Shown here: one piece after another, positions 1 through 64,000 of the stretch
How the letters are laid out: each line of letters opens with the position of its first letter
Position numbering within the stretch: position 1 is the stretch's first letter
Virus record (IMG/VR): IMGVR_UViG_3300023180_005138
Span: 1-64,000 of that record
DNA length: 64,000 nucleotides
Origin: a virus
Direction: 5' to 3' (one strand)
Made by a program: the position numbers and the translations under genes
Notes under the pieces: generated by a model
The model's database searches: none
Told to the model about the DNA's origin: nothing
Seen by the model: the letters and a program-made list of their open reading frames with translations, nothing else

Positions 1-937
1 GACGAGAGATATTTGTCCCTGTCATCATCGTTGCAATGGATGTGGCGATAACATCGTGTCCCTGTAGAACACCAACAGGAGTTGCAACAGGGTTGTCGAT
101 ACCAGATGCAGTTGGGGATAGAATTACGATCTTACCTTGCACAAATGATTCTTCAGCGTTCAGATCAATATCTGCAAGACTCATTGTTTTGGTTTTGTAT
201 TGGAAGTCAATCCAGATAGACCCATTTGCATCCGTAATGATTTTAGAGAACTTTGGAATACGAAGTGCCTCGACACCAGCCTCTGCGCTTGCCTTCATCT
301 GGTAGGATGGATCACCCGCTGCAACTCGTAGAGTTTCTAGTGAGATGGATGGAAAGAGTTGGTTGTTGATTTGCACTACAAGGGGAAGTCTACGAAGAAC
401 ACCATCTGCCTCTGGTGGACTACTCATCATACCCACACCAGCCGCAGCATCACCGATTATCTTAACTGGTCCAACAGCAGAATTGTATTCGTAAATCCAG
501 TTAGTCCAAGGGGGTTCCTCTCCGTTACCACCAATAACTGCTACACCTCTAGGAACTGGATTACCCTTTGCCTCATTGGCTGGTATCTGACCGATAACTA
601 CAGGAAAGGCAACAATTGATTTAGCAAAATCTAAATCCTTGCCACCACGGTCTGGTTGTGAAAATAGAATAGGCATTACGACCATACCAGCACCAGCGTC
701 AAAGAGTTTCTTTACTTCTCTTTGCATAATCTCGCGGGGCCAAGGCCATTGACCATTTTTATCCATAGTTTTATTATCAATTTCGACAGTAACGATGTCT
801 TCTAAGATAACGGTTTCTTGATTTTGCTGATGAATATCCAGCGCTTTCATTCTTACAGCTTCTAGTATCCACGGGTCCATATAACGAACACCACAGATAA
901 CTAGAAGCGTAAGAACTGTAATAGTCCATTTTTTCAT
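1..937 (-). CDS. CHASE2-domain membrane sensor, N-terminal part (probably adenylate/guanylate cyclase; catalytic part lies beyond window start)
   Basis: Not in ORF track because it runs off the edge. Hand translation from ATG 937 (SD AAGGA) is open to position 1: MKKWTITVLTLLVICGVRYMDPW...GQWPWPRE...DGVLRRLPL...GKIVIL...TPVGVLQGHDVIATSIATMMTG. These are CHASE2 hallmark motifs. Confidence 0.85.
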   Translation of the reverse strand, partial: MKKWTITVLTLLVICGVRYMDPWILEAVRMKALDIHQQNQETVILEDIVTVEIDNKTMDKNGQWPWPREIMQREVKKLFDAGAGMVVMPILFSQPDRGGKDLDFAKSIVAFPVVIGQIPANEAKGNPVPRGVAVIGGNGEEPPWTNWIYEYNSAVGPVKIIGDAAAGVGMMSSPPEADGVLRRLPLVVQINNQLFPSISLETLRVAAGDPSYQMKASAEAGVEALRIPKFSKIITDANGSIWIDFQYKTKTMSLADIDLNAEESFVQGKIVILSPTASGIDNPVATPVGVLQGHDVIATSIATMMTGTNISR

Positions 938-948
938 TAAGCAGTTCC

Positions 949-2916
949 TTAAAACATAATTTTACCTACTAAAGAAGCTCTATTAATTGTTATATCTTCG
1001 TGAGTAACTCTACCTAGTATAACACTAATTGAGCTTGATTTACTTAAATTATATCCTACTCCGACTTCTGCTGTCAACCACTTATCTGTTGTATAAGAAA
1101 ATTGCCCGTGTAGGTCAATATCTTCAATAGAGGTCATAAGTCTAACACCGCCTTCAATATACTTTTCAGTCTCATCTACTGCTTCGATATCTCTAGCCGT
1201 GAGGTAGAAACCCGTTTCGTCTACGGCATCCACAGTGTGTTTCCCGTATGAACCACCAATGAATGGAATAATGTTCTCAGTTGCTTTGACGTAGATCCTG
1301 CCATTTACCCACATGTCTTTACCTTCTGTCTTGCTCTCATTAATCATCTCACCGCTAAATGGGATATATGAAGCGTATGGAAGACCTCTACCTGCATGGT
1401 AGTCGTTCTTACTGTAGTTTGCTGATACAGTCGCAATCATCATGTCTGATTCAGCCGTCACACCGATTGACCCATGAATCTTCTCGATTCCGCCCTCAGA
1501 CACTTCACCTGTCATCTCAGAACCAACTTTGTTCACAGAGACAATAGCCTTGACGTTATTGATTGGTGTGTTGATGACACCAGTTATACCAAAGCCCTTT
1601 GTTGTAGCATCATAGTCATTGGCTAGTGTGATCTTATCATAGTTACCATTGATGAAGAACTCACCGATCTCATTCTTTGCTCCGCCTTTTCTCCAAGGAT
1701 CATAAGTTAGGCCTCTGTTAATGCTCTTATTGATTTCATCTAGGACTTCGTACTGGTCGATTCTCCCGCTAACTGCTGGAAAATTCTCTGTAGTAGTTGT
1801 CACATCACCTGTTGATCCGTCTGAGTAGATGTCAGTAGAGGCAGTGTATAAAACGGTTGAAACAGATTGAACAGAACCATCAGCTGCTATATCAAAGTGT
1901 TTCAAAGAGGATGAAGTTGAACCGACAACTGTTGGTGCAGCAGTTCCACCAGACTCAGCAGCATCAGTAGCAGAACCAATGTCTGTTAGCTCGCCCGTAA
2001 GGATGCTCGTATCACCACCGGCGGCACCACTATCAACTGCTGTTTCAGCTGCGTCAAATGCACTTGGTCCAAAGATATATGCATAGTTTGCTGTGATGAT
2101 ATCACCCGCACTTACACCTGACCATACCCATGATAGACCAATCGTATCATCGCCTTGACCATAATTCAATGCATTACCGTCACCGTCCGTATACACCGTT
2201 CCGTTATAGCCATCAGCCTGCGTAGACCAGTTATTTACACCGGCGGTTACGTTAGTATTTGTAGTGTAAAGACCTAAGGCATAACGTGAGCTAAGTGCTT
2301 CAGAGAACGCAACGTTTGTTGTTGGGATTGCACCATAACCAATAACGTTATCCGTCGCTGAGCTGTCGCCGTCTGCCGCTCTTGCATCTGGATCAATGAA
2401 TCTTGCAAACCAAACAGTATGAGCATCGCTGCCTGCCGTAATTTGACTTGTGGTATCAATGAATTGTGATGTTGTACCTAGAATGTAAGTATTAGTGATT
2501 AACCAAGTCCCACCGTTATGAGTCCAACTACCGTTCCAAGTTAAACTATTCTCAGCGTCGGTAAGAGCACCTGTGCCTGTAATGTCAGTACCACCTCCGT
2601 TATTGTTGGTGTAGTTTGTCGCAGTACCACCGTCAGTGTCCAGAATCTTTACAGAGAAACCATCGAATGGTGATCCTGGGGTGAGATAGTCATATGAGGT
2701 ATTGAATGTACCTGTTCCTGTAGAATCATACAATAGACCTGGGCTTGTATTTCCACCAGATCCTAGAGTACCAGATGTTCCATTGACACCAGCTTTTACA
2801 TAGCTGTTCTCAAGAACGCCCATACCGGATGTTGTTGTACTTAAACTTGAAGTGTCTGCCCATGCTGGGACTGATAATAGTGTAGCAATTGCTACGCTAA
2901 AGATAATGCGTTTCAT
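949..2916 (-). CDS. Secreted Ser/Thr/Gly-rich protein with C-terminal outer-membrane beta-barrel (autotransporter/adhesin-like)
   Basis: Signal peptide (...PAWA/D), S/T/G/D-rich passenger, last ~270 aa with alternating beta-strand pattern ending in terminal Phe (VGKIMF); SD AGGAGG. Confidence 0.7.
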   Translation of the reverse strand: MKRIIFSVAIATLLSVPAWADTSSLSTTTSGMGVLENSYVKAGVNGTSGTLGSGGNTSPGLLYDSTGTGTFNTSYDYLTPGSPFDGFSVKILDTDGGTATNYTNNNGGGTDITGTGALTDAENSLTWNGSWTHNGGTWLITNTYILGTTSQFIDTTSQITAGSDAHTVWFARFIDPDARAADGDSSATDNVIGYGAIPTTNVAFSEALSSRYALGLYTTNTNVTAGVNNWSTQADGYNGTVYTDGDGNALNYGQGDDTIGLSWVWSGVSAGDIITANYAYIFGPSAFDAAETAVDSGAAGGDTSILTGELTDIGSATDAAESGGTAAPTVVGSTSSSLKHFDIAADGSVQSVSTVLYTASTDIYSDGSTGDVTTTTENFPAVSGRIDQYEVLDEINKSINRGLTYDPWRKGGAKNEIGEFFINGNYDKITLANDYDATTKGFGITGVINTPINNVKAIVSVNKVGSEMTGEVSEGGIEKIHGSIGVTAESDMMIATVSANYSKNDYHAGRGLPYASYIPFSGEMINESKTEGKDMWVNGRIYVKATENIIPFIGGSYGKHTVDAVDETGFYLTARDIEAVDETEKYIEGGVRLMTSIEDIDLHGQFSYTTDKWLTAEVGVGYNLSKSSSISVILGRVTHEDITINRASLVGKIMF

Positions 2917-2972
2917 TTATAGTTCCTCCTTTCCATTACGGATAGTATATTAACTCATTAATTTTCCTTTCT

Positions 2973-3086
2973 TTATGTGCAAATGCTTAAAGCAATTGAC
3001 ATTATTTGTTTAACATTAACATTAGCTGGAAAGCTAATTACTGCTAAACATATTAATAATAAAATTAACCAATATTCAGGTTTCAT
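2973..3086 (-). CDS. Small hydrophobic protein (37 aa)
   Basis: Hand-found: MKPEYWLILLLICLAVISFPANVNVKQIMSIALSICT; ATGA overlap with upstream curlin stop. Confidence 0.4.
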   Translation of the reverse strand: MKPEYWLILLLICLAVISFPANVNVKQIMSIALSICT

Positions 3087-3883
3087 TGGCCTTGTGTAAC
3101 ACTTACACTACAACCGCCTGTGGTTTGACAGTCTTGCGTCAAACTATATGATTGTGCAGTGCTGCCTTGTTGTAACATATATAGGGATGTGGCATACAAA
3201 CCACTTAATGTAACTGTAGCACTGTGACCAGCATTACCTGTCTGTGCCATATCAACATCATTATTAGAATTATTAATAGTCAAGTTCATTGTCTTATTTT
3301 GGTTGCTGTCTTGTCTCATATAAACATTATTAGAATTACCGTATATACCAACTGTCATACTATGTTCGTGTCCAGAGTTGTTTGCTCGTTGTGCGCCGAG
3401 TAGTATGTTATTTGATCCGTGTATGTCTAATTGTGTAAAGTGTCCACCATACTCGTAACTATCGTAAGAATATGATCCACCAGTTGTTACAGTATATCCT
3501 TGATAAAAATCAACAGTGTTACTGTTGCCTGCGATATGAAACTCAAATCTATCACCACCACACACTGATTGATTACATAATTGTTTTACTGTAAGAGAAT
3601 TGCTATCACCGTCTAGGTCGCCGCCCCATGATGCGCCACTACCCCATGCTGTAGTATATCCAATATAACCATCTTTGCCCTTCTGTTCGATATTAACTGT
3701 GTTATTAGCACCGCCAAAACTAAAGTTAGTTATGTTATCACTACCCTCTACTGATACTGTAATATTGTTTGAGTTACCACTAGTAACTTGATTTATAGTA
3801 ACTGCATTATCCGCAAAAGCCTCAGTTCTGATTAATAACAATAACAGTATCGGAAGCGTTTTCTTGAGTGTGGAGAATGACAT
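3083..3883 (-). CDS. Curlin-like repeat protein (CsgA/CsgB-like), secreted
   Basis: Signal peptide; N/Q/G-rich repeats (GSNN, QxG, NxVxxxQ); SD AAGGAGGT; sits in csgG-csgF cluster. Confidence 0.7.
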   Translation of the reverse strand: MSFSTLKKTLPILLLLLIRTEAFADNAVTINQVTSGNSNNITVSVEGSDNITNFSFGGANNTVNIEQKGKDGYIGYTTAWGSGASWGGDLDGDSNSLTVKQLCNQSVCGGDRFEFHIAGNSNTVDFYQGYTVTTGGSYSYDSYEYGGHFTQLDIHGSNNILLGAQRANNSGHEHSMTVGIYGNSNNVYMRQDSNQNKTMNLTINNSNNDVDMAQTGNAGHSATVTLSGLYATSLYMLQQGSTAQSYSLTQDCQTTGGCSVSVTQGQ

Positions 3884-4892
3884 TATTACCTCCTTGGTTT
3901 AGTTGCATTTGGGTTTGTGAATAATTACCTACTTTTATACTTACTACTTTACCATCTACTTGTCTATATATTTCCCAATTTTCAGAAGCTCCTCCTATAA
4001 TTTGCGTATTTCCTTCTTCATATCTGCCAGGTTTAATAGGATTAGTTGGAAAAGTTTCTGTTTCCGCTAATAGTTTAGCATTTAACATATCAAGTATATT
4101 AGCTAGTAAATCGACATCTAATAAATTAAAATCTAATCTTGTAAAAACTAACTCGTCTTTATCAAGTTCATCATGTTTTAATAAATCAATATCTAATTCA
4201 TTAAAATCTAAAATTCCTTTTTCATTATTACTAGCATCTTCTGTTTTCTTTTCTTTTGGTTTTTTAACTATTAGTAAATTATTTATTTGAGCATCTGTTA
4301 GATCTAGTATAACAGGACGAGTAGGGGATTTTTCAGATGCTCCAACAACAGTAGCCTGATAAGCTTGATTGAGTATTACTTGACCTACATCTGACTCAAC
4401 AGAAATTTGACCCACAGAACCGTCTGCATTGGGCAAGAGTATTATTAAAGATTTACCTATTTCATCTACCGTCATACTAAAAGCAGTACCAAGAACGCCA
4501 ATACGTGCAGTAGGAGTCCTAATAGATACAGACTGTCGGTTATTTTTTGCAATAAGACCGCTAGCATACTTTACTGTTCCTAGTGCTATTTTTAATCCTA
4601 GCTTACTAGAAGTAGGTTTACTAGAATCATATACAAAATCATCAATAATAAGTTTTGAGTGTTTTTCTATTTGAACCTTTGTTTTATCAGTAAAACCAAT
4701 ACCAAGCACACCATTACCTGTACGGATATCATCATTCATCTCCACACCTGTATTTTTCTTTACTTCTAGCTTTGCCTTACTTCTATATAAATCTGCGGGT
4801 CCTGTTTGTTTTTCTACAGAACCAACAGAGGCAAAAGCACTAGTCGCTAACAGTAATAGTAACGGAAGAACTAGAACCATTCGTTGTAACAT
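3822..4892 (-). CDS. FecR-domain periplasmic protein
   Basis: Signal peptide then D.IRTG...F.D.T.V.I...S.L.ID...Y, LGTVKY, IRTPTARIGVLGTAF, typical of FecR/DUF6666-type domains. Confidence 0.8.
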   Translation of the reverse strand: MLQRMVLVLPLLLLLATSAFASVGSVEKQTGPADLYRSKAKLEVKKNTGVEMNDDIRTGNGVLGIGFTDKTKVQIEKHSKLIIDDFVYDSSKPTSSKLGLKIALGTVKYASGLIAKNNRQSVSIRTPTARIGVLGTAFSMTVDEIGKSLIILLPNADGSVGQISVESDVGQVILNQAYQATVVGASEKSPTRPVILDLTDAQINNLLIVKKPKEKKTEDASNNEKGILDFNELDIDLLKHDELDKDELVFTRLDFNLLDVDLLANILDMLNAKLLAETETFPTNPIKPGRYEEGNTQIIGGASENWEIYRQVDGKVVSIKVGNYSQTQMQLNQGGNNVILHTQENASDTVIVINQN

Positions 4893-5544
4893 CTACAGTA
4901 CTCGCTTCTGCTCCAGATTGTGTCACACTAATTGTAGAACTACTACCTGTGTGATTAATTGTAGTATCGTGCTGAGAGGCTCCGCTCTTCGCAACAGTAA
5001 CAGTATTAGTACTACCTGTAATATCTATATCTGTAATTTTATCAGTAACGCTAGCCGCAGTGGAGTTTTCAGTAGCTGTAACAGTATTGCTACCACCATT
5101 AATGTTAATATCCATATTAACATCATCTACTCCAGAAGCTGTTGTACCAATATTAGCACTTACGGTGTTAGAGTTACCACCAGTAGCATTAATATTAAGA
5201 GTTACATCATCGCTCCCACCGTTACTACCTCCGGTAGTTCCAACATTGATATCTACATCTGAAGAGTTACCAGAAACATTAGAGGTAACATTTGCAGAAT
5301 CTCCATAGATATTATAGTCTAATTCGTTACTAGTACCTACCTGATCAATATCTAAAGTAGTAGTAGAACCACTACTACTACTGTCTGTACTGCTAGATCC
5401 GACTCGGTTTCCTGTACCATCTTGGTTAATATTTATTGAAGCAGAAGAACCAGATTGATCAATGTAAATCTCGTTATCTGCTAAAACTATAGTAGGAGTT
5501 ACTAACAAGCCTAATATAATTAATAGTAGCTTACTCCTTTTCAT
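4840..5544 (-). CDS. Curlin-like repeat protein (major subunit candidate), secreted
   Basis: Signal peptide then DNEIYIDQSG...NQDGTGN, DQVGTSN, TQSG repeats; no aromatic-rich globular domain. Confidence 0.72.
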   Translation of the reverse strand: MKRSKLLLIILGLLVTPTIVLADNEIYIDQSGSSASININQDGTGNRVGSSSTDSSSSGSTTTLDIDQVGTSNELDYNIYGDSANVTSNVSGNSSDVDINVGTTGGSNGGSDDVTLNINATGGNSNTVSANIGTTASGVDDVNMDININGGSNTVTATENSTAASVTDKITDIDITGSTNTVTVAKSGASQHDTTINHTGSSSTISVTQSGAEASTVDVTTNGSSSSVTITVSD

Positions 5545-6361
5545 TTTCCTTTCCTCCTGTAGACGCCTTTACCGTCTTATGAGTATAGTCCCAAAGTTTT
5601 TTCCTTCTCCCCTCTTTCACCATCTCAATAACTGCTGTTTCTATTGCTTGTCTAACAGCATAATTTACAGGCTCATTCGTGCTAGTCCCAGCTTCAACCT
5701 CAATTACTTTTGTACCCATATCATAGAACTTAAACACATTTAAGCCTACATTACAACTTAATATTGTTTTTTCGGTTGTAATAGTAAGTAGTACTTCTCC
5801 TGTAAGAACACTAATAACGCGTAATCCTACAGTAACAACGTCCATTCTCCACTCAGTTTGAGGTCCTATCCCTAGTAGTCTAATTCCTGCTCCACCAGTT
5901 TGTTTATTTGAGTCATATCCTACCACACCACCCTCAATCAGTATTCCTGCAAACTTAAGAGGAGATAGCTGTTTTGCTTTCTCTCCCTCAAAACTCTGTC
6001 TGGTGTTTCTAATTAGTTGTCTTTCTTTAATTAACGCCTCAAGACCCCCTCGCTCTACAACTTTAAAAAATTTTCCATCAGATATATCCATTAAGGCTTT
6101 TATTAAATAAACTTCTGCTCCTTGAGTAACTGCGCTACTTAAATTTGCAATATTATCCGCTGGTTTTCTTTGTCCAGTTAAATCTTTAAAACTGTAAACA
6201 GCTACTACCACAGGCTTACCTTTTATAGACGCAAAATCTCTTAATCCTGCTTTAAGAGGAGTAAAAGAAACAGAAGCAGGAGCTGGTTCCAACAAGCCCT
6301 GATGGGTTACGCAACCATTTAAAAATATAGCTAGAACAGCTACTCCTAATATCCGCATCAT
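5531..6361 (-). CDS. csgG: Curli secretion channel lipoprotein CsgG/HfaB family
   Basis: Lipobox LNGC; VAVYSFKDLTGQRKP, SSAVTQGA, FKVVERGGLEALIKERQLIR, EGGVVGYDSN, DVVTVGLR, NEPVNYAVRQAIE. Confidence 0.93.
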   Translation of the reverse strand: MMRILGVAVLAIFLNGCVTHQGLLEPAPASVSFTPLKAGLRDFASIKGKPVVVAVYSFKDLTGQRKPADNIANLSSAVTQGAEVYLIKALMDISDGKFFKVVERGGLEALIKERQLIRNTRQSFEGEKAKQLSPLKFAGILIEGGVVGYDSNKQTGGAGIRLLGIGPQTEWRMDVVTVGLRVISVLTGEVLLTITTEKTILSCNVGLNVFKFYDMGTKVIEVEAGTSTNEPVNYAVRQAIETAVIEMVKEGRRKKLWDYTHKTVKASTGGKENEKE

Positions 6362-6373
6362 ATATATTTCCGC

Positions 6374-6820
6374 CTAAAAACCGAAGCCACTTGTCGGTAT
6401 TTCTACTGTTGTTACAGTTCCATTTGCATCTGTCACTGTCATTCTAATCATATCACCAATCGTCTCATATTGTATTGTATTTCCTAGAATAGTAATTGTT
6501 CCGCTCGACTGTGGGTTTTCCCCAAATAGCTTTTCACTTAACTGTTTACTAAGTTCTGCATAAACTCTACTCTCAAAATTTCTTAAAAACTTATTAATAT
6601 TAGTGTTTTCTGCTTCTCTTTCAGCTTCACGAGCCTCTGATTCTTTTTTTGCTTCTATATCCTTTTTTCTTTGAAAAGTTAAATTTTCTATGGTAAGAAC
6701 ATGAGAACTAAACCCCTGACCGTTAAAAGCCGGAGATTTAAAAGAATGTTTAAGTTCAGAAGCACTACTTGGGCTTACTAGGATGATCAAGGTCATCCAA
6801 ATTATCAATCTTGCCATCAT
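6374..6820 (-). CDS. csgF: Curli assembly protein CsgF
   Basis: Signal peptide then SELKHSFKSPAFNG (CsgF N-terminal FxNPxFxG-like motif), adjacent to csgG. Confidence 0.85.
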   Translation of the reverse strand: MMARLIIWMTLIILVSPSSASELKHSFKSPAFNGQGFSSHVLTIENLTFQRKKDIEAKKESEAREAEREAENTNINKFLRNFESRVYAELSKQLSEKLFGENPQSSGTITILGNTIQYETIGDMIRMTVTDANGTVTTVEIPTSGFGF

Positions 6821-7055
6821 TATCTTTATCTCTTAATTGTAGAATAGTATTTAATTTTTGATTCAATCTAATTAAATCATTATCTAACATTCTAATTTGG
6901 TCAATTAGTTGAATAAGAGTACTTTGAGTTTCTGATATAACAGGTTTTACAATTTTAGTACTCCATGTCCATACATAATAAACAAAATAACCTAATCCCA
7001 TAGCTGCGATAATAGGAAATCCATATTTACTTATAGCATCTGCAATAGCATCCAT
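6765..7055 (-). CDS. Small membrane protein (GFPI family, paralog A; holin candidate)
   Basis: N-terminal TM YGFPIIAAMGLGYFVYYVW, coiled C-terminus with LDNDLIR. Confidence 0.6.
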   Translation of the reverse strand: MDAIADAISKYGFPIIAAMGLGYFVYYVWTWSTKIVKPVISETQSTLIQLIDQIRMLDNDLIRLNQKLNTILQLRDKDNDGKIDNLDDLDHPSKPK

Positions 7056-7070
7056 TATTTTTTTCTCTTT

Positions 7071-7304
7071 TTACTTACAGATTTTCTCACCCTCTTTAAA
7101 CGCTTTTTTTAATTCACAATCTTTACCTGTTACCCCACTAACTACATTATCAGTAAGATTTTTACCTGTCTCAGCTTCAACAGCGGAGTCAACTGCAAAC
7201 CACCCTATAGAACTAAATATTTGAGTGGCTGTTACAGCAGTGCAACCAGTTAAACAAAACATAAATAAAACACTAAGAATTAAATTTTTAGTCCCGTCTA
7301 GCAT
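7071..7304 (-). CDS. Small lipoprotein
   Basis: Lipobox LTGC; start moved to ATG 7304 (SD AAGGA). Confidence 0.6.
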   Translation of the reverse strand: MLDGTKNLILSVLFMFCLTGCTAVTATQIFSSIGWFAVDSAVEAETGKNLTDNVVSGVTGKDCELKKAFKEGEKICK

Positions 7305-7566
7305 CTTCTTTTCCTTGTGCTCTAGCAATTCTTTCTATATCTGGTTTAGTACCTAACGCAGAAGACATTAAAATATCAATTCTAATCAAATCATGATTCA
7401 TTGTTTTAACACGATTATCTAGCGACATAATAATTCCTTGCATAGATTTTACAGATCCCATAACACTAGCTAATATAAATTTCATTGTTGTAAAAACAAA
7501 AAACCCGCTTGCAAGCGCAGCTGCAATCGGAAACCCCACCTCAGAAACTAATTTTAAAAAATCCAT
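7288..7566 (-). CDS. Small membrane protein (GFPI family, paralog B; holin candidate)
   Basis: MDFLKLVSEVGFPIAAALASGFFVF...MNHDLIR; start moved to ATG 7566 (SD GGGAG). Confidence 0.6.
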   Translation of the reverse strand: MDFLKLVSEVGFPIAAALASGFFVFTTMKFILASVMGSVKSMQGIIMSLDNRVKTMNHDLIRIDILMSSALGTKPDIERIARAQGKEDARRD

Positions 7567-7670
7567 TTTTATTACTCCCAATAAAAAAAAACATAGATAT
7601 ACATAATGAGTATATCTATGTTTTAATAAATTTACCAGCAAAATTTTCTTAAAGTAAGTTTTTACTTTGC

Positions 7671-8099
7671 TTACTGCTTATTTTTATCCGTATTATCTTT
7701 TGGTTTTTCAACTTTAGGTTTTATAGCCTCTTCATAATAAACTATAATTTTATCTTGCTGCTGAATATATCTTCTTAACTCAGATAGATTTATTGCTAAA
7801 TCCTCATAATCCCTGACACTAATTGCATAAAAAACAGTATTTCCATTTTCTTTTTCAAAACGTTTTAAAAAATCATTTAAATTCTTCTTCGTTACTACAT
7901 AAAATTTTACATTATTCATAGTAACAGGTTTTGGTTTTGTTTGAATTGGAATTTCGGGTCGTACAATTTTAGTCTGTACAGTCACCTTATCTTCTAAGAA
8001 GCCAGCACAACCTGTTAACGCAAGACTACTTAACAATAGGCTGCTTAGGAATAGCCCCTGTATCTTTTTCGATCTCTTCAAAAACTTTCTTTGTAGCAT
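7671..8099 (-). CDS. Outer-membrane spanin (Rz1-like) lipoprotein
   Basis: Lipobox LTGC, Pro-rich segment (RPEIPIQTKPKP), overlaps i-spanin 3' end; start codon uncertain. Confidence 0.65.
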   Translation of the reverse strand: MLQRKFLKRSKKIQGLFLSSLLLSSLALTGCAGFLEDKVTVQTKIVRPEIPIQTKPKPVTMNNVKFYVVTKKNLNDFLKRFEKENGNTVFYAISVRDYEDLAINLSELRRYIQQQDKIIVYYEEAIKPKVEKPKDNTDKNKQ

Positions 8100-8412
8100 T
8101 ATTAATTTTTCCTTCCACTAAAGCAGGTTTTTTCTCACTGAGAGCAGTGAGATCGTGCTTTCTTAGTTTTTGTCTTAATTCATCTCCATACGCTTCAGAT
8201 TCTTGTAATTGCTTTTGTAACTGAGAGTTTAGTTGAGAAAACTTTTTAGAATCTGCTTGAAGAGTATTGATTGTTTCTTGGTTAGTCTTATTAGCTACTT
8301 CAAGTTTAGCATTATTTTCTGTTAATATCTTAATTCTGGCCTGAGAGTCGTTATAGTACCAATAACCGGCTCCTGCCATTAAAATTATAACTACAATAAG
8401 ATATTTAGACAT
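8026..8412 (-). CDS. Inner-membrane spanin (Rz-like)
   Basis: Single N-terminal TM followed by long coiled coil; near endolysin. Confidence 0.65.
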   Translation of the reverse strand: MSKYLIVVIILMAGAGYWYYNDSQARIKILTENNAKLEVANKTNQETINTLQADSKKFSQLNSQLQKQLQESEAYGDELRQKLRKHDLTALSEKKPALVEGKINNATKKVFEEIEKDTGAIPKQPIVK

Positions 8413-8609
8413 TAATATTCTCTCTTTGTAATTTCTTTATACATCTTTTTTATAAACTTACTAAAAGTATCATCAAAGATAAAAGGAAATACTGCATGAG
8501 TTAGTAGGCATACTCCCGTATAAAAAGATAAAAAAGAAGTAAAAATAGCAAATTTGAAATGTTGCCAATAACTCATTTTTACTTCCTTAAGATGATTAAA
8601 ATTTACCAT
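8412..8609 (-). CDS. Small membrane protein (DUF6356-like)
   Basis: YWQHFKFA...HAVFPFIF motif. Confidence 0.5.
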   Translation of the reverse strand: MVNFNHLKEVKMSYWQHFKFAIFTSFLSFYTGVCLLTHAVFPFIFDDTFSKFIKKMYKEITKREY

Positions 8610-9181
8610 TTTTCTTGTCTTTCAAAGTTAATATATAGCCCAGACTCAATAGAACGATCAATTAATGGGCCTAAAGTATCACTAACATACTCTTTTGCTG
8701 ATATTTCTCCAGAAAAATTTAATTTTGTTAATACATTACCTGGACAAATGCATAGTGTAATAATATCAGGATTATTTATATGATAACAAAGCCCTAACAT
8801 GTTAAAAGCTGCTTTACTACATTTGTGTAGTATGATGTCATTTGGAACTTTTTTAGATTCCTGAGTCCAAGAAAACACTCCTCCTGTAGAGGTTATTAAT
8901 ACTAATTTTTCTTTTATTTGTATATTTTCTAAAATTTTAGAGTAACTAAAGAGGTTTACTTTAAACATATTATAAACCTCTTCACTTCTTTGTGCAGCAG
9001 AAAAAATAACTAAATCAAAATAAACATCTTTTATTTTATTTATGAAATTAGCAACACTTTCTGTGTTACACAAATCTAACTCAGCTCTAGAAGTAGATAA
9101 GACATCATAACTGCTACTATGGTAGTTAGCTAATGCCTTACCTATACCTCTATTAGCACCTATTATTAATGCTTTTTTCAC
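8603..9181 (-). CDS. Short-chain dehydrogenase/reductase
   Basis: GANRGIGKALA Rossmann motif; HKCSKAAFNM at the YxxxK position; CPGNVLT. Confidence 0.85.
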   Translation of the reverse strand: MKKALIIGANRGIGKALANYHSSSYDVLSTSRAELDLCNTESVANFINKIKDVYFDLVIFSAAQRSEEVYNMFKVNLFSYSKILENIQIKEKLVLITSTGGVFSWTQESKKVPNDIILHKCSKAAFNMLGLCYHINNPDIITLCICPGNVLTKLNFSGEISAKEYVSDTLGPLIDRSIESGLYINFERQEKW

Positions 9182-9183
9182 TT

Positions 9184-9723
9184 TTACCAGTCAGGTTGTT
9201 TTAACATTGACATTGCAGAGTCAGTAGTTTCTGTAACTCTCCTAGTCCAACCTCTACCAAAAGTATCAAAAGTTTTTAATGACTCATAATATGCTTGTCT
9301 ACGAGCTTGATATTCGCTAATTATTCCTTCTACGCTTTCCATATTCACAAACTCTGTAACTTTTCTTAGAGTTGCAGGACCAATCGCTCCATCAGCAGAA
9401 GCTCCAATCATTCTTTGTAAATATTTAGCAGCTCTACCTGTTCCAGCATTTACTCCAAAATCAAAAACACATAAATCAAGACCTACAGGAAGTTTATCGC
9501 ATTTTAAACGTCCCCAATAGTTCTTTTCATAAATGGGAGCAACATCTTCGATAGTTAAATCTTTCATGTCTTTTTGATGTAGATCATTTTCCATACACCA
9601 AGCTTCATAAACTCTTTTCGTAACTCCAAGATTTGTTTCTCCACCAGGGTCTTTAGGATGGTTTACGTAACCCCCTTCATGGTGAAGAATAATTTTTAGA
9701 CAATGATTAAAACTATTTGCCAT
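9184..9723 (-). CDS. Endolysin, glycoside hydrolase family 108 with peptidoglycan-binding C-terminus
   Basis: HEGGYVNHPKDPGGETNLGVT, FDFGVNAG, DGAIGPAT, FGRGWTRRV. Confidence 0.93.
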   Translation of the reverse strand: MANSFNHCLKIILHHEGGYVNHPKDPGGETNLGVTKRVYEAWCMENDLHQKDMKDLTIEDVAPIYEKNYWGRLKCDKLPVGLDLCVFDFGVNAGTGRAAKYLQRMIGASADGAIGPATLRKVTEFVNMESVEGIISEYQARRQAYYESLKTFDTFGRGWTRRVTETTDSAMSMLKQPDW

Positions 9724-9758
9724 TTAATAACTCCTTTAGCTTAGTTAAGCTATATAAA

Positions 9759-9787
9759 ATACTAACACAAATTATTTAATTTGTCAA
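9759..9787 (-). promoter_or_regulatory. Sigma70-type promoter for the lysis/curli unit
   Basis: TTGACA-17-TAGTAT; 5' hairpin TAGCTT-AACT-AAGCTA (9737-9752) just before SD AAGGAG. Confidence 0.65.
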
Positions 9788-9793
9788 TACTTA

Positions 9794-10912
9794 CTATCCT
9801 AATTGATACTCTCTTACAGGTATTCTCTCCATATCAAAATTATTTAAATTTAAATAATTAGACCTTCCTATCTCTTTAACAATAGGAATAACTATACTAT
9901 CATTCCACAAATTCATTAAATTAGGAACATATTTTCTCATATGTTTATACACTAAAGAATCTTCATTATCACAAACATCAGATCTAAGATCATTTCCTAA
10001 TCCTGTGGGTTTTACTGCTTGCCATCTTTGATCAAACGGTAGTCTACAAGCCGCTTCTAAATGTTGTCTAATTGATCTGCCATCTTTTAGTATACTAGTT
10101 TCTTTATCGTTTAATCCTCCCAACACTTTATTTGTTGGAAGATTATACTCTTCCCAATAATTTTTAACTAAATAACACTGTTTTACATGTAATTTAGGTA
10201 GATCAGGGCTAGTAAAAAACCACTCTCCTGCTAAAGCAGCTGCGATTCCCCAGCCGCTTAATTTATTATACCAAGTTCCGTTTCTAACTGTTAGTACGGG
10301 TTTGTTCTCTCCATAGATTTGTCCAACATTGCCCTTCGCGTATATCTGACTATGGTTATACTCAGCGAAATCATAAGCCCCAAATCTTCTTATCATACCT
10401 ATGGTTCCATTAAAAGCGGTACCTACCCAACGATCTTTATTACAAAAATCAGTTATTATTTTTTCGTCTACGTGATTAATTGTAACTTTAGTTCCGGGCA
10501 TAAATCTAATATAGGTTTTTACTTTTTGAATAGCTAATTCTATATCTAGCAGGGCGGGGTCATTATTATTAAAACAGATTCGATTTATAACAATTTCGTC
10601 TAAAAAAGTTCTACTTTTTAGAAAACTTTGTAATACAGTTTCTGAGTCCGATCCTCCACTATAATATAAAATTAAATAGTCGTACTTATCTCTAAGTTGT
10701 CTACATCTTTCATCTAATAAATCTAAATAATTTTCTGTAGGCTCGTGGGACCAATCTACAGAATCCCAAAAACCACCGTCGTGAATCACTTCTAAATTAC
10801 TAAGAGTTTCTTTACTTAGTGCAACTTGTAACTTAGTAGAGTATATTTTTTTAGTAGTTTTACTGTGAACTTTAACTCTATCATCGTTTTGGACATGAAA
10901 TAAGTTTCTCAT
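9794..10912 (-). CDS. PP-loop (adenine nucleotide alpha hydrolase) family protein, paralog 1
   Basis: LYYSGGSDSET PP-loop; aligns by eye with 18676..19749. Confidence 0.7.
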   Translation of the reverse strand: MRNLFHVQNDDRVKVHSKTTKKIYSTKLQVALSKETLSNLEVIHDGGFWDSVDWSHEPTENYLDLLDERCRQLRDKYDYLILYYSGGSDSETVLQSFLKSRTFLDEIVINRICFNNNDPALLDIELAIQKVKTYIRFMPGTKVTINHVDEKIITDFCNKDRWVGTAFNGTIGMIRRFGAYDFAEYNHSQIYAKGNVGQIYGENKPVLTVRNGTWYNKLSGWGIAAALAGEWFFTSPDLPKLHVKQCYLVKNYWEEYNLPTNKVLGGLNDKETSILKDGRSIRQHLEAACRLPFDQRWQAVKPTGLGNDLRSDVCDNEDSLVYKHMRKYVPNLMNLWNDSIVIPIVKEIGRSNYLNLNNFDMERIPVREYQLG

Positions 10913-12042
10913 TATAAAGAATTAGAAACCTCTATCATAATATCCTTATTTTCATCTGTTAAATACTCATGAAGGGGAAGAATAACTAATTCTTTTGCTA
11001 GTCGTTGTGCATATGGATACTCAACAGAGTCATAGTCAGAAAAACAAGGCATGTCAGGAAAACACGGATAAACACTAACACCTATTCCAACTTTTTTAAA
11101 CTCTCCTGCCGCTTCTTTTGCACTCATTTTAGAAGGAAAGAATCCAAATCCTGTACAAATATTATTTTCGCCAGTTAATCTTTCTTGTAGAATTTCTTTC
11201 TCAAATAGCTTATTATTTGCTCTACGCTGCTCTCTAACATCATTTTCTATTAGTATATCAATATCCTCTGCTATAATACGAGCAGTAGTATCGTCCATAG
11301 AACTTTTAGATGCAGGAGCAACAAACCCGTTTCTATTTTTATTGAATCCTTGCTGAGTTACTTCTTTCATATCATCTATTAGACGCTTACTAGAAGTGGC
11401 AACTGCCCCTCCTGTACCAGTGCTTGCTGGGTGTTTAGCAATATCAAAACTATAACAAGAAATATCTGCGTATCCCGGTTTATTACCTCCATCATTCATG
11501 TAGAATGCATTAGCAGCATCTTCAACAATCCACACATTTTTTGGGGCTATATTAGAAATCATTTCTACGTCTTGTACCCTTCCTAATAAATGAACGGGCA
11601 TAACAACCTTTGCAGTTGGAAATTTATCTAGAGCCTCTGCTAGACTATTAGGGCACATCATGGCGTCAGGTCCGTTATCACAGAATATAATTTTTCTGTT
11701 TATCCATAAAATGTTTTCAGGAGTAGCAATAAATCCCCAAGCGGGAATAATAACTTGATCACCTGGTTCTGTAGTTACTGCAAGTGCCGCTTGTATAGCA
11801 TCACTACCACAGTCAGTAAAATGCCAATGGTTAATTCCACTATGAAGTGTACATTTATTTGCTAAAGCGGCTCTACTAGGAGTATAATAATCGCTACTAG
11901 GCCCCGCACTTAGCCAGTCTGAGATAGTGTCTAGTCCTAATTCGTAGGCTTTTACATATCTATCTTTATATCTCTCGATTCTCTGTTTATATGCAAAATA
12001 TGGTACGTTTTGATTCTGATATTTATCTGGTATATCAACCAT
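10912..12042 (-). CDS. DegT/DnrJ/EryC1/StrS PLP-dependent sugar aminotransferase, paralog 1
   Basis: PGDQVIIPAWGFIAT, MPVHLLG, VEDAA, SFDIAKHP (PLP Lys), ILPLH. Confidence 0.88.
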   Translation of the reverse strand: MVDIPDKYQNQNVPYFAYKQRIERYKDRYVKAYELGLDTISDWLSAGPSSDYYTPSRAALANKCTLHSGINHWHFTDCGSDAIQAALAVTTEPGDQVIIPAWGFIATPENILWINRKIIFCDNGPDAMMCPNSLAEALDKFPTAKVVMPVHLLGRVQDVEMISNIAPKNVWIVEDAANAFYMNDGGNKPGYADISCYSFDIAKHPASTGTGGAVATSSKRLIDDMKEVTQQGFNKNRNGFVAPASKSSMDDTTARIIAEDIDILIENDVREQRRANNKLFEKEILQERLTGENNICTGFGFFPSKMSAKEAAGEFKKVGIGVSVYPCFPDMPCFSDYDSVEYPYAQRLAKELVILPLHEYLTDENKDIMIEVSNSL

Positions 12043-12226
12043 TTTTTACCCTTTCTTTATACGCTTCTTCAAAACCTGTTTCGTGAAGATAGCTTTCTTC
12101 ATTATACCAACACCTTTTAAAAAAATTATCATAACAAGCTTGTTTAGTATTATCATCCCAGTGTTGTGGCATAAGAGTTCCTTTTATAATCCAATATAAC
12201 CTGTTCATTTCTATATCAGTAGGCAT
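12035..12226 (-). CDS. Hypothetical protein
   Basis: SD AGGAG, in operon context. Confidence 0.6.
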   Translation of the reverse strand: MPTDIEMNRLYWIIKGTLMPQHWDDNTKQACYDNFFKRCWYNEESYLHETGFEEAYKERVKNG

Positions 12227-12291
12227 ATTATTCTCCTATATAATAGTCTTTTCCAAAAGAATATTTAAGTATATCTCTAACCTAGCTGATT

Positions 12292-12597
12292 TCATATATT
12301 TTTTTCTAAAGCCGATAGCATAAACTCATATTCAAATTTAGGAATTTTATTCTCTTTAAAAGCTGTATGTATCCTATACTCTACTTTCTTTAATTTTTCT
12401 TGAAGTCCGTTAGCAAGTGTATTAATTACACACATACTTTCCCTGTCAAAAGGATGCTCCAATTCACACCCTGCTTTTTTAATTTGATCTGTAAGATTAT
12501 TAATAATCTTCATATATTTTTCTCTTTCTTTATCCAAAAGAGATTCCATTTTTTCCATAGTAAGAACTGTGTGTGGAGTTGTTTCTTCATCGACCAC
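12292..12597 (-). CDS. Hypothetical protein
   Basis: ORF abutting neighbours. Confidence 0.55.
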   Translation of the reverse strand: MVDEETTPHTVLTMEKMESLLDKEREKYMKIINNLTDQIKKAGCELEHPFDRESMCVINTLANGLQEKLKKVEYRIHTAFKENKIPKFEYEFMLSALEKNI

Positions 12598-12598
12598 T

Positions 12599-12790
12599 TT
12601 ATTTATCTCCTGTATTGAGATACCTTTTTTCTATTTTTTTAATTGTATCCCATTGTACATTATTAAGTTGAAAATATAGTTTTTGGTGATTTAAACACCC
12701 TCTGATAAAATCATAATCTCTTTTATCTAACTCTACATTTAAATACTTTTCTAAATAATTATAAGGTAGTTTCCGTCTTTTATGTCTCAT
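12599..12790 (-). CDS. Hypothetical protein
   Basis: ORF overlapping upstream stop. Confidence 0.5.
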   Translation of the reverse strand: MRHKRRKLPYNYLEKYLNVELDKRDYDFIRGCLNHQKLYFQLNNVQWDTIKKIEKRYLNTGDK

Positions 12791-13451
12791 TAATTTTCTT
12801 GTACGTTAAAATTCTGTTTTTTAAATCAGGCAAAAATAAAACGGCGCGTTGCTCAAATATCTGAGGCTCTGCTTCTCCGTCTACACCAATTACTACTACG
12901 ATCTTCTTAATATCTGTTCCAAATAACTCATTATGAGCATAAGCATAACCAGAACATTGAAGATAGTAGTCTTTAATATCTTTTCCTTTTTTTAACTTCT
13001 TTGAAGTTTTAAAATCTATAATAGCTGGAACATCATTCCAACGTCCAATCATATCGACTCTACCAGCAAAGCCTAGAGAAGGGCTCCAAACAGGAATTTC
13101 TTGTGCCCAAACTTCGGTAACATTTTTAGAAGTTCCTCGTATAAGAGCATTAGCAGGACCACGTACTTTAGGAGATTCTTTAGCTAAATCTTCTGTAATA
13201 TCTTCGTCATTCCAGTACTTTTCTAAATATTCGTGTACTAATGTTCCTCGATCTGTTGCTTCTTTAGAGATACGAGCAGCTTCTTCTTCCCCTACTTTAT
13301 CCTTCCATTTTTGTAGCCAAACTAGACTAGGAGATGTTTTACCTAATAAGGTAGTAATACTAGGATAAGCACCATCTGGGGTAAAATAAGTACGTCCTGT
13401 CGGCAGCGTCTCTGCTGTCACAGATTCAGTAATTTCATAATTTAGTTGCAT
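12780..13451 (-). CDS. PD-(D/E)XK exonuclease (RecB/Cas4-like fold, phage type)
   Basis: YPSITTLLG, RGTLVH, FAGRVD, IIDFKTS, Q...Y motif. Confidence 0.85.
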   Translation of the reverse strand: MQLNYEITESVTAETLPTGRTYFTPDGAYPSITTLLGKTSPSLVWLQKWKDKVGEEEAARISKEATDRGTLVHEYLEKYWNDEDITEDLAKESPKVRGPANALIRGTSKNVTEVWAQEIPVWSPSLGFAGRVDMIGRWNDVPAIIDFKTSKKLKKGKDIKDYYLQCSGYAYAHNELFGTDIKKIVVVIGVDGEAEPQIFEQRAVLFLPDLKNRILTYKKINET

Positions 13452-13453
13452 TA

Positions 13454-13786
13454 TTAATAACTAATTTTAGTACCTTTAAGTAATATTTGATTACCCATAG
13501 ACAAGATACAACTAATCCCTTCTGCAAATGTAATAGTTAAAACAAAAGAATAGTTATCCTTTAAAGGACGACCCCAATAAGTAATTATATTAAGTCCCTC
13601 TTCTTCTACCCAGTTTTTTTGTACAGTAAAATTTTCATTTCTTAGTATGTCTAAAAACTCTTTACTGTTAGGGGAACAAAATAAAGGAATGGACAAATAT
13701 CCTCCGGTTGCTTGTGCTTTAACAGGCATTATTGGAAAGAGAATCATAAAAGCTACCAATAGTAGTTTTGTTAGTCTCTTTTTCAT
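13454..13786 (-). CDS. Hypothetical secreted protein
   Basis: Signal peptide, two Cys. Confidence 0.55.
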   Translation of the reverse strand: MKKRLTKLLLVAFMILFPIMPVKAQATGGYLSIPLFCSPNSKEFLDILRNENFTVQKNWVEEEGLNIITYWGRPLKDNYSFVLTITFAEGISCILSMGNQILLKGTKISY

Positions 13787-13792
13787 AAAAAT

Positions 13793-13819
13793 AAAAAAGG
13801 GGGTGCAATACGCACCCCC
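13793..13819 (-). terminator. Rho-independent terminator after hsp20
   Basis: GGGGGTGC-GTATT-GCACCCCC-TTTTTT on minus strand. Confidence 0.85.
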
Positions 13820-13836
13820 CTCCTCCTTAAGTTTAT

Positions 13837-14268
13837 TTACTTAATTGTAATTAACTTAGGCTTTTTCCCTTCTGGAATAATTCGCTCAAGCTCTACCGTG
13901 AGCATACCATTCGAGTACTCAGCGTCATTTACTACAATATCGTCTGCTAGAGTAAACTTTCTAGTGAACTTTTTAAAGGAAATACCTTTATAGATAGTAT
14001 CTGTTGCTGTGTCAACTCCTTCATAAGTAGAACGAACTGTTAGAACTCCATCAGCTACTTCAACCTCTAAGTCCTTTTTAGAAAGACCAGCTACTGCTAG
14101 GTCGATAAAGTATTTTTGTCCCTCTTTACGAATATTGTAAGGTGGGAACCCTGTAGACTGAGACTGATGCTGTGTGTATGTCATCAGCTGATCGAATAGA
14201 CGATCAAAACCTACAGCGTAGGGGGTTAGACGATTTACGTCAAAAAGTGATAGTTGATTGCTTACCAT
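13837..14268 (-). CDS. hsp20: Small heat-shock protein Hsp20 (IbpA-like)
   Basis: GFDRLF, FPPYNI, LAVAG, YKGIS...FTRKFTLAD, NGMLTVELERIIPE; start moved to ATG 14268 (SD AGGAG). Confidence 0.93.
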   Translation of the reverse strand: MVSNQLSLFDVNRLTPYAVGFDRLFDQLMTYTQHQSQSTGFPPYNIRKEGQKYFIDLAVAGLSKKDLEVEVADGVLTVRSTYEGVDTATDTIYKGISFKKFTRKFTLADDIVVNDAEYSNGMLTVELERIIPEGKKPKLITIK

Positions 14269-14274
14269 TGTATT

Positions 14275-14319
14275 TCTCCTATTAAGCAAGATTTATTTGG
14301 GTTTCCATTAGGCAAACCC
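14275..14319 (-). promoter_or_regulatory. ROSE-like RNA thermometer in hsp20 5' UTR
   Basis: UCUU-G-CU-UAAU-AG-GAGA hairpin pairs UUGCU with the SD, with a bulged G; second hairpin GGGUUU(G)CC-UAAU-GGAAACCC upstream. Confidence 0.65.
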
Positions 14320-14324
14320 TCTGG

Positions 14325-14369
14325 TTAGTTAATTTCTAATAATTTGTTGACTAATTTTTCAGTAGTCAT
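14325..14369 (-). CDS. Possible 14-aa upstream ORF in hsp20 leader
   Basis: MTTEKLVNKLLEIN, SD GGAG at good spacing, downstream of promoter. Confidence 0.3.
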   Translation of the reverse strand: MTTEKLVNKLLEIN

Positions 14370-14389
14370 ATTAAACTCCACTATCAAAT

Positions 14390-14418
14390 AGAATACTATA
14401 AAAATAACTACTGTGCAA
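14390..14418 (-). promoter_or_regulatory. Sigma70-type promoter for hsp20
   Basis: TTGCAC-17-TATTCT (same hexamers as 17188-17216). Confidence 0.6.
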
Positions 14419-14429
14419 GAAAAATTTCT

Positions 14430-15293
14430 CTATTTTTGGATAGCAGGTGACCAGTGTGTTGTTCTCTTATCATCAAGAACAATTCTTTCAATAGGGTTTC
14501 CATAGGGATCTTCTTTTTGAGAATAAACCATTACCCCTATTCTAGACTTCATCATATCATCTGCTTTAGACGGAAAAGCTACATAGTCACCTTGATTATT
14601 GTATAAATCAGAATAATTTCTAATGGTTGCACCACCAGACTCAAGTGAATTTTTAAGTACAGTTTTAACTGATTTGTATAGTCTAAGAAGTTCTTTTTCT
14701 GAGCAGCTACCCACTGTACGGTGAGGAGCCAAAGCCGATAAAAAAAGAGACTCAGATTTATATATATTTCCAACACCTGATACATTTTTTTGTTCCATTA
14801 AAAATTTTACTAAAGAGCTGTTTTTTCGCTTTTCGCATATTTGTAACCAAGTTTCTTCGTCACAAGGTTCATTTAACATATCTGGACCAATTTCAGATAG
14901 TTTTTTATTTAAATGTGTCTGACAGTCGGCACCCGAAAAAAATTTAAGAGTGCCAAAGTTACGCATATCGGAATAGTATACAGAAAAACCGTCATTAAAG
15001 TCCCAACGAACTCTTGCATATTTATTATCTTCTGTTTTATAAGTACCTGTCATACCCAGTGTACTAAATATAACTCCAGAGCTAGTAATCCAATAAATAA
15101 ACTTACCTTTATTGTTAACTCCAAGTACTTTTTGAGGCTCTTCGTTAATTGTATAGTCTAAATATTCTGTAAACCCGTCAGGTTCTTTTTTGAGATATCT
15201 TCCAGTTAAAATTTCTATATTTGAGATAGTCTTTCCATTTATAACGGAATGTAACTGTCGTGCTACTATAGTGCACTCCGGTCCTTCTGGCAT
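14430..15293 (-). CDS. Fpg/Nei DNA glycosylase (H2TH), zincless-finger type
   Basis: N-terminal MPEGPE, KGK, LGMTG, DMRNFG, IGPD, SGVGNIYKSESLF; C-terminal finger lacks Cys. Confidence 0.9.
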   Translation of the reverse strand: MPEGPECTIVARQLHSVINGKTISNIEILTGRYLKKEPDGFTEYLDYTINEEPQKVLGVNNKGKFIYWITSSGVIFSTLGMTGTYKTEDNKYARVRWDFNDGFSVYYSDMRNFGTLKFFSGADCQTHLNKKLSEIGPDMLNEPCDEETWLQICEKRKNSSLVKFLMEQKNVSGVGNIYKSESLFLSALAPHRTVGSCSEKELLRLYKSVKTVLKNSLESGGATIRNYSDLYNNQGDYVAFPSKADDMMKSRIGVMVYSQKEDPYGNPIERIVLDDKRTTHWSPAIQK

Positions 15294-15417
15294 TATACTC
15301 TCTTTCTTCTTTCATTTTACGAACTAAAAATTGATCCCAACTTTCATTTTCATGAGGGTGGTCTTTATAGTCAAAGGTCGGAGGCGGATCGTCTTTTTGC
15401 ACTTTCAACCAACTCAA
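15178..15417 (-). CDS. Hypothetical protein (overlaps neighbours)
   Basis: ORF track; N-terminal half in the gap looks real, but it has long overlaps. Confidence 0.35.
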   Translation of the reverse strand: MSWLKVQKDDPPPTFDYKDHPHENESWDQFLVRKMKEEREYNARRTGVHYSSTTVTFRYKWKDYLKYRNFNWKISQKRT

Positions 15418-15673
15418 TAATAGTCATAATCTCAGTTTGTTTTTCTTCTAGCTCTTCTTTCTTGCGTTTGTAAAGAGCTGTTGCAGCAGCACGAATCGCA
15501 GAAGCATTAAAACCATAAGCTTCTTTTACTTCCTTTACAATATCGTTATTTAATTCACGAAAACTTTCAATCTGAAGAAGATTATCAGTAATCGCAGTAA
15601 TTTTTGTCATAAGCTCTTGCTTATCAATCATGCTCGGGTCTACTATACGGACCACGTTCTTCTCTTCTGGCAT
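15371..15673 (-). CDS. dsDNA-binding protein, T4 DsbA/GapR-like
   Basis: Helical pattern (I..F.EL..DI...VKE.YG.....IR......YK...E..E.E..EI..I.E) recalls T4 DsbA. Confidence 0.6.
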   Translation of the reverse strand: MPEEKNVVRIVDPSMIDKQELMTKITAITDNLLQIESFRELNNDIVKEVKEAYGFNASAIRAAATALYKRKKEELEEKQTEIMTIIELVESAKRRSASDL

Positions 15674-15995
15674 TTAATTCCTCGTTTGTTATAAGTGTAA
15701 ATTTCTGTCTTTTATAATCTGGATCTTCTCTAAGAAGTCCATATTCTATTAAATTATCGCATAATTTAACTATATTGTCAATGTTAGATTCATCTCCGAA
15801 TTCTACATTGTTCGACTCAGCGACTTTTTGTATTGCTAACCATAGATTAAATAATCCTATATGTGTAGATCCATCTTCTCTAGATACTGCTAGTTCCCAC
15901 CTAGAGGTTCCAGATATAGACTCTTCTTCTTCGTCCATTACATCAATGGGAGTTTTTTTAAATAAAAGATATACATCTTTCTCAAGTTGATTCAT
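15624..15995 (-). CDS. Hypothetical protein
   Basis: ORF in operon. Confidence 0.55.
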   Translation of the reverse strand: MNQLEKDVYLLFKKTPIDVMDEEEESISGTSRWELAVSREDGSTHIGLFNLWLAIQKVAESNNVEFGDESNIDNIVKLCDNLIEYGLLREDPDYKRQKFTLITNEELNARREERGPYSRPEHD

Positions 15996-16774
15996 AAAAG
16001 GCTCCTTAAATCTTCAACTATTTCTTTTAAAGGTCTTATTTCTGTTATATGATCTATTCCGTACCCAGAATATATAATACCTTTTTTACCTGTTTGTACT
16101 CCTAATCTAAGATCATCTGTATGATTTAAATCGGTTGTTGTAAACTCAGTTAGTTTTAGTCCGTTTTTAGGCATTGTTACTATATCTTTAGTAGTTTTTT
16201 CTACTAGTAATTGTTTAGCTTCTTTTGATAAAGGACTTTCTTGGCTAGCAGCAAAAAGAGTGCCAATAGCACAAGCTATAGCGCCGTTATCTAAATAATA
16301 TTTTACTTGTTTTGGAGAGTGAATTCCTCCACTAACTATTATATCTTTATAAGGATATAAACTTTTTGCTTGAATAAAAACGTCTTTTAAAGATTTATCT
16401 CCTGGTAGTCCTGCAGCTTCTGCTCCTTTACAAAGTATAGTAGGAGCTTTATCCATATGTACTTTCTTAAATACAACTCTAATACCTGCATCTAATAATT
16501 GTTCTACTCTAATAAGTAGCTTTTCAAAATCAGAAACAGTATCAAAACCTAGTATTTCTATTATTTTAAAACCAGATTTTCTAAAATCTATTTTCATTAT
16601 TCTAGCAGCTACAACACTTACATATAAATAATTACCAAAATCTATTAAATCTTTTGAGGGAATTGTAGAGTTTCTATCAAAGAAAACTCCAGGAGTAATA
16701 TCTGCATCAATACAGGCTTCTATATATTCTCTACTATACACCTGATTCATAGGTGCTGATATTATATTTTTCAT
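15992..16774 (-). CDS. Nitronate monooxygenase/FabK-like FMN TIM-barrel enzyme
   Basis: IISAPMN start, KGAEAAG, IIVSGGI, GAIACAIGTLFAASQES, YSGYGIDHI; start moved to 16774, downstream of terminator. Confidence 0.75.
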   Translation of the reverse strand: MKNIISAPMNQVYSREYIEACIDADITPGVFFDRNSTIPSKDLIDFGNYLYVSVVAARIMKIDFRKSGFKIIEILGFDTVSDFEKLLIRVEQLLDAGIRVVFKKVHMDKAPTILCKGAEAAGLPGDKSLKDVFIQAKSLYPYKDIIVSGGIHSPKQVKYYLDNGAIACAIGTLFAASQESPLSKEAKQLLVEKTTKDIVTMPKNGLKLTEFTTTDLNHTDDLRLGVQTGKKGIIYSGYGIDHITEIRPLKEIVEDLRSLL

Positions 16775-16785
16775 GAGTCTCCAAT

Positions 16786-16810
16786 AAAAAATGGGGGCAC
16801 ACGTCCCCCA
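16786..16810 (-). terminator. Rho-independent terminator (T-rich on both sides)
   Basis: TGGGGG-ACGTGTG-CCCCCA-TTTTTT. Confidence 0.7.
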
Positions 16811-16818
16811 CTTTCTTT

Positions 16819-17169
16819 TTATACTGTATATGCCCAATCTTGTAGACGGTCTTCTGACATCCAAGAAAGTTCAGCGGCAATTTTATTAACCTTTTCAGAG
16901 ACGCTACCCTGTGTTCGAAGCACACTTCGAGAGTGGTCTAGGAAAAGATAATAAGGATTTTGTGAAACGTCATCACCAGGCTGAGGAACTCCGTTCCCAA
17001 GATACTTATGAGAAGGATGGCTAAACAACCAGTCTCCTGCATAATCATAGTTACTCATATGAGAAATAAGATCAATCTTCATATCATTACTTCCCTTTGA
17101 TAGAATAACGCGTTTTGTTTCACGATAAAAATTTAAGTATGGATTTTTGTTTTTCCAACGAATCATCAT
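16819..17169 (-). CDS. Hypothetical protein (early-type)
   Basis: Directly downstream of promoter, ends before terminator. Confidence 0.6.
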   Translation of the reverse strand: MMIRWKNKNPYLNFYRETKRVILSKGSNDMKIDLISHMSNYDYAGDWLFSHPSHKYLGNGVPQPGDDVSQNPYYLFLDHSRSVLRTQGSVSEKVNKIAAELSWMSEDRLQDWAYTV

Positions 17170-17187
17170 TTATTTATTTCCACAATT

Positions 17188-17216
17188 AGAATAGCACACT
17201 TTTCAGGTTTGTGCAA
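17188..17216 (-). promoter_or_regulatory. Sigma70-type promoter
   Basis: TTGCAC-17-TATTCT with TG at extended -10. Confidence 0.65.
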
Positions 17217-17260
17217 ATTCAAAATTTCATTAATTCCTGCACTGCATTTTAGCCAGTGCT

Positions 17261-17554
17261 TTAGTCATAGGTTTCAAGCAATGTAACTCGTCGAACCCTA
17301 TCATTTTCCCAAACTTCACGTTTGTCATAGAAACGACAAGTTTCAAGATGATCTAGGTAATCATTCATACGTTTAGCTGCTCGATTATACGCACGAGCTT
17401 GAATATCGCTCCAGACACGCACAGAGATAGACTCCATCCAATCAATAGCTAGACGAGGATTCCAACGAACTACATTAGGACATTCACGAATATAATTATT
17501 TACATCCCAAGTTGAAAATCCTAGATTCTTAGATGTTTCTTTTCTTTTAACCAT
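17261..17554 (-). CDS. Hypothetical protein
   Basis: ORF in small-gene run. Confidence 0.6.
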   Translation of the reverse strand: MVKRKETSKNLGFSTWDVNNYIRECPNVVRWNPRLAIDWMESISVRVWSDIQARAYNRAAKRMNDYLDHLETCRFYDKREVWENDRVRRVTLLETYD

Positions 17555-17729
17555 TTTTTACACGATCCATATTTAGTTGAAAATCAATATAAACATTACG
17601 GAGAAAGAGTGCTGCCACAAATTCTCCATTACTCTCTTTTAGTTCTTCATACTCTTCTAGGAGGATAGTCGCTGATTCGTGACCTTGATTAGATAGTTGT
17701 ATGAAGTACTGTTTTGCTTTTAGGTACAT
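17547..17729 (-). CDS. Hypothetical protein
   Basis: SD AAGGA. Confidence 0.55.
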   Translation of the reverse strand: MYLKAKQYFIQLSNQGHESATILLEEYEELKESNGEFVAALFLRNVYIDFQLNMDRVKNG

Positions 17730-17737
17730 ATTTATCC

Positions 17738-18004
17738 TTATAGACCTGCCAATCCTGTATTTGACTGAATTTTTAGATCTTCTCTTGTTTTACGATTAAG
17801 CTCTTCGATAGCATCTACGCGTTCTGGCGAGAACACTAGATGAATACCTTCTAGAGCCAACTCAATTCGTTCGCCTTTATCATTAATAAAGAAACGAACA
17901 CTTGTCCCCTCAATTATGCCGTCTTCCTGTACATTTTTGATGTGTCTCCAGAAGAAGGACCGATGAGGGCGATACTTAACTTGATATTTAATAGCTTTTG
18001 CCAT
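17738..18004 (-). CDS. Hypothetical protein
   Basis: SD GGAGG. Confidence 0.65.
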   Translation of the reverse strand: MAKAIKYQVKYRPHRSFFWRHIKNVQEDGIIEGTSVRFFINDKGERIELALEGIHLVFSPERVDAIEELNRKTREDLKIQSNTGLAGL

Positions 18005-18023
18005 TGTTTTCCTCCATTTTCTT

Positions 18024-18052
18024 ATTATACTAAATTTAAGTCTGTTTTACCA
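18024..18052 (-). promoter_or_regulatory. Leftward promoter of divergent pair
   Basis: TGGTAA-17-TATAAT (weak -35). Confidence 0.5.
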
Positions 18053-18091
18053 GAAAAATTTAGCAAATAAGCGTTTATCATGATATTTTAA

Positions 18092-18120
18092 TTGACTTTG
18101 GTATGGCACTATGATACCAT
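18092..18120 (+). promoter_or_regulatory. Rightward promoter of divergent pair
   Basis: TTGACT-17-TACCAT, ATG 6 nt downstream. Confidence 0.65.
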
Positions 18121-18126
18121 ACAATT

Positions 18127-18393
18127 ATGCGTAATTTAGTAGAAATATCAGCATATCGCATTGACTTTAAAGAAACTATAGACCACTATGAAGAGCAAGG
18201 CTTCTCATATGTAAGTTCACATGTTACGCCAGAGCAAAATAAAACTGGTGAAATTACTATTGTTTTTGAAGGTTCACGCGAATATATTGCTGAAATTTCA
18301 GATGCAGACGGTCATCGTGCGTTCTTGCAATTCGATGACGGAACCGAATCTCCTTTATATATTAAACGAGAAAGAAACTTTTGGGAAGATTAA
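18127..18393 (+). CDS. Hypothetical protein (probably leaderless)
   Basis: ATG at predicted TSS, no SD. Confidence 0.6.
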   Translation: MRNLVEISAYRIDFKETIDHYEEQGFSYVSSHVTPEQNKTGEITIVFEGSREYIAEISDADGHRAFLQFDDGTESPLYIKRERNFWED

Positions 18394-18394
18394 A

Positions 18395-18676
18395 ATGGCA
18401 GAATTTAAGCTCTGGGGTGTTTATACGCCTCTTTTAGAACAATGGACTCGTGATATGGGTAATCGCATGGAAGCCTATGTAGATACTAATGTTCATGATA
18501 TTGACGCTGAGTATTTTGATGAAGATGATCCTAGAGTCGCGCTATATGGATGGAAAAATTTTCCTCTATTTGTTGCTGTTAAGCATGGTCAACCTTTTCA
18601 AAAGGTAATTGGTAAACGTAACTGGGAATTTTATGAAGACTGGGTTAAAGGATTGGACTGGAAACGTGAGGCTTAA
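18395..18676 (+). CDS. Hypothetical protein
   Basis: Start moved to MAEFKLWG (18395) just after previous stop; aromatic-rich. Confidence 0.6.
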   Translation: MAEFKLWGVYTPLLEQWTRDMGNRMEAYVDTNVHDIDAEYFDEDDPRVALYGWKNFPLFVAVKHGQPFQKVIGKRNWEFYEDWVKGLDWKREA

Positions 18677-19749
18677 TGGAGTTTGACAGAGACTTTATCT
18701 TTTCTCATCAAAAAGTTTATAATATACACACAAATAAAAGTTATAATAGTAAAATATCTCTCATCTTATCTGATGAAACCCCTCAAAACTTAAGACTTCT
18801 TTTACATGACGGCCAGTGGGATCAATATAACTGGGAAATTGAACCGTCAGAATCTTTTGATAACTTATTAATTAATAGATGCCGACAACTAAGGCAGATG
18901 TACCCATATCTTACACTATACTTTAGTGGGGGAGCAGATTCTGAGACAATGGTACAATCATTTATAAAAGCTGGTATTGATCCTGATGAGATTGTAATAA
19001 ATGTATTCGAAGTCGCTAATGAAAATCCTTTACCTGATGTAGAATTAGCAATAAAAAAGCTAAACACCTATAAAAACTATTTACAAAAAACAAAGATTAC
19101 AATAAACCGATTCGGAAGAGAACTTCTGTTAAAGCTACTAGAAGGTAATCTTTGGTTTGACTCATACTTTAACGGGTCTATTGGTAATATCAGAAGGTTA
19201 ACCCTTCCAATTTATCAAGAGCTAGGGTTTTACAAAGATTCTGTACACTACACGGGTCATATTTTTGCTGATATGAAACCACAAGTAGAAGTAAAAAATA
19301 ATAAGTTTTATGCAAAAATGGGTCAAGGACTTAGCATAGGTCAATATGCAGACTGGTTTTATACAAGTTTAGATGCACCAGAGTTACAAATAAAACAAGC
19401 ACATTTAGTAAAAAACTATTTTAAAATACACGTTCCTACTGCTACTGGGTATTTAGGAGAACGTTCTAAGTATAAAGAAGATGTAATCAAAGCCTGTAGA
19501 TATAATTTTGACAACAGGTTTCAACCAGACAAGTTTGATGGGCTAGGATCAGATTTGCTAATTAAAAAGAAAACTGAAGATAGTGTAGTATATAATCTTA
19601 TGAAAAGCAAAGATCATCAACTATTTGATACCTACACTAGTAAAACTAAAGAACTTTTATCAGGAATAAAAAGTAAATCTCTAATTAGACCTGATACTTA
19701 TGATTTAGTGCCTATTAGTTATCAACAGGAATTTTATTTAGGTGAATAA
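18676..19749 (+). CDS. PP-loop family protein, paralog 2
   Basis: LYFSGGADSET; shares RCRQLR, DEIVI, FNG.IG.IRR, KQ..LVKNY, GLG.DL with paralog 1. Confidence 0.7.
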   Translation: MEFDRDFIFSHQKVYNIHTNKSYNSKISLILSDETPQNLRLLLHDGQWDQYNWEIEPSESFDNLLINRCRQLRQMYPYLTLYFSGGADSETMVQSFIKAGIDPDEIVINVFEVANENPLPDVELAIKKLNTYKNYLQKTKITINRFGRELLLKLLEGNLWFDSYFNGSIGNIRRLTLPIYQELGFYKDSVHYTGHIFADMKPQVEVKNNKFYAKMGQGLSIGQYADWFYTSLDAPELQIKQAHLVKNYFKIHVPTATGYLGERSKYKEDVIKACRYNFDNRFQPDKFDGLGSDLLIKKKTEDSVVYNLMKSKDHQLFDTYTSKTKELLSGIKSKSLIRPDTYDLVPISYQQEFYLGE

Positions 19750-20855
19750 TGAAAAAAATAGCATTTATCCCTCATAAACAAAGATTAGAAAGACATAAAG
19801 TAGACTATTTAAGAGCCATGAGCGATGCTATGGACTATCCATATCAATCAGAAGATGGCAGAGATTTATCTCCTATACAACAAGCTCTTCATGATAAATG
19901 CGCAGAGCTTTCAGGCATTCCATATTGGACTTTTACAGATTGTTGTACTGATGCACTTCAAATTTCAATACATTGCTTAACTGAGCCTGGAGATATTATT
20001 GTAGTTCCCTCTTACGGATGGCGTGCTTTCGCAAATGCAGTGAAATTTATGAATCGAACTCTTCATTTTGTAGATTGTGATGAAACTGGTAATATTTCTA
20101 TAGATTCTTTAGAAGAGTATTGTAAAGAAGCAATTTTAGCTCCTGCAGCAGTAATTGCAGTACATAATTTTGGTACCGTTGTAGATTGTAGAAATATTAG
20201 AACTATTCTTGATAATGAAGGATTTGTAAATACTTGTATAATTGAAGATGCAGCTCCAGCATTTTATATGGGAGAGCCTTATGCTTATACCCCTGGTAGC
20301 TCGTCTGAAGCGGTATGCTATTCCTTCGACTTCACAAAATATCCAGGAACGCTTGGTAGCGGAGGAGCAATTGCAACACGTTTTGAGGACGTTAAGGAAA
20401 GGGTTTATCTTTCTTCAGCACATGGCAGAGCAAAATCTGGACAAATTATTACCTTTGGTACTAAGTCATATATGGATAATACCTCTTGTGCCGTTCTTTT
20501 AAAAGAGATTCAGTTGTTTGAGCAGTTTGAGTATAGAAAGCGTAGAGACGCAATTGCTACTTGGTATAAAAACAATCTTCCCTATCCAAACGTACCCGGC
20601 GATAATTATGTCTGGGAGAGATATACGATGGCAGTCTTTCCAGACCAGGTAGAGTCTGTTATAAAATCACTTAATGATGTAGGTTGTTTAGCAAGAACAT
20701 TCTTTAAAGAACCTCTCCATCAGTATGATTGGCTAAATGACAATAAAAAATGGTGCCCTATGACAGAACAGTTTACCGCTTCTACTGTTATGCTTCCTTC
20801 TCATCACTATTTAAAAGATGAAGAATTAGAAAGAATAGCAGAAGCCTTATGTTAG
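19749..20855 (+). CDS. DegT-family sugar aminotransferase, paralog 2
   Basis: PGDIIVVPSYGW, VHNFG, IEDAA, SFDFTKYP, MLPSH. Confidence 0.88.
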   Translation: MKKIAFIPHKQRLERHKVDYLRAMSDAMDYPYQSEDGRDLSPIQQALHDKCAELSGIPYWTFTDCCTDALQISIHCLTEPGDIIVVPSYGWRAFANAVKFMNRTLHFVDCDETGNISIDSLEEYCKEAILAPAAVIAVHNFGTVVDCRNIRTILDNEGFVNTCIIEDAAPAFYMGEPYAYTPGSSSEAVCYSFDFTKYPGTLGSGGAIATRFEDVKERVYLSSAHGRAKSGQIITFGTKSYMDNTSCAVLLKEIQLFEQFEYRKRRDAIATWYKNNLPYPNVPGDNYVWERYTMAVFPDQVESVIKSLNDVGCLARTFFKEPLHQYDWLNDNKKWCPMTEQFTASTVMLPSHHYLKDEELERIAEALC

Positions 20856-21676
20856 ATCTAAGAATACTAGATGTAGTTGTATTATTAAATTGTAATCTTA
20901 ATTGTAGAGGTTGCAATAATTTTTGTGATCACAATGTAGCTGGTATAAGAAGTCTAGAAAACCTAAAACAAGATTTTATTAACTGGAAAACTAAAATTAA
21001 TCCTTCTAGAGTACAAATTATGGGAGGAGAAGCTTTATTACATAAAAATATATACGAAGTTATATATGCAGCTAGAGAGCATTTTCCTAATACTGACTTA
21101 AGATTATTTACTAATGGTCTTTTGTTAAATAAACACAAAGAATTAGTAAAAGTATTACAAGATACTAATTGTATGTTAGTAATTAGTGTACACTCTAAAG
21201 AGCCTAAGTATCTTAATTTTCTTTCTGATAGTGTACATTCTATTTTTAAAGGTTCTTTTAAAAATTCTGAAACAAAATCTTTAGTTTCTTATGGAACTGT
21301 ATATGAAAAAGAAGGTGTTACAATAGAATTTAGAGACATGACGAATCATTGGTATCAAACTTATAAAAATGGAGTAACCCCTTACCAAGATAATGACCCC
21401 AAAAAGTCCTGGGAAGCCTGTTATTTTAAATATTGCACTCAACTTTATGATGGAAAACTATGGAAATGCTCTCAAATAGCATATTTAGAGCCTTTAATGT
21501 CCCGTATCAATAATACAGAGTCTTGGGAAAAGTATAGAAATATTTATAAAGCATTAGATTATGATGGGTCAGATAAAGATTTTTTAGATTTTAGAACTAA
21601 TTTAAATAGAGAAGAGTTTATTTGTAATATGTGTCCGGCTAACCCAGAAATGCTGAGGTCAAAAAGTGTCTGGTAA
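20849..21676 (+). CDS. Radical SAM protein with C-terminal Cys cluster
   Basis: CNLNCRGC, MGGEALL, FTNG; C-terminal C...C...C...CNMC. Confidence 0.88.
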   Translation: MLDLRILDVVVLLNCNLNCRGCNNFCDHNVAGIRSLENLKQDFINWKTKINPSRVQIMGGEALLHKNIYEVIYAAREHFPNTDLRLFTNGLLLNKHKELVKVLQDTNCMLVISVHSKEPKYLNFLSDSVHSIFKGSFKNSETKSLVSYGTVYEKEGVTIEFRDMTNHWYQTYKNGVTPYQDNDPKKSWEACYFKYCTQLYDGKLWKCSQIAYLEPLMSRINNTESWEKYRNIYKALDYDGSDKDFLDFRTNLNREEFICNMCPANPEMLRSKSVW

Positions 21677-22631
21677 AACTATTATTGGTATTAAACAAGA
21701 TGGAACAGTAGAAGAATTTTATCCTCAAGAATTAAGAGCTTCTAAGCTAAATGCTTGGAAAGGTTGGAAATGTTCTGTAGGACAATATAATATTGCTATA
21801 GCAGAAAATGGAGATATGAAAGGCGGAGATTGTGGAATCGGAGGACATCTAGGAAATATATATAAAGAGTTTCGTATTCCTAAGGAATGGCACACTTGTA
21901 CTATAGATTATTGTTCATGTTTTTTTGATATTGGAGTTCCTAAAGTATCTCAAGACCCCAACTCTGATTATAAAGAGTTTAGATCAAAAGAAATAGATTT
22001 AAAATTTGAATGGTTTTTGTCGGCTAAGTGTAACTATGCTTGTGAATATTGTCCTGATACGATTCATAATAATTTACCTCATAAAAATACATCAAAACAA
22101 GTATTTACCGGATTAGATAACTTATTTAAAAAACTAGATGGTAGAACATTTACAATGAGTCTTTGGGGCGGAGAGCCTACTATGTTTCCAGATTATATAG
22201 AAATTTGTAAAAAAATAAATGATTATGGAGCTAGAGTATTTACAACAACTAACGGAAGCAGAAGTGAAAAATACTTAGCAGAATTAATTCATCATAGCTG
22301 TTTATCTATATCAGTACATCAAGACTCTTATGATCAAGATAGAATGATAAATAATATAAAAGCTATAATAAGCGAAATAGATAAAAATAAGTTAGAAAAC
22401 TGGATAATGGTTAGGTGTATGGTTAAGCCAGGAAGTCTTTCTCACTGGAAAATTTTTATAGAAAGACTACAAAACGAAATACCCAACTTTACAAATAAAG
22501 CTAAATTAACATTAAACACCTTAGTAGGAGTATTACCTGATAGAAGTGATTGGACGGAAGATTTAATGGTAGGATATACAGAAAAAGAACTAAGTATATT
22601 AAAAAAATATGGTAGGTTGACAAATGTCTAA
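21666..22631 (+). CDS. Radical SAM protein with N-terminal SPASM/twitch-like domain
   Basis: CNYACEYC, WGGEPT, TTNGS; N-terminal WKC...GD...C...LGNI...C...C.C.FD. Confidence 0.85.
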   Translation: MSGKTIIGIKQDGTVEEFYPQELRASKLNAWKGWKCSVGQYNIAIAENGDMKGGDCGIGGHLGNIYKEFRIPKEWHTCTIDYCSCFFDIGVPKVSQDPNSDYKEFRSKEIDLKFEWFLSAKCNYACEYCPDTIHNNLPHKNTSKQVFTGLDNLFKKLDGRTFTMSLWGGEPTMFPDYIEICKKINDYGARVFTTTNGSRSEKYLAELIHHSCLSISVHQDSYDQDRMINNIKAIISEIDKNKLENWIMVRCMVKPGSLSHWKIFIERLQNEIPNFTNKAKLTLNTLVGVLPDRSDWTEDLMVGYTEKELSILKKYGRLTNV

Positions 22632-23586
22632 TATATTAATTACTGGAGGACAAGGATTCATAGGGGCGGCAATTGCTGAAGTTCTTAAAAAAGAACATAC
22701 AGTAATTATTATGGATAAATGGTCAGAAAAGTATCCTGGGTACTCTGCTATTCATAGAGGTAAAGACGGACTAAAACCAGCTTCTATATTAGAAATGAAG
22801 CATAGAAAACAAGCAGCGGAATACAGAAATAATCAAATAAAAAATATATCTATTATAAAGTCTTGGACTTTTAATGAACATTTAGAAGATAAAATATCTC
22901 CTTTTTGGCCAGATTTAATTATAAATTGTGGTAGTTTGTCTGAGGCTATTTTATCTCAATATTTTAAGGAATTTACAGAAGACTCTATAGTAAGAGGCAT
23001 AGTTCAACTTAAATATATGTTTGATTGTCCTATACTTCATTTTTCTAGTTCCATGTCTTATGGATCTTGGACAGGGCCAATTAAAGAAGATGCTATGCAA
23101 AATCCAGTAGATTGGTACGGTAAATGTAAACAATTAAGTGAAATTTATATGGAAAGAGATAAAGATATAATAGTGCGTCCTATGCATGTTTATGGCTTCG
23201 GAGACGGTAAATTTCCAATGCCCATGAACATAGAAAGACAATATCAAAATGGCCGTCCTGTAACAGTAGAAGAGGCAGACTGCATCTATATTAAGGACCT
23301 TGTTGTAGTAATTAAAAAAATGATTGATAAATGGGTTCCAGGAGTGTATAATCTAAGTTCTGGATATCTTCGTTCTAAGGAAGTAATTAGAGAAGAATCT
23401 AAAAATATTCTTGGATATGAAATAGAAACAATTAATAAATCTGGTCCTACTGGTAAAGATAGAGGAACACTAGATTCTTCGAAACTAATGGAAGTTTATA
23501 ACTGGAACTCACAATATAAAAATTACAAAGAGACAATCATAGATTACTTTAATCAGTATAGGATAAATAATGAGAATAATAGTTAG
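22624..23586 (+). CDS. NAD-dependent epimerase/dehydratase
   Basis: ITGGQGFIG, FSSSMSYG, YGKCK, RPMHVYG. Confidence 0.85.
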   Translation: MSNILITGGQGFIGAAIAEVLKKEHTVIIMDKWSEKYPGYSAIHRGKDGLKPASILEMKHRKQAAEYRNNQIKNISIIKSWTFNEHLEDKISPFWPDLIINCGSLSEAILSQYFKEFTEDSIVRGIVQLKYMFDCPILHFSSSMSYGSWTGPIKEDAMQNPVDWYGKCKQLSEIYMERDKDIIVRPMHVYGFGDGKFPMPMNIERQYQNGRPVTVEEADCIYIKDLVVVIKKMIDKWVPGVYNLSSGYLRSKEVIREESKNILGYEIETINKSGPTGKDRGTLDSSKLMEVYNWNSQYKNYKETIIDYFNQYRINNENNS

Positions 23587-23899
23587 AAATAATGATCCTT
23601 TAAAGGCTTACAAGTTACTTAATAGAAAACTCCATGAAGCTAATATCTTTATAGAGTTAAAAGAAAGACAACACTATAAGTCTAAAGGAGAAAAAAGAAG
23701 AGAAAAGCGAAAAAGAGCTGTTGCTAGACAAAGAAAAGAGCATGCTCAAAAAGAAGCTATTCTATTAAAATTAGAAAACCAAATAACACGAGGAAATAAT
23801 GGTAGAAGAAACAACACAGGAAAACCAAATTCAAATAGAATGGGTTCCACTAACCGTAGCAGGAATCCTCAAAGTAAAGCTCCCAGAACCAACAGTTAA
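23570..23899 (+). CDS. rpsU: Ribosomal protein bS21 with C-terminal extension
   Basis: IIVRNND..KAYKLLNRKL...IF.ELKERQHY.SKGEKRREKRKRAVARQRK. Confidence 0.85.
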   Translation: MRIIVRNNDPLKAYKLLNRKLHEANIFIELKERQHYKSKGEKRREKRKRAVARQRKEHAQKEAILLKLENQITRGNNGRRNNTGKPNSNRMGSTNRSRNPQSKAPRTNS

Positions 23900-24491
23900 T
23901 TTCTTAACAGAACTTACAGATATTATTTTATCAGATGACCCTGATTTAGAAGGGCTATCATATGATGATAGGTTAGCTGGACAAATTAAAGCAGGAAAAC
24001 AACGAGAAATACCTCTTACTGAAGAAACTAGAAAATCAAAAGCTATGTCTAATTTCTTAACTTTTTCTTCTAATATTTGTCTTGAATGGATGAATGGTTA
24101 TCTACACTATAATCCAAAAGCACGTACTACTTGGAATGATACCATAAGTGTAGATATATATGAATTTTGGGTAAATAAACAGTTAACTGGTGATTATAAC
24201 CCTCTTCATAATCATTGTCAGCCTTTTGCAGCTCTTAGTTCGGTAATTTACTTGAAAGTTCCAGAACAGATTTCAAATAATAACGATTTAAAAAGCGATG
24301 ACGGAATGATTAAGTTTTTGTGGAGCGATAGAGGAAATCCTCATATGTTAGAATTTCCGGGCATGTTAACAGTAAAACCAGAAGTAGGAGATTATTATGT
24401 TTTTCCTGCTTGGCTAAATCATGAAGTATCACCCTTTAGAGGAGAAGGGGAGAGACGTTCTTTAAGTTGGAACGCAAAGCTTTGGGTTTAA
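23799..24491 (+). CDS. 2OG-Fe(II) oxygenase (TIGR02466-like)
   Basis: WVN.Q..GDYNPLHNH, LSSVIYLKVP, P..GD..VFPAWL.HEV.P, ERRSLSWN. Confidence 0.85.
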   Translation: MVEETTQENQIQIEWVPLTVAGILKVKLPEPTVNFLTELTDIILSDDPDLEGLSYDDRLAGQIKAGKQREIPLTEETRKSKAMSNFLTFSSNICLEWMNGYLHYNPKARTTWNDTISVDIYEFWVNKQLTGDYNPLHNHCQPFAALSSVIYLKVPEQISNNNDLKSDDGMIKFLWSDRGNPHMLEFPGMLTVKPEVGDYYVFPAWLNHEVSPFRGEGERRSLSWNAKLWV

Positions 24492-24509
24492 AATAAATCT
24501 TCTCTAATG

Positions 24510-24550
24510 CTTCTTTCAATGATATACTAATGGTATAAATTTGAAAGGAG
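24510..24550 (+). promoter_or_regulatory. SD-occluding hairpin
   Basis: CTTCTTTCAA pairs with TTGAAAGGAG; inner stem TATAC/GTATA. Confidence 0.45.
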
Positions 24551-24556
24551 TTTTTT

Positions 24557-24811
24557 ATGAAAGCGTACAAAGGTTCTTTTAAGAAAAAGAACGGCGATAA
24601 AAGAGAAATGGTATTCTCTAGAATCAAGGATTTACCTAACGGTTTTGTTGCTGCTTGTATTGTCGGAGCAGGATCAGAAAAAACATACCCAGAAGGTATG
24701 GAACTTGTATGGGACTTAGAGGCGGATGATTTTAGAATCTTTAATTATAAAACTGCTGATAGCGATATACAAGAACTAGATGTAGACGGAAGCTATTACC
24801 TAAAATTTTAA
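24557..24811 (+). CDS. SH3-fold/WYL-like (DUF2693-like) protein
   Basis: F.KKNG.KR.M.F...VWDLE...FR.F pattern. Confidence 0.55.
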   Translation: MKAYKGSFKKKNGDKREMVFSRIKDLPNGFVAACIVGAGSEKTYPEGMELVWDLEADDFRIFNYKTADSDIQELDVDGSYYLKF

Positions 24812-24826
24812 AAATTAAAAAAGGGG

Positions 24827-24855
24827 TTGACAGTGTCGCAAAAATCATATAAAAT
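24827..24855 (+). promoter_or_regulatory. Sigma70-type promoter overlapping purS start (possible tmRNA promoter)
   Basis: TTGACA-17-TAAAAT. Confidence 0.6.
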
Positions 24856-25066
24856 AACTATAATGCTAAAGAGAGGAATACTCGATAACGCAGGAAAAGC
24901 GACAACTAAAGCTTTAAATAATTTAGGGTTTAAAACTGTAGAAGATGTTAGAATTGGAAGATGCATCTATCTTACTACAGACAAAGATATTGAACCCATA
25001 GCTCAGTCTCTTTATAATAGTGTTATGGAAGAGTATGAAGTTAAGTGTCTTGATGACGTAGACTGA
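24833..25066 (+). CDS. purS: Phosphoribosylformylglycinamidine synthase subunit PurS
   Basis: I.LK.GILD..G.A...AL..LGF..V.DVRIG...L.NSVMEEY; GTG start with SD AAGGGG (alternative leaderless ATG 24863). Confidence 0.85.
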   Translation: MSQKSYKITIMLKRGILDNAGKATTKALNNLGFKTVEDVRIGRCIYLTTDKDIEPIAQSLYNSVMEEYEVKCLDDVD

Positions 25067-25108
25067 AAACTGAACTGGACCGGGGGGCAGTACCCCGCGC
25101 CTCCACCA
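25061..25108 (+). ncRNA. ssrA: Two-piece tmRNA, acceptor piece (5' end approximate)
   Basis: T-arm CGGGG-GGCAGTA-CCCCG, acceptor strand CGCCTCC-A-CCA. Confidence 0.88.
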
Positions 25109-25129
25109 TAAACATATGAAGGAAAAACA

Positions 25130-25258
25130 ATGGATTGGTTTACAGCAGATTTAATACATGCAATGAACGAGACATCGTGGGTCGATGGCATTGGAACCAT
25201 TGTTGTTCTACTTGGTGCTTACTTTGTATACAAGTGGATTAACAATAAATTCAAATAA
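25130..25258 (+). CDS. 42-aa single-TM protein inside tmRNA intervening segment
   Basis: SD GAAGGA; MDWFTADLIHAMNETSWVDGIGTIVVLLGAYFVYKWINNKFK. Confidence 0.7.
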   Translation: MDWFTADLIHAMNETSWVDGIGTIVVLLGAYFVYKWINNKFK

Positions 25259-25273
25259 TCGTGTGTTTATGAT

Positions 25274-25456
25274 GGGGGCGAAATAGGATCGACAGGCAGA
25301 TAATAGGAAAGCCGAGAGACAGGTGCGCAAGCGACCTTAACCGCAAGAAAATCAATAAATGCAAACGATAATTTCGTAGCATCTGAGAATTATGCACTAG
25401 CTGCATAATCTTTCTGGGGTTCGGTAGGTTCCTAGCAACAGAATACCTACCATTTT
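25274..25456 (+). ncRNA. ssrA: Two-piece tmRNA, coding piece; tag ANDNFVASENYALAA (25361-25408)
   Basis: GGGGGCG pairs with CGCCTCC incl. G3.U70; AAATAGGATCGAC D-loop; AATAAAT-GCA resume; 3' hairpin GGTAGGT/ACCTACC + TTTT. Confidence 0.92.
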
Positions 25457-25465
25457 GAGGGACAA

Positions 25466-25861
25466 ATGTTATACGAAATCTTAAAATTTCCTACTGTTTC
25501 TGATGACAGAGGCAATCTAACCTATATTAATAATCTTGAACAAATTCCTTTTGAAATTAAAAGAATGTTTACTGTTGATAGCGTCCCTGCCGGAGCTGTC
25601 AGAGGCGGTCATGCACATCATCAGCTTCAAGAAGTCTTAATTCCAATTTATGGAAGATTTATCGCTTATTTATCAGACGGAAAAACATCAGAAGAAGTAG
25701 AGATGATTAATCCTAGAACTGGTTTATTATTATATCCTCATATTTGGAGAGAAATAAAAGGGTATACAAAAGGAGCAATTTGTTTATCTCTTTGCTCTAT
25801 GACTTTTGATGAGTCTGACTATATTCACACATGGGAAGAATTTAAAAAAATATATGTCTAA
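25466..25861 (+). CDS. fdtA: dTDP-6-deoxy-3,4-keto-hexulose isomerase (FdtA/QdtA cupin)
   Basis: DDRGNL...IPFEIKR, RGGHAHH, GLLL.P.IWRE, FDESDYI. Confidence 0.88.
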   Translation: MLYEILKFPTVSDDRGNLTYINNLEQIPFEIKRMFTVDSVPAGAVRGGHAHHQLQEVLIPIYGRFIAYLSDGKTSEEVEMINPRTGLLLYPHIWREIKGYTKGAICLSLCSMTFDESDYIHTWEEFKKIYV

Positions 25862-26792
25862 AACTGTATTAGTAACTGGTGGATTAGGATTTATTGGTAA
25901 ACATTTTGTAAGTGAGTTGTTACATAAGGGCCATAACGTGATCAATATTGATTGTTACACTTATGCAGCGGATAGACACACTTCAAAAATATTTAAACAA
26001 AAGCCAAACTATATAGAATCAAGAGAATATATTCACAATTTAGGATATTTACCTATATGTGATTATGTAGTACATTTTGCAGCTGAGTCCCACGTAGATA
26101 ATTCTATTGCTGATAGCTCTAAATTTATTCATAGTAATATTACAGGTACACACCATATATTAGAATTATTAAGACGTATGCCAGAGAGTCATCGTCCTCA
26201 TTTAATTCATATTAGCACAGACGAAGTATATGGAGATTCTCAACCTAATCAACAGTTTCTAGAGACTGATATATTAAATCCTTCAAGTCCATATTCTGCC
26301 TCAAAAGCAGCAGCGGAACATTTAGTTACTTCTTATGCTAGAACATATGATATATCTTATAATATAGTTAGAATGACAAATTGTTTTGGTAATGACCAAT
26401 ACCCAGAAAAACTTATTCCTACTATTTGTATGAATCTTAAAAAAGATAAGCCTATACCAATTCACGGAACTGGAAATTATGTAAGAACTTGGTTATGGGT
26501 ACAAGACGCGGTAAAAGCTATAGAAACTATTATACAAACTGGCAATAAAAATGAAATTTATAACGTTTCAGGAGACTGGAGATTTTCTGTGCTAGAAATT
26601 GTTGACTTTTTCTGTAAAGTAGCAGGAAAAGGAGAGACAAAACTAGTAAAAAATAGACCTGGGCAAGATTTAGACTATCATATTAATGATGATAAAATTA
26701 GAAAACTTGGCTGGAATCCTACAAAAGGACCTGCTGAACTAGCAGAGGTCATCTATAGAAACTTTAATCCTAATAGATTTATAACAAAATAA
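25854..26792 (+). CDS. rmlB: dTDP-glucose 4,6-dehydratase
   Basis: VTGGLGFIG, D..TYAA, HFAAESHVDNSI, ISTDEVYG, PSSPYSASKA, QYPEKLIP; start moved to 25854. Confidence 0.93.
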   Translation: MSKTVLVTGGLGFIGKHFVSELLHKGHNVINIDCYTYAADRHTSKIFKQKPNYIESREYIHNLGYLPICDYVVHFAAESHVDNSIADSSKFIHSNITGTHHILELLRRMPESHRPHLIHISTDEVYGDSQPNQQFLETDILNPSSPYSASKAAAEHLVTSYARTYDISYNIVRMTNCFGNDQYPEKLIPTICMNLKKDKPIPIHGTGNYVRTWLWVQDAVKAIETIIQTGNKNEIYNVSGDWRFSVLEIVDFFCKVAGKGETKLVKNRPGQDLDYHINDDKIRKLGWNPTKGPAELAEVIYRNFNPNRFITK

Positions 26793-27481
26793 TGAATATT
26801 TATATAAGAGTTAGCGAAAACCAAAAAACAATTAGTGGCGTTGATAGATGGAATTCTTATGATAAAAGAATGACACTTAAAAAGTGTTGGATGTCTCTTA
26901 TGATTAATGTTACTAGTGAAGATTTTATTACTATATATCACCACGATGTAAGAGATGAGACTCTTAACTGGTTATCTAATAAATGTTCAACTCTCCACAA
27001 TTTTGTAAAGATAAACTCATTAGAAGAAAGTTTTTTAGTGCCTTTAGAAGATATGAAGTCTAATCTAAAAGCAGAAAAGGATAAAAACAAATTATACGCG
27101 TTATTAGAGGATGATTATCTTTGGAATGGAAATGCGTTAAGAACTATAAAAGACGCTACTAAACATTGGAAAGGTTTTATAGCCCCTAATGATACTCCTG
27201 CTAATTATAAAGATTTTACACAAGCGCATATATTATTAGGACAAGATAGACATTGGAGAACTACTAACTATATTTCTTGGAATTTAATAGGCACACAAGA
27301 AATATTTTCTACTTTTATAGACGATATTATAGCTTCTGGTACTGATATAAAAGAATTAAATAATATTTTAAATAAAACTAAATGTATAAATCCATTACCA
27401 GGAGTCGCCACTCATTGTAAACAAGAAGATATGACTCCTTTAGTAAACTGGGATTATGTATGGGACGGAATTAAATTATGA
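26792..27481 (+). CDS. Glycosyltransferase-like (GT-A) protein
   Basis: LLEDDYLW DxD-like motif, PGVATH; cluster context. Confidence 0.5.
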   Translation: MNIYIRVSENQKTISGVDRWNSYDKRMTLKKCWMSLMINVTSEDFITIYHHDVRDETLNWLSNKCSTLHNFVKINSLEESFLVPLEDMKSNLKAEKDKNKLYALLEDDYLWNGNALRTIKDATKHWKGFIAPNDTPANYKDFTQAHILLGQDRHWRTTNYISWNLIGTQEIFSTFIDDIIASGTDIKELNNILNKTKCINPLPGVATHCKQEDMTPLVNWDYVWDGIKL

Positions 27482-28497
27482 AAAAAGTATATATTACAGG
27501 AGCTGCCGGTCTTATAGGATCTGAGCTTGTTAGATTGTTTGTTTCTGTAGGAGCAAAAGTCAAATGTTGTGACACATTAATTGGAGGTCTTGACTCTAAT
27601 TTAACTAGATTTAAGAACAATATTGATTATAAACCAATTGATATTTTAGATTTTAAGTCTTTAAAAGAGCATATGGAAGGGGTAGACGCAGTATTTCATT
27701 GTGCTGCTTTACCATATGAAGGGTTATCAGTATTTTCCCCTAAAGTTGTAGCAGAAAATATTGTAGGAGGTACTGTTAGTGTAGCTTCTGCTTGTATTGC
27801 TAACAATGTTAAGAAACTATTTAACTTTTCTTCAATGGCTAGATATGGAGCACAAGAACCTCCTTTTACAGAAGATATGCCTAGAAAACCAGAAGACCCT
27901 TATGGACTAGCTAAAGCACAAGCAGAAGAACACCTAGAGCTACTAAGTAAATTACATGGATTAAGTTTTACTACTATTGTACCACACAACGTTATTGGAG
28001 TAGGACAAAGATATATGGACCCTTATAGAAATGTAGTAGCGATCATGATTAATCGAGTATTACAGAAAAAAACAATTATTATATACGGAGACGGACAACA
28101 AAAAAGAAGTTTTTCTAACATTCAAGATTGTGGAAGAGCTATTTGGCATTTGTATGAGTCCGAAAAAGATTTAACAGGACAAGTGTTTAATATAGGCCCT
28201 GATGACAATGAAACGACTATTAAAGATCTAGCACATCGAATCGGGCATCATTGTGGTATTTATCCAAGAATTGATTACTACCCAGATAGACCAGCAGAAG
28301 TTAAAAATGCTTGGTGTTCTTCAGAGAAAATTAAAACGCAATTTAATTATAATACTACTAAAAGTCTAGATGATACAATAGTAGAAATGATAAACTGGAT
28401 TTCAGAAAGAGGACCTGAGCCTTTTGTTTATGACTCTCTTTCCTTAGAATTTATTACAGAAAATACTCCCGCAACTTGGGTAGAAAGGTTAATTTAA
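27478..28497 (+). CDS. NAD-dependent epimerase/dehydratase
   Basis: ITGAAGLIG, FHCAA, SSMARYG, PYGLAK, GDGQQKRSF. Confidence 0.9.
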   Translation: MKKVYITGAAGLIGSELVRLFVSVGAKVKCCDTLIGGLDSNLTRFKNNIDYKPIDILDFKSLKEHMEGVDAVFHCAALPYEGLSVFSPKVVAENIVGGTVSVASACIANNVKKLFNFSSMARYGAQEPPFTEDMPRKPEDPYGLAKAQAEEHLELLSKLHGLSFTTIVPHNVIGVGQRYMDPYRNVVAIMINRVLQKKTIIIYGDGQQKRSFSNIQDCGRAIWHLYESEKDLTGQVFNIGPDDNETTIKDLAHRIGHHCGIYPRIDYYPDRPAEVKNAWCSSEKIKTQFNYNTTKSLDDTIVEMINWISERGPEPFVYDSLSLEFITENTPATWVERLI

Positions 28498-29238
28498 ATG
28501 GCTACTATTATTTGTCCATATGTGTTTCCAGAAGAGATAGCAGGATTAAAAGACTCACTTTGGGAGTTAGATACTATATTTGAACAAGATACGTCAAAAA
28601 TAGGATCAGATATGATGTATCAAAAACTTTGGAAACAAACCGATGATGACATTATCATTCTTCATGCGGATATGCACCCTTTACCAGAAGATACAACCCA
28701 TATGTGGTATAAAGAATTAGTTAATTACGCAGAAAAATATCCAGAAGCAGGTATGTTAGGATGTAAGCTTCTTTATCCTGCTAAGAATGAAGAAGGTAAG
28801 TTTATTATTCAACACGCAGGAGGAAAAATTAATGAAGACGGAACTGCCGATCATTTTGGAAGCGGTTTTAGGATGGAAGATAAGAAATTCTGGAAAGCTC
28901 CAGAAGTTGATACTGGACAGTATGATAAAATTAGAGAAGTCGCTTGGTGCACCTTTGGAGGGTTATATATTAGAAGAAAAGTACTTGATGAAATAGGAGA
29001 TTTTGATGTGTCTTTTGAGTATACATACGAGAGAGATGTAGATTATTGTATGGAAACTCGTAAAGCTGGTTGGAAAATATATATGACTCCTTCAACTTTG
29101 ATTCACTGGGAAAGTAAAGATAATAAAAGAGTTATGACACAAAATCTTTATGACGCTCAAGCAAGAAATAAAGAAAGACTTAAAGAAAAATGGCAAGGAA
29201 CCGAATGGTTTAAAACCGTAGATACAGAGGTAGCTTAA
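28498..29238 (+). CDS. Glycosyltransferase family 2
   Basis: ILHAD, LGCKLLYP, QHAGG, GGLYIRR..L..IG.FD, E.D.DYC. Confidence 0.85.
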   Translation: MATIICPYVFPEEIAGLKDSLWELDTIFEQDTSKIGSDMMYQKLWKQTDDDIIILHADMHPLPEDTTHMWYKELVNYAEKYPEAGMLGCKLLYPAKNEEGKFIIQHAGGKINEDGTADHFGSGFRMEDKKFWKAPEVDTGQYDKIREVAWCTFGGLYIRRKVLDEIGDFDVSFEYTYERDVDYCMETRKAGWKIYMTPSTLIHWESKDNKRVMTQNLYDAQARNKERLKEKWQGTEWFKTVDTEVA

Positions 29239-29516
29239 TGGATGAGGAAAATATTTTTGTGATATCAAAAGAACATGCGATTGAAATTTTATCAGAAAAA
29301 ACTAAAAGCTACTTTTCAGGAGATAAAGTAAAGAACAATGTAATATATCTTACAGCATGGTTATTAATTGTAGCAGTTATAGGAATTACATGTTTAAGTA
29401 CTGCTATATTACTAATAATAACTGGTCCTTTCTTTTTACTAGAGTACATTATTAGAAAAATATTTAATAGAGGAGATAAAGTCAATGAAAACAATTACGC
29501 AATTGACGAAGAATAA
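29238..29516 (+). CDS. Small membrane protein
   Basis: Long hydrophobic stretch. Confidence 0.5.
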   Translation: MDEENIFVISKEHAIEILSEKTKSYFSGDKVKNNVIYLTAWLLIVAVIGITCLSTAILLIITGPFFLLEYIIRKIFNRGDKVNENNYAIDEE

Positions 29517-30189
29517 AATTATTGAAGCTTTTCATCAAGCCGAATTAGATAACTCAGGGCTTAGAGAGTTTGAAAGAGATTTATATGGAGCTAGTGGAAG
29601 AAAAACTAGACACGCAATTAATAATATTTGTGGAATAAAAGAAGGACTTACGTACTTAGAATTAGGAGTTTATAGGGGATCTACTTTAGTAGCTGCTAAT
29701 TATAATAATAAGTTGACTACATATGCTGTAGATGATTTTACTATGGATATTAAAGAACCAAAACAATACAAAGAGAATGGTTGGAGTAATGCTAGACAAG
29801 CTACTGTAGACCTATTAAATAGGTATAAATTTTCAAATGTCAATATCATTGAAGAAGATGCTTTTAAAGTAGATGTTAAAAAAATAGCAAAAAAAGTGGA
29901 TATTATACACTATGATTTAGATGAACATCACGCTAATGTAGAACAAATTTTAAGAAAATACTTATCAGTGTTTGATAAGCATACTGTGTTAATGTTCTCA
30001 AACTGGAATTCTAATGGAGTCAGAAAAGCATTTGCTCAGTTTACTAAAACTCCTGGGATTGAGATTGAGCCTCTTTTTGAAAAGCTTAGTAATAACGCAG
30101 GAGATAGTATGAATTGGTACAATGGTTTTGCTGTTTTCTTATTTACTCTAAACACAAAAGAAGTTGAAAAAGAGGTAAAAAATGATTAA
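29485..30189 (+). CDS. Class I SAM-dependent methyltransferase (Methyltransf_24-like)
   Basis: YLELGVYRGST motif I, VDDF, IIHYD, WYNG. Confidence 0.8.
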   Translation: MKTITQLTKNKIIEAFHQAELDNSGLREFERDLYGASGRKTRHAINNICGIKEGLTYLELGVYRGSTLVAANYNNKLTTYAVDDFTMDIKEPKQYKENGWSNARQATVDLLNRYKFSNVNIIEEDAFKVDVKKIAKKVDIIHYDLDEHHANVEQILRKYLSVFDKHTVLMFSNWNSNGVRKAFAQFTKTPGIEIEPLFEKLSNNAGDSMNWYNGFAVFLFTLNTKEVEKEVKND

Positions 30190-31003
30190 AAAATCGGTAA
30201 TTTCTTTAATTAGTTATGATGCACATTTACTCCCTAATAGTATAAAATCTTACTATGATTACGTAGACGAGATTGTACTAGGATTAGATAAAGATAGATT
30301 TACTTGGAGTCACCAATCTTTTACATTTGACGAAAATAAACTTTGGGCAGAATTAAAAAAGATCGACACAAAAGGCAAAATTTCAGTAATTGAAGAGCAT
30401 TTTCATCCAAGTGGGCTTGCTATTGAAAATGATAACTATGAAAGAAATGTTTTAAAATCTCATTGCACTAATGACTGGATTATGTCTTTTGATGCAGACG
30501 AAGAATTGATTAATCCAAAAGAGTTCTTTTACTCTTGGTGTCCTTTGTTTGAGCCTTATTATAAAAAGTACGATTTAACTTTTACTTGGTTTTTGCCTTG
30601 GAAAGAGTTTGAAGAAGATATTCTTATGATTGCAGAGGAAGATACAAGTTTTATTAAATCAGAAAGACAAGGATTCGCTACATATAAAAATAATCAATTT
30701 ACCTATGCTAGATGGACTAATAATCAATTTAGAATAGAAACTCCTCTGTGTATCTTACATTGGAGTCTTTGCCGAAACGAAAAAGACTTAAATCAAAAAA
30801 TTAATAATATTGGTCACTCTGATAGAGTAAAAGAAGATCCTTTTTTTGATATTTGGAAACAGACTACTTTACAAAATTATGAACAATTAAGAAATTTTAA
30901 GACTTCTGGGCTAGGAGATCCAAAGCAGTGGGCTAGATTAACTAAAATTAAAAGAGCCGAATTAAATGATATATGTAAAATGGAAGCACAGAGGGTATAC
31001 TAA
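30182..31003 (+). CDS. Glycosyltransferase-like (GT-A) protein
   Basis: ERN...C.NDWIMSFDADE, LHWS. Confidence 0.7.
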   Translation: MIKKSVISLISYDAHLLPNSIKSYYDYVDEIVLGLDKDRFTWSHQSFTFDENKLWAELKKIDTKGKISVIEEHFHPSGLAIENDNYERNVLKSHCTNDWIMSFDADEELINPKEFFYSWCPLFEPYYKKYDLTFTWFLPWKEFEEDILMIAEEDTSFIKSERQGFATYKNNQFTYARWTNNQFRIETPLCILHWSLCRNEKDLNQKINNIGHSDRVKEDPFFDIWKQTTLQNYEQLRNFKTSGLGDPKQWARLTKIKRAELNDICKMEAQRVY

Positions 31004-32166
31004 TGATAACAGTTGAAATATTAGGGAAATTTTTTGACAATCACTCACTAGCTATAATTAATAGAAAGCTAGCTGTTGGATTAAGTAAAAATAAAAACAT
31101 AAATACTATTATTACTCCGTTAGATTCTTATGATAGTTCCCACAAAGTAAATAAATCAGAAATTAAAGTTTTAAAGGGTATTTTACAAAAATCCGAAAAT
31201 GTAGAACCTGATATTCAAATTAGACACACCTATCCTCCTATTTGGAGATGGCCTGTTTCTGAAAAAACTAAAATTTTATTTATTCAACCTTGGGAATATT
31301 CAAAAGTACCATTTGAATGGCAATACAAATGGGAAAATTTTGCTGACGGAGTAATTACTCCTAGTATGTGGACAGGAGATAAATTTTTAGAAGGAGGGTT
31401 AGATCCAAATAGACTTTTTGTAGTTCCAAATGGTTATGACCCAACTATATTTAATACTAAACCGGAAGAGTCAAGGTTTTTTGACGCTAAAAAATTCACA
31501 TACTTATTTGTAGGTAATCATCAAGCTAGAAAAGGTCTAGATACCTTATTAAATGTTTGGAAAGAGTCTTTTGTTAGAGCTGATAACGTACAACTATTTA
31601 TTAAAGATACTCCTCAAATTTATGGACAGAACAATTTATTATCCCAAATTCTAAGTTTGCAATATCATGTAGACTGTGGTAAAATTATATATAATTCAGA
31701 CCTATTATCTGATCAAGATATGGCAAATATCTATAAAAATTCTAAAGTAGTAGTTCATCCATATAGAGGCGAAGGGTTTGGTATGCATATACAAGAATCT
31801 GTAGCGTGCGGTGCCTATCCTATTATTAGTGATCAAGGACCTACAGAAGAGTTTATTCCTAGAGAAATTGGCGCTAGAATCACAACGAACAGAAAACATG
31901 TTAATATTACAGACCCAGAGCTTTTTGCCCTAAAACCTGGGGATAGTGTTACTAATATGGGTGGACATGCTTGGATTCTTGATCCTGATGCAAATAATTT
32001 AAAGTTTCAAATGAAATTAATCTATCAGCATCACGAAAGAAAAAGAATTTTAGAAACTGTAAAGAACTATAATAACCCTAATACTTGGGACGCTATTATT
32101 GAAAATTACATTAATGTAATTACAGGAGTATATAATAATGAACAAAGACCAAGAAGATACACTTAG
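31003..32166 (+). CDS. Glycosyltransferase family 4 (GT-B)
   Basis: VPNGYD, FLFVG..RKG, HPYRGEGFGM...E..ACG...I. Confidence 0.9.
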   Translation: MITVEILGKFFDNHSLAIINRKLAVGLSKNKNINTIITPLDSYDSSHKVNKSEIKVLKGILQKSENVEPDIQIRHTYPPIWRWPVSEKTKILFIQPWEYSKVPFEWQYKWENFADGVITPSMWTGDKFLEGGLDPNRLFVVPNGYDPTIFNTKPEESRFFDAKKFTYLFVGNHQARKGLDTLLNVWKESFVRADNVQLFIKDTPQIYGQNNLLSQILSLQYHVDCGKIIYNSDLLSDQDMANIYKNSKVVVHPYRGEGFGMHIQESVACGAYPIISDQGPTEEFIPREIGARITTNRKHVNITDPELFALKPGDSVTNMGGHAWILDPDANNLKFQMKLIYQHHERKRILETVKNYNNPNTWDAIIENYINVITGVYNNEQRPRRYT

Positions 32167-32584
32167 TATATGGAGCTATATAGAACAACCAAAAACTTTA
32201 GATGAAAAAATCTTAAGAGATTTTCATGGTAATGCTCCTATAGTAGACGAAAATCAAATAGAAAACCCTACAGTAGATGACGAATGTATAAAGTATTTTA
32301 ATACTCTTATAAAAGAAAAGAATGATTTTATAAGAATAGCTATTGAGGGAGGCGGATGCTCTGGTTTTCAATATGCTTTTTATATTAATGATCCAGAGAT
32401 AGAAGATTCTGATATTATTATAAATGAGTCTCCTAAAGTAGTTATAGATTGCGAAAGTATTAAGTATATGAAAGGTGCTATCATAAGATATGAAACAGCT
32501 CCTTTTAATCAAAGAGTTTATGTAGACAACCCAGGAGCAAAATCTAGTTGTGGTTGTGGAGAGTCTTTTTCTTATGAATTTTAA
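32138..32584 (+). CDS. A-type Fe-S cluster carrier (IscA/ErpA/HesB)
   Basis: GGGCSGFQY, NP.A..SCGCGESF. Confidence 0.92.
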   Translation: MNKDQEDTLSIWSYIEQPKTLDEKILRDFHGNAPIVDENQIENPTVDDECIKYFNTLIKEKNDFIRIAIEGGGCSGFQYAFYINDPEIEDSDIIINESPKVVIDCESIKYMKGAIIRYETAPFNQRVYVDNPGAKSSCGCGESFSYEF

Positions 32585-33197
32585 CTGGATAAAAACAGAA
32601 AGTAGACTACCGTGGCTTCCTTTAGATATTTCTATTCCATACGAAGAAATGTTAGAGGAGGCTAAAAAAGTTAAAGAACGTTTTGTTTCACATAGAGACG
32701 GAGACTCTCCTGGAGGCTATAGACATCGAGGTTGGAAGAGCTTATGTATTCATGGAATAGAAGAGACTAAGACTAATCATTTTACTTCTTATGGATATAA
32801 GTCTCACGAAGATACCCCCTATAGATGGACTAAAACAGCTTTTTTATGTCCAATTACAACTAACTGGTTAATTAATAAGTTTCCAATGGAAAAATATTTT
32901 AGAGTTCGTTTTATGTTATTAGAACCAAATGGTTTTATTGCTCCTCATAGAGATATGGATAAAAATATGTTATCACCAGTAAATATAGCACTTAATCATC
33001 CCACTGGTTGTATATTTAAGATGGAGACTCATGGGGTAGTTCCTATGGAACCAGGATCTGTAATGTTGTTAGACGTAGGAAATACTCACGCCTATATTAA
33101 TAAGTCTGATGAAGATAGATATCATATTATTATTCATGGGGTAGAAAATGATAGGTATAGAAAGTTAGTAGAAGAGAGCTATAATAAATATGCCTAA
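32574..33197 (+). CDS. Aspartyl/asparaginyl beta-hydroxylase-like 2OG-Fe(II) oxygenase
   Basis: RVRFMLLEPNG.IAPH.D, NIAL, DVGNTH, RYHIIIH; start moved to 32574. Confidence 0.8.
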   Translation: MNFNWIKTESRLPWLPLDISIPYEEMLEEAKKVKERFVSHRDGDSPGGYRHRGWKSLCIHGIEETKTNHFTSYGYKSHEDTPYRWTKTAFLCPITTNWLINKFPMEKYFRVRFMLLEPNGFIAPHRDMDKNMLSPVNIALNHPTGCIFKMETHGVVPMEPGSVMLLDVGNTHAYINKSDEDRYHIIIHGVENDRYRKLVEESYNKYA

Positions 33198-34548
33198 ATA
33201 TATAATCGGTATTTATGATGACAGAGATCAGATATATAAAAAAGATTTAGCAAATAGATATAAAGAATTAACTGAATTTTTTATTAGACATATGAGTTCT
33301 CCTACTCCCAGAGAATTACTTTATGGAAATTCTATCAATGAGGTTTTAAATAAAGCAATAAAAACAGAAAATACTCATTGTTTAATAATGTCTATAGGTC
33401 ATTTTATTCGAAGTCCTACCTTTTTTAAATATATAGATGAATGGATAAATAAAATAGACTTTTTCATAACTGGGCATATAATTGATAAAGATTCGGGCAA
33501 TTCACAAGAAAACAGTGATAATCATTATTATGGATTACACAAACAATGTCTATTAGTTAATTTAAAATATTACGAAGAGTTTAAAAAACCTGACTGGGGG
33601 GTAAATGTTAGAGATTCTGGTATGCCAGAAAAAGTAGCTGTAGCAAAGCGCTCTTCAGATAATATTCATGACGACTATACACCTTTATTCTTAGACCCTA
33701 CACAAGATACAAAAGTATGTACTCCTTATGTAGATGGATGGAACTTTATTAATACCTCATTAAATAATAATTTAAAAGTATATAATTTTCATCCTAAGAT
33801 AAGAGTTACTAAAAGATATGCATACCCTAACAAAGATTTAGATACCCTAAAAGAACAGCTTAATTGGATAGTAAACATATTAAATGGTGCTACAGACTGT
33901 GTATTTTTTTGGAACACAGAAGCTATGTTTGATGTTAAAAGATATACGAAAAAAGTACAAAAACCAATTAAAAAACTATATTCTGTAGCTGCCGGATTCA
34001 AACCCAACTATATGTTACATTCTATAGGTTTTACAGATACTACAGAAATCGTTTACTTTGATTATAGTAAACAAGCACTTAGTTTTAAAAAAGCCTTAAT
34101 AGACCTTTGGGACGGAAGAGATTATCCCAATTTTTTAAGAGAGTTAAAGAAAAAATTTAAAGTAAATGAAACTTTCGGAGCACAAACAGAGGGTAAGTCT
34201 TATGAAGAGCTGTGGGAAAGAGAATTAACTTATTGGGAGTCAGAAGAGACGTTCTACGAACACTGGCAACAATATAAAAAATTAAAACATACTTTTATAC
34301 ATTGTAATTTGTTAGAAAATTCAGAAAAACTAATAAAATTAATAGATGGTACGGAAGACTCTTATATTTGGTGGAGTAACTGTTTTCACACAGTAACAGC
34401 ACACTATACTATGCCTTTAAATGATTTAGAGAATTTATATAATAATTATGTAAAAAATATATACGAAAACAATAATAGTATAGTAGTATTTGGTGCAGAT
34501 CACATGAATAATAGAATAGAAGGAGTTAAAATTAGTGAATTACTTTAA
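33190..34548 (+). CDS. Hypothetical two-domain protein
   Basis: 452 aa ORF between two oxygenases; C-half has YSVAAG / FDYS elements weakly suggestive of a SAM-binding fold. Confidence 0.6.
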   Translation: MPKYIIGIYDDRDQIYKKDLANRYKELTEFFIRHMSSPTPRELLYGNSINEVLNKAIKTENTHCLIMSIGHFIRSPTFFKYIDEWINKIDFFITGHIIDKDSGNSQENSDNHYYGLHKQCLLVNLKYYEEFKKPDWGVNVRDSGMPEKVAVAKRSSDNIHDDYTPLFLDPTQDTKVCTPYVDGWNFINTSLNNNLKVYNFHPKIRVTKRYAYPNKDLDTLKEQLNWIVNILNGATDCVFFWNTEAMFDVKRYTKKVQKPIKKLYSVAAGFKPNYMLHSIGFTDTTEIVYFDYSKQALSFKKALIDLWDGRDYPNFLRELKKKFKVNETFGAQTEGKSYEELWERELTYWESEETFYEHWQQYKKLKHTFIHCNLLENSEKLIKLIDGTEDSYIWWSNCFHTVTAHYTMPLNDLENLYNNYVKNIYENNNSIVVFGADHMNNRIEGVKISELL

Positions 34549-35092
34549 GCCTAATTTTACTATCAGTGCTAGTTGGGATAAAGAAATAGAAAAACTTCCA
34601 TATTTTGCTTGTAATGATTATGATTTAAAAAATGCAATAACTGCCTGTGCTATAAAAAGTGCTACAGGAAAAGAAGATGACTTATATAAATCTGAACTAG
34701 AAGATATACCAAAAAATTATAAATATACTAGGTTGATGGAAGTTCCTATTATTAATAAGGTAGTAGATTACTTTAAATTTGAAACTACAAGAATAAGAGT
34801 CTTTAAACAAGAACCAAAACATTCTACTCCTATGCATATTGATAAAGACGATCCTACTATCATAAGAATGTGGATGGCTCTAAATGAAGATGAAAAATTT
34901 AAATTCTTTTTTGGAGAAGAAAAAGAAGAAATAGTTTTAAAAAAAGGAGAAATAATATTCTTTAATCCAAACTATTTACACGGTGCTATTAATTTAAGTA
35001 ATAAAAATAGGTATACTTTAAATATCTGTGGAATTCCTAATAAATGGATAAAAGAATTATTAGAAGTTAGGAACAAGGTAGTATTTTTATGA
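34535..35092 (+). CDS. Aspartyl/asparaginyl beta-hydroxylase-like oxygenase
   Basis: RIRVFKQEP...PMHID, RMWMAL, NPNYLHGA.N...RY.L. Confidence 0.75.
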   Translation: MNYFKPNFTISASWDKEIEKLPYFACNDYDLKNAITACAIKSATGKEDDLYKSELEDIPKNYKYTRLMEVPIINKVVDYFKFETTRIRVFKQEPKHSTPMHIDKDDPTIIRMWMALNEDEKFKFFFGEEKEEIVLKKGEIIFFNPNYLHGAINLSNKNRYTLNICGIPNKWIKELLEVRNKVVFL

Positions 35093-35367
35093 TTGATATA
35101 GACGTTTTTAAAAAACCAAATGAAAATGTAGTAAAAGTTACTATGAGTGAATTTAGAGGACAAGTTTATGTACATATTCGAGACTATCAAATGGATGGTG
35201 ATACTGGATACTGGTTTCCAACCAAGAATGGGTATGCCTTTATTGCAGAAGAAACAGACTCCATTATACAAGCACTAGGAGAAGCTAGCGAATTTTACGC
35301 TAAGTATTCTAGAAACTTAGAAACAGCAGAACAACTGGAATTTAATTTTAGGGAAGAAAATGATTAA
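35089..35367 (+). CDS. PC4-like ssDNA-binding protein
   Basis: V.MSEFRG..YVHIR.Y......W.PTK.G. Confidence 0.8.
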   Translation: MIDIDVFKKPNENVVKVTMSEFRGQVYVHIRDYQMDGDTGYWFPTKNGYAFIAEETDSIIQALGEASEFYAKYSRNLETAEQLEFNFREEND

Positions 35368-35675
35368 TGAGTATTAAAGCATGGTCAGACGAACAAGAAG
35401 CATCTTTAATAGATTTATATACAAATCAAAATAGGACAGATGTACACGAACTAGCAAAACATTTTGGAAAAGGATATAGGTCTGTAATTAGTAAGCTAGT
35501 ACAACTTAAAATATATCAAAAACCAGAAGACTTAGAAGAAAGTAAAACTAAAACAGTTAAAACTATGTTAAGAGAAATAGAAGAGTTGTTAGAGATTCAA
35601 ATTGAAGGTATTAACCTTAATAAAAAAGAAAATCTCGTAAAACTAGTAGAAGCTTTAAATAGTAAATTAGGTTAA
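35367..35675 (+). CDS. T5 D3-like DNA-binding protein
   Basis: W..E.E..L..Y...E.AK.FG...RSV.SKL...K.YQK, recalls T5 D3; syntenic. Confidence 0.6.
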   Translation: MSIKAWSDEQEASLIDLYTNQNRTDVHELAKHFGKGYRSVISKLVQLKIYQKPEDLEESKTKTVKTMLREIEELLEIQIEGINLNKKENLVKLVEALNSKLG

Positions 35676-35677
35676 AT

Positions 35678-36124
35678 ATGATAGATTGGAAAATCTTAAA
35701 CTATTTAAATAAGCAAAAATATAAACGTATTTTACTTATTACAAAAAATTATAACCAAATAAAAAAATTTGTAAATAACCCCTGTATAACAGTAATTGAA
35801 GAAAAAAATTTTCTTGAACATTATCCAGAAAATGCGTATCATATAATTTCGACCTGGGAATTATTGTCTGAGGGGGCATCGGTATTTATCTATACCTATT
35901 TAGCAAAAATGAATCATCTCTTAAGAGATGATGGTCAGCTCTATTTAAGAGTTCTTCACAATCAAAATCATTTCGTTGAATTTGATACCCCTCCTTTTTG
36001 TTGGAATATAGAAAGAATAGACTCTTTTGGAAAAACAAAAGGTCTTAAACTATATAAAGAAGCACAAAAAATTACTACTAAAAAAGCTTCTTTCTTACGA
36101 TTTAGGTATATTCCAGCCATCTAA
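35678..36124 (+). CDS. Hypothetical protein
   Basis: ORF; possibly degenerate methyltransferase fold (LLRDDGQLYL). Confidence 0.5.
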   Translation: MIDWKILNYLNKQKYKRILLITKNYNQIKKFVNNPCITVIEEKNFLEHYPENAYHIISTWELLSEGASVFIYTYLAKMNHLLRDDGQLYLRVLHNQNHFVEFDTPPFCWNIERIDSFGKTKGLKLYKEAQKITTKKASFLRFRYIPAI

Positions 36125-36138
36125 ATTTCAATTAATTA

Positions 36139-36168
36139 TTGCCTATCGGTTAAAACTTATTGTATAAT
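36139..36168 (+). promoter_or_regulatory. Promoter for ligase
   Basis: TTGCCT-18-TATAAT. Confidence 0.55.
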
Positions 36169-36197
36169 TTTTATACAATAAAACGGATAACTATTTT

Positions 36198-37934
36198 ATG
36201 ACATACGAAGAATTAAAAGAACTGGTTGCCCATCACTGCCACTTATACTACGATATAAATCGTCCTGAGTTAAGTGATGCAGAATTTGATCAACTATATG
36301 ATAAACTGGTAAAAGTAGAAACAGATCAAGGATGGCATGATGCAGATTCTCCTACCGTTCGTGTAGGCGGTACAGCTGGTAAAGTGCGTCATCCATATAA
36401 ATTATACTCTCTTCGCAAAGTATATGATGAAGAAGAGATTGAAGACAAATTTATAGTTGAGACTCCTAAAATGGATGGAGCCAACTTAACAATTATCTAT
36501 AAAAATGGAAAACCTTCTATGGCTCTAACTCGCGGAAATGGTGAGTTTGGAGAAGATGTATCACATCTAATTCCAGGAATATTAGGTATTCCAGAACTTA
36601 TTGCCGGAGATGTCGCTGTAAACGGCGAATGTGTAACCGACAATGAAGTAGATAATTTTAGAAATTACGTTAGCGGAGCACTTGGTCTACTTGATCTTGA
36701 AGAGTTTCGTTCTCGTAATATTAGATTTATTGCACATGAACTTTTAGGTGTGGCTATGAATTACACCAATAAAATGAAAGTTCTATCTGCATCGTTGTTC
36801 CATACAGTTTTCGATGAGGAATTGTGTTCAAAGTATCCTCAAGACGGATTAGTGTATAGAATTGATGATTGGAGAGAGTGTGAAAGGCTAGGATATACCT
36901 CTAAATATCCGCGGTTCGCTGTTGCTCTTAAAGAAAAAGAGAGTCTTACAGCCACAACAACACTACAAGATGTGATTTGGGTTGTTGGTAGAACTGGAAC
37001 TGTTAATCCCACGGGCATAGTAGACCCGGTTGAACTTGACGGTGCGACGGTAAGTCGCGTAACTCTTCACAATATAGAATTCATCGAAAGTCATGACTTG
37101 GGCCTTGGCGACCTGATACAGATCGAAAGAGCAGGCGGGGTGATTCCGAAGTTTAATAGAGTACTCCAGCACTCACAACATAATCTAAAAATTAAACAAA
37201 GACATGCCGAAGAGAGCATTGGACACGCTCTTCGTAAAGTCGGCCCAAAGTTATTTGTAACTGATGCTTCGCAACACAGTACAAGTAAGTTGCTAGAACA
37301 TTTTATCAAGACCCTTGAAATCAAGGGACTTGGCCCTGCGTCCGTGTCTAAAATGGGACTACTTCATCCGATTGACCTTTTTGACAATCAAGATTGGAGC
37401 CTTCTTGGGGCAAATGGCGAAAAAGTTGTAGCAGAAATTGAACGTAGCAAGACAAAGCCTTATGAGCTAGTTCTTGCATCTCTGGGTATCCCTGGTGTTG
37501 GAAAAAGAGCTTCTAAGCTAATTGTAAAACACATACCTTCGTTTGATCGGTTGCGAGAGATCGAAACGGTGCAGATACACGGAATCGGGCCTAAAACCGT
37601 AGAAAATCTACTAGTTTGGCTTGACACGAACGAGGAGTGGGTCTATGGGCTTCCTCTTCGTCTAGAGCAGAATCAAAGCATAGACTTCGAGAGTGATTCC
37701 GACGAAGTACGAAAAATTTGCATAACAGGGAAAATGGATATGACCCGTAATGAACTTGCTGAAGTATTAGAAAGCAAGGGATTTAAGGTTACTAACACAG
37801 TCACAAAAGACTGCTATGCTTTGATAACTGCAGGAGATACTAGTAGCAGTAAATATAAAAAAGCTATTAGTAGTGGAATAAAAGTGGTAGACTATTGGGA
37901 AAATAGAACTGAAGTGTTAAACGGTGCTTTTTAA
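36198..37934 (+). CDS. ligA: NAD-dependent DNA ligase, single chain with BRCT
   Basis: LYY...SDAEFD, KMDG, TRGNG.FGEDV, DGLV, RFAVALK, VGRTG, TLHN, C-terminal BRCT (ITG...R). Confidence 0.95.
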   Translation: MTYEELKELVAHHCHLYYDINRPELSDAEFDQLYDKLVKVETDQGWHDADSPTVRVGGTAGKVRHPYKLYSLRKVYDEEEIEDKFIVETPKMDGANLTIIYKNGKPSMALTRGNGEFGEDVSHLIPGILGIPELIAGDVAVNGECVTDNEVDNFRNYVSGALGLLDLEEFRSRNIRFIAHELLGVAMNYTNKMKVLSASLFHTVFDEELCSKYPQDGLVYRIDDWRECERLGYTSKYPRFAVALKEKESLTATTTLQDVIWVVGRTGTVNPTGIVDPVELDGATVSRVTLHNIEFIESHDLGLGDLIQIERAGGVIPKFNRVLQHSQHNLKIKQRHAEESIGHALRKVGPKLFVTDASQHSTSKLLEHFIKTLEIKGLGPASVSKMGLLHPIDLFDNQDWSLLGANGEKVVAEIERSKTKPYELVLASLGIPGVGKRASKLIVKHIPSFDRLREIETVQIHGIGPKTVENLLVWLDTNEEWVYGLPLRLEQNQSIDFESDSDEVRKICITGKMDMTRNELAEVLESKGFKVTNTVTKDCYALITAGDTSSSKYKKAISSGIKVVDYWENRTEVLNGAF

Positions 37935-37979
37935 TGATTTTCACAAAAGACCAAAAGACTAAATACTGTCACATTAATC

Positions 37980-38008
37980 TTGCTCTATCATCTTTTAACT
38001 GCTATAAT
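37980..38008 (+). promoter_or_regulatory. Promoter for D5-like gene
   Basis: TTGCTC-17-TATAAT with extended TG; 5' hairpin TGAGAG/CTCTCA follows. Confidence 0.7.
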
Positions 38009-38081
38009 CCTTTTATGACGTTGAGAGAAAAACTCTCAGTCAGAAAAAACCAAAATAACTACTGACAAATAAGGAGAAAAC

Positions 38082-38762
38082 ATGTCTAAGTTTGAATACA
38101 CTGATGAAATGGTCACCCGCATGAATGATGTCTGCGGCAGTGGCGTAACTGAGGATATTATCGAGTCACTTTGTGACGAGTTTGAGTTTCCTCGTCGTTC
38201 TGTAACTGCAAAGCTACGTAAGCTTGGTTACGACGTTCCTAAGAAGCCAGGTGCAGCACCTGTCTTTACCGCAGATGAGACTGATGCTCTCGCTGCTTAT
38301 CTTGAAGCTAACTCTGGTAACCAGACAGCTGAAGAGATTGCTGCTGGATTCGCGGACGGTAAGTTTACCGCTCGTCAGATTAATGGTAAGGCTCTCTCAC
38401 TAGAGATGACCTCACACATTAAGCCCGCTGAGAAGAAGGTTACACCTAAGACCTACTCTGCTGAAGAGGAAGAGAAGATTGCTTCTATGGTCGAAGATGG
38501 TGCGTTCCTTGAGGACATTGCCGAGGCAGTCGGCAAGACCGCTAACTCAGTTCGTGGTAAGCTTCTAAGCATGGGTCTTAAGGCCGAGCAGAAGAACAAG
38601 AAGGGTACTAAGGCCGATCCTTATGAAGGTATCGAAGATATGCTTGACCAGTCAGTTGAGCAGATTGCTGAGAACTTTGATAAGACAGTCCGTGGTGTCA
38701 AGACAGTTCTAACTCGTCGTGGTCTATCTTGCGCAGACTATACGCCAAAGACAGCTGAGTAA
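38082..38762 (+). CDS. T5 D5-like DNA-binding protein
   Basis: Repeated RSV..KL / RQINGKALSLEMT / SVRGKLLS / RGVKT.L.RRGL units as in T5 D5; SD AAGGAG. Confidence 0.85.
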   Translation: MSKFEYTDEMVTRMNDVCGSGVTEDIIESLCDEFEFPRRSVTAKLRKLGYDVPKKPGAAPVFTADETDALAAYLEANSGNQTAEEIAAGFADGKFTARQINGKALSLEMTSHIKPAEKKVTPKTYSAEEEEKIASMVEDGAFLEDIAEAVGKTANSVRGKLLSMGLKAEQKNKKGTKADPYEGIEDMLDQSVEQIAENFDKTVRGVKTVLTRRGLSCADYTPKTAE

Positions 38763-38782
38763 TCAGTTACACTGTTAGAAAA

Positions 38783-38815
38783 TATAGAGTGGGGTGCTAT
38801 GCACTTCACTCTATA
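38783..38815 (+). terminator. Long hairpin after D5 (terminator or processing site)
   Basis: TATAGAGTG GGGTGC-TAT-GCACTT CACTCTATA; no clean U tract. Confidence 0.5.
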
Positions 38816-38829
38816 AGTGTATCTAAAAT

Positions 38830-39141
38830 ATGGCAGCAAAAGAGTTAACTTTAAACGAGATAGAAGAAGAAAAAATAGACATAGTTTTATCTTTGGATGA
38901 TCAAAGTAAAACAATATTTTTTGATAATTTGATTCAATTACACTATCCTAATATTAAAAGAGAATCGACAGAATATCATAATCTACAAGTACATTATAGA
39001 GCTTGTTGGTTAATGGAAAAGATTTACCGTAATAATGATTTTATGAAAGAGTGTTTTAGTGTAGTATATACAAAAACTGGTTTAATAAGAAATATTTGGA
39101 ATGATTTGTATTACACTGATGACGATTTAATAATACACTAG
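38830..39141 (+). CDS. Hypothetical protein
   Basis: ORF. Confidence 0.55.
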   Translation: MAAKELTLNEIEEEKIDIVLSLDDQSKTIFFDNLIQLHYPNIKRESTEYHNLQVHYRACWLMEKIYRNNDFMKECFSVVYTKTGLIRNIWNDLYYTDDDLIIH

Positions 39142-39149
39142 GAGAATTA

Positions 39150-39911
39150 ATGAAATACGTATTAGTAACTGGAGGATTTGATCCTGTTCATTCTGGACAC
39201 ATAGAGTATTTTAAAGCAGCTAAGAAATTAGGCGATAAATTAATTGTAGGACTAAATTCAGACGAATGGCTTACTCGTAAAAAGGGTAAGCCATTTATGC
39301 CTTTAAAAGAGCGTATTAGTGTGGTAGAAAACTTAAAAATGGTTGACGAAGTTATAACCTGGGATGATTCTGATGGGTCAGCTAGTGCAGCTATTTTTAA
39401 ACTTCGTTGTACTACTGGGAATGATGACTCGATAATTTTTGCTAACGGAGGAGATAGAACAGAGACTAATACTCCTGAGCAAAAGCTATGGAAAGATACA
39501 ATAGGTGTTGAGTTTGCTTTTGGAGTAGGAGGGGGAAAACAAAATTCTTCAAGTGTTATTTTAAATAACTGGGATAAAGAGTTTGCTAACAGGGACTGGG
39601 GTAGTTGGAGTGTTTTAAAAGAATATCCTAATGTAAAAGTAAAAGAATTAGTAGTAAATCCTGGACAGTCATTAAGTATGCAAAGACACCAGCACAGAGA
39701 AGAGTTATGGTTTGTAGCAGCGGGAACTGCTACTGTAGGAACTTTAAATGTCTCAACAGATTATGATCTTTACACCGTAGAAAGGCTTAGTACTACAACA
39801 ATTAGAAAAAAACAATGGCATCAACTACAAAATAAACATGATGAAATACTAAGAGTAGTTGAGATTCAATATGGCGATCTTTGCGAAGAAGACGATATTG
39901 AAAGAAAATAA
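39150..39911 (+). CDS. Cytidylyltransferase (RfaE/TagD-like) fused to mannose-6-phosphate isomerase-type cupin
   Basis: TGGFDPVHSGH, VGLNSD, FANGGDR; then RDWG.W...VKEL.V.PG..LSMQ.H.HR.E.W...VEIQYG..EEDDIER. Confidence 0.88.
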   Translation: MKYVLVTGGFDPVHSGHIEYFKAAKKLGDKLIVGLNSDEWLTRKKGKPFMPLKERISVVENLKMVDEVITWDDSDGSASAAIFKLRCTTGNDDSIIFANGGDRTETNTPEQKLWKDTIGVEFAFGVGGGKQNSSSVILNNWDKEFANRDWGSWSVLKEYPNVKVKELVVNPGQSLSMQRHQHREELWFVAAGTATVGTLNVSTDYDLYTVERLSTTTIRKKQWHQLQNKHDEILRVVEIQYGDLCEEDDIERK

Positions 39912-39914
39912 CGT

Positions 39915-39943
39915 TTGACTATTACTCTAACTTATTGTAAAAT
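39915..39943 (+). promoter_or_regulatory. Promoter for uvsE
   Basis: TTGACT-17-TAAAAT. Confidence 0.7.
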
Positions 39944-39967
39944 AGTAAAAAATAAGTAGGAGATAAT

Positions 39968-41065
39968 ATGTATTTTAACCAATCACAAACTGATTGGCGC
40001 ATTTCCCAATGCTGCCAATTTCACGATAAATCACTAGCTAAACGATACAATTTCGGAACAACGACAAAAACCTACGCTCTTAAAGACGGAGGTAAAGAAC
40101 GTGTTCAATCTAAAGCTATTGAAAATTGTACAAAACTAGTAGATATTCTTTCTACATATTTTACAAAACAACCTAAGAATTTGCGCTGTTTCAGAATCTC
40201 TTCTGAGCTGTTTCCTTGCTATACGCTAGAGTTTACAAAGCCTTGGTATGAAGAAATCATGCCAGAGATTTCTAAACTCCTAAAACAAGCAGGTGACATT
40301 GCTAAAGAGCATGAAATTCGTTTGTCTGTTCATCCAGGACAGTATACAGTTCTTGCATCTAATAATCCACAGGTAGTTGAAAACTCCGTTAAAGATCTAG
40401 AATACCATGCTTTATATGGTATTCTAATGGGTATCCCTGCTAAAGATTTTGCAATGAATATTCACCTTCAAGGGCTATATGGAGGCAAACACATTGATGG
40501 TATTAAGCGTTTCGCTACACATTTCGACTATCTTTCAGACTATGCTAAAGAATGTCTCACTGTTGAAAATGAAGACAAACCAAACGGATACGATATTGAA
40601 CATACACTAGAGCTTGCCCAACGAGTTCCTATTAGAACTTGCCTAGACATTCATCATTATGCTTGCCATCGTATGCGTACCTCTGAAAAAGCTATCAATT
40701 CATCAGGTAAAGAAGTTAATAAAAAGATTAGGGATGAAGTTACCCATATTACTGTGAATGATGATTTCTTCAAAGAAGCAGTAAAAACATGGGGTGATGT
40801 ACGTCCTCTATTTCATAAATCTCAGTCTTTTCCGATAGATAATGAAGATTACTGGATGAAGCCAAATGCACACTCTGATATGTATCATGATGAAGAGTTG
40901 ATGTCCTTGGCTATTCCAATGCTTGAGTATGCAGATTTTGAAGTAGAAGCTAAAAACAAAGAAGTTGCAGTGCAACACTTTTACAAATTTATACAAGACG
41001 AAGAGTCTATGGCAGGAGAAACCCTAACATGCAAAACTTTTGGAAATACTGGTGTAAAGCAATAG
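39968..41065 (+). CDS. uvsE: UV damage endonuclease UvsE/UVDE
   Basis: FRISSELFP, RLSVHPGQYTVL.S, ENED, LDIHH, P.FH.S, HSD, EAK.KE. Confidence 0.9.
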   Translation: MYFNQSQTDWRISQCCQFHDKSLAKRYNFGTTTKTYALKDGGKERVQSKAIENCTKLVDILSTYFTKQPKNLRCFRISSELFPCYTLEFTKPWYEEIMPEISKLLKQAGDIAKEHEIRLSVHPGQYTVLASNNPQVVENSVKDLEYHALYGILMGIPAKDFAMNIHLQGLYGGKHIDGIKRFATHFDYLSDYAKECLTVENEDKPNGYDIEHTLELAQRVPIRTCLDIHHYACHRMRTSEKAINSSGKEVNKKIRDEVTHITVNDDFFKEAVKTWGDVRPLFHKSQSFPIDNEDYWMKPNAHSDMYHDEELMSLAIPMLEYADFEVEAKNKEVAVQHFYKFIQDEESMAGETLTCKTFGNTGVKQ

Positions 41066-41187
41066 GTCAAAAAGCGTATGAAGATAATAAACAAGCAGAT
41101 CGAGTAGCTATTATTCGTACCTGTTGGATTATATTACATATTATAACGTGTTTTGCAATTATCGCAAATGCGGTAAGACACTGGTAA
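41029..41187 (+). CDS. Small membrane protein (52 aa)
   Basis: Hand-found MQNFWKYWCKAIGQKAYEDNKQADRVAIIRTCWIILHIITCFAIIANAVRHW; SD AGGAG. Confidence 0.6.
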   Translation: MQNFWKYWCKAIGQKAYEDNKQADRVAIIRTCWIILHIITCFAIIANAVRHW

Positions 41188-41199
41188 TTTACATTTTAA

Positions 41200-41228
41200 T
41201 TGACATGTATTCTTCTTTATGTTAAAAT
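41200..41228 (+). promoter_or_regulatory. Promoter for replication operon
   Basis: TTGACA-17-TAAAAT. Confidence 0.75.
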
Positions 41229-41250
41229 AAAGAAAAATAGGAGATTGACT

Positions 41251-42027
41251 ATGGCTAGGAAGCCAACAACAAACGAAATTTCAGAAACAAAAATTAGACA
41301 AGCTATCTGGATGGTAAAAGCAAATAAGACTAAAAAGTCTATTTGTGAACATCTTGGTATTGCTTACAACACAAAACGTCTCGACAATATTATTAACGAG
41401 TTTCAAGACAAAGAAAACAGACTAAAAGAGCTAAAAAAGAAACGCTCTAAAACTCCGTTTACCACAGAAGAAAAGAAAAGTATTGTAGACGATTATAATA
41501 ATGGCGAGAGTCAATCTGCCATTGCTACTCGTTTATATGCTTCTCCTCAGAGAATTAAAAACGTTCTAATCGAAATGAACGTTCCTATTCGCGCCCGATC
41601 TAAAACTGGCGAAGCAAAAGTAGATCACGTTGTTCAAGACTTAGACGTTATCTTTAAAAAAGAAGATAGAGTATTTATTCCAAAAATTAACGCTTTTGGA
41701 AAAGTAAAAGAAGTATTTGATGAAGAATGGATTGATTATCATAGACAGCCAGAACGTCGTCGATACGTAGAACTTCACGCACTAGAAGAAGCTAAGAAAC
41801 GGTATGGAGAAACGTTTGAAGGCCGTGAAGATGTACACTGGAATATTTACTGGCAATATGATAACGGAACTGAATGGAAAGAGTCTGCTATAAAGTATAA
41901 AATCGGTCAAGTAGAAAATATAATAGAAGAAACCGGTAGAGAGTACTATTCACTATTTGTAGACGGAGACTACGGACATTTTAGGAATGAAAAACGAGAA
42001 AATCTTTTCCCTGTAAAGAGTAATTAA
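41251..42027 (+). CDS. Hypothetical HTH-containing protein
   Basis: Start moved to ATG 41251 (SD AGGAG); two HTH-like segments (SICEHLGI; SQSAIATRL). Confidence 0.65.
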   Translation: MARKPTTNEISETKIRQAIWMVKANKTKKSICEHLGIAYNTKRLDNIINEFQDKENRLKELKKKRSKTPFTTEEKKSIVDDYNNGESQSAIATRLYASPQRIKNVLIEMNVPIRARSKTGEAKVDHVVQDLDVIFKKEDRVFIPKINAFGKVKEVFDEEWIDYHRQPERRRYVELHALEEAKKRYGETFEGREDVHWNIYWQYDNGTEWKESAIKYKIGQVENIIEETGREYYSLFVDGDYGHFRNEKRENLFPVKSN

Positions 42028-43427
42028 TGGCACTAGACTTACAAAAACTTGCTATCCGAAGATTGTTGGATGGCAAAGACCCTGATTTTTATTCTAAATT
42101 AACCCCTGTGTACTTCACAGGGGCTAATTCTGCTTTGTTCAATAGAGTTCAAACATTTTACAAAGCTAATATTAGAATTCCAACTTTAGATGAGTTTCAG
42201 GTATTAAAGAAAGAATCCTCTCTTCAAGAGTATTTTGATACTCAAATTCTTGATGAAGATAATAAATATGATGAAGTTGCAGATGAATTTTTGGTCGGGC
42301 AACTACAGGATTACTATATCCGAGAAGAAACTATTGGATTCTTAGACAAATTTATTAATGATTTATCAGAACTAGAAAAAGTAGAAATAGTAGATCAACT
42401 ACAAACTCATTTATTAAATCTAAATAAGGCTCTTCCAATGACGGACGAGCTTTACGATGTTGCAGATCTAGATTTCTTTCCAAATCCTGATGATTTTATA
42501 TTACATCCGTCTGGATTAAGTGCTGAGTATGACTCTGCAAATGGAGGGCTTGCGCTACAAGAACTGGTATTACTTGGAGGGCGTCGAGGCTCTGGTAAAT
42601 CTATTATAAGTTTAAATCTAGCTATAAATAGGTTTTTACAAGGTAATACTATTGCATTTTTTACAATCGAAATGCGATATAAAGAAGTTTATGATCGTCT
42701 ACTAAGTATTCTTAGTGGAGTTCCTTTTCTATCTATTTTTAAGAATGAACTATCTAATGATCAAAAACTATCCCTTGTAAAAGCAAAGATTGATAATTTT
42801 TATGCTAAAGATTCAGTCATTGATGATTGGTACAAAGAATTATATTCTACAAAAGATTTTAAGAAGTTTGAGAAACGAGTAAAGTCGGAAAAACCTCCTT
42901 TACGAGACAATAGATTTTTTATTATTGATGATGAAGGACTGACCCTTAATCGTATTGATCATTATTGTAATATGTTTTCTAATCAATATGATAAATTTAA
43001 TATGGCTGTTGTAGATTATATTAATATTATTAAACATGACGACTCTAAAGACTGGAAAACACAAATTGTATTAGCAGAAGCTTTAAAAGGTATGAGTCGT
43101 AAATTTAATCTTACAATGCTGTCTCCTTATCAGATTGACGCAACTGGTGAAGCCCGATTTGCTAAAGGTATTCTTGATAGTGCAGATAGAAGTTTCGCTT
43201 TCTTTCCAGCAAAAGAAGGAGATGATAGAGCGCAAGAAAATAAGCTACAGATTCATACAACAAAGATTCGTAATGGTAAGCATATGAGTTTTGATGTTTA
43301 TATGGATTGGGCTTGTGTAAAAATTGACCCATCTCAAAGTCAGTCTATTAATGCCGCTCCGCATCGTGGAGCAATGTACGGAGACGATGAGAACGGAAAA
43401 TCATCAGAAGTGAGTCGCGACCTATGA
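42027..43427 (+). CDS. Replicative DNA helicase (T5 D6/DnaB-like)
   Basis: GGRRGSGKS Walker A, FFTIEM, VVDYIN, SPYQ, RFAKGILD.AD. Confidence 0.92.
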   Translation: MALDLQKLAIRRLLDGKDPDFYSKLTPVYFTGANSALFNRVQTFYKANIRIPTLDEFQVLKKESSLQEYFDTQILDEDNKYDEVADEFLVGQLQDYYIREETIGFLDKFINDLSELEKVEIVDQLQTHLLNLNKALPMTDELYDVADLDFFPNPDDFILHPSGLSAEYDSANGGLALQELVLLGGRRGSGKSIISLNLAINRFLQGNTIAFFTIEMRYKEVYDRLLSILSGVPFLSIFKNELSNDQKLSLVKAKIDNFYAKDSVIDDWYKELYSTKDFKKFEKRVKSEKPPLRDNRFFIIDDEGLTLNRIDHYCNMFSNQYDKFNMAVVDYINIIKHDDSKDWKTQIVLAEALKGMSRKFNLTMLSPYQIDATGEARFAKGILDSADRSFAFFPAKEGDDRAQENKLQIHTTKIRNGKHMSFDVYMDWACVKIDPSQSQSINAAPHRGAMYGDDENGKSSEVSRDL

Positions 43428-44305
43428 ACATGATTGATGTTTTAGAGCAGCACGGATTAAACTATGAAAAAACTAATAATCCAATAGAAATTGTTTTACA
43501 ATGCACTTCTGGTAATCATGCAGATAACAGACCAAGTATGATGTATAACTTAGATAAAGATATATTTCATTGTTGGTCCTGCGGTTTCAAAGGAACAAAA
43601 CGTCGTTTTCTACAAAGTATTGGTATAAATACCGATATACCTTTTGATAGTAAACAGCCTTTTAAAATTCAAAAATTACGCGATAAATTAAATGAAGTAA
43701 TGTTTGAAGATAATATGACAGTTCCAGAGGATGCTCGGTCTGTTAACGGAACTGTACGCAATATCAGTGCTACCACCTTAAAAGATTTTGAAGCTTTCTT
43801 TACTGAGAAGCTTGGGCTAGAAGATTATATTTGCTTTCCTGTATCACAATTTGGTAAAATAAGATTTATAGAAGGTAGAAACAGATTTGCAAAATCTGAG
43901 AAACCAAAATATTATCGTCGTCCTGCTAAAGCTAGATCATCAGATATACTTTTTCCGTTGGATAAGATAAAAAACAAATCACAACTTATCTTAGTAGAAG
44001 GTTTATTTGATATGCTAAATATGTGGGACAAAGGTTATACCAATACCGTATGCGTATTTGGTGCAACTAACTTCAGTACTCCTAAACTGGAAGTTCTTGA
44101 TAAAATTGGAACAACTTTTGTTGAGATACTATTTGATGGAGATGCTGCAGGAGTATCTGGTGCAAACAAAATAGCAAACCTTTTAGAAAGACGATTTATA
44201 CAGTCAAAAATTATTAAACTACCGTCTGGTAAAGACCCAGGCGACTTAACACAAGATGAATTAAACATGATATTACCAAAGGATAGATATAAAAATGTCA
44301 AATAA
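43424..44305 (+). CDS. DNA primase (Zn finger + TOPRIM)
   Basis: C...H.D..PS...FHCWSCG; LVEGLFD, FDGDAAG, KDPG. Confidence 0.92.
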   Translation: MNMIDVLEQHGLNYEKTNNPIEIVLQCTSGNHADNRPSMMYNLDKDIFHCWSCGFKGTKRRFLQSIGINTDIPFDSKQPFKIQKLRDKLNEVMFEDNMTVPEDARSVNGTVRNISATTLKDFEAFFTEKLGLEDYICFPVSQFGKIRFIEGRNRFAKSEKPKYYRRPAKARSSDILFPLDKIKNKSQLILVEGLFDMLNMWDKGYTNTVCVFGATNFSTPKLEVLDKIGTTFVEILFDGDAAGVSGANKIANLLERRFIQSKIIKLPSGKDPGDLTQDELNMILPKDRYKNVK

Positions 44306-46523
44306 TGTAGCTTTTGTTTTTGCATCTACTTCTGAAAAAGACCCTCAGATTATGAGTAAGTATTTTGAAGAAGAGTTTGATGTACATTTCCTATGCTCAA
44401 AACCTAAAGATAAAATTCTAAAGAAAGATATTGATTTAGACTTGTCAGTTCTTGACGAGTATAAAGTAGTGTGTCCTGTTGGTGCAGAACCTCTAAAATA
44501 CGTAGCTGGTTTAACTGGTATTACAAAATATAATGGTATGTTTATTGAGAAGAAATGGTTACCATTTCTTCATCCTAACATGACAGTTTTCAAACCTCAA
44601 TATGAGGATGAAATCCTAAAAGCTACTATTCAACTTAAGAAAGTTCTATCTGGAGAAATTGACTCTAATATTCAAGAAAAAAACTATGTGTATATAGACT
44701 CACAAAAAGAATTAGATACTGTAATGGATAAGTTTATGTCTGCCGACCCTCTAATTGTAGATATTGAAACTTCAAGCCTATCCCCCAGAACTGGTAATGT
44801 GATTGGTATTGCTTTATCAACACAAGCACACGAAGGCTATTATATACACTCAGATCTAATAACAAATAACAAAGACTGGTTTCATAAACTGTTTGAGACT
44901 CGTAAATGTGTCCTTCATAATGCAAAATTTGATATGAACTTTCTTCAATATGAGTTTGGATTTGAGTTTCCAGACTTTGAAGACACAATGCTTATGCATT
45001 ATTGTCTAGAAGAATCTGTAGGTACACACGGTCTTAAACCCCTAGCTCTAAGATTTACTGATCTTGGAGACTATGAACGTGAGCTTGATGAGTACAAGAA
45101 AACTTTTGCGCGTAAAAACAAGATCAAACTAGAAGACTTTAATTATGGTATGATTCCAACAGACATTCTCGCTCCATATGCTGAGAAAGATGCCGATGCT
45201 ACATATCAACTGTGGAACAAGTTCAATCCACTAATTAGTAAAAATAAAGAGTTTTCTTATCTTTACAATAAGATTCTAAAACCTGCTACACTTGCTCTTA
45301 TGAGACTAGAGCATAATGGCGGTCCTATTGATATGGATAAGCTATCTTCTATAGAAGAAGAGTATAAAATTGATATAGAAGAATGTTTAGCTGAGATTGA
45401 ATTGCACGAAGATGTTAAAACTTTTGAACGTCTTCATAATAAAACATTTAATCCAAATAGTACTCAACAATTACAAGAACTTTTCTTTAAGATTATTAAA
45501 CTTAAACCTACCAAAAAAACTGCAACAGGTGCTTGGTCTGTTGATAAAGAAGTTCTTGCCGAGTTAAAACATCCACTATCTCAGGCTATTCTTGATCTTC
45601 GTGAAAAGAATAAGCTTCTAAATACCTATATTTCTAGTATTAGAAATGGTGTTGACCAAGATTTACGACTCCGTAGCGGATTCAATATTCATGGAACTAC
45701 TTCTGGACGACTGTCTAGTTCTGGTGTTCTAAATTATCAAAATATTCCAAGAGATAATAAAGATGTAAAAAAACTGTTTAAAGCACGCCCTGGATATAAA
45801 ATTGTTCAAGGAGACCTTGGAACCGCAGAAGTTTATATTGCAGCCGCACTAAGTAACGATCAGTTCTTACAACGAGCGTTTAAAGAAAAACTAGACTTTC
45901 ACTCTTATGTTGCAAAGCAGATTTTTAATCTACCTTGCGAAGTGAACGAAGTTAAAAGTGCGTTCCCAGATAAGAGACAACACGCAAAAGCTATTACCTT
46001 CGGTATTATGTATCAAGCTGGTCCGGCAAAAATTGCAGAAACTGCCGATGTAACACCTACAGAGGCTAAATCTTTTATCGCAAAATATTTTAGAGAAGCC
46101 TATGCCCTAAAATCTTATATTGATGATAGTAACTCTCAAATTGAGAATAATGCTTTTATCTATAGTTTCTTCGGGCGTAAACGTAGATTACCAGAATCGC
46201 GCTCTCCAAATCGTGGTGTAGCACAACATGCAATTCGTTCTGGTGTTAACTTCTTAGTTCAGAGTGTGGCTTCTGATATTAATATTTTTGGTTTAATCGA
46301 CTTAATTAAGTGGATTGATGATAATGAGTATCAAAATGATATTCTACCCTTTACAGTCGTACATGACTCTATTGTTGCAGAAGTTAGAGAAGATTTAATT
46401 GACTTATATATTTCTAAGACAAAAGAGTTTATTCAGATTGATAGAGGTTGCTCTATTGAAGACTGTCCTATTGGAATGGACTTCGAAGTAGGGCCTAGTT
46501 GGGGAGAACTCAACGATTATTGA
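44295..46523 (+). CDS. polA: Family A DNA polymerase with 3'-5' exonuclease, T5-like
   Basis: DIET exo I, HNAKFD, DTML, YA..DAD; TSGRLSS, QNIP, DLGTAE, RQHAKAITFGIMY, VHDS. Confidence 0.96.
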   Translation: MSNNVAFVFASTSEKDPQIMSKYFEEEFDVHFLCSKPKDKILKKDIDLDLSVLDEYKVVCPVGAEPLKYVAGLTGITKYNGMFIEKKWLPFLHPNMTVFKPQYEDEILKATIQLKKVLSGEIDSNIQEKNYVYIDSQKELDTVMDKFMSADPLIVDIETSSLSPRTGNVIGIALSTQAHEGYYIHSDLITNNKDWFHKLFETRKCVLHNAKFDMNFLQYEFGFEFPDFEDTMLMHYCLEESVGTHGLKPLALRFTDLGDYERELDEYKKTFARKNKIKLEDFNYGMIPTDILAPYAEKDADATYQLWNKFNPLISKNKEFSYLYNKILKPATLALMRLEHNGGPIDMDKLSSIEEEYKIDIEECLAEIELHEDVKTFERLHNKTFNPNSTQQLQELFFKIIKLKPTKKTATGAWSVDKEVLAELKHPLSQAILDLREKNKLLNTYISSIRNGVDQDLRLRSGFNIHGTTSGRLSSSGVLNYQNIPRDNKDVKKLFKARPGYKIVQGDLGTAEVYIAAALSNDQFLQRAFKEKLDFHSYVAKQIFNLPCEVNEVKSAFPDKRQHAKAITFGIMYQAGPAKIAETADVTPTEAKSFIAKYFREAYALKSYIDDSNSQIENNAFIYSFFGRKRRLPESRSPNRGVAQHAIRSGVNFLVQSVASDINIFGLIDLIKWIDDNEYQNDILPFTVVHDSIVAEVREDLIDLYISKTKEFIQIDRGCSIEDCPIGMDFEVGPSWGELNDY

Positions 46524-46544
46524 GGGGGGAAGAGAGAATGACTA

Positions 46545-46997
46545 TTGAGAAATATATTACTAGCCTTAATATTATTTTTAATTCCCAAACAAATTAAAGC
46601 AAATGAAGCTTTGAACGAAGCTAGATCTTGGTTAGGGTATCACGAAAGAAAAAATAGAGTATCTTTAAAAAATTTTTTAAAGATAGACCCTGTAAGAGTA
46701 GAGTGGTGTGCTGCTTTTATGAACTCTGTTTTAAAAAAAGCAGGATATAAAAGCACTAATAGCTTAATGGCTAGAAGCTATTTAAGATATGGTAAAAAAA
46801 CTAGAAAACCAAAAGTGGGAGATATAGCTATCTTTAAAAGAGGTAGAAGTAGAATAACAGGACACGTTGCTTTCTATTTAGGTACTGAAATTATTAATGG
46901 TAAAAAGTTTATCAAAGTACTAGGAGGCAATCAAGATAAAAAAGTTAGTATTACTTTATTGCCTTACAAAAGACTGTTAGCATATAGGACATATTAA
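46545..46997 (+). CDS. TIGR02594-family (NlpC/P60-like) peptidoglycan hydrolase with signal peptide
   Basis: WCAAFMN, ARSY, GDIAIF.RG, GHVAFY, VLGGNQ; TTG start. Confidence 0.8.
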   Translation: MRNILLALILFLIPKQIKANEALNEARSWLGYHERKNRVSLKNFLKIDPVRVEWCAAFMNSVLKKAGYKSTNSLMARSYLRYGKKTRKPKVGDIAIFKRGRSRITGHVAFYLGTEIINGKKFIKVLGGNQDKKVSITLLPYKRLLAYRTY

Positions 46998-47444
46998 ATG
47001 AATCTAATTGATACTACAGATGATAGGTTATATGCAACTTGTAACCATGTTGCTAAACCAGAATCTTTAAGTATAAAAATGCTTAGAGATAAAATGATTA
47101 AAGTTATGAAAAAAGAAAAAGGCATAGGATTAGCGGCTACTCAAGTAGGTAGGTCCGAGGCTATTTTTATTATGTATAAAGAAGGAAGAATCATAACTTG
47201 TTTAAACCCTGCTATTTCTTGGCAGTCAGACGATGTGGTAGAAATGAAAGAAGGATGTGTTAGCTTTCCTAATATGTTCGTTAACCTGTGGCGTCCTTCT
47301 AAAATTATTGCAGAATATACTGATATTAGAGGAAAAAGAATAACTGAAAAAATGGAAGGTATAGAAGCGAGATGTTACCAACATGAGCTTGATCATTTAA
47401 GTGGTATCACTTTTATCCATAGACAAAATGAACAAGTTCAGTAA
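46998..47444 (+). CDS. def: Peptide deformylase
   Basis: GIGLAATQVG, EGCVSFP, QHELDH. Confidence 0.95.
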   Translation: MNLIDTTDDRLYATCNHVAKPESLSIKMLRDKMIKVMKKEKGIGLAATQVGRSEAIFIMYKEGRIITCLNPAISWQSDDVVEMKEGCVSFPNMFVNLWRPSKIIAEYTDIRGKRITEKMEGIEARCYQHELDHLSGITFIHRQNEQVQ

Positions 47445-47937
47445 GTTAAATTTTCCTATTTTCGGGTTAAAAACTGTTGTAGACTTTAATTTTACTATTA
47501 ATGAAATATTTACTACAATAAATGGACAAAAATATATCGTAGATGATAAATCTATTAATAATCCATCTTATTTAAGTAGATTAATAGAGTTAGACTCTAG
47601 AAAAAAGTATCAAAGACTAAAATTTGACTATACTATTAGAAATATGGAAGAATTATTAAAATCTGATTGTAAAGTAGGAATTGATGAGCTAGGAAACATT
47701 AGATATTTTGATGTAAAAGAACAATTTAAATATTCTGAGCGAAAAATAGTCAAAAATAGAAATAAACACTTTTGGTTTGATAAAATAAGCTACCCTTTTA
47801 CCTTAGATTTAGAGAATATAGAAAAAATTGCTGAAGATTACAAATACTATTATGGAAAACTAACATATATTAACAGAAATTGGTATTTTTTAGGTTTTTC
47901 TGATGAAAAAGGCACTAAAGATAAGATATGGATATAA
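47428..47937 (+). CDS. Hypothetical protein (T5-like core context)
   Basis: Start moved to MNKFSKL. Confidence 0.6.
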   Translation: MNKFSKLNFPIFGLKTVVDFNFTINEIFTTINGQKYIVDDKSINNPSYLSRLIELDSRKKYQRLKFDYTIRNMEELLKSDCKVGIDELGNIRYFDVKEQFKYSERKIVKNRNKHFWFDKISYPFTLDLENIEKIAEDYKYYYGKLTYINRNWYFLGFSDEKGTKDKIWI

Positions 47938-49013
47938 ACAAAGACACTTTTTGCTCTCGTCCTTTTAATGAAATTAATATTGATATATATGGAGGTATTA
48001 GCCCTTGTTGTACCATGTATGGTAAGCCTTATCAATCTATAAATAACTATTTAAACAGCGATTTTCTAAAAGATTTAAAAAAAGACCTTACTACAGGAGT
48101 TAAAAGTACCTCGTGTTTTAGATGCTGGATACACGAAAACAGAGGAACTTGGTCAAATAGAGAACTTAATGAGATAAAAGACTCTATAAACTATGCACAT
48201 ATAAAGTTTTCTAATAAATGTAATTTGAAATGTCTAATGTGTAGTAAATACCATTCCTCAGCAATTGGACAAGAAGAAACTGGTAAAACAAACATAGTTA
48301 ATGCGTTTGATAATAATGTTTTAAAAGAAGATTTTTACAATAATATACTTCCTAAATTAGAAATAGCATGTATAAGTGGAGGTGAGCCTTTTTTATCAGA
48401 GGATCATTTGCATTTTCTACTACATGCTCATAAAGTTAACCCTGATTTGATGTTAATATATAATTCTAATGTTACAACTTCTAGTTATAAAGGTTATAAT
48501 TTTGTAGATTTATGGAAAAAATATAAACAAGTATGGGTATCCCCGTCGGTTGATGGGTTTGGTAACATTCAAGAATATCAGAGATATGGAAGTAAATGGG
48601 AGATAATAGAAGAAAATCTACTTTATTTTAAAAATTATATAAATTTTATACATTGCTGCGTATCAATCTATAATATTAGTAATATTACAAAATTAATTAA
48701 CTGGTGTGTTAAACATGATACTAAAATAAGGTTTTTCTACGTAAGTGATCTTTGGCTAGACGCAATTACACTACCAAAGTTAGAAAAGAAATTAATTATT
48801 GAAGAATATAAACAATTAAAAAATATTCCAGAAGATTTACAATTAGAAATAAAAAATAATATACTAGTACCTTTATTAAATGAGGTTCCAGAGAAGTATA
48901 GGATAGAAAATAATAAAAAATTTAAAGAACACACAAAAAAGAAAGATAGGATTAGAAATAAATCTTTTATAGAAGAAGTTCCTTTATTGAAAGAATGGTA
49001 TGAAAAAATATGA
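47928..49013 (+). CDS. Radical SAM protein with N-terminal twitch/SPASM-like domain
   Basis: FCSRPF...PCC...C.RCW..E; CNLKCLMC, SGGEPF, SVDG.G...EYQR. Confidence 0.88.
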   Translation: MDINKDTFCSRPFNEINIDIYGGISPCCTMYGKPYQSINNYLNSDFLKDLKKDLTTGVKSTSCFRCWIHENRGTWSNRELNEIKDSINYAHIKFSNKCNLKCLMCSKYHSSAIGQEETGKTNIVNAFDNNVLKEDFYNNILPKLEIACISGGEPFLSEDHLHFLLHAHKVNPDLMLIYNSNVTTSSYKGYNFVDLWKKYKQVWVSPSVDGFGNIQEYQRYGSKWEIIEENLLYFKNYINFIHCCVSIYNISNITKLINWCVKHDTKIRFFYVSDLWLDAITLPKLEKKLIIEEYKQLKNIPEDLQLEIKNNILVPLLNEVPEKYRIENNKKFKEHTKKKDRIRNKSFIEEVPLLKEWYEKI

Positions 49014-49810
49014 CAATAAACCACTTGATTACACTAAATAATTGGAGCATAAATACTTTTAACAGGTTTTTTATAACTGTAGATGAGTTTAGAAAAAATA
49101 GATTTATGCCTCATACTAGTAATAAAATAGTCGCAAATTTATTTTATGAGCCTTCCACTAGAACAAGCTCTAGTTTTTACGCGGCTGCTAAAAAAGTCGG
49201 GGCTGATGTTATCTCTATTAACAACGTTAACTACTCAAGCGTAGCAAAAGGAGAAACTTTAGAAGACACTATAAGGACTTTAGCCTGTTATAGTCAAATT
49301 ATAGTACTTAGGCACCCGGAAATTGGAGCAGCAAAGCGTGCAGCTAATATTTCTCCAGTTCCAATTATAAATGCTGGTGACGGAGCAGGAGAACACCCGA
49401 CACAAACACTATTAGACCTATATACTATATATAAAAACTTTGGAAAAATAGAAGATTTAAAAATCGCGTTCGTTGGAGATAATAAAAATAGCAGAACAGT
49501 GCATTCTTTAGGTAAGGTTTTAGAAAAATGCGCTGAAGTTTACTATTGTGATGATTATTCTGTTGATAATATACCAGAATCAGACATATATTACTTAACA
49601 AGAGTACAAAAAGAGCGAGGAAGCTCTGGTAGTTATGAATTAACAAAAGAACATATTGATAAATTACCAGAAAAATGTATAGTTATGCACCCATTTCCTA
49701 GAAATGAAGAAATTCCTCAGTGGTTTGATAGCGATCCAAGAGCAAAATACTTTGAGCAAATGTCAAATGGGCTTTATGTCAGAATGGCAATACTTTATGA
49801 GAGACTATGA
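49010..49810 (+). CDS. pyrB: Aspartate carbamoyltransferase catalytic subunit
   Basis: FYEPSTRT, SVAKGETL.DT, LRHP, NAGDG..EHPTQTLLD, TRVQKER, MHPFPR. Confidence 0.95.
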   Translation: MTINHLITLNNWSINTFNRFFITVDEFRKNRFMPHTSNKIVANLFYEPSTRTSSSFYAAAKKVGADVISINNVNYSSVAKGETLEDTIRTLACYSQIIVLRHPEIGAAKRAANISPVPIINAGDGAGEHPTQTLLDLYTIYKNFGKIEDLKIAFVGDNKNSRTVHSLGKVLEKCAEVYYCDDYSVDNIPESDIYYLTRVQKERGSSGSYELTKEHIDKLPEKCIVMHPFPRNEEIPQWFDSDPRAKYFEQMSNGLYVRMAILYERL

Positions 49811-51099
49811 ACAAAATTAACATAAAATCAGCAACAATTACAGATAAAATATACATAAAAGAAGAAGATATTCAAGATATTTCTGCTTTTGAACAAGCAT
49901 ATACATATCAAATTGTTGATGATTTTCACTATACCTATGAATATGACGAAGATACTGGAATATATACTGTTCCTAGCAATTCTTATGCTAAATTAGATAT
50001 AGAAACTGTTGAAGACTTAAGAAATTTTGAAGATTCTGAGAAAAAATTTGAATTTAAAGGGCAATTAAGAGAAGAACAGCAAGATATGGTAGATGCTTTC
50101 TTCCAAATCAAGGACAGGGTGCGTAGTGGACTATTCCAAGCACCTTGCGGCTGGGGTAAAACCTATGTAGGATGCAATCTTTTAGCCCGTGCTAACAAAC
50201 CCACTTTAATTTTAGTTCACACAAAGCTACTTTTTAGACAATGGATTGAAGAGTTAGAAAAACAAATACCAGGAATAAAAATTGGTCGAGTTGGAGACGG
50301 TCTTTTAGATATTCAAGACATTACAGTAGGCATTTATAAAAGTGTATTGAACAATATTCCTCAACTACATGATAAGTTTGGTCTTCTAATGGTTGACGAA
50401 GCTCATTTATGTCCTGCAGATATGTTCTCTCAAGCAGTAAATGCTATAAATTGTAGAGCAAAAATAGCTATTACAGCTACTCCTCGTAGAAAAGATGGAA
50501 AACATATAGTTTTAGACGACTATTTTACCACATTTAAGTCATATGCGTATGACCCACGAGTTCTTGCAACTCCAAAAGTTGAAATATACCAAACAGCTAT
50601 TAGATTTAATGTGGTTGACCCAAAACGAGATTGGAGTAGGCAAACTAACTCTCTAGCAAAAAATTCACAATTGCGCCGGCTGGTAGCTGAAAAAGCCATA
50701 TCAAAAGTGAGTGGAGGTCGCTGTATACTCATTTTAGGAGAACGTCTAGATTGGCTTCGTGAGTTAAATAAAATTATACCTGAATCAGTTCTTTTAATTG
50801 GAGAAACTGGGGAAGAACAACGTAAAGAAATATTAGATAACGTAGGTACAAAGTATAAAGTAGTTTTAACAACTAAGTTATTTGATGAAGGCATTAGCTG
50901 TCATAGACTTGATACTTTATTTTTAGTATTTCCTTCTAATAATCCCATAAAACTGGAACAAAGAATTGGTAGAATTATTAGAGAACATCCCGAAAAGAAA
51001 CGTCCTCTTATTTGTGATTTTTGGTTAACAGGACCGATAGTACAAAAACAACAAACTAATAGAAGAAACTGGTATATACAAAGAGGGTACTCTCTATGA
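49807..51099 (+). CDS. SF2 helicase (T5 D10-like)
   Basis: APCGWGKT, VDEAH, TATPRRKDG, EGIS, QRIGRI.R. Confidence 0.92.
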   Translation: MNKINIKSATITDKIYIKEEDIQDISAFEQAYTYQIVDDFHYTYEYDEDTGIYTVPSNSYAKLDIETVEDLRNFEDSEKKFEFKGQLREEQQDMVDAFFQIKDRVRSGLFQAPCGWGKTYVGCNLLARANKPTLILVHTKLLFRQWIEELEKQIPGIKIGRVGDGLLDIQDITVGIYKSVLNNIPQLHDKFGLLMVDEAHLCPADMFSQAVNAINCRAKIAITATPRRKDGKHIVLDDYFTTFKSYAYDPRVLATPKVEIYQTAIRFNVVDPKRDWSRQTNSLAKNSQLRRLVAEKAISKVSGGRCILILGERLDWLRELNKIIPESVLLIGETGEEQRKEILDNVGTKYKVVLTTKLFDEGISCHRLDTLFLVFPSNNPIKLEQRIGRIIREHPEKKRPLICDFWLTGPIVQKQQTNRRNWYIQRGYSL

Positions 51100-51557
51100 G
51101 TTTTTACTTTAACTGGTATGAGTTGCTTAAAAAATCCAAAAAGGATTACGATTCAATAATCGTATTGACATATGCTTCTACTTTTGGATATAATAAGAAA
51201 ATTGCAAATAGCTCGTTAGAATTAGTAAAAAAACTATATGTTCATAGAATACCAAACTGGTTAAATTCTAGTTTAATAACAAATAGAAGTTTTGAAATCT
51301 TTAATAATTATAGAGTTGAAGAACCTCAAAGCTATTTTAGAAATCCATCATTTCTCAAAACTGTTACACCAGTAACACATAAAATACAATACTTATGGTT
51401 GCTTTCGCACAGAAGAAATGATGATAAAAACCCATTTATTAACAGAGACTTTTTTAAGTTAAAAGAAATAGATGGTATAAAAAGTAACCCATTTATAAGT
51501 ATTGACAAAGATAAGATAAATTTTATCTTAGAAAATACCTACACACAAAGAACATAG
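51096..51557 (+). CDS. Hypothetical protein
   Basis: ORF between D10 and D11 positions. Confidence 0.6.
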   Translation: MSFYFNWYELLKKSKKDYDSIIVLTYASTFGYNKKIANSSLELVKKLYVHRIPNWLNSSLITNRSFEIFNNYRVEEPQSYFRNPSFLKTVTPVTHKIQYLWLLSHRRNDDKNPFINRDFFKLKEIDGIKSNPFISIDKDKINFILENTYTQRT

Positions 51558-51581
51558 TTCAACAAGAAAGGAAACACTATT

Positions 51582-52241
51582 ATGGTATCATGGGACAAAG
51601 CTAAAGGAAACGCCGGAGGTGGCGGTGGCGGACAACGCCGAGAAATTGAGAGACTAACTCTCCCAGTCGGAGAAACAAAGATTCGACTAATTGGAGAAGT
51701 TATGCCTCGTTATGTATATTGGGTAGTAACCACAGAAGGCAAAAAGATGCCTGTTGAGTGCTTACGTTTTGATCGTCAGAAGGAAACTTTTAATGAGTCA
51801 AATAAAGACCCAATGACAGAAATTGACGAAGAGATTTATGCTGATAAACCCCAATTTGCGTATGTTTGTAATGTAATTGATCGTGCAGACAATAAGATTA
51901 AGATTTTTGATCTTCGCTCTACGATTTACAAGCAGATTGTAGACTATGCTACAAATCCTGATTACGGTAATCCAGCAGATGATAGTACAGGATATGATAT
52001 TACTATTAAGAAGGAAAAGACAGGACCTCTACCACAGAATGTTAAATATTCTGTAATTCCTGCTCGTAATAATTCTGCTCTTACAGATTCAGATAAGGGC
52101 CTAGAGCTTTTTGAACTTGATAAGATTTACAAGCGTCAATCTTATGAAGAGCAAAAACAGTGGCTTCTTCAAAATACGGCTTATTTTGCTGAAGAAGCTT
52201 CTGATGAATTTAAGCCAGAAGCAGTAGAGGATCTCGACTAA
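51582..52241 (+). CDS. ssDNA-binding protein (T5 D11-like)
   Basis: IRLIG.V.PRYVYW, YVCNVIDR, GYD..IKKEKTGPLP.NV.Y; acidic C-terminal tail. Confidence 0.85.
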   Translation: MVSWDKAKGNAGGGGGGQRREIERLTLPVGETKIRLIGEVMPRYVYWVVTTEGKKMPVECLRFDRQKETFNESNKDPMTEIDEEIYADKPQFAYVCNVIDRADNKIKIFDLRSTIYKQIVDYATNPDYGNPADDSTGYDITIKKEKTGPLPQNVKYSVIPARNNSALTDSDKGLELFELDKIYKRQSYEEQKQWLLQNTAYFAEEASDEFKPEAVEDLD

Positions 52242-53066
52242 ATGGCAAAAAAGTCACTAAGTGATTTTACTACAGTAGAAGCAGAGGAAAATTCTGCTCC
52301 TACTGGGGCCTTATTAGTAGGCCCAGAAGGTCAGACACAAGTTGACCTACAAAAACTAAGAGAAACCTGTTCTGTATTTTTTGCTACACCTTGCTATGGT
52401 GGTATGATTACAGACCAGTACTTTTTAAGTATTTTTAAAGCATCTCAAGAATTAGTAAGGCATAATATTACCTTCCGACTAACAACCCTTAGAAACGAAA
52501 GCCTTGTTACACGAGCTAGAAACATTCTTACTGCAATGTTTTTAGATTCTGGTGCTAGTCACCTATTTTTTATTGATGCTGATATAGAATTTGAACAAGA
52601 CGCAATTATTAGAATGTTAGCTATGGATAAGCCTATTATCGCAGCAGCATATCCTAAAAAAGCTCTACCAATTCAATATGCTATGAATTTCAAGTATATT
52701 GATCCTGTAAAACAACAAATCAGAGTAGAAAACGGGGCAGTAGAAGTTTGGGACGCATCTACAGGATTCTTCTGTATTAAACGTGAAGTTTTCGAAAAAA
52801 TGATGGTTGAATATCCACACCTTCATTATAAGAATGATAGTAATATTGACCCTAAACTACAAAAATATTGCTATGCATTTTTTGATACAATGATTGATGA
52901 AGATGAAAATGGTGACAATCGTTATCTATCAGAAGATTATACTTTCTGTCGTCTTTGGCAAAAGATGGGAGGAGAAATTTGGATGGACCCTAATACTAAA
53001 CTAAATCACGTAGGATCATATACTTTTGAAGGTGATTTAGGTAAAATTATTAATATGAAGAGGTAA
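52242..53066 (+). CDS. GT-A fold glycosyltransferase-like protein
   Basis: ATPCYGG, ESLVTRARN, FIDADI, TGFFCIKR, YLSEDY.FC..W...GG.IW. Confidence 0.75.
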   Translation: MAKKSLSDFTTVEAEENSAPTGALLVGPEGQTQVDLQKLRETCSVFFATPCYGGMITDQYFLSIFKASQELVRHNITFRLTTLRNESLVTRARNILTAMFLDSGASHLFFIDADIEFEQDAIIRMLAMDKPIIAAAYPKKALPIQYAMNFKYIDPVKQQIRVENGAVEVWDASTGFFCIKREVFEKMMVEYPHLHYKNDSNIDPKLQKYCYAFFDTMIDEDENGDNRYLSEDYTFCRLWQKMGGEIWMDPNTKLNHVGSYTFEGDLGKIINMKR

Positions 53067-53069
53067 TCA

Positions 53070-54245
53070 GTGAAACGTATTCTACTATTAGGAAGTGGTG
53101 AATTAGGTAAAGAAGTTGTTATTAGTGCTAAAAGACTAGGAATGCATGTAGTAGCTTGCGATAACTACTTCGGAGCACCTGCTATGTCAGTAGCAGATCA
53201 TGATGTTACTTTTGATATGCTTGATGCAAAACAACTTGAACGTGTTATAGATAAATATAAACCTGATTATATTGTTCCTGAAATAGAGGCTATTGCTACA
53301 GAAGTTTTACTAAAGAAAGAAGCAGAAGGATACACAGTAGTACCCTCTGCTAAAGCTGTAAACCTTACAATGAATCGTGATAAAATTAGAGATCGGGCAG
53401 CGGAGCTAGGCATTCGTACTGCCCGATTTTCTTATGCAGAGTCTTTAGCTTCTTTATATTCTATTGCAGATGAAATTGGATACCCTTGTGTAATAAAACC
53501 AGTAATGAGTTCGAGTGGTAAGGGACAGTCGATAGCAAACTCTGTAGAAGACCTAGCTTCTTCTTGGCAATATGCTGTGGATAATATGAGAGGAGACAGA
53601 GAAAAAGTAATCATAGAAGAGTTTATTAAATTTGATTATGAAATCACTCTTCTCACAATTAAACAACAAAATGGTCCTACTTTATTTTGTCCTCCTATTG
53701 GGCACCACCAAGAAAGTGGTGATTATAAACATAGCTGGCAACCTGCTACAGAAGAAACTTTTACAGGACATATTATTGAATCAGATGCTAGACAAATTGC
53801 AAAAACTATAACAGACGATTTAGGAGGTTCTGGCATATTTGGAGTAGAGTTTTTTGTAATAACTTCTTCAGATAGACCAGAAGTTATATTTAGTGAATTA
53901 AGTCCTCGTCCACACGATACAGGTATGATCACTATGATATCTCAAGAATTATCAGAATTTGATCTACATGTTAGGGCATTTACTGGACTTCCTATACCAG
54001 AAATTAAAGTTAGACCTAATAAAAATAAATGGGCAAGTGCTACTATTAATATTCCATCTGATACTAAATCAGGGTTAGTTTATGATCTAGAAGGTATTGA
54101 AGAAGCATTGGAACTGGGATGTGATATTAGAATCTTTGGAAAACCAAGTACAAAACCTAATAGAAGAGTAGGAGTGTTACTGTCTAATAATTTAGATACA
54201 GCACTAGAGGCTCAGAAGTTAGTCAAAATCAAGACGCAAGTGTGA
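53070..54245 (+). CDS. purT: Formate-dependent GAR transformylase
   Basis: LLLGSGELGKE, APAM.VA, KPVMSSSGKGQS, FSELSPRPHDTGM, SEF.LHVRA; GTG start. Confidence 0.95.
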   Translation: MKRILLLGSGELGKEVVISAKRLGMHVVACDNYFGAPAMSVADHDVTFDMLDAKQLERVIDKYKPDYIVPEIEAIATEVLLKKEAEGYTVVPSAKAVNLTMNRDKIRDRAAELGIRTARFSYAESLASLYSIADEIGYPCVIKPVMSSSGKGQSIANSVEDLASSWQYAVDNMRGDREKVIIEEFIKFDYEITLLTIKQQNGPTLFCPPIGHHQESGDYKHSWQPATEETFTGHIIESDARQIAKTITDDLGGSGIFGVEFFVITSSDRPEVIFSELSPRPHDTGMITMISQELSEFDLHVRAFTGLPIPEIKVRPNKNKWASATINIPSDTKSGLVYDLEGIEEALELGCDIRIFGKPSTKPNRRVGVLLSNNLDTALEAQKLVKIKTQV

Positions 54246-54404
54246 CGTCTTAGGAAAGTAGCGCACTCCGTGCGCCCGGCTGTGTCTCTCCGAGACAACG
54301 TGAATGAACATCTTAGGTCAGCGCTGTCCAACAGCTGTTCACCTGCGGTGGTATTTATTCACTAATTATGCACATAGAATAGCATACTTTTTGCCTTTCG
54401 GCAA
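54246..54404 (-). other. Non-coding GC-rich hairpin array (candidate sRNA or ssDNA-structured element)
   Basis: Minus-strand hairpins TTGCC-GAAA-GGCAA, CACC-GCA-GGTG, GCTG-TTGGA-CAGC, TGTCTC-GGA-GAGACA, GCGCAC-GGA-GTGCGC; CCTAAGA twice. Confidence 0.6.
54376..54404 (-). promoter_or_regulatory. Leftward sigma70-type promoter into hairpin array
   Basis: TTGCCG-17-TATTCT with extended TG. Confidence 0.55.
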
Positions 54405-54448
54405 GTATATAAAATTAAAATTTTATCGTTGCTCTTTCTGGTGCAACG

Positions 54449-54482
54449 CTGTCATAAAACTGTAACAAAACTGTGATATATT
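54449..54482 (+). promoter_or_regulatory. Pho box (three 11-bp direct repeats) with -10
   Basis: CTGTCATAAAA-CTGTAACAAAA-CTGTGATATAT; 18-bp box + 10 bp + TATATT. Confidence 0.8.
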
Positions 54483-54486
54483 TATA

Positions 54487-54933
54487 ATGAAACTAAAACA
54501 TATTCATGCTCATATGAAATCTGCTTTTAACTATGCAGAGTGTTCCACAGCCGTCCGTCTTCAGGTCGGCTGTGTTATTGTAAAAGAAGATCGTATTATT
54601 AGCATCGGATACAACGGTATGCCAAGTGGTTGGAACAACTGTTGCGAAGACACTGTATTTTTTCAAGGTGGCAAGCAATTAGTAGAGCCTATACTAAAAA
54701 CAAAACCAGAAGTACTACATGCAGAATCTAATGCTATAGCTAAACTAGCACGATCACCTGAGAGTGGAGAAGGAGCTGTAGCTTTTATTACCCACGCTCC
54801 TTGTTTAGATTGTGCAAAACTTTTGTATCAAGCTGGTATCTGTGAAGTATACTACTCTCATAGCTATAGACTCACAGATGGAATAGATTTTTTAAAACAG
54901 TGTAAGATTAAAGTTCATCAGGTAGAACTATGA
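54487..54933 (+). CDS. dCMP deaminase
   Basis: RLQVGCVIV, GYNGMPSG, HAESNAI, THAPCLDCAK. Confidence 0.93.
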   Translation: MKLKHIHAHMKSAFNYAECSTAVRLQVGCVIVKEDRIISIGYNGMPSGWNNCCEDTVFFQGGKQLVEPILKTKPEVLHAESNAIAKLARSPESGEGAVAFITHAPCLDCAKLLYQAGICEVYYSHSYRLTDGIDFLKQCKIKVHQVEL

Positions 54934-55166
54934 AAAGAGTGATGTTTTCTGCTAAATTAAGTGATGAACTTGCAGAAGAACTCACAGATGCTATAGTAGA
55001 GATGCTACAAGAGGAACCTGAGATAGAGATTAAAGATCTATCTCGTAGATTAAAAATAGAGACGATTAATCTTCCCTGGGGAGTTGATTCTCCCTTTGCC
55101 TATATATTTAAAGAAGATCAAAAAACCTGGTGTTGTCTCAAACCTCAATATAGAAAGAGAGACTAA
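54930..55166 (+). CDS. Hypothetical protein
   Basis: ATGA-coupled to dCMP deaminase. Confidence 0.55.
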   Translation: MKRVMFSAKLSDELAEELTDAIVEMLQEEPEIEIKDLSRRLKIETINLPWGVDSPFAYIFKEDQKTWCCLKPQYRKRD

Positions 55167-55168
55167 AA

Positions 55169-56128
55169 ATGGATGCAGTAACTATTTGGATGGCGATCGG
55201 ATTTCTCATGGCCGCATATAGTGTTATAGCAAACGATTCAGTCCAAACGCTTGGAACTTGGATTGCATCAAATAACGAACGATTCCACTGGACAGTTTTA
55301 TGGACCGCCTCTTCGGCGGTTTTGCTTTGGGCGCTATGGTTCGGTTGGTATATCAATGGAGGCGACATTTCATATGGTCGCCTAACTAAGATACCTTTCC
55401 AAGAGGTTCAATGGTATCATGCAGCTGCTCCAGCAATCCTTCTACTTCTAACTCGTGTGGGTGTCCCTGTCTCTACTTCCTTCCTCGTTCTCTCTGCATT
55501 TGCATCAACCTTTGTGTTAGAAAAGATGTTGATGAAATCTATCATGGGATATGCTGTAGCAGCTGTCACTGCCTACGCACTTTGGCATATCATTGCTCGA
55601 TTAATTAATGAAAAGAAGCCTATCGGTGATCACTGGAGTCGCCCATACTGGCGTGTAGCACAGTGGGTAACTACTGGTCTACTTTGGTGGACTTGGTTAT
55701 CACATGATATGGCAAACATTGCAGTGTTTCTTCCCAGACAAGTTCCATGGGATTTAATGATTATCATTTCAATCATCTTTGTCGCAGGACTAGGATGGAT
55801 GTTTATGGAACGTGGAGGTAAGATTCAAAATATTGTGTTAGAAAAATCTACAACACGATATATTAGATCAGCTACGTTAATTGATTTAGCGTATTTTGTT
55901 ATTCTCTACTTCTTCAAAGAACTCAATAATATTCCAATGTCAACCACATGGGTATTCGTTGGTCTACTGACAGGACGAGAACTAGCAATTGCTTCTGTAT
56001 ATAATACTAAGATGAAACAAATCTTTCCTTTAGTCACTCGTGATTTTATGAAAATGATGATTGGTCTTGGTGCTTCAGTAGGCATTGTACTATTAATTCA
56101 TTATGTAATTGTACCTAACGGTTACTAG
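55169..56128 (+). CDS. PiT-like inorganic phosphate transporter
   Basis: Multiple TM segments; IANDSVQTLG and SHDMANIA signature-like motifs, PVSTS and PMSTT repeats of the PiT fold. Confidence 0.7.
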   Translation: MDAVTIWMAIGFLMAAYSVIANDSVQTLGTWIASNNERFHWTVLWTASSAVLLWALWFGWYINGGDISYGRLTKIPFQEVQWYHAAAPAILLLLTRVGVPVSTSFLVLSAFASTFVLEKMLMKSIMGYAVAAVTAYALWHIIARLINEKKPIGDHWSRPYWRVAQWVTTGLLWWTWLSHDMANIAVFLPRQVPWDLMIIISIIFVAGLGWMFMERGGKIQNIVLEKSTTRYIRSATLIDLAYFVILYFFKELNNIPMSTTWVFVGLLTGRELAIASVYNTKMKQIFPLVTRDFMKMMIGLGASVGIVLLIHYVIVPNGY

Positions 56129-56160
56129 AATTTAAATTTAAATAGTTCTGGACAATTATG

Positions 56161-56196
56161 GGATAGTGTAGTAAAATACACTATCCTTAAATTTTT
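56161..56196 (+). terminator. Terminator closing Pho-box operon
   Basis: GGATAGTGTA-GTAAAA-TACACTATCC then TTAAATTTTT. Confidence 0.7.
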
Positions 56197-56208
56197 GGAG
56201 AAGCTAGA

Positions 56209-57177
56209 TTGAAAATTTTACACAGTGCCGACTGGCATATTAACCTACATAAGAAAAAAGTTCCCGCTAGTTGGAGTGCGAATCGTTTCAGACTTTTCTT
56301 TGAAGAGATTCATAAATTAGAAGAAACACATGATGTTCACTTCTTATCTGGTGATATTTTTGATAGAAAACCTGAACCAGATGAAATTTGTTTATTTCTT
56401 AGATTCGCAAATGCAGTAAAAATTCCAACCTATATTATCCCAGGAAACCATGAAGCTACGAAGAAAGGCGAAACATTCCTTGAACATTTCCATGAACAAC
56501 ATGCTATTACGAATCCAAACGTGGTTCTTATTACAAAAAATCAACGTGAAACTATACGGGGTCAAAGCGTATATTTCTATCCCTATGGAGAAATGCAAAA
56601 AGAAAATCTTCTGGATTTTGAGGGAGATGAAATTCTTGTTACTCATATTCGTGGAGAAGTACCGCCCCATATCACGGCTGAATATGATTTTGAAAAGCTT
56701 CGTCCCTGGAAACTCATACTTCTTGGTGACATACATTTTGCTCATCGTTACTTGGATTATCCTGCTTGGTATAGTGGTTCTCCGATGAATGTAAGTTTTG
56801 ATAGAGATGACTCTAGAGACTATGGAGTTAACTCTATTGATTTTAGATCTATTGATGATTATGAAGTATCTTTTCTACCACTAAAACTTCCAAAGCTAGT
56901 AAGAAAGACTCTACAAGTAGGAGAAGAAATGGTTCCTGATAATTTTAATCATGTAATATATGAAGTAACTGGTTCAGTAGATCAACTTGCTAAAGTACAA
57001 AACTCAGAACTACTTGATAAAAAGATTGCTCTAAAGCCAACTGAAAACTCAAAACTAGACTTAAAAAATATGAGTCTTATTGAAGAACTTAGAGCATATT
57101 TAGAATACACAAAAATTTCAAATACAGAAGAAATTATAAAAGACTTTCAAGACTTAAATATAAATGTTGGAACTTAA
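56209..57177 (+). CDS. Mre11/SbcD-like nuclease (T5 D12-like)
   Basis: ADWH, GDIFD, GNHE, GDIH, YSGSP; TTG start, SD GGAG. Confidence 0.92.
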   Translation: MKILHSADWHINLHKKKVPASWSANRFRLFFEEIHKLEETHDVHFLSGDIFDRKPEPDEICLFLRFANAVKIPTYIIPGNHEATKKGETFLEHFHEQHAITNPNVVLITKNQRETIRGQSVYFYPYGEMQKENLLDFEGDEILVTHIRGEVPPHITAEYDFEKLRPWKLILLGDIHFAHRYLDYPAWYSGSPMNVSFDRDDSRDYGVNSIDFRSIDDYEVSFLPLKLPKLVRKTLQVGEEMVPDNFNHVIYEVTGSVDQLAKVQNSELLDKKIALKPTENSKLDLKNMSLIEELRAYLEYTKISNTEEIIKDFQDLNINVGT

Positions 57178-57982
57178 TAGAGTATATTGGGAATATGATG
57201 ATAGAAACTGGTGGCGACCAACTCCATACTCTCAAGCAAAAGTAACTTGTCCTAGATATAAAAGATATGGACCTACAATAAGACATGATTTATTTACTCT
57301 TGTAGAAAAATTTGTAGAAAAGTATCCTAAATATAACTATTATATAGCTATGAGTGGCGGCATTGATTCTGAAATCACTGCTGAAACTTTTTTTCAATTA
57401 GGTGTACCCTTTGAAGCTGTCAGCTTATCGCTATTCGAAGCACAAAATGCACATGACTTAATATATGTAAAACATTTTTGTCAACAAAGAAGTATAAACT
57501 ATAATTTTATAGATTTAGATTTAACTGATTTTGTAAATAATGTAATACCAAAAGCAGTAGAGTTTGGACAGTTTACTAATTCTTTGAGTCAAGTTGCCTT
57601 AACATATCTTTTTGAATTTATGGATGAAAAAGATATTCTTATTTTTTCTGGACATAACCCTGACTTTTGTTTAAAAGGTATAGGATGGTGGGAAGACTCA
57701 CCAAACTTGGTAAAGTATGCAATAAATACTGATAATAATTTTTTTACTTTTACAAGTTTAGAACCTATTTTTATGCACTATCTAATAAACTACGACCCAA
57801 GGCAGCCTGGAGATAAAGATAATACTTTTATATATAACTGTTATCCTAATCTAAAAAAGAGAACAAAAAGAACTGGATGGGAAGTATTAGGGCATATTCA
57901 AGATAAATATAAAACACTATTAGACACTCCTGTATTACTAGGAAGTGATACATATGAACAGGTATTTTTAACATGGAAATAA
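57164..57982 (+). CDS. PP-loop family protein (third, divergent)
   Basis: IAMSGGIDSE, FC....I....IDL. Confidence 0.7.
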   Translation: MLELNRVYWEYDDRNWWRPTPYSQAKVTCPRYKRYGPTIRHDLFTLVEKFVEKYPKYNYYIAMSGGIDSEITAETFFQLGVPFEAVSLSLFEAQNAHDLIYVKHFCQQRSINYNFIDLDLTDFVNNVIPKAVEFGQFTNSLSQVALTYLFEFMDEKDILIFSGHNPDFCLKGIGWWEDSPNLVKYAINTDNNFFTFTSLEPIFMHYLINYDPRQPGDKDNTFIYNCYPNLKKRTKRTGWEVLGHIQDKYKTLLDTPVLLGSDTYEQVFLTWK

Positions 57983-59799
57983 CATTAGAATCATTAAAAT
58001 TTAATAATATGTTTAGCTATGGAAATGATAATGAATTATCAATAAATAGCAATAAAATTACACAACTTACTGCTCCTAATGGAAGCGGTAAATCTACTAT
58101 TGCATTAATCATACAAGAACTGCTATTTTCTAAAAATATTAAGAATATTAAAAAAGGTGATATTTTAAATAGATACTCTAATGTAAAAGAATGGAACGGA
58201 TCTATTGAATTTAAAGTAAATGCTAAATCTTATAAAATAGACGTTAAAAGAGTAGGAGCCTCTTCTAAGGTTGCTCTTTATGAAAATGGAACGGATATTT
58301 CAGATCACAAAGTCCCTGATACCTACAAAAAAATAGCTTCTATTTTAGGAATGGACTTTGAAGTATTTTCTCAATTAACATATCAAAGCTCAACAGACTT
58401 ACTAGACTTTATTAAGGCAACTGATACAAACCGTAAAAAATTCTTAATTAACCTCTTTGGATTAGAAAAATATATAGGAATAGGAGATGCTCTTAAAGTA
58501 TCGCTATCTTCCCTAGAAAAAGATCTTGCTGGTAAAAATGGTGAAATGAAAACTGTTAAAGCTTTCTTAGAAGAGACTCAAATAGGAAGAGCAAAAAACT
58601 TAATTGAAGTACCAGAAGTAGATGATAGATTACGTCAAAGTATTGCTAGACTAAAAAACGAACTAGAAGATTACGAAGATCAATGTAAAAAGATTGATAG
58701 AAATAATTCCTTAATTGAGGATAGAGATTCTTTAAAATTTGATGTGTCATTAAAATCTCCCAAAATAAATGAGACGCTTTCTGACGAGTTAGAAACCGCA
58801 AAAAATGATGTATCAAAGAGAAAAAATCATATCTCTAACGTAAATAAACAACTTAAGGACATAGATACAGCCGATAAATGTTATGTGTGCGGACAGCAAA
58901 TCGACAATACGCATTCAATGCTTATGAAGGCTAATCTTGAAGAAGATTTATTCTCTTCTAAAAAAGAACTAGAAATTGAAGAACAAAAGTTACAAGAATT
59001 ACAAAAAACATTAGATGACTATCTTAAACTTGATAAAGAATATAGCAGAAACTTAGCTGCAATTGACAAGTTTGAGAATCTAACTCAAATTATTGATTCA
59101 TCTCTACCTGTAGAATATCCAGACTATACTCAAATAGAAACAGAAGCAAAGAAATTGTCAAAAACTCTTTTTGAACAAGAAAAAGAAAGAGACTTTGCTA
59201 TGGAACATAATGAACAAGTTAAGATTCATAATACTAAATTGGAAGCCCTGCAGGAACAAAAACGACAATTTTTAGTTAGACAACAGCTGTTAAATAATGA
59301 TATAATTTCTTTAACTTCAAAAATTAAAAATATAACAATTTTAAGAAAAGCATTTAGCACAACAGGTATTGTAGCGTTCAAACTTGAAAATCTAACAAAA
59401 GAACTTGAAGATACTATTAATAGATATTTATCAGAATTATCTGATGGTAAATTTCAAGTAGTTTTCAGACTAGAAGGCGAAAAACTAAATATTGTTGTAG
59501 TTAATGATGGAAAAGAGACTCCTATAGAAACCGTCTCTGGAGGAGAGTTTAGTAGAATACAAACTGCTATTCTTCTTTCTATAAGAAGCCTACTATCTAA
59601 AATAGGCGGAAATTATATCAATTTGCTGTTCTTAGATGAAATAACTGGTGTTTTAGATGATGCCGGTAAGGAAAAACTTATTGATATTTTACAAGAGGAA
59701 GAGAACTTAAATGTGTTTTTGATATCTCATGATTTTACACATCCTCTAATAGAAAAAGTTTCAATATTAAAAGAAAATAATGTAAGTCACATAGAATAG
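57973..59799 (+). CDS. Rad50/SbcC-like ATPase (T5 D13-like)
   Basis: PNGSGKS, Q-loop, coiled coil with CYVCG hook, SGGE, FLDE, ISH. Confidence 0.93.
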   Translation: MEITLESLKFNNMFSYGNDNELSINSNKITQLTAPNGSGKSTIALIIQELLFSKNIKNIKKGDILNRYSNVKEWNGSIEFKVNAKSYKIDVKRVGASSKVALYENGTDISDHKVPDTYKKIASILGMDFEVFSQLTYQSSTDLLDFIKATDTNRKKFLINLFGLEKYIGIGDALKVSLSSLEKDLAGKNGEMKTVKAFLEETQIGRAKNLIEVPEVDDRLRQSIARLKNELEDYEDQCKKIDRNNSLIEDRDSLKFDVSLKSPKINETLSDELETAKNDVSKRKNHISNVNKQLKDIDTADKCYVCGQQIDNTHSMLMKANLEEDLFSSKKELEIEEQKLQELQKTLDDYLKLDKEYSRNLAAIDKFENLTQIIDSSLPVEYPDYTQIETEAKKLSKTLFEQEKERDFAMEHNEQVKIHNTKLEALQEQKRQFLVRQQLLNNDIISLTSKIKNITILRKAFSTTGIVAFKLENLTKELEDTINRYLSELSDGKFQVVFRLEGEKLNIVVVNDGKETPIETVSGGEFSRIQTAILLSIRSLLSKIGGNYINLLFLDEITGVLDDAGKEKLIDILQEEENLNVFLISHDFTHPLIEKVSILKENNVSHIE

Positions 59800-59811
59800 G
59801 AGAAAAATATA

Positions 59812-62112
59812 GTGTCAAACATAGAGGTAATAAAAAGAGATGGTAATAAAGAGTCTCTTAATCTAGAAAAGTTACATAAGATGACTTTTGAAGCCTGTGA
59901 TGGATTAAGTGGAGTTTCTGCGTCACAGATTGAAATGAATTCTGGTATTCAAATTTTTGATGGTATTACAACTAAAGATATTCAAGATATTTTAGTTAAA
60001 AGTGCTGCTGATCTAATTTCTTTAGACACACCAAACTATCAGTTTGCAGCTGCCAGACTACTTCTTTTTGCGCTTAGAAAAGAAGTAATGGGTCAGTTTG
60101 AATATATTTCTTTATCAGAAATGATTAATAGAAATATTAAGCATGGTGTCTATGATAGTACTATACTAGAGTGGTACTCTGCAAAAGAGATTGAAAAACT
60201 TGATTCTTATGTTAAACATCAACGTGACTTCGACTTTACATATGCTGGACTACGACAAGTAGTAGATAAATATTTAGTACAAGATCGTTCTAGCGGTCAG
60301 ATATATGAAACTCCACAATTTATGTATATTATGATTGCTGCAACTATGTTTGCACAATATCCGAAAGAGACTAGATTATCCTATGTTAAAAAATACTATG
60401 ATGCTATTTCTACATTTAAAATTAATATCCCAACTCCTGTTATGGCAGGCGTTCGCACTCCTATCAGGCAGTTTGCTTCTTGTGTTCTCGTTGATGCTGA
60501 TGATACTCTTCAGTCCATATTTAGTTCTGATATGGCTATCGGATACTATACAGCACAAAGAGCTGGAATTGGTATCAACTCTGGAAGAATTAGAGCGATC
60601 AATTCGAAAATTAGAGACGGAGAAGTACAACATACAGGGGTCATTCCTTTCCTTAAGAAATTTGAAAGTACAGTTCGTTGTTGTACTCAAAACGGTGTAC
60701 GCGGAGGCTCTGCGACAGTACATTTTCCTATTTGGCACAGAGAAATCGAAGACATTCTGGTACTAAAAAACAATAAAGGAACTGAAGATAATCGTGTTCG
60801 TAAGTTAGACTACTCTATTCAAATTTCTAAGTTATTTTATGAACGTTTTATTGAGGATAAACAAATCTCTTTATTTTCTCCTCACGATGTTCCTGGTCTA
60901 TATGAGGCTTTTGGCACTGATAAGTTTGATGAACTTTATGAAAAATATGAACGCGCTTATTCAATTCCTAAAAAGAAAGTTAAAGCTCAAGATATATTTA
61001 TGGCATTATTAAAAGAAAGAGCAGAAACTGGTCGTATCTATATTATGAATCTAGATCATTGTAATTCTCACTCATCTTTTAAAGACAAAGTATATATGTC
61101 TAATCTGTGCCAAGAAATTACGTTACCTACGAAACCGATTCAACACATTGATGATAAGAATGGAGAAATTGCTCTTTGTATCTTAAGTGCTCTAAACTTA
61201 GGTAAAATTAGTAAGCTAGATGAAATGGAAGAACTTGCTGATATAGCAGTTCGTGCGTTAGACGAACTAATAGATTTTCAAGGATACCCAGTCGATGCTG
61301 CAGAAAAGTCTACAAAAGCTAGACGTTCATTAGGTGTAGGATATATCGGAGTAGCACATTACTTAGCTAAGAATAAAGTAAAATATGATTCTCCAGAAGC
61401 TTGGCAGCTTATGCATGATACTACAGAAGCATTTCAATATTACTTAATTAAGGCTTCTGTGAATCTTGCTAAAGAAAAAGGAGCTTGTGAGTATTTTAAT
61501 CGTACAAAGTATTATGATGGTATTTTACCTATTGATACATATAAGAAGGAAGTTGACGCTCTTATTCGTGACCCCTCTTTAAAGTATGATTGGGAAAGAT
61601 TGAGAGAAGAAATTTGTAGGCATGGAATGAGACACTCTACTCTTACAGCACAAATGCCTTCAGAATCTTCTTCTGTTGTGTCAAACGCTACTAACGGTAT
61701 TGAGCCTCCACGAGGATACCTATCTGTTAAGAAATCTAAAAAAGGACCTCTGAAACAGATTGTTCCTGGATACTATCATTATAGAAACTATTATACCCTA
61801 TTATGGGATATGCCAAGTAATGATGGATATATTAACATTGTAGCCGTAATGCAAAAATTCTTTGATCAAGCTATTAGTGGAAACTGGAGTTATAATCCAG
61901 AAAATTATGAAGATAATGAGGTTCCGTTATCTGTAATGGCTAAAGATTTATTAAATACTTATAAACTAGGGTGGAAAACTTCTTATTATCAAAATACTTA
62001 TGATGCTAAGAAAGACGAAGATGAAGAGCCAAAACATAATATTGGCTGGCATGATGAAACAGATTTACCAAAATTAGAAGACCCAGAAGATTGTGAAAGC
62101 TGCACTATATGA
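59812..62112 (+). CDS. nrdA: Ribonucleotide reductase class Ia alpha subunit with ATP cone
   Basis: VIKRDG ATP cone, PTPVMAG, SCV, SNLCQEI, PSESSS, C-terminal CESC; GTG start. Confidence 0.97.
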   Translation: MSNIEVIKRDGNKESLNLEKLHKMTFEACDGLSGVSASQIEMNSGIQIFDGITTKDIQDILVKSAADLISLDTPNYQFAAARLLLFALRKEVMGQFEYISLSEMINRNIKHGVYDSTILEWYSAKEIEKLDSYVKHQRDFDFTYAGLRQVVDKYLVQDRSSGQIYETPQFMYIMIAATMFAQYPKETRLSYVKKYYDAISTFKINIPTPVMAGVRTPIRQFASCVLVDADDTLQSIFSSDMAIGYYTAQRAGIGINSGRIRAINSKIRDGEVQHTGVIPFLKKFESTVRCCTQNGVRGGSATVHFPIWHREIEDILVLKNNKGTEDNRVRKLDYSIQISKLFYERFIEDKQISLFSPHDVPGLYEAFGTDKFDELYEKYERAYSIPKKKVKAQDIFMALLKERAETGRIYIMNLDHCNSHSSFKDKVYMSNLCQEITLPTKPIQHIDDKNGEIALCILSALNLGKISKLDEMEELADIAVRALDELIDFQGYPVDAAEKSTKARRSLGVGYIGVAHYLAKNKVKYDSPEAWQLMHDTTEAFQYYLIKASVNLAKEKGACEYFNRTKYYDGILPIDTYKKEVDALIRDPSLKYDWERLREEICRHGMRHSTLTAQMPSESSSVVSNATNGIEPPRGYLSVKKSKKGPLKQIVPGYYHYRNYYTLLWDMPSNDGYINIVAVMQKFFDQAISGNWSYNPENYEDNEVPLSVMAKDLLNTYKLGWKTSYYQNTYDAKKDEDEEPKHNIGWHDETDLPKLEDPEDCESCTI

Positions 62113-62681
62113 AAAAGATAATATTTTTTAACGGACCTCCTAGATGTGGTAAAGATACTGCATCTAACGGTCTCCTATCTCATTATGAAAAATCAGAAAA
62201 TATTAAGTTTTCAGAGTCTTTAAAATCTTCTTTGCCTAAGTTTTTTGGTATTTCCGATGACTATGTAAGTGCCCTAGAAAATCATAAAGAGTTTCCTCTC
62301 GAAATTTTATTAGGCAAAACTTGGAGAGAGGTGCAGATCTCTTTATCTGAGTATTGGGCTAAACCAATATTCGGTAAAGATGTATTTGGTAGAATAGCAT
62401 CTAATAGAATAAAACACTCTAATAATGAAATTTTTTTTATTAGTGATAGCGGATTCTATGAAGAAGCCCATACTTTAGTAGAAGATTTTGGAGTAAAAAA
62501 TTGTTTACTAATAAGAGTAAAGCGAGAAGGTTACGATTTTTCGTCAGATAGTAGAAGTTACTGGAATAATATTGATGACATTTATGAAACAGCAGTGTAT
62601 AATAATAAAGATATAAATTCTTTAATAGAAACATGTATTAAAGAAATAAATAGGTGGCTAAATAATGACAACAGTTTTTAA
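62109..62681 (+). CDS. Deoxynucleoside monophosphate kinase-like P-loop protein
   Basis: NGPPRCGKDT, R..QI..SE, ISDSGF.EE. Confidence 0.75.
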   Translation: MKKIIFFNGPPRCGKDTASNGLLSHYEKSENIKFSESLKSSLPKFFGISDDYVSALENHKEFPLEILLGKTWREVQISLSEYWAKPIFGKDVFGRIASNRIKHSNNEIFFISDSGFYEEAHTLVEDFGVKNCLLIRVKREGYDFSSDSRSYWNNIDDIYETAVYNNKDINSLIETCIKEINRWLNNDNSF

Positions 62682-63765
62682 TAAGAATAAAATAGATTTT
62701 ACTAAACAGCCTATGTTCTTTGGAGAAGAGTTAAATTCTCAAAGATACGATGCTTTTAAGTATCCAATTTTTGATAAGCTAACGCAAAGTCAGCTTGGAT
62801 ATTTTTGGCGCCCAGAAGAAGTATCTCTTCAAAAAGATCGTAATGATTATAATGAACTTAGAGAAGAACAAAAATTTATTTTTACTTCTAATCTAAAATA
62901 TCAAACGCTGTTAGATTCTGTTCAAGGTAGAGGACCTGCGCTAGCTTTTATACCTTTCTGTACTCTTCCAGAACTAGAAGCTTGTATGATTACTTGGGAC
63001 TTTTTTGAGACTATCCATAGTCGTTCATATACGCATATAATGAAAAATGTGTATTCTAATCCTAGTGAAGTATTTGATACTATTCTAGATGACCCTATGA
63101 TTATTGAAAGAGCTGAAAGCGTAACTAAAACCTACGATGATTTTATTGAGTATGGAAACCGTTTTAAGCTTGGATTAGTAAATGATACTAGAGAACTTAA
63201 AAAGAGGCTCTGGTTAGCTTTAATTAATGTTAATATACTAGAAGGAATTAGATTTTATGTAAGTTTTGCTTGTACTTTTGCCTTTGGCGAACTAAAACTG
63301 ATGGAAGGTAGTGCTAAAATTATTTCGCTGATTGCTAGAGATGAATCTCAGCACCTTGCTATTACTCAGCATATTATTAAAAACTATCGTGCTGCTGAAG
63401 GTGATTCAGAGATGCGAGAAGTTATTAAAGAATGCACTCCTACTGTTTATCAGATGTATAAAGATGCAGTTGCGGAAGAAAAACGTTGGGCTGAGTATCT
63501 TTTTGAACATGGTTCAATGGTAGGACTAAACGCAAAACTTTTATCAGATTATGTAGAGTGGGTTGCCAATAAACGTATGAAAGCTATTGGATTAGAAGCA
63601 ATATTTAGTCAGAAAACTAATAATAACCCACTTCCTTGGACACAACATTGGTTAAATTCAAGAGAACTTCAAAATGCTCCTCAAGAGACAGAAATTGAAT
63701 CCTACATAGTAGGAGGAATTAAACAAGACATTAATAAAAATACCTTTGAAGGATTTAAACTATGA
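62665..63765 (+). CDS. nrdB: Ribonucleotide reductase class Ia beta subunit
   Basis: FWRPEEV, DSVQGR, ETIHSRSY, EGIRFY, DESQH. Confidence 0.97.
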   Translation: MTTVFNKNKIDFTKQPMFFGEELNSQRYDAFKYPIFDKLTQSQLGYFWRPEEVSLQKDRNDYNELREEQKFIFTSNLKYQTLLDSVQGRGPALAFIPFCTLPELEACMITWDFFETIHSRSYTHIMKNVYSNPSEVFDTILDDPMIIERAESVTKTYDDFIEYGNRFKLGLVNDTRELKKRLWLALINVNILEGIRFYVSFACTFAFGELKLMEGSAKIISLIARDESQHLAITQHIIKNYRAAEGDSEMREVIKECTPTVYQMYKDAVAEEKRWAEYLFEHGSMVGLNAKLLSDYVEWVANKRMKAIGLEAIFSQKTNNNPLPWTQHWLNSRELQNAPQETEIESYIVGGIKQDINKNTFEGFKL

Positions 63766-64000
63766 GTAAAAATATTATATGGTCAAAAGACGATTGCATT
63801 TTTTGTCAAAAAGCAAAGTATGAATTAGAGTCAAGAAGCATTCCTTATGAAGAAAGAAAATTAGGAGATGGTTGGACAAAAGAACAGTTACTAGAAATAG
63901 TGCCGGATGCTAAAACTGTACCTCAAATATTCATGTGGGGTAAATATGTAGGAGGGTATACAGACCTACAAAATTACATTGAGAATCATGGAATGAACGT
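63762..64000 (+). CDS. Glutaredoxin (partial, runs off window end)
   Basis: Hand translation MSKNIIWSKDDCIFCQKAK...TVPQIF..GKYVGGYTDL; CxxC and TVPQIF motifs. Confidence 0.92.
   Translation, partial: MSKNIIWSKDDCIFCQKAKYELESRSIPYEERKLGDGWTKEQLLEIVPDAKTVPQIFMWGKYVGGYTDLQNYIENHGMN

Follow-up and report, generated by a model that had tools for sequence, protein, structure and literature searches.

Can the excised spacer of a permuted tmRNA gene also be a protein gene? The ssrA gene of alphaproteobacteria is circularly permuted, and its intervening segment is removed by RNase P and 3' processing. Transcription of a permuted tmRNA gene yields a single precursor, from which tRNA-processing enzymes make two base-paired pieces (PMC11915505, PMC9004378). 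The question is raised by a stretch of 64,000 nucleotides of viral DNA (the window; positions 1 to 64,000 of the IMG/VR record IMGVR_UViG_3300023180_005138), part of a 117-kb record that is estimated to be complete. The explanation that fits best, and that we consider quite probable, is that this uncultured marine phage carries a functional-looking permuted tmRNA with a bona fide gene of 42 residues in its intervening segment (IVS), and that such nesting would be a general habit of phages.

The tmRNA gene, its closing stem and its surroundings

A permuted tmRNA with the tag ANDNFVASENYALAA was called by ARAGORN at 25016-25499 (+ strand). In an Rfam scan of the region, two models matched over their full length, alpha_tmRNA (RF01849) with 117.1 bits against a gathering score of 50 and tmRNA_permuted (RF04321) with 116.2 bits against one of 47, and in both alignments a large insertion separates CCACCA from GGGGGCG. 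The same scan found no match to an intron family, and the T-loop is an uninterrupted 7 nt in the sequence. The acceptor piece, with the T-arm, the 3' acceptor strand and CCA, lies 5' of the coding piece, with the 5' acceptor strand and the tag frame. The features of the region are as follows.

24827-24855, + strand: promoter-like TTGACA-17-TAAAAT upstream of purS (11 of 12 consensus matches; consensus match only)
24863-25066, + strand: purS-like gene (Pfam PF02700 PurS, E = 1.4e-14)
24990-25018, + strand: promoter-like TTGAAC-17-TATAAT (10 of 12 matches), aligning with the 5' flank conserved in the RF01849 model
25046-25108, + strand: tmRNA acceptor piece (ARAGORN, Rfam; 5' boundary solely Rfam-modelled), including the 5' strand of the long-range helix
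25081-25097, + strand: T-arm CGGGG/CCCCG with loop GGCAGTA (read from the sequence; pairs covary)
25098-25104, + strand: acceptor 3' strand CGCCTCC (read from the sequence; pairs covary)
25106-25108, + strand: CCA, preceded by the discriminator A25105 (read from the sequence)
25107-25119, + strand: 5' strand of the closing stem, CATAAACATATGA (sequence, MFE fold, covariation), its first two bases being the last two of CCA
25109-25273, + strand: IVS of 165 nt, which would be missing from the mature tmRNA (insertion relative to both Rfam models; boundaries from sequence and script)
25118-25123, + strand: Shine-Dalgarno (SD) sequence GAAGGA, 6 nt before the ATG at 25130 (sequence, MFE fold)
25130-25258, + strand: gene of the 42-aa microprotein, stop codon TAA at 25256-25258 (ORF, homologues, dN/dS, AF2)
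25259-25271, + strand: 3' strand of the closing stem, TCGTGTGTTTATG, directly 3' of the stop codon (sequence, MFE fold, covariation)
25274-25454, + strand: tmRNA coding piece, starting at G25274 (ARAGORN, Rfam, covariation)
25274-25280, + strand: acceptor 5' strand GGGGGCG, carrying G3 of G3.U70 (Rfam, covariation)
25361-25408, + strand: tag reading frame ANDNFVASENYALAA followed by TAA (ARAGORN)
25426-25449, + strand: terminal hairpin of the coding piece (ARAGORN, Rfam, covariation)

An earlier reading, made from the sequence only, had proposed a permuted two-piece tmRNA at this place, and on this ARAGORN and the two Rfam models agree. The details of that proposal were recovered as well: the acceptor piece before the coding piece, the GGCAGUA T-loop, the CCA ending at 25108, the coding piece beginning at G25274, the G3.U70 pair (G25276 with T25102), the SD sequence GAAGGA, and the 42-aa ORF that fills the loop up to a stop codon adjoining the stem. 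The tag frame has a hydrophobic ...LAA end followed by a stop. By all sequence criteria applied, the gene belongs to the permuted tmRNA family. A search of the 117-kb phage record found no SmpB (PF01668), so that the SmpB of the host would be needed for the tmRNA to function.

The 13-bp stem around the IVS, with two G.U pairs, is present as described in the sequence-only reading, and in the MFE fold it extends the acceptor stem (z = -5.0; none of 200 shuffles folds equally well). In an alignment of nine related genes, paired bases occupy 97.7% of the alignment cells of T-arm, acceptor stem and closing stem, and compensatory changes were seen in 13 of the 25 pairs, including three of the seven acceptor pairs and three of the five T-arm pairs. 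None of 500 shuffles does as well, and slid controls fall to 40-50%. The G3.U70 position is a UG pair in all nine sequences. Among the viral spacers, the closing stem covaries across cargo types (matched ends, -12.7 kcal/mol, versus mismatched ends, -4.5 kcal/mol; p = 9e-28), and the same covarying stem also closes short spacers that lack an ORF. That the stem might be the inverted repeat of a mobile element was considered and rejected, as it surrounds short ORF-less spacers and all cargo types alike. Judged by this pattern of substitution, the tmRNA is maintained around the nested gene and is no relic.

The 3' end of the purS-like gene overlaps the promoter-like site at 24990-25018, which lies directly 5' of the acceptor piece, and also the 5' end of that piece. 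This site is likely to be the promoter of the tmRNA precursor, and it is possible that the site at 24827-24855 marks the start of a longer transcript that also spans the tmRNA. Downstream of the tmRNA lies a gene for an FdtA-type isomerase. When relatives of the same locus with other cargo were looked for, the purS and fdtA flanks were shared by no sampled locus.

The alphaproteobacterial host that had been deduced from the type of tmRNA is a weak inference, because Melnitz, a phage of OM43, a gammaproteobacterium, carries an alpha-type ssrA (PMC9004378). Similarity of the tmRNA to cellular genes was likewise tried and discarded as uninformative on the host: the best cellular matches, in Rhizomicrobium, Pseudolabrys, Rhizobium and Bartonella, have near-equal scores, and many alphaproteobacterial orders match equally.

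The nested gene and its family

The ORF takes up 129 of the 165 nt of the IVS, and its TAA abuts the 3' strand of the closing stem. In the MFE fold, the SD sequence and the AUG lie in an unpaired stretch of 16 nt, except for the first two SD bases, which are paired. As the closing stem includes both of these bases and the one that follows the stop codon, a folded precursor could restrict initiation. ORF length alone is not rare in shuffles of this spacer (P = 0.105), and the case for a gene therefore rests on conservation and not on length.

The encoded microprotein has an acidic N-terminal part, a hydrophobic stretch of about 18 residues and a basic C-terminus. With the family alignment, AF2 predicted one helix over residues 2-41 (pLDDT 81), most confidently over the hydrophobic residues 21-40, and this helix probably spans the membrane once. 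A search of phage records with the DNA returned Pelagibacter phage Mosig with the ORF part alone. The matching gene, Mosig_00134, is a separately annotated CDS of 129 nt in the baseplate-hub cluster, and its product is 71% identical over all 42 residues. The permuted tmRNA of Mosig lies 7.6 kb away from it and has a short spacer. No second copy of the ORF was found in the phage's own genome.

In a large protein database, the family is represented by 18 clusters whose members have 40-43 aa and show 71-86% identity. Its invariant core (D7 L8 A11 N13 T15 S16 W17 D19 G20 I21 G22) is accompanied by the hydrophobic helix and the basic C-terminus, and relatives are encoded at 104 viral loci. The protein matches phrog_9048 (E = 1.1e-5), a PHROGs family of unknown function; against Pfam, the ORF had no more than two DUF hits, both below threshold, a search of the ESM Atlas returned unnamed clusters only, and the neighbours of Mosig_00134, baseplate-hub genes and unknowns, offer no clear functional clue. 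Our best guess, held with low confidence, is that the microprotein acts at the membrane as an accessory factor in host takeover, exclusion or lysis timing.

In the fetched loci, with tmRNAs called by ARAGORN, the gene is nested between CCA and the coding piece at 17 loci, the window's included, which represent at least seven distinct DNA variants with five different tags (ANDNFVASENYALAA, ANENFASEDLRLAA, ANYNFAHEDYALAA, ANEDNFALEDYALAA and ANDNFAFEDYALAA). The tag frames are intact, with ...ALAA ends, in all nested variants, and all of them keep an SD sequence (GAAGGA or GGAG), the ATG and a stop codon that abuts or overlaps the 3' stem strand. Among the seven variants, pairs with a non-synonymous change have dN/dS values of 0.10-0.30 at dS values of up to about 1.2, with wide uncertainty for a gene as short as this one (126 nt). 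Within lineages, while nested, dN/dS is 0.11 for the window and locus L005 and 0.28 for loci L049 and L067. Nested lineages that have diverged to a dS of about 1 show dN/dS values of 0.10-0.18 and retain frame, SD sequence, start and stop. Variable columns are distributed 10/3/19 over the three codon positions. The IVS had been read as holding a genuine protein-coding gene, and the conservation of the ORF with a substitution pattern of the coding type upholds that view; by this comparative evidence, the nested ORF is a real gene under selection. Both genes are thus kept, since the stems of the tmRNA covary and the nested ORF shows a dN/dS of 0.1-0.3.

For 57 of 78 family genes, no tmRNA is present within up to 10 kb. 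Of the others, 16 are nested, two lie two genes upstream of a tmRNA, and three lie 949 nt downstream of a tmRNA with a spacer of only 12 nt. In the gene tree, the nested copies form two separately supported groups, and the window and locus L325 fall in a clade (97/86) with tmRNA-adjacent copies; at least two changes of state would be needed, tentatively, given the uncertainty that the shortness of the gene brings to the tree. The spacers of the window and L005 are identical at 158 of 165 positions (96%); identity drops to 59% for the acceptor piece and, over the first 87 nt of the coding piece, to 47%, the breaks lying at CCA and at GGGG. L049 and L067 are 91-93% identical throughout, and the window and Melnitz show 80% identity for the acceptor piece and 47% for the spacer. 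The high identity of the spacer of the window and L005 between flanks of 47-59% identity indicates cassette exchange, with spacer content passing between different tmRNA genes. By its distribution, the ORF is mobile and belongs to a family whose genes are mostly found on their own.

Long coding spacers in phages

Spacers of viral and cellular genes were collected by a scan for the acceptor-arm motif, after which the matching 5' acceptor strand was located. Each sample consists of the first 120 motif matches and covers tmRNAs that fit one acceptor-arm motif, so that the frequencies are rough. Among the matches listed, 85 distinct viral genes of the alpha type have spacers of 4-499 nt, 32 of them with at least 100 nt. 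The cellular sample (one genome per prokaryotic species) is mostly alphaproteobacterial, Pelagibacteraceae included; among the matches listed, its 85 genes have spacers with a median of 28 nt and a maximum of 83 nt, none reaching 100 nt, and the expectation that alphaproteobacterial spacers are short was borne out. Within the sample, long spacers are restricted to phages. The only bacterial candidate for a long spacer, L253 (an ARAGORN call of 547 nt), was dismissed as a mis-parse with a true spacer of about 33 nt.

The long viral spacers are enriched in sense ORFs. In 26 non-redundant long spacers, sense ORFs starting with ATG fill a median of 78% of the spacer, compared with 40% for the antisense strand and 37% for dinucleotide shuffles (Wilcoxon p = 1.3e-5), and the fill is at least 60% in 20 of them. 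Where an ORF covers at least half of the spacer, it starts within 45 nt of CCA in 18 of 21 cases, usually behind GGAG or AGGA. The cargo belongs to more than ten families, which differ between loci; the following were found in addition to several single cases.

L103, L106 and L179: family of 43-47 aa
L182, L006 and L167: 35-aa 'EYICINNYS' family
L119 and L187: family of 72-74 aa
Melnitz and L198: 'KIPKYLSG' family
L159: Cys-rich protein of 62 aa, 61% identical to gp84 of Melnitz

The gp84 gene lies directly upstream of the Melnitz tmRNA, and the annotated SsrA of Melnitz itself holds an unannotated ORF led by an SD sequence. The cargo ORFs of L121 and L174 score above the gathering score of Pfam DUF6356. 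Recurrent cargo has dN/dS values of 0.15-0.51 (four families, six pairwise comparisons). For about half of the related long spacers, the cargo ORF runs on into the mature coding piece and stops there, often after 13 nt. As far as these comparisons of sequence go, the nesting seen in the window is one case of a general phage practice, in which the stem-closed spacer is an exchangeable slot for small genes.

Expression of the nested gene and comparison with known systems

Transcription from the promoter-like site at 24990-25018, and perhaps from the purS promoter as well, would give a single precursor. The SD sequence and the AUG would emerge just after the acceptor piece, in an unpaired stretch 3' of the 5' strand of the closing stem. 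Transcription would reach them some 140 nt ahead of the 3' stem strand and the 5' acceptor strand, so that ribosomes could load before the tRNA-like domain folds. The ORF would be translated on the nascent or unprocessed precursor; a ribosome terminating at the TAA would cover the 3' stem strand, after which the closing stem and the acceptor stem would be able to form. RNase P would then cut 5' of G25274, and 3' processing would trim the acceptor piece to its CCA, giving a two-piece tmRNA that needs the SmpB of the host. The released, stem-clamped RNA of 165 nt could go on as an additional small mRNA, and it could serve as a template here because the ORF of the window lies wholly inside the spacer. 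Cargo ORFs that stop inside the mature tmRNA would be completed on the unprocessed precursor only. From this, we infer that the reading of wider application is the one with the precursor as template, and that the excised RNA offers an extra possibility at this locus. The phage spacer would in this way be a well-transcribed slot tolerant of insertions, into which small genes are recruited and in which they are exchanged. As a separate point, the spacer would be destroyed and not released if 3' maturation of the acceptor piece were purely exonucleolytic from the RNase P cut.

The sequence-only reading had gone further and had the protein made mainly from the released 165-nt RNA, with its output set by tmRNA maturation. 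The containment of SD sequence, ORF and stop within the spacer speaks for this, as does a stem of 11-13 bp that would join, and could protect, the ends of the released RNA and that is conserved by covariation around all cargo types. We nevertheless give it minor credence: with a cargo stop in the mature coding piece in about half of the related long spacers, it is not a general solution; the stem also surrounds short ORF-less spacers and so belongs to the tmRNA precursor and is not an mRNA device; and no description of the fate of the spacer in two-piece tmRNA systems was found in the accessible literature. A more elaborate version, to which we would give slightly less credence still, makes the spacer a dedicated exchangeable cassette and the stem both a recombination handle and a clamp of the mini-mRNA, with cargo output coupled to maturation; where the cargo stops within the tmRNA, RNase P would make a non-stop message that is tagged by the tmRNA, giving an ArfA-like feedback loop. 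Translation of the ORF might instead be mainly regulatory, the ribosomes delaying the closing and acceptor stems so as to time or throttle maturation and the peptide being secondary. A ribosome terminating at a stop that abuts the 3' stem strand must indeed cover that strand, and cargo ORFs of relatives often run through the stem into the acceptor stem. We regard this as improbable, since the amino-acid sequence is under purifying selection, the same protein stands alone, far from any tmRNA, in most genomes, and the cargo includes members of an established protein family (DUF6356).

Two further readings appear very improbable. A decaying or non-functional tmRNA remnant, split by the insertion of a gene in a region that works only as ordinary mRNA, would fit a phage without its own SmpB and a spacer far longer than in any cellular gene sampled. 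Against it stand Rfam scores of more than twice the gathering thresholds, the compensatory changes in T-arm and acceptor stem, the invariant G3.U70 and the intact ...ALAA tags of all nested variants; moreover, phage tmRNAs that rely on the SmpB of the host usually come without one of their own. Equally little is to be expected of the proposal that the ORF is a silent relic when nested and owes its conservation to recent transfer or to constraint on RNA structure. The 96% identity of the spacers of the window and L005 means that this pair alone says little on selection, and ORF length is not significant against the shuffles. Lineages at a dS of about 1 nonetheless keep frame, SD sequence, start and stop at dN/dS values of 0.10-0.18, and variation is concentrated at third codon positions, which constraint on RNA structure would not produce. 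The preferred reading is that of a maintained tmRNA with a selected gene in its spacer.

The window shares with cellular permuted tmRNA genes and with Melnitz the order of acceptor piece, CCA, spacer and coding piece, the G3.U70 pair and an alanine-rich tag. It differs from the cellular genes, with their short spacers, in its 165-nt spacer with a selected gene led by an SD sequence. For the 11,946 permuted sequences of the 2025 tmRNA database, the only unusual spacer contents given are a tRNA-Ala gene and a repetitive element, and protein genes occur only as homing endonucleases in the group I introns of the intron form (PMC11915505). Coding spacers are mentioned neither in that paper (PMC11915505) nor in the Melnitz paper (PMC9004378), and in the literature accessible without subscription no description of protein-coding tmRNA spacers was found. 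The coding spacer is a new feature of this permuted tmRNA.

Spacers of permuted tmRNAs are regarded as disposable, and in annotation pipelines the entire tmRNA call is masked as non-coding; nested microprotein genes are therefore systematically missed, as in the SsrA feature of Melnitz, which hides one. If the preferred reading is true, a stable-RNA precursor would double as mRNA in a new way, and translation and processing by RNase P and tRNA-type enzymes would compete on one transcript in a natural system. It would also provide a catalogue of selected phage microproteins, many of the membrane type, on a strongly expressed early RNA gene of abundant marine phages, and the arrangement would point to a compact way of expressing a small protein together with a structured RNA.

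Protein genes nested in a tmRNA gene and removed from the mature RNA are likewise known from tmRNAs with a group I intron in the T-loop, where homing-endonuclease cargo is found in 36 of 883 intron forms (PMC11915505). Those introns are self-splicing, the tmRNA is religated to one piece, and the cargo is the intron's own mobility enzyme, whereas here there is no intron, the tmRNA would stay in two pieces and the cargo across phages consists of diverse small proteins. In one permuted tmRNA, the intervening sequence contains a gene for tRNA-Ala, a case reported as unique (PMC11915505). It illustrates that a spacer can accommodate a functional insert, which would be set free by the enzymes that process the tmRNA itself; that insert is an RNA gene and a single case, whereas the phage inserts described here are protein genes and common.

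The nearest analogue in layout is the S23p ORF, which is found in stem-closed, excised intervening sequences of bacterial 23S rRNA (Leptospira, Coxiella), the mature rRNA staying in pieces. The phage IVS, too, would be an excised, stem-closed spacer of a fragmented stable RNA with a conserved ORF. The resemblance is one of layout only, as the Pfam scan of the ORF gave no match to S23p (PF05635). The S23p system involves rRNA, RNase III and one cargo family in cells; the system considered here would involve tmRNA, RNase P with tRNA 3' processing, and many exchangeable families in phages. In mitochondria, polycistronic transcripts are punctuated by tRNAs, and mRNAs are delimited by RNase P and tRNA 3'-end processing. 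There, too, a message is bounded by processing at flanking tRNA-like structures; unlike in mitochondrial punctuation, the flanking halves in the phage precursor are those of one tRNA-like domain, which would pair around the message.

Protein genes in and beside the spacer

The annotated SsrA of the OM43 phage Melnitz (L001) contains, in the spacer between the acceptor and coding pieces, an unannotated ORF starting with ATG and led by the Shine-Dalgarno sequence GGAG. A relative of this ORF, with the motif KIPKYLSG common to both, is carried by the 499-nt spacer of the viral locus L198, in which a second ORF specifies a membrane-type protein of 120 aa. The spacer ORFs of two other viral loci, L121 and L174, belong to Pfam DUF6356 (gathering score 24.4), a domain of unknown function for which the tmRNA spacer is a new and odd genomic home. 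In Melnitz and in viral locus L006, the gene immediately preceding the tmRNA encodes a Cys-rich protein of 62-66 aa (…CLGSTCLEQDVQWF…YICKPVGS), while in viral locus L159 the gene for this protein, with 61% identity to Melnitz gp84, is located inside the spacer. Small genes adjoining the tmRNA seem to hop into the spacer slot.

Small protein genes in or upstream of viral tmRNAs
L001:2575-2736, Melnitz spacer ORF (MZ577095, within the annotated SsrA feature)
L198:2488-2589, minus strand, KIPKYLSG relative in spacer
L121:8744-8932, DUF6356 spacer ORF, 43.3 bits
L174:6425-6595, DUF6356 spacer ORF, 33.5 bits
L159:1650-1835, minus strand, Cys-rich protein gene in spacer
L001:2259-2456, Cys-rich protein gene upstream of tmRNA
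L006, about 1632-1818, Cys-rich protein gene upstream of tmRNA

Upstream of the tmRNA in the window, the phage encodes a PurS homologue (24863-25066). The last 75 nt of its gene include a promoter-like site for the tmRNA (24990-25018), and, with the boundaries that Rfam models for the acceptor piece, its stop codon is located inside this piece: protein gene and RNA gene overlap tightly. A 2OG-Fe(II) oxygenase of 230 aa (23799-24491; PF13759, E = 5e-20) is encoded two genes upstream of the tmRNA.

Shorter spacers and a mis-parsed locus

Shorter, ORF-less spacers of 79-98 nt, in L003 (Bacteriophage DSS3_MAL1 ssrA), L118, L151, and L147, contain T-arm-like motifs (GGTTCGAAACC, GGGTTCAAGTCCC, TTCGAATCC), which may be tRNA-like minihelices guiding processing. 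The 547-nt permuted tmRNA call with a false tag in a Caulobacteraceae MAG (L253, OZ260070.1) was rejected as an ARAGORN mis-parse: The true tag of this bacterial permuted tmRNA is ANDNFAGEVRLAA and its true spacer is approximately 33 nt, a warning for surveys based on length.

Cargo stop codons within the tmRNA

About half of the long spacers in phages (100 nt or longer) carry a cargo ORF whose stop codon falls within the mature tmRNA coding piece, the end of the ORF typically reading ...ATG ATG GGG SNN AAA TAG.

Position of the cargo stop codon in the coding piece
13 nt into the piece: L106, L179, L101, L178, L182, L167, L119
33-64 nt into the piece: L001/Melnitz, L174, L006, L187

As the stop codon is located in the coding piece, cleavage by RNase P would yield a non-stop mRNA, which would be a natural substrate of the same tmRNA. 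Such a cargo mRNA, acted upon by its own tmRNA as proposed here, would recall the regulation of ArfA.

Follow-up and report, generated by a model that had tools for sequence, protein, structure and literature searches.

The window analyzed here, 64,000 nt of viral DNA, covers positions 1 to 64,000 of a 117,378-bp IMG/VR record that is complete by CheckV. On the evidence of its polymerase, its SSB homology, and its gene order, the phage is T5-like. The family A DNA polymerase shares 41% identity with Demerecviridae enzymes, the 219-aa protein encoded upstream of the element described below is a homologue of the T5 SSB D11, and the genes follow one another as in T5: a D10-like helicase gene, a gene for a 153-aa protein, the SSB gene, a 274-aa gene, and then, further on, D12 (SbcD-like) and D13 (SbcC-like). 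The phage primase is encoded at 43424 to 44305. The element lies at 46% of the genome length, in a 241-nt gap between a purT-like gene (positions 53070 to 54245, plus strand) and a dCMP deaminase gene (54487 to 54933, plus strand). Pho-box-like repeats (CTGTCAT, CTGTAAC, and CTGTGAT, with 11-bp spacing; 54449 to 54477, plus strand) are found just upstream of the dCMP deaminase start at 54487. Elsewhere in the genome, a two-piece (permuted) alpha-type tmRNA gene occupies positions 24986 to 25454 on the plus strand (Rfam RF01849, 117 bits; RF04321, 116 bits) and encodes the tag peptide ANDNFVASENYALAA; its type hints at an alphaproteobacterial host. The genome contains no tRNA genes. Transcription diverges at a ~1-kb noncoding stretch (17170 to 18220), where the cumulative GC skew also has its minimum, and a search of the divergent region at 17 to 18 kb for repeats and iterons returned nothing clear.

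The gap had been described as a GC-rich noncoding island in AT-rich DNA, and it is one: between 54200 and 54350, GC content is 53 to 59%, compared with 35% genome-wide, a level that few other spots of the genome reach. The island starts at the upstream gene's stop codon. The noncoding element that it contains is ~110 to 150 nt long and extends slightly past the interval 54246 to 54404, singled out by a sequence-only reading of the window, to ~54222. All of the hairpins listed in that reading, together with the promoter-like hexamer pair, were located in the window exactly where it had placed them. We refer to three of the hairpins, all read on the minus strand, as A (CACC-GCA-GGUG; 54340 to 54350), B (UGUCUC-GGA-GAGACA; 54283 to 54297), and C (GCGCAC-GGA-GUGCGC; 54261 to 54275). 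To judge how readily such structures arise by chance, we counted C-GNA-G hairpins with stems of at least 4 bp on both strands of the 117-kb genome. There are 16, compared with ~7 in shuffles, and three of the 16 cluster within 90 nt on one strand, the minus strand, at the element. No GC-rich triloop hairpin of the C-GNA-G type occurs elsewhere in the genome, and a covariance model of the element has exactly one match in the 117 kb. The three hairpins and the promoter are real features, far from chance.

Diverged copies of the element, set in other genomic surroundings, were found with a 16-nt pattern taken from one hairpin, followed by a second pattern and an nhmmer profile. These searches gave 77 matches on ~75 IMG/VR viral contigs (64 distinct). 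When relatives were instead gathered through PurT, the island was present at that spot in near-identical phages only. Near or distant matches to the element DNA numbered zero in 50,697 GenBank phage records. T5 has no copy, the best match of the model to it (E = 0.11) falling inside D13. An 18-nt core pattern searched against bacterial genomes gave >120 matches among those listed, all attributable to chance and all to the pattern only, never to the full element. Against Rfam 15, nothing at the element in the window reached the gathering threshold, with only chance-level matches at E values up to 10 between 54100 and 54600, and the element in three of its relatives (L153, L234, and L137) likewise gave nothing. 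By these comparisons, the element is a new conserved noncoding family, matched neither in Rfam 15 nor in the GenBank phage records. Its carriers form a widespread, uncultured T5-like branch, recovered from salt-marsh, estuary, and freshwater samples.

The search patterns lie in hairpins A and B, so the invariance of these two hairpins in the collected set is partly built in. A less biased sample of 80 loci was collected via the SSB protein alone. Sixty of the 80 carry the element, always in single copy, oriented opposite to the SSB gene, and 0.84 to 3.5 kb downstream of it; of the 20 loci with no element, 18 end no more than 3.2 kb from the SSB gene. This SSB-anchored set shows the same conserved blocks, hairpin A included. 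One locus, L420, is syntenic over 7 kb and lacks the element, and an unrelated 430-nt AT-rich gap (positions 3030 to 3461 of that contig) precedes its D12 gene. In another (L204, positions 2156 to 2415), the hairpin C module is present in two tandem copies.

The locus is arranged in the order SSB, the 274-aa gene, variable cargo, the element, variable cargo, D12, and D13. In every locus, the flanking genes lie on the strand opposite to the element. In the window (52242 to 56128) as in the loci of relatives, variable cargo genes accumulate on either side of the element, each side being a hot spot, among them purT, the dCMP deaminase gene, and a permease-like gene, bounded by the conserved SSB and 274-aa genes on one side and D12 on the other. 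Because the upstream gene varies among relatives, purT is an incidental neighbor, and so is the suggested convergence of the RNA on it. Two more distant purT-bearing viral contigs (L009 and L011) have tRNA genes directly downstream of purT; we considered a tRNA remnant at the corresponding spot in the window and rejected it, as ARAGORN finds none.

Comparison across relatives also sorted the structures seen in the window. All five minus-strand hairpins of the sequence-only reading exist in the sequence, but just three are conserved among the ~56 to 64 distinct homologues. A fourth, the palindrome over the −35 region (54391 to 54404; TTGCC-GAAA-GGCAA in its minus-strand reading, TTGCC-TTTC-GGCAA on the plus strand), belongs to the window's subgroup, where one compensated variant (TTGAC/GTCAA) occurs; most relatives have no hairpin there, and this one is a local by-product of the −35 region. 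The fifth, GCTG-TTGGA-CAGC (54323 to 54335, minus strand), is likewise confined to the window's subgroup, and three changes at this site in one relative (L002) fit instead a CAGC...GCUG pairing with a U-G pair. A repeated unit, GGA-NN-GCGCT...CCTAAGA, was also correctly read from the sequence, yet it is lost even in a relative with a 98% identical PurT.

What the family retains, in minus-strand order, begins with a 5′ box, AGUGAA (54358 to 54363; TTCACT in the plus-strand reading), in which GTGA is invariant in 56 sequences. Hairpin A follows, with an invariant stem and a GCA or GUA loop in 56 of 56 sequences, and then the box AGCUGUUG(G/A)ACA (54325 to 54336), also written as a AGCUGUUGAACA-like box, in which AGCU is invariant and the remainder is at least 90% conserved. 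Beyond a variable middle come hairpin B (loops GGA in 28 sequences, GUA in 18, GAA in 8, and GUUA in 2), a G-rich linker (CAGCCGG in the window, 54276 to 54282; consensus CAGCnGGG), and hairpin C (loops GUA in 31 and GGA in 25). All three hairpins have a C-G closing pair and a minus-strand loop of the form G-N-A. The GGA loops ascribed to a leftward RNA in the sequence-only reading do not survive this comparison: the conserved loop is GNA. Of 56 copies each, hairpin B has GGA in 28, hairpin C in 25, and hairpin A in none.

Covariation across related phages, which the sequence-only reading had proposed as a check, bore the structure out: hairpins B and C covary strongly. The covariation score was 0.254, compared with 0.105 in shuffles, none of which reached it (0 of 500), and with 0.03 to 0.09 in slid controls; paired cells made up 87.5%, compared with 77.4% in shuffles. 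Four pairs of hairpin B and five of hairpin C are changed on both sides. Stem pairs of hairpin B include one that is UA in 31 sequences and GC in 22 and another that is UA in 31, AU in 20, and GC in 2, and a further example in hairpins B and C is a pair that is GC in 33 sequences and CG in 22. The five inner pairs of hairpin C are never unpaired in 55 sequences. Hairpin A shows no covariation, as it never varies, and could equally be a protein-binding palindrome.

We then considered which strand folds. At the outermost stem pairs, 31 and 12 sequences have G-U and none has A-C; these positions are stem ends, where base composition could give G-U by chance, and G-U is rare inside the stems (3 in ~550 cells). 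In 41 of 55 relatives the minus strand gives the stabler fold, with z-scores that are alike, and overall this fold is modestly better than shuffles (z of about −1.5). In the window alone, the plus-strand fold has a z-score of −2.65, compared with −1.18 for the minus strand. The fold stabilities of the two strands are too similar to decide between them. The loop motif, the G-U pairs, and the promoter described below point to the minus strand as the one that folds.

Beyond the three hairpins, the family gives less uniform structure. RNAalifold applied to the raw alignment returned two hairpins only. Three long-range helices can be drawn: P1 is 81% paired, with some covariation and with another register in the window's subgroup; P2 is 76% paired and competes with P3 for the AGCU box; and P3, in which the G-rich linker may pair with the AGCUG box, is 85% paired and would cross P1. 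A terminator scan of the window identified a terminator-like hairpin, AAGACG...CGUCUU followed by GAUUUUGA (54222 to 54252, minus strand), that overlaps the purT stop codon (54243 to 54245). Across the family, this fourth stem is not kept in register, no conserved terminator stem was found, and a U-rich tail follows hairpin C in 26 of 52 relatives. The element is noncoding: relatives differ by 1- to 2-nt indels, and the minus strand holds no open reading frame of at least 40 aa. Since it is opposite to every flanking gene, and since its neighbors differ among relatives, it is not a UTR. A search for phage targets complementary to the RNA gave chance-level 11-mers only.

The minus-strand hexamer pair TTGCCG-17-TATTCT had been proposed as a promoter, and its key positions and 17-nt spacing are kept in 49 distinct relatives. 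In the −35 element (TTGCCG, sigma-70 type; 54399 to 54404), TTG is present in 48 to 49 of the 49. The extended −10 element (TGC plus TATTCT; 54376 to 54384) retains TG at −15/−14, T at −12, and A at −11 in all 49 and T at −7 in 45. The spacer is exactly 17 nt in every relative, while positions −10 to −8 and others in between vary. A consensus promoter scan misses this promoter, which has 8 of 12 matches. The conservation pattern is that of a working extended −10 promoter pointing leftward, and from its geometry the predicted transcription start is the A at 54369 (minus strand), 7 nt past the −10 element.

The same DNA carries a candidate plus-strand promoter, TTCACT-16-TAGCAT (54358 to 54385), whose −10 element (54380 to 54385) overlaps the minus-strand −10 element; the conserved TATGCTA block of the minus strand reads TAGCAT on the plus strand. 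TTCACT and TAGCAT separated by 15 to 17 nt are found in 48 of 49 relatives, the −10 element being TAGCAT in 42 and TAGCAC in 5. Most relatives have the start of the following plus-strand gene, often D12, 25 to 45 nt downstream, with the ribosome-binding site of that gene inside the minus-strand promoter spacer. The minus-strand promoter alone accounts for TTG at −35 and for T at −7, and the plus-strand promoter alone accounts for the T at its own −7 and for the TTCAC block. Since neither promoter by itself accounts for all of these conserved positions, the site is probably a back-to-back bidirectional promoter with starts ~23 bp apart. Promoters that fire in both directions are common in bacteria (PMC12825309, PMC10268837). 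Four metatranscriptome runs yielded unstranded, read-length contigs over 53982 to 54836, at a depth of 2 to 5 and without transcript ends; those that span 53982 to 54506 have a depth of 2 to 3, and some cross the predicted minus-strand promoter.

The most likely reading of these data is that the element is a small RNA gene, with a replication start site less likely. Put in full, namely as the gene for a new minus-strand structured small RNA of ~110 to 150 nt, the first-seen member of its family, this is a proposal to which we give about an even chance. It rests on family-wide conservation, covariation, conservation of the promoter, and the fixed position and orientation of the element. The sequence-only reading had offered a ~130-nt leftward RNA presenting GGA loops and convergent on purT; the leftward RNA with its own promoter, its covarying hairpins, and its minus-strand loops fits what we found, but the GGA loops and the purT convergence do not. 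A leftward RNA fits best because of the promoter, the covariation, and the combination of the minus-strand loop motif with the G-U pairs.

We infer the production, the end, and the role of such an RNA as follows. Host sigma-70 RNA polymerase would start at ~54369 on the minus strand from TTG-N17-TGn-TAnnnT and run leftward, against all neighboring genes. The transcript would comprise the AGUGAA 5′ box, hairpin A, the box after it, the variable middle, and hairpins B and C, and would end either past hairpin C (~115 nt) or past the fourth, weaker hairpin and its U tract at ~54222 (~148 nt). Each of the three hairpins would present one C-GNA-G triloop. Our guess is that these three uniform caps would serve as recognition modules for a phage or host protein, with the conserved single-stranded boxes perhaps providing a second contact. 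The RNA may share its back-to-back promoter with the D12/D13 nuclease operon. Several observations speak against a small RNA: C-GNA-G triloops are much stabler as DNA, a conserved terminator was not found, the overall fold beats shuffles only modestly, AGUGAA and TATGCTA are also readable as a plus-strand promoter, and the search patterns account for part of the invariance of hairpins A and B.

The first of these observations leads to the alternative that the hairpins act as DNA, as the sequence-only reading had also envisaged. Leftward transcription would form an R-loop across the GC-rich stretch, and the displaced minus DNA strand would fold into three C-GNA-G mini-hairpins that mark a site of primase or helicase loading; the mini-hairpins would resist SSB and reannealing, and the RNA or a primase product would prime DNA synthesis. 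To our knowledge, no T5-like phage has an origin defined at the sequence level, and none is annotated in the T5 stretch that we examined. Mini-hairpins of the d(C-GNA-G) type are far stabler than their RNA counterparts; the priming sites G4 oric and RSF1010 ssiA contain them, as do N4 promoters (PMC13037366). At our element, C-G-closed G-N(N)-A mini-hairpins of this kind are present, three per element, and each keeps its closing C-G and the G..A of its loop while stems covary. The conserved promoter is directly upstream, and its R-loop would expose exactly the hairpin-bearing strand. The element is also single copy, nearly universal, and fixed within the replication and recombination module, between the D11-like SSB gene and D12/D13; its location at nearly half the genome length and the want of a family-wide terminator would suit an origin as well.

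Against this, the T4 R-loop origins oriF and oriG need a promoter and an A+T-rich unwinding element (PMC3016281), and the 110 nt downstream of our promoter are of the opposite composition, the noncoding spot with the highest GC content in an AT-rich genome, with no A+T-rich unwinding element. As a possible origin mark, GC skew gave no signal: it has no switch at 54.3 kb and follows gene orientation only, skew here tracking transcription. A repeat search of the genome found no iterons, the syntenic locus L420 does without the element over 7 kb, and the corresponding junction in T5 and in a Vibrio T5-like phage contains just a plus-strand terminator. On balance we consider a leftward R-loop with mini-hairpin loading sites unlikely. 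The more particular proposal is that the element is the replication origin of this T5-like lineage: a host-polymerase transcript would open the duplex, and the three mini-hairpins would keep the displaced strand open and serve as the loading or priming signal, uniting R-loop priming of the ColE1/T4 kind and hairpin recognition of the G4/ssiA kind in a duplex phage. This is also unlikely, and marginally more so.

A further explanation assigns the conserved DNA a role at an operon boundary. Here the rightward arm of the back-to-back promoter would drive D12/D13 or cargo genes, and the leftward arm and the hairpins would act in cis only, through polymerase competition, collision with upstream read-through, or the stopping of antisense transcription. 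Much of the plus-strand evidence agrees with this, including the near-universal TTCACT/TAGCAT pair (48 of 49) with its −10 element overlapping that of the minus strand, the short distance to the next plus-strand gene in most relatives, the ribosome-binding site in the minus-strand spacer, and how common such promoters are. T5 has a terminator at this junction, and cargo accumulates on both flanks of the element, as it does at operon borders. However, the hairpins have no plus-strand U tracts and so are not intrinsic terminators of the upstream operon, the strict conservation of a loop motif and two boxes exceeds what a roadblock would need, and the minus-strand −35 TTG and TG extension look selected for real leftward output. 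We regard a purely cis-acting boundary as quite improbable, more so than the R-loop origin.

An RNA encoded on the plus strand, in the form of 3′-UTR stabilizer hairpins or a terminator of the upstream operon, would account for an island that begins at the upstream stop codon, for the better plus-strand z-score in the window, and for the (unstranded) RNA contigs that traverse the region. We find it very unlikely: the loops would become U-N-C, a triplet not known to form a stable cap, A-C mismatches would take the place of the G-U pairs, no U tracts lie past the stems, the minus-strand fold is the stabler in most relatives (41 of 55), and the conserved minus-strand promoter would be left unexplained.

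Two of the window's own loops are GGA, as in the hairpins of CsrB/RsmZ sponges, and the RNA could on this account be a CsrA/RsmA sponge. This is not supported because GGA is not conserved: GUA or GAA replaces it in half of the hairpin B and C copies, and it never occurs in hairpin A. Each RNA would present 0 to 2 GGA loops, as triloops, unlike the known sponges. CsrA is moreover uncommon in alphaproteobacteria, the group at which the alpha-type tmRNA hints for the host. We consider a sponge highly improbable. Least credible of all are single-stranded hairpin promoters of the N4 type, to be read by a single-subunit RNA polymerase of the phage. A C-GGA-G triloop on a 5- to 7-bp stem is of the N4 P2 hairpin type (PMC13037366), but the analogy, drawn in the sequence-only reading, fails because no single-subunit polymerase gene was found (PF00940, RNA_pol, has no match in the complete 117-kb genome, and control genomes gave none either) and because the hairpins occur at one locus only, which also rules out a genome-wide hairpin promoter motif, and the phage is in any case T5-like, and G, U, A, or C can each stand in the middle of the loop.

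Among known systems, the closest in DNA form are hairpin I of G4 oric and RSF1010 ssiA, which share with the element short GC stems, a G-N(N)-A cap with C-G closure, placement on one strand, and a replication context (PMC13037366). They differ in that they act on DNA that is already single stranded or has been opened by RepA/RepC, whereas the duplex genome of this phage would need an R-loop to expose its hairpins. ColE1 RNA II is a transcript-primed origin. Like it and like T4 oriF and oriG, the element has a promoter firing into a short noncoding stretch in or near replication genes, but its downstream stretch is GC rich and conserved in both sequence and structure. If the DNA form is what matters, the element would be the first mapped origin or priming signal for T5-like phages and would show mini-hairpin DNA occurring naturally within a duplex genome. 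The D11/D12 junction of T5 and of Vibrio phage PG07 is the same syntenic site, from the SSB gene to the SbcD-like gene; it differs in holding a single plus-strand terminator of ~25 nt with a UUCG loop and nothing on the minus strand.

The small RNA reading finds its counterparts in phage small RNAs with sigma-70 promoters, which are likewise short and noncoding, have their own promoter and covarying stem-loops, and lie between protein genes. The element differs from them in having no Rfam 15 match, in being antisense to a whole gene block, and in its three uniform C-GNA-G triloops and the lack of a conserved terminator among the relatives compared. Its anatomy is unusual in presenting one cap type on three hairpins, in a promoter that fires against the gene block, and in the probable back-to-back promoter held in common with an SbcCD-like nuclease operon. 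If it is expressed as RNA, it would be a clean candidate for a protein-binding phage regulator.
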